Positions 1 to 5,833 of a stretch of DNA of 5,833 nucleotides are shown piece after piece. Every line of letters begins with the position of its first letter. The first letter of the stretch is position 1. The notes under the pieces are model-generated. The model ran no database searches, was not told the DNA's origin, and saw only the letters and a list, made by a program, of their open reading frames with translations. Position numbers and translations under genes: made by a program. The DNA is from Pseudomonas phage Pf3. The stretch is from the sequence record M19377.1; one strand, given 5' to 3'.

Positions 1-106
1 AAGCTTGCCGGAAGGTTCAGGCTTGCAAATTGGCGGGATGTTATTGCTACTTTCCGCCACCGCTTGGGGTATTCAACAAATAGCCCGTTTACTTTTAAAT
101 CGTTGA
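1..106 (+). CDS. 3' part of a small ORF entering the window from upstream (frame 2, stop TGA 104-106). If the molecule is circular it is in frame with the ORF starting at 5763, giving a 58-aa product. Contains an internal ATG at 38 (22-aa MLLLLSATAWGIQQIARLLLNR). Candidate small virion-cap protein (pVII/pIX analogue).
   Basis: Open frame from base 2 to the stop at 104-106. Position immediately upstream of the major coat gene, as gVII/gIX are in Ff phages. Hydrophobic LLLLSATAW stretch followed by a basic C-terminus. No strong SD. Confidence 0.3.
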   Translation, partial: SLPEGSGLQIGGMLLLLSATAWGIQQIARLLLNR

Positions 107-119
107 TGAGGTGTCTTTT

Positions 120-254
120 ATGCAATCCGTGATTACTGATGTGACAGGCCAACTGACAGCGGTGCAAGCTGATATCACTACCATTGGTGGTGCTATTATT
201 GTTCTGGCCGCTGTTGTGCTGGGTATTCGCTGGATCAAAGCGCAATTCTTTTGA
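120..254 (+). CDS. VIII: Major coat protein (pVIII analogue), 44 aa, no signal peptide. I recognise the sequence as the Pf3 major coat protein.
   Basis: ATG 120 preceded by SD GAGGTG (108-113) with a 6-nt spacer. Translation is MQSVITDVTGQLTAVQADITTIGGAIIVLAAVVLGIRWIKAQFF. It has an acidic N-terminus, one hydrophobic helix, and a basic RWIK C-terminus typical of inovirus coat proteins. It is followed by a strong terminator hairpin. Confidence 0.93.
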   Translation: MQSVITDVTGQLTAVQADITTIGGAIIVLAAVVLGIRWIKAQFF

Positions 255-285
255 TCCGTCCTTGGGCTTTTGGCCTCAATCGTTA

Positions 286-314
286 TAAGGGGGCTTCGGC
301 TCCCTTATTCGTTT
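286..314 (+). terminator. Rho-independent terminator downstream of the coat gene.
   Basis: TAAGGGGGC-TTCG-GCTCCCTTA forms a 9-bp GC-rich stem (one G.T wobble) with a TTCG tetraloop (286-307). It is followed by TTCGTTT (308-314). Confidence 0.7.
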
Positions 315-328
315 AGCGGCTAAAATTT
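312..328 (+). promoter_or_regulatory. Copy 1 of a repeated 17-nt element, TTTAGCGGCTAAAATTT. It contains the interrupted palindrome TTTAGC-G-GCTAAA.
   Basis: Exact 17-nt match to 3372-3388. Both copies sit just after a gene stop and 40-70 nt upstream of the next gene (pIII here, pI there). Confidence 0.4.
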
Positions 329-361
329 TTCAATTCACGGGGCTTTTATGGAGATTATGGA

Positions 362-1813
362 ATGGGTCTACATTATTTATTTGGGTTTTGTCTTGCCCTT
401 TTTTCTTTTTCCGCGATAGCTGCTGGGCCTGTTTCTACAGAGGTTGCTGCTGGTACTACTACCTATAGAGTCACCAATACAACCGTTCGAACTCCTCCTA
501 ATGTTACGTTGTCTCCTGTTCGTGACATTACCCCTTATGTTGAAAAGATCCCCAATAAAGGTTTGGCACAAGCTGCCCAGGGTCGTTTGATTGTTGCTCA
601 ACGTGCGGCTTCTGTTCCTGTTACTGGCTTTTTTAATGTTTCTGGCGCTGTTGTTAAATCTGGTGCTAAGTCCTTTCTTCGCTCTGCTGGAAGGGCATCG
701 GGTATAGGTTTGGGTTTGGCGGCTCTTTTAGAAGCTGCTGATTGGGTTTTCGATGAAGAAGGTGAAATAGTTAAGCCCTTACCTGGTGGTGGCAGTCCTG
801 TTCTTATGCCTCGGCCTGTCATTCTCAATGAATACACTGTTACTGGTTCTGCTGGGCAGTGGAGTATTTCTAAAGAATATGAGCCTGATCCCAGGTCAGT
901 TCCTGGATGGTATTCTTATAATGGCAATCCTGTTTGGGTTTCCGCTGTTGAAGATGTTGGATTTACTTGGCGCTACTGGTATTTTGCTGACGTTTTAATG
1001 GATGGCCAGGGCCGTCCTAATTATCTTGTTGCCTATTCTGATTCTGGCCCTAATGAGTATTGGCAGGATGTTGGGGGCTATTCTCTTGATTCTCTTCCGA
1101 CTGAACCTGAATTTGTCCCTTTGACTGATGCTGAACTTGAGGCGGGTATTGATCAGTATTATGAACCTGATCCTGATGATTGGCGCAATTTGTTTCCTTA
1201 TATTGAGCCGGATAGTTTCACTATAGAAACTCCTATTCCGTCTTTGGACCTTTCGCCTGTTGTTTCCAGTTCGACAAATAATCAGACTGGTAAAGTTACT
1301 GTTACTGAAACCACTACCTCTGTTGATTTTGAGGTTTCTGATAACAATTCTTCTCAACCTAGTATTAGCGTTAATGAAACTACTACCGAGAATGTTTATG
1401 TAGATGGTGACTTAGTATCTTCTGAAACGAATACTACTGTTACTAATCCTCCGTCCTCTGGTACTTCAACGCCGCCATCTTCTGGTTCCGGTTCTGATTT
1501 CCAGTTGCCTAGCTTTTGTTCCTGGGCAACTGCTGTCTGTGATTGGTTTGATTGGACACAAGAACCAATTGATGAAGAACCTGATTTAAGTGGCATCATT
1601 TCAGATATTGATGATTTTGAACGTACCAAAGATATTTCCTTTGGCTCAAAGTCCTGTCCTGCGCCTATCGCATTGGATATTGAATTTCTTGATATGTCTG
1701 TTGATCTTTCCTTTGAATGGTTTTGTGAGCTTGCTGGAATCATATATTTTATGGTTATGGCATCTGCTTATGTCCTGGCGGCTTATATAACCCTGGGGGT
1801 GGTTCGTGGCTAG
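362..1813 (+). CDS. III: Adsorption / minor coat protein (pIII analogue), 483 aa.
   Basis: GGAG at 350-353 lies 8 nt before ATG 362. N-terminal signal peptide MGLHYLFGFCLALFSFSAIA, with a likely AIA|AG cleavage site. Long Ser/Thr/Gly/Pro-rich linkers (TTTSVDFEVSDNNSS..., PPSSGTSTPPSSGSGS). Acidic YEPDP-containing repeats. C-terminal hydrophobic membrane anchor (LAGIIYFMVMASAYVLAAYITLGVV). This is the architecture of inovirus pIII. Confidence 0.88.
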   Translation: MGLHYLFGFCLALFSFSAIAAGPVSTEVAAGTTTYRVTNTTVRTPPNVTLSPVRDITPYVEKIPNKGLAQAAQGRLIVAQRAASVPVTGFFNVSGAVVKSGAKSFLRSAGRASGIGLGLAALLEAADWVFDEEGEIVKPLPGGGSPVLMPRPVILNEYTVTGSAGQWSISKEYEPDPRSVPGWYSYNGNPVWVSAVEDVGFTWRYWYFADVLMDGQGRPNYLVAYSDSGPNEYWQDVGGYSLDSLPTEPEFVPLTDAELEAGIDQYYEPDPDDWRNLFPYIEPDSFTIETPIPSLDLSPVVSSSTNNQTGKVTVTETTTSVDFEVSDNNSSQPSISVNETTTENVYVDGDLVSSETNTTVTNPPSSGTSTPPSSGSGSDFQLPSFCSWATAVCDWFDWTQEPIDEEPDLSGIISDIDDFERTKDISFGSKSCPAPIALDIEFLDMSVDLSFEWFCELAGIIYFMVMASAYVLAAYITLGVVRG

Positions 1814-2087
1814 ATTACTTGCTCTTGTCATTGGTTATGCATTGTCCAGTTTTGTTTTAAAACTGTTTACTGTGCTTGGTGTTGGTATTTTCACTTATGT
1901 TGGATTAACAGCTTTGGTTGATGGTTTCTTGAATTTGCTTCAACCAATGCTTACTGGCTTGCCTTCTTATATTCTTGATATTCTCGCTATTGCTGGTGTT
2001 CCTGAAGCTCTATCTATTGTGGGTTCTGCTTTGCTAACTCGTGCCTCAATCAATTCTGCTAAAGCCTTTGTGGGAGTCCTGACATGA
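1806..2087 (+). CDS. VI: Minor coat protein pVI analogue, 93 aa, GTG start, overlapping the pIII stop by 8 nt.
   Basis: GTG 1806 preceded by GGGGGTGG (1793-1800). Very hydrophobic 93-aa product with 2-3 predicted TM segments. Sits in the gIII-gVI position. No in-frame ATG until about 1945, so a GTG start is required for the full ORF. Confidence 0.72.
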   Translation: MARLLALVIGYALSSFVLKLFTVLGVGIFTYVGLTALVDGFLNLLQPMLTGLPSYILDILAIAGVPEALSIVGSALLTRASINSAKAFVGVLT

Positions 2088-3376
2088 TCCGTTCAATTAT
2101 TGCTTTGATGTTGTCTTTTGCTCTTGTGCCTTTTGCTTTTGCATCTGATCGACTTACGGTTAAACATCATGAGATTGATATTCGTGTTGCTATTCCTTTG
2201 GTTGCTGACTTTTGTGGTCGGTCTGTTGTTCTTGGGCCATCTATTCAGGGTGTCGTATCTTTAGATTTTGATGATGTTCCTTGCTCTCAAGCGTTTGATC
2301 TTTTGCTTGAGTCTAATCATTTGCTTTCTTCTATGGTGGGTGATGTTCTTGTTATCACTGCTATGGATCAGGTTTTAAATTCTGAACGTAAAGCGGATGA
2401 TTTGAGAACTTTCCGCCGTGATCTTTTTAATGCCAACGATATTGAACGCCGTGTTATCAACATTGTTCATGCTTCGGCTTCTGAGGTTGTTTCACTGTTT
2501 AAAGAATCGTTCATGTCTCTTGATGCTCCAGGTATGTCCATGACTGTTGATGAACGGACTAACAGTGTTTTTGCTGCATTGCCTTCTTCGTTCTTCCCTG
2601 CTCTTGAGTCTGTGATTCAGGCTATTGATGTTCCGGTTCGTCAGGTTGCTATTGAAGCGAATGTGGTTGAGGCTTCCGTGGACTGGTCTAAGCGCCTTGG
2701 CCTTAATTGGGGTGGTGCGTTATCCCTTGGTAATTGGTCTGCTGTTACTGCTGGTGATTTGTCTGTTGCTGCTGGTTCTTCTATCGGATTTGGTTTTTTG
2801 AGTAATACGCTTTCCCTTGATGGTCTTTTTACTGCTATGGAGAATGAAGGCAATGGGCGTGTGGTTTCACGTCCTACCTTGCTGACACTGGATCGCCAAT
2901 CGGCTTCTGTCCTTCGTGGTACTGAATTGCCTTATCAGCAATCTGCGGGTGATGGTGCTACCAGTGTTGCTTTTAAGCATGCCGCCTTGTCGCTTGAGGT
3001 TAAGCCGGTTATCTCTCCTGATAATTCAATTGTTATTGAAGTGCTTGTTTCTCGTGACTCTCCTAATTTTTCAAATGCTATTGATGGTGTTCCGCCTATT
3101 GATACAAACCGCCTTGTAACTACTATTCGTGTTCCTCATGGTCAAACTGTTGTCCTGGGTGGTGTTTATTCAACTATCAATCAGCAAGGTTCTTCCCGTG
3201 TTTCTGGTATTTCACGAATCCCAGGTATTGGCCGTTTGTTCAAAAAGAAAGAACACGTTACTGAACAATATGAATTGCTGATATTTCTTACACCTAGAAT
3301 TCTTGGCCTTGAAGTAGAACCTGAAAAACAATCTTTGGTTTTTGATGAATCGTTTTTCCTTGGTGATCTTTTTTAG
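2084..3376 (+). CDS. IV: Outer-membrane secretin (pIV / GspD-family virion export protein), 430 aa.
   Basis: ATG 2084 overlaps the pVI stop (ATGA) with SD GGGAG 2072-2076. Signal peptide MIRSIIALMLSFALVPFAFA|SD. C-terminal secretin signature ...RVPHGQTVVLGGVYSTINQQGSSRVSGISRIPGIGRLFKKKEHVTEQYELLIFLTPRIL. Confidence 0.88.
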   Translation: MIRSIIALMLSFALVPFAFASDRLTVKHHEIDIRVAIPLVADFCGRSVVLGPSIQGVVSLDFDDVPCSQAFDLLLESNHLLSSMVGDVLVITAMDQVLNSERKADDLRTFRRDLFNANDIERRVINIVHASASEVVSLFKESFMSLDAPGMSMTVDERTNSVFAALPSSFFPALESVIQAIDVPVRQVAIEANVVEASVDWSKRLGLNWGGALSLGNWSAVTAGDLSVAAGSSIGFGFLSNTLSLDGLFTAMENEGNGRVVSRPTLLTLDRQSASVLRGTELPYQQSAGDGATSVAFKHAALSLEVKPVISPDNSIVIEVLVSRDSPNFSNAIDGVPPIDTNRLVTTIRVPHGQTVVLGGVYSTINQQGSSRVSGISRIPGIGRLFKKKEHVTEQYELLIFLTPRILGLEVEPEKQSLVFDESFFLGDLF

Positions 3377-3388
3377 CGGCTAAAATTT
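3372..3388 (+). promoter_or_regulatory. Copy 2 of the 17-nt element TTTAGCGGCTAAAATTT. It overlaps the secretin stop codon (TAG 3374-3376).
   Basis: Exact repeat of 312-328. Here the palindrome extends to TTTTAGC-G-GCTAAAA (3371-3385). Confidence 0.4.
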
Positions 3389-3433
3389 GTTGTATGTTGT
3401 ATGTAGTACGCTACAACATACTACATACTACAA
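3389..3433 (+). repeat. Intergenic dyad-symmetry region built from tandem heptamers. TTGTATG occurs twice (3390-3403) and is opposed by TACAACA TACTACA TACTACA (3412-3432). Candidate origin or packaging-signal-type hairpin, or an operator.
   Basis: 3395-3408 can pair with 3419-3432 (13 bp, one mismatch, 10-nt loop). An alternative register pairs TGTTGTA 3395-3401 with TACAACA 3412-3418. Located between the secretin stop and the pI start. Confidence 0.5.
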
Positions 3434-3448
3434 ATGTAGGGTGGTGTG

Positions 3449-4354
3449 ATGATTACGTTGATAACAGCGGTGCCGGGTTCCGGTAAAACTCTTTACGCTA
3501 TAGGTTTGATTGAGGCTGCCCTTTCCGAAGGGCGGCCAGTTTTCACAAACATAAGTGGGTTGGTTAAGGATAAATTCTCTAATCCTCACCTTTTGTCTGA
3601 TGCGCCTGATGATTGGCGGGACACTCCAGAGGGATCGTTGGTGGTTTATGACGAGGCCCAGCAAGCGCACTTGTACCTTAGCAATGCCCAGCGTGGGCCG
3701 GTCACGGACGAGCGCCTAACGGCAATGGAAACGCACCGGCATACCGGTCATGATCTGGTTTTCATTACCCAGGCTCCCACGTTTGTGCATCATCACATTC
3801 GTAAGCTGGTTGGGCTGCATATCCATCTTTATCGTTCGCGTGGCCTGCAAGCGGCTTCTAAGTACGAATGGAGCCATGTTTGTGATTCACCTAACGACCG
3901 GAAGGAACAACAAAGGGCTGATTTCGTTCTATGGAAGTTCCCGAAAGAACATTTTGCTTTTTACACCAGTGCGGTTATGCACACGCACAAATTCAAGATG
4001 CCTAAGAAGATAGGTGTTCTGTTGGTTTTTGTTGTTCTCGGTCTGGGTGCTGTCGGTTTTAATCTTTATAAGAATTCAGGGCTGGCTTCGATGGCAGAGG
4101 CTACCGCTTCTGTGGCAGAGGCTACCCCTTCTCCCTTGGCGTTAAACGGGGTTAAACCTTCTTCCTTGGCTGCTCCCTATCAGTGGTCTGCTGCGGCTCC
4201 TGCTGTCCCTGTGTCCGGTTGTGTTGCTAACCGTTCAACGAACCGTTGCCAATGCTTTGATGCTTCTGGTGTCGTCCTGGCGATTGAACACGCGGCCTGC
4301 CTTTCTGTTATTAGTTCGCCGCTTCCTCGTCAGCTTTTGAGTACCAGCAAGTGA
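3449..4354 (+). CDS. I: Assembly NTPase, pI / Zot family, 301 aa. The track begins at GTG 3446; the likely start is ATG 3449.
   Basis: SD GGGTGG 3439-3444. Walker A AVPGSGKT (3467-3490). Walker B-like LVVYDEA (3638-3658). A single central TM segment KKIGVLLVFVVLGLGAVGF, followed by an Ala/Pro/Ser-rich periplasmic C-terminal domain with four Cys. This is the Zot/pI topology. Confidence 0.9.
   Translation: MITLITAVPGSGKTLYAIGLIEAALSEGRPVFTNISGLVKDKFSNPHLLSDAPDDWRDTPEGSLVVYDEAQQAHLYLSNAQRGPVTDERLTAMETHRHTGHDLVFITQAPTFVHHHIRKLVGLHIHLYRSRGLQAASKYEWSHVCDSPNDRKEQQRADFVLWKFPKEHFAFYTSAVMHTHKFKMPKKIGVLLVFVVLGLGAVGFNLYKNSGLASMAEATASVAEATPSPLALNGVKPSSLAAPYQWSAAAPAVPVSGCVANRSTNRCQCFDASGVVLAIEHAACLSVISSPLPRQLLSTSK
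3998..4354 (+). CDS. Possible in-frame internal restart product of gene I (pXI analogue, about 118 aa) beginning MPKKIGVLLVFVV...
   Basis: In-frame ATG at 3998-4000 lies immediately before the basic stretch and TM helix. This is the same position as the pXI start within Ff gene I. No convincing SD. Inference only. Confidence 0.2.
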   Translation: MPKKIGVLLVFVVLGLGAVGFNLYKNSGLASMAEATASVAEATPSPLALNGVKPSSLAAPYQWSAAAPAVPVSGCVANRSTNRCQCFDASGVVLAIEHAACLSVISSPLPRQLLSTSK

Positions 4355-4361
4355 TTCCCGA

Positions 4362-4407
4362 AAGCGAGCAAAAGCGGGAGCGGCTTGCCGCCGCTTGCCG
4401 CTCGCTC
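4362..4407 (+). repeat. GC-rich nested inverted and direct repeat in the pI-rep intergenic region. Candidate terminator and/or replication-origin structure.
   Basis: The outer arms AGCGAGC (4363-4369) and GCTCGCT (4399-4405) are inverted repeats. The inner arms GAGCGGC and GCCGCTC are also inverted repeats. GCTTGCCGC occurs as a direct repeat (4384-4392 and 4393-4401). Followed by TCTTGATT. Confidence 0.5.
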
Positions 4408-4467
4408 TTGATTAGTAGTCACATATCGGTACGCTGCCCAAATCGGCATCCTTGGATCAGGTGATTT

Positions 4468-5304
4468 ATGCGTTGTTTAAAATCCTTTCGTCATGGTTTT
4501 ACCCTTGGAACCAACTGCTATGAACCTGGGGCTAAACGCCCTCGGGGTGATAGGTCTACTGTTGGTGGTTGGTCGCATGGTTCAACCAGTCGGAACATTG
4601 CTTTTTTGCGTTCGATTGATGAAGCAAAATTGACTGGTCATGCCTTGGCCTTGACGCTGACTGTTCGGGATTGTCCGGATACTTCCGATGATTGGCACAA
4701 GGTACGCCGTGCTTTTGAAATGCGTTTGCGCCGTCTTGGCTTGATCCGCATGCATTGGGTTATTGAGTGGCAACGTCGAGGGGTTCCGCACCTTCACTGC
4801 GCTGCTTTTTTTGATGACACTGCGCCTGCCTTGCTCCCTGCTGTTATTATGCGTTCCTGGTGCGACTTGGTTTCTGACTATAATGCTTCGCCTCTTTCCC
4901 AGTACGTTTTGCCTATTACTGACGCGATTGGTTGGTTTCAGTACGTCTCAAAGCATGCTGCGCGGGGTGTGAATCACTACCAGCGTTCGCCGGAAAACAT
5001 ACCGCCGCAGTGGCAGAAAAAAACGGGCCGGATGTGGGGTAAGGTCGGTGAGTGGCCGGTGGTGGAAAAGGCTGAAATTTTCATGGGTGACGCTACGTTC
5101 TATCAGCTTCGCCGTATCGTTAAGCGGTGGCGTTTTGCTGATGCTCGGGCTTCCGGTTCCATCCATCGCATTCGATCTGCAAAAAAGTACTTGCAAGTTC
5201 CCGAAACCCTGTCTAGAGTTCTAGGTGCATCTGAATGGATGCCAGAAAATGAACTTTTGTCGATACTTTATTTTTTGAAATCTCAAGGCTATGAATTCTT
5301 ATGA
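4468..5304 (+). CDS. II: Rolling-circle replication initiation protein (HUH endonuclease; gene II analogue), 278 aa.
   Basis: SD AGGTGA 4459-4464. All three RCR motifs are present. Motif 1 is ALTLTV (about residues 60-66). Motif 2 is HLHCAAFF (HUH, codons at 4789-4797). Motif 3 is YVSKHAARG (catalytic Tyr codon 4942-4944, with Lys three residues after it). Confidence 0.85.
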   Translation: MRCLKSFRHGFTLGTNCYEPGAKRPRGDRSTVGGWSHGSTSRNIAFLRSIDEAKLTGHALALTLTVRDCPDTSDDWHKVRRAFEMRLRRLGLIRMHWVIEWQRRGVPHLHCAAFFDDTAPALLPAVIMRSWCDLVSDYNASPLSQYVLPITDAIGWFQYVSKHAARGVNHYQRSPENIPPQWQKKTGRMWGKVGEWPVVEKAEIFMGDATFYQLRRIVKRWRFADARASGSIHRIRSAKKYLQVPETLSRVLGASEWMPENELLSILYFLKSQGYEFL

Positions 5305-5516
5305 TTGCTCACAATATCTGTCATCCGCCTCGCCCTCACTGTCAGCTCAAGCTCTTATGCTTGCTCAATGCCAAAGCTGTGTCTTACTTTATGGTGGGCA
5401 CTGACGATAAAATCGAAGCTGAGGTTTGGGTTTTTGCTGATGAATCCGTTGCTGTTGCTCGCCCAGGTCAGCCTGTAAAGGCTTACCATACCATTCAATC
5501 TGTTTGCTTCCATTGA
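5301..5516 (+). CDS. ORF71, hypothetical protein. Its start overlaps the rep stop (ATGA).
   Basis: A 71-aa ORF in a conserved-looking position between rep and the ssDNA-binding protein gene. Only a weak SD (AAGG, 12 nt upstream), so translational coupling to rep is plausible. No recognisable motif. Confidence 0.5.
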   Translation: MIAHNICHPPRPHCQLKLLCLLNAKAVSYFMVGTDDKIEAEVWVFADESVAVARPGQPVKAYHTIQSVCFH

Positions 5517-5526
5517 GGTGCATTTT

Positions 5527-5763
5527 ATGAACATTCAAATTACCTTTACCGATTCCGTCCGCCAGGGTACTTCCGCTAAAGGGAATCCTTACACGTTCCA
5601 AGAAGGGTTCTTGCATTTGGAAGATAAGCCCTTTCCTCTCCAGTGCCAGTTCTTTGTTGAGTCGGTCATTCCTGCCGGTTCTTATCAGGTGCCGTATCGC
5701 ATTAACGTGAACAATGGGCGTCCTGAATTGGCTTTTGATTTTAAAGCCATGAAGCGTGCGTAA
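5527..5763 (+). CDS. V: ssDNA-binding protein (gene V analogue), 78 aa. The track starts at GTG 5518; the likely start is ATG 5527.
   Basis: SD GAGGTG 5515-5520 with a 6-nt spacer, the same TGAGGTGnnTTTTATG context as the coat gene. Small protein with an RQGTSAKGNPY motif resembling the gVp DNA-binding loop (SRQGKPY in Ff). Size and position match inovirus gV. Confidence 0.88.
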   Translation: MNIQITFTDSVRQGTSAKGNPYTFQEGFLHLEDKPFPLQCQFFVESVIPAGSYQVPYRINVNNGRPELAFDFKAMKRA

Positions 5764-5833
5764 TGAGTTATTATGTTTGTGTTCAGCTTGTTAATGATGT
5801 TTGTCATGAATGGGCTGAACGTTCAGATTTGCT
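5763..5833 (+). CDS. 5' part of a small ORF (MSYYVCVQLVNDVCHEWAERSDL...) running off the window end. Its ATG overlaps the gene V stop (TAATG). An alternative +1-frame ATG at 5773 would encode a 20-aa hydrophobic peptide MFVFSLLMMFVMNGLNVQIC, terminated by TAA only if bases 5833/1/2 are contiguous.
   Basis: Position after gene V corresponds to gVII/gIX in Ff phages. The frame is continuous with the ORF ending at 106 if the sequence is circular ((5833-5763) mod 3 puts a codon at 5832-5833-1). No SD, so coupling to gene V is implied. Confidence 0.3.
   Translation, partial: MSYYVCVQLVNDVCHEWAERSDL

Follow-up and report, generated by a model that had tools for sequence, protein, structure and literature searches.

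Two copies of a 17-nt repeat in phage Pf3 match the KorB operator of IncP-1 plasmids and may let the phage borrow the maintenance machinery of its plasmid

Why would a phage genome of less than 6 kb keep the same 17 nucleotides, letter for letter, in two different places? The window analyzed here, the whole stretch of 5,833 nt, is the genome of Pseudomonas phage Pf3 (M11912/NC_001418; 99.9% identity over 5833 nt, with 5 SNPs, 0 of them in the element), whose record describes a circular molecule of 5.8 kb with 9 ORFs and without an integrase. The sequence TTTAGCGGCTAAAATTT occurs exactly at two positions, both on the + strand (Table 1), and a scan of Pf3 allowing up to 3 mismatches found no third copy. 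It is the longest exact repeat of the genome, the runner-up being 14 nt long. Across 200 dinucleotide shuffles the mean number of matches to the 17-mer was 0.03, and none of the 200 contained two matches. Among simulated Markov genomes, a repeat reaching 17 nt appeared in 0 of 500 of order 1, 0 of 500 of order 2, and 6 of 500 of order 3. An initial annotation of this DNA had described an exact 17-mer at two positions and judged it unlikely to be a product of chance. Both statements are borne out, the latter by the shuffles and by the Markov genomes of orders 1 and 2.

The same annotation had placed each copy immediately after the end of a gene and 40-70 nt before the next one. This description of the upstream side is accurate for copy 1, which begins 5 nt past the hairpin of the coat-gene terminator (RNA fold of 284-332, -16 kcal/mol), but copy 2 overlaps the end of its upstream gene, as its left arm includes the stop codon (TAG, 3374-3376) of ORF430, the secretin gene. 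On the downstream side the actual gaps are 33 nt from copy 1 to the ATG of ORF483 (pIII) at 362 and 60 nt from copy 2 to the ATG of ORF301 (pI) at 3449, so that the proposed range holds for the second copy and not for the first. An unannotated but conserved ORF of 23 codons (ATG at 348) starts 19 nt downstream of copy 1. We refer to the two locations as slots; slot 1 lies right behind the T-run of the terminator and ahead of a conserved CAATTCAGG and the small ORF.

Table 1. Positions in the window of the two repeat copies and of the features around them.
Feature	Positions	Strand	Description
Coat-gene intrinsic terminator hairpin	288..306	+	left border of slot 1
Pf3-specific cassette, slot 1	310..338	.	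blastn breakpoints Pf3 309/339, L052 5462/5536
17-mer copy 1	312..328	.	core 312-324 = TTTAGCGGCTAAA; slot 1, behind coat-gene terminator
17-mer copy 2	3372..3388	.	OB core 3372-3384; slot 2, upstream of pI (ORF301)
Pf3-specific cassette, slot 2	3377..3438	.	blastn breakpoints Pf3 3376/3439, L052 2610/2758
Heptamer inverted repeat	3388..3432	.	resembles KfrA operator (OK) of IncP-1beta plasmids

The core of both copies, TTTAGCGGCTAAA, is a perfect 13-bp KorB operator (OB) of IncP-1 plasmids, for which the consensus is TTTAGC(C/G)GCTAAA (PMC2680271) and which recent work on KorB uses in the form ATTTTAGCGGCTAAAAG (PMC11790492). In copy 2 the palindrome is 15 bp long (3371-3385, TTTTAGCGGCTAAAA), a form that recurs at several plasmid OB sites. 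The consensus is present in Pf3 in these two copies only, against a chance expectation of zero. Two plasmids were scanned for comparison, pBS228 (IncP-1alpha, from P. aeruginosa) and R751 (IncP-1beta), and each contained 12 sites, 10 of them exact and 2 with one mismatch. The agreement extends beyond the core and into the flank of one particular plasmid site. Copy 1 shares an 18-nt identity with the OB at the trfA promoter of pBS228 and R751, which reads ...AAAATTTT in both, while the 18-mer of copy 2, TTTAGCGGCTAAAATTTG, is that of the trfA-promoter OB in the IncP-1gamma plasmids pQKH54 and pMBUI1, where the site reads ...AAAATTTG. The whole 17-mer matches the trfA-promoter OB in IncP-1 plasmids of the alpha, beta, and gamma types. 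Beyond OB and a KfrA-type repeat described below, comparison of Pf3 with pBS228 and R751 returned only matches of 15-16 nt at chance level (E 0.17-0.66).

Pf3 is specific for the IncP-1 pilus and is counted among the phages that depend on the Birmingham IncP-1alpha plasmids. IncP-1 plasmids encode KorB, so that OB and its protein reside in the same host cell, and since Pf3 infects only cells with an IncP-1 plasmid, every host cell makes KorB. KorB, a member of the ParB family, serves both partition, together with the ParA-type ATPase IncC, and transcriptional repression; it forms a CTP-dependent sliding clamp and acts as a global repressor both next to promoters and, by sliding, at a distance (PMC11790492). 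In Pf3 this ParB-type site stands on a replicon that lacks an integrase and is inherited extrachromosomally. On this match, the 17-mer copies are candidate KorB-binding or KorB-loading sites. The initial annotation, which had proposed a shared regulatory site or operator, was right in kind, as the match to OB denotes an operator-type protein-binding site, but missed its identity. It had looked to a phage or host protein as the binder, and the matching protein, KorB, is neither phage-encoded nor chromosomal. It had also known of no described function, and here it was mistaken with respect to the motif, whose function in plasmids is described; the occurrence in Pf3 is what apparently is not.

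The surroundings of the copies differ from those of plasmid operators. Like the OB sites of RK2/RP4/RP1 and R751, they have the 13-bp palindrome, with an identity of 17-18 nt reaching into the sequence that flanks OB at the trfA promoter. Unlike them, they belong to a 5.8-kb ssDNA phage genome without genes for KorB, IncC, or KorA, and have neither partner operators for KorA or TrbA nor a recognizable adjoining promoter. Searches of Pf3 for operators of KorA (OA), TrbA (OT), and KorC (OC), with working consensus sequences for OT and OC, found none within 2-3 mismatches, and neither copy has the class I arrangement (OB, 4 nt, -35) or a partner KorA or TrbA operator. The class III OB sites of plasmids are likewise without a promoter nearby, and the missing promoter therefore weakens the reading of the copies as operators, but not as KorB sites.

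The explanations first offered for the repeat, taken here as a promoter with TAAAAT as its -10 element, an RNA attenuator or terminator, or an operator for a phage-encoded protein such as the ORF71 product or the ssDNA-binding protein, we consider very improbable. It is true that TAAAAT inside the 17-mer agrees with five of the six positions of the -10 consensus, that genes lie downstream of both copies, and that the palindrome could in principle fold as a hairpin. However, a sigma-70 consensus scan of Pf3 returned two sites only, neither of them near a copy, and gives no support for a sigma-70 promoter there. Judged by eye, no acceptable -35 hexamer accompanies either copy, and TAAAAT at the trfA-promoter OB of plasmids is also without a conserved -35. 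Folded as RNA, the palindromes reach -0.7 (z +0.40) and -1.2 kcal/mol (z +0.33), no better than shuffled sequences, and such weak folds do not support an intrinsic terminator or attenuator at the copies; the real terminator is the hairpin upstream of copy 1. ORF71 has no Pfam match. In addition, the proteins of Pf3 and its closest relative, L052, are 85-97.5% identical (pIII excepted) while the palindromes are entirely different, which makes it unlikely that the binder is encoded by the phage. Judged by sequence and predicted folding, the copies are presumably binding sites for a protein on double-stranded DNA and not RNA or ssDNA structures.

Another plasmid-like element adjoins copy 2. It is an inverted repeat of heptamers at 3388-3432, with TGTTGTA, TGTTGTA, and TGTAGTA in one arm, CGC in the center, and TACAACA, TACTACA, and TACTACA in the other (fold -17.5 kcal/mol, z -4.3). 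The repeat has 14-nt exact blocks in common with the repeat of the R751 kfrA promoter. Its alignment to the OK_R751 oligo CTTGCGTAGTGTTGTATGTTGTAGTATGCTACACGCTACAACATACAACC spans about 50 nt and includes several mismatches and a single gap of 3 nt; this oligo was used in EMSA, the assay by which the operator of KfrA_R751 has been verified (PMC7821693). Among 72,556 plasmids, the best matches (Pf3 3364-3427, 87.7%, in two pieces) fell between kfrA and korB in many plasmids of the IncP-1beta type, and the BLAST E-values of the repeat were 2e-2 for IncP-1beta and 1e-5 for Psychrobacter plasmids. Related repeats are found directly upstream of KfrA_N-domain genes in three plasmid groups, among them those of pMATVIM-7 and of a Psychrobacter plasmid.

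The order of elements is also shared in part. In the direction of kfrA, R751 contains OB, a KorA-operator-like/-10 segment, OK, and then the RBS and ATG, while slot 2 of Pf3 contains OB, 3 nt, the OK-like repeat, and then the RBS and ATG of pI. Both have a TGTTGTA/TACAACA heptamer inverted repeat between OB and the RBS and start codon, but Pf3 is without the 21-23-nt KorA-operator/-10 segment, has three heptamers per arm, and has pI rather than kfrA as the gene downstream. This resemblance suggests that KfrA may bind the operator-like repeat adjoining copy 2. A caveat, which counts against the explanation favored below, is that the kfrA repeat of IncP-1alpha plasmids differs from the Pf3 repeat, which is of the beta type, while RP1, the plasmid on which Pf3 was isolated, is an alpha plasmid.

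Searches with pI, which has 451 homologues at E <= 1e-30, recovered many Pf3-like genomes, and the closest of these allows the two slots to be compared directly. L052 is a Logan contig of 6022 nt (run SRR29457800) with the gene order of Pf3 and about 89-91% nucleotide identity, and its proteins are 97.5% (Rep), 97.4% (ssDBP), 94.9% (secretin), and 85% (pI) identical to those of Pf3. Both OB and the 17-mer are absent from L052. The breaks in homology between the two genomes coincide with the positions of the two elements (Table 1). In slot 1, the sole stretch of Pf3 without homology to L052 is the cassette that contains copy 1, in place of which L052 has a cassette of 73 nt that contains a palindrome of the PromA type. 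In slot 2, the Pf3 cassette consists of the right half of OB and the KfrA-operator-like repeat, and its L052 counterpart is 147 nt long. Slot 1 of L052 has the perfect palindrome TTTCGTCATGACGAAA, and slot 2 has it with a single mismatch that the TAG stop codon imposes; in both slots a hairpin, GGTGACAGAT...TGTCACC, lies behind it.

The PromA plasmid pSN0729-62 contains two exact copies of TTTCGTCATGACGAAA, one within the 3' end of korB/parB and one shortly past the end of the korA-incC-korB operon. At both of these locations pTer331, another PromA plasmid, has instead TTTGGTCATGACCAAA, a variant in which the two arms covary symmetrically. Because of these placements we read the palindrome of L052 as a PromA site, and it is probably the ParB/KorB site of these plasmids; a literature search on the palindrome found nothing. 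A further feature of slot 2 in L052 is an AT-rich inverted repeat that matches the one preceding kfrA in PromA plasmids. Between the pIII proteins of the two phages, identity is only 49% for residues 1-146; residues 147-246 cannot be aligned, and the remainder is 66% identical. Pf3 and L052 differ mainly in this adsorption protein and in the plasmid that appears to be the source of their KorB- and KfrA-type sites.

Other relatives have still other sites. Slot 1 holds a chromosomal parS in three further lineages: TGTTCCACGTGGAACA, which is parS2/parS3 of P. aeruginosa, in L032, TGTTCCACGTGAAACA in L056-L059, and TGTTCCATGTGGAACA, with one mismatch, in L055. A perfect parS is located just upstream of the rep gene in L061. 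L040, a relative of 4.7 kb, has TTTAGCTGCTAAA after pI, and this center variant is also present in two plasmids with arrays of exact OB, one of which, the IncP-1gamma-like pMBUI1, has its copy just upstream of traJ. L060 contains the palindrome TTTTCGCCTAGCGAAAA three times, once in each of its three intergenic regions; plasmid BLAST gave no informative match to a source for it, and its matches in IMG/VR were unrelated. ParB-type sites recur independently across six lineages or more, and their positions and copy number (1 to 3) differ across the intergenic regions of the relatives. L052, L055, L056, and L060 are each known as a single metagenome contig.

No recognizable ParB-type site was found in the close relatives L026, L039, L051, and L049/50/53, and such sites are also absent from L033-L035, which lie inside bacterial chromosomes and are apparently prophages. 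A set of 40 relatives at a greater distance (pI identity of 58% or less) contains no parS, no exact OB, and no palindrome of the TTTCGTCATGACGAAA or TTTTCGCCTAGCGAAAA type, although one of them, L134, has a single OB-like site with 1 mismatch. A control set of 656 kb of unrelated viral contigs yielded one parS-like match.

Conservation in related phages had been put forward as a check on the function of the repeat, and the 17-mer is absent both from the first relative, L026, and from the closest sibling, L052. This lack of conservation does not refute a function, because in relatives these slots are occupied by ParB-type sites of other kinds. The 17-mer is found exactly in 22 other IMG/VR contigs, but since none of these is Pf3-like, the matches are not evidence of conservation. 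The flanks of many of them suggest a coding context, ATT TTA GCG GCT AAA ATT, which reads ILAAKI; ORFs were checked in six of the 22. Second OB sites are present in a few of the 22 contigs.

An important question is what Pf3 would gain from two KorB sites. We lean, by somewhat more than we doubt it, toward the view that the copies are KorB loading sites on the RF whose likeliest use is to let Pf3 hitch-hike on partition by IncC and KorB, perhaps with KfrA, and that damping by KorB is a possible extra. KorB, which is present in each host cell, should bind the double-stranded RF at both copies, and KfrA may occupy the repeat adjoining copy 2. The non-integrating RF would then hitch onto IncC-KorB(-KfrA) segregation and in this way be inherited during chronic infection, a form of centromere mimicry. 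KorB could also damp the assembly genes that lie downstream (pIII-pVI-secretin and pI), either as a side effect or as a second function. By our own reasoning, a site behind the strongest terminator would shield loading from heavy transcription. Pf3 seems to plug into the maintenance and control machinery of its plasmid. The likeness of the sites to OB and the KfrA operator, the repeat statistics, and the replacement of cassettes in relatives are established, and from them we infer the binding and the choice between partition and repression.

We rank partition first because both sites are replaced in concert in the sibling L052, because chromosomal parS fills the same slot in other lineages, because positions and copy numbers vary among a few intergenic regions, and because integrated relatives are without these sites. 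Such variation in position and copy number is easier to reconcile with a loading site that works at any position than with an operator tied to one promoter. Points against partition are that a multicopy RF may not need it in active form and that OB3 is the sole OB of RK2 reported to act as a centromere (Williams et al. 1998). A rival possibility is that regulation is primary: KorB, perhaps with KfrA, would repress or roadblock the assembly genes, which are toxic, acting from slot 1 on pIII-pVI-secretin and from slot 2 on pI. The control circuit of the plasmid would then tune phage morphogenesis, and partition would be irrelevant. KorB is known as a global repressor that acts near and far, both copies are directly upstream of gene blocks, and slot 2 mirrors the promoter-operator region of R751 kfrA (OB, KfrA operator, RBS, ATG) before pI. 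Furthermore, the plasmid class I layout, OB-N4-(-35), as derived from the scanned plasmid OB sequences, has a counterpart in the spacer ATTT and the T-rich hexamers that follow both Pf3 copies. Yet neither copy has a detectable promoter of the sigma-70 type, the KorA-operator/-10 segment of R751 is missing, and Pf3 has no operators for KorA, TrbA, or KorC, which long-range repression by KorB normally needs (PMC11790492). In relatives, slot 1 is occupied by parS, the site of a chromosomal ParB that is mainly a segregation factor, and the sites are at differing positions. Regulation as the primary role is a tentative alternative that we regard as unlikely.

A further possibility is that many RF copies titrate KorB and so derepress trfA, for replication, and the trb genes, for the pilus and for transfer, or upset the partition of the plasmid, with the result that the receptor plasmid is spread, amplified, or displaced. 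Each RF contributes two perfect OB sites, and together these could outnumber the 12 of the plasmid; parS mimics in the island SGI1 destabilize its helper plasmid (PMC10954446). In RK2, OB sites other than OB3 are reported to form destabilizing complexes when OB3, the only centromere-active one, is absent (Williams et al. 1998). Titration is, however, buffered by korAB autoregulation (PMC3502259), curing of the plasmid would cost the phage its receptor, and derepression of a plasmid cannot explain the relatives with chromosomal parS, and we find such a decoy quite improbable. Hardly tenable is the suggestion of a neutral relic, in which illegitimate recombination brought in IncP-1 DNA, or a stretch was duplicated by chance, with no function today. 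Slot 2 does resemble a shortened IncP-1beta kfrA promoter region, and the adjacent secretin gene is itself mobile among relatives. A relic would nevertheless have to account for two perfect palindromes kept in a 5.8-kb genome with very little non-coding DNA, for the concerted replacement of both by the sites of another plasmid in L052, for independent recurrence in at least six lineages together with absence from the 40 more distant ones, and for homology to IncP-1 plasmids that ends at these motifs.

Partition hitch-hiking, the reading that we prefer, has relatives among known systems. The island SGI1 carries two mimics of the parS of its IncC helper, which bind the plasmid ParB, stabilize SGI1 by way of the plasmid's ParABS, and cause incompatibility (Muranyi et al. 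2024, PMC10954446). Like Pf3, SGI1 is a parasite of a conjugative plasmid, has two orphan copies of the plasmid's ParB-binding site, and lacks ParAB itself. Unlike Pf3, it is an integrative mobilizable island that involves another plasmid family and another site, and its function is demonstrated where that of Pf3 is presumed. With respect to chromosomal ParABS, relatives of Pf3 have a perfect parS in the homologous slot, whereas Pf3 itself has a site of the plasmid type. An orphan parS reportedly stabilizes an unstable plasmid by way of the Soj/Spo0J proteins of the host (Lin & Grossman 1998), and this is the mechanism that we propose for Pf3. The phage-plasmids P1 and N15 keep their extrachromosomal genomes by binding at a ParB-type centromere, using their own ParA and ParB; in contrast, genomes of the Pf3 group (4.5-6 kb) encode neither protein and would depend entirely on those of the resident. 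What we describe would amount to mimicry of a helper's centromere or operator, here by a virus, with SGI1 as its closest functional precedent. On a still broader view, about which our belief and doubt are evenly balanced, Pf3-group phages would be satellites of the resident segregation and control network, carrying orphan sites for ParB-family proteins (KorB of IncP-1, KorB/ParB of PromA plasmids, or chromosomal ParB) and sometimes for KfrA, in cassettes exchanged along with the receptor-binding part of pIII when the phage switches plasmids.

The OB motif is already well known, but its presence in Pf3, the adjoining KfrA-like repeat, and the exchange of these elements in relatives appear to be undescribed. 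Our search for literature linking Pf3 or filamentous phages with KorB or parS found nothing relevant within its coverage, which did not extend to the Pf3 papers of 1985-87. Those original papers are older than the definition of OB. Perfect KorB and KfrA-type sites will be unexpected for specialists in a phage sequenced in 1985.

To our knowledge, plasmid-dependent phages are thought to need their plasmid only for its pilus as a receptor. The KorB and KfrA-like sites of Pf3, and their replacement by PromA or chromosomal ParB sites in relatives, point to a dependence on the plasmid inside the cell as well. If this is true, inheritance of the RF, expression of the assembly genes, or both would rely on plasmid proteins, adding a second layer of dependence beyond the pilus. 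Confirmation would provide an explanation, open to testing, for the stable inheritance of very small inoviruses that do not integrate, and would extend to viruses the mimicry of helper centromeres so far seen in SGI1 and IncC plasmids. Sequence markers of this kind may then predict which plasmid an uncultured inovirus exploits. Titration of KorB or incompatibility could likewise alter the copy number, transfer, or loss of the plasmid, which would bear on the use of such phages against resistance plasmids.

Secretin is encoded by a mobile gene in the Pf3 group. Most relatives of Pf3 have no such gene, and there the pVI stop codon overlaps the pI ATG. In Pf3, its ~90% identical sibling phage L052 and the relative L051, the gene is placed between pVI and pI. 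Three other relatives (L049, L050, and L053) instead carry it after pI, encoding a protein ~89-90% identical to that of Pf3 ORF430, although their remaining genes are only ~30-60% identical to those of Pf3. Homology to Pf3 in these three ends exactly at the secretin stop codon. The closest cellular homologs of ORF430 are PilQ-like secretins from Pseudomonas and Stutzerimonas (52%; PilQ itself 37-40%).

Coordinates of the features described here (window positions for Pf3, plasmid positions for the PromA palindrome)
Feature	Sequence	Position	Strand	Location
Unannotated 23-codon ORF	MEIMEWVYIIYLGFVLPFFLFPR	348-419	+	Overlaps the pIII start in a different frame
ORF430 secretin		2084-3376		
21-nt tandem duplication	GCTTCGATGGCAGAGGCTACC / GCTTCTGTGGCAGAGGCTACC	4085-4126		Within pI
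GC-rich hairpin, followed by motif	CTTGATTAGTAGTCACATATC (motif)	~4362-4412 (hairpin)		pI-rep intergenic region, 4355-4467
PromA 16-bp palindrome		10723, 11678		pSN0729-62 (L148)
PromA 16-bp palindrome		9735, 10748		pTer331 (L152)

The small ORF at the start of pIII has its ATG 19 nt downstream of copy 1 of the repeated 17-mer. Compared across the 10 relatives in which our scan detected it, this ORF is almost invariant, while the pIII signal peptide that overlaps it shows free variation. It is probably a real gene for a small hydrophobic protein acting as a minor coat or assembly component.

Between pI and rep, CTTGATTAGTAGTCACATATC, the motif behind the hairpin, is nearly invariant in L052 and in three other Pf3-like genomes (L055, L056, and L060), with variable flanks. 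This motif is probably either the replication origin, with the nick site for Rep, or a packaging signal. The tandem duplication inside pI yields a repeated peptide, ASMAEAT/ASVAEAT, in the variable C-terminal part of the protein.

Other palindromes are found among the relatives. In L060, a Pf3-like phage whose pI is 78% identical to that of Pf3, TTTTCGCCTAGCGAAAATG occurs three times, in three intergenic regions (~1895, ~3885, and ~50), and its copies precede the small ORF/pIII, pI, and rep; no informative match to it turned up in plasmids or the literature. Three more distant relatives share the 14-bp palindrome TCCCCACGTGGGGA, which is centered on CACGTG as is typical of parS-like sites: a Halopseudomonas chromosomal locus that is apparently a prophage (L035, at 3335) and two marine contigs (L043, at 842, and L044, at 999). 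The Pf3-like 5.5-kb phage contig L032 (JAVZOA010000069.1) was deposited within a "Candidatus Bathyarchaeia archaeon" MAG. Since it contains a Pseudomonas-type parS and has 86% identity to the Pf3 coat protein, its archaeal assignment is, judging from these sequence features, almost certainly a binning error.

In PromA plasmids, a 16-bp palindrome occurs twice, and both places are conserved: within the 3' end of korB/parB and again after the DUF192 gene. Its variants, TTTCGTCATGACGAAA versus TTTGGTCATGACCAAA, covary symmetrically. This palindrome is probably the parS/OB of the PromA plasmids; a literature search found no description of it.

PRD1 (NC_001421), another IncP-dependent DNA phage, has one exact copy of OB, the KorB operator (TTTAGCGGCTAAA, at 13416-13428), where by our own calculation ~4e-4 would be expected. 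The site lies within the spanin gene ORFu and encodes ...SILAAKK.... The site persists in 5 of the 6 diverse alphatectiviruses compared and differs by one change in PRDavocado, but the region around it is highly conserved anyway, so its persistence need not be significant.

A second OB was also present on several of the IMG/VR contigs retrieved with the 17-mer (L025, L007, L004, L023, and L019). The 9.6-kb L025 (33% GC), which encodes a secretin homolog with 23% identity to Pf3 ORF430, has two exact OB sites, at 7765 and 8532, one of them intergenic and the other at a gene's 3' end. Those of L007 (3162 and 3303) are 141 bp apart with repeated flanks, and L004 and L023 each have an OB pair spaced by 2 nt. 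KorB-type sites may be spread more widely among mobile elements.
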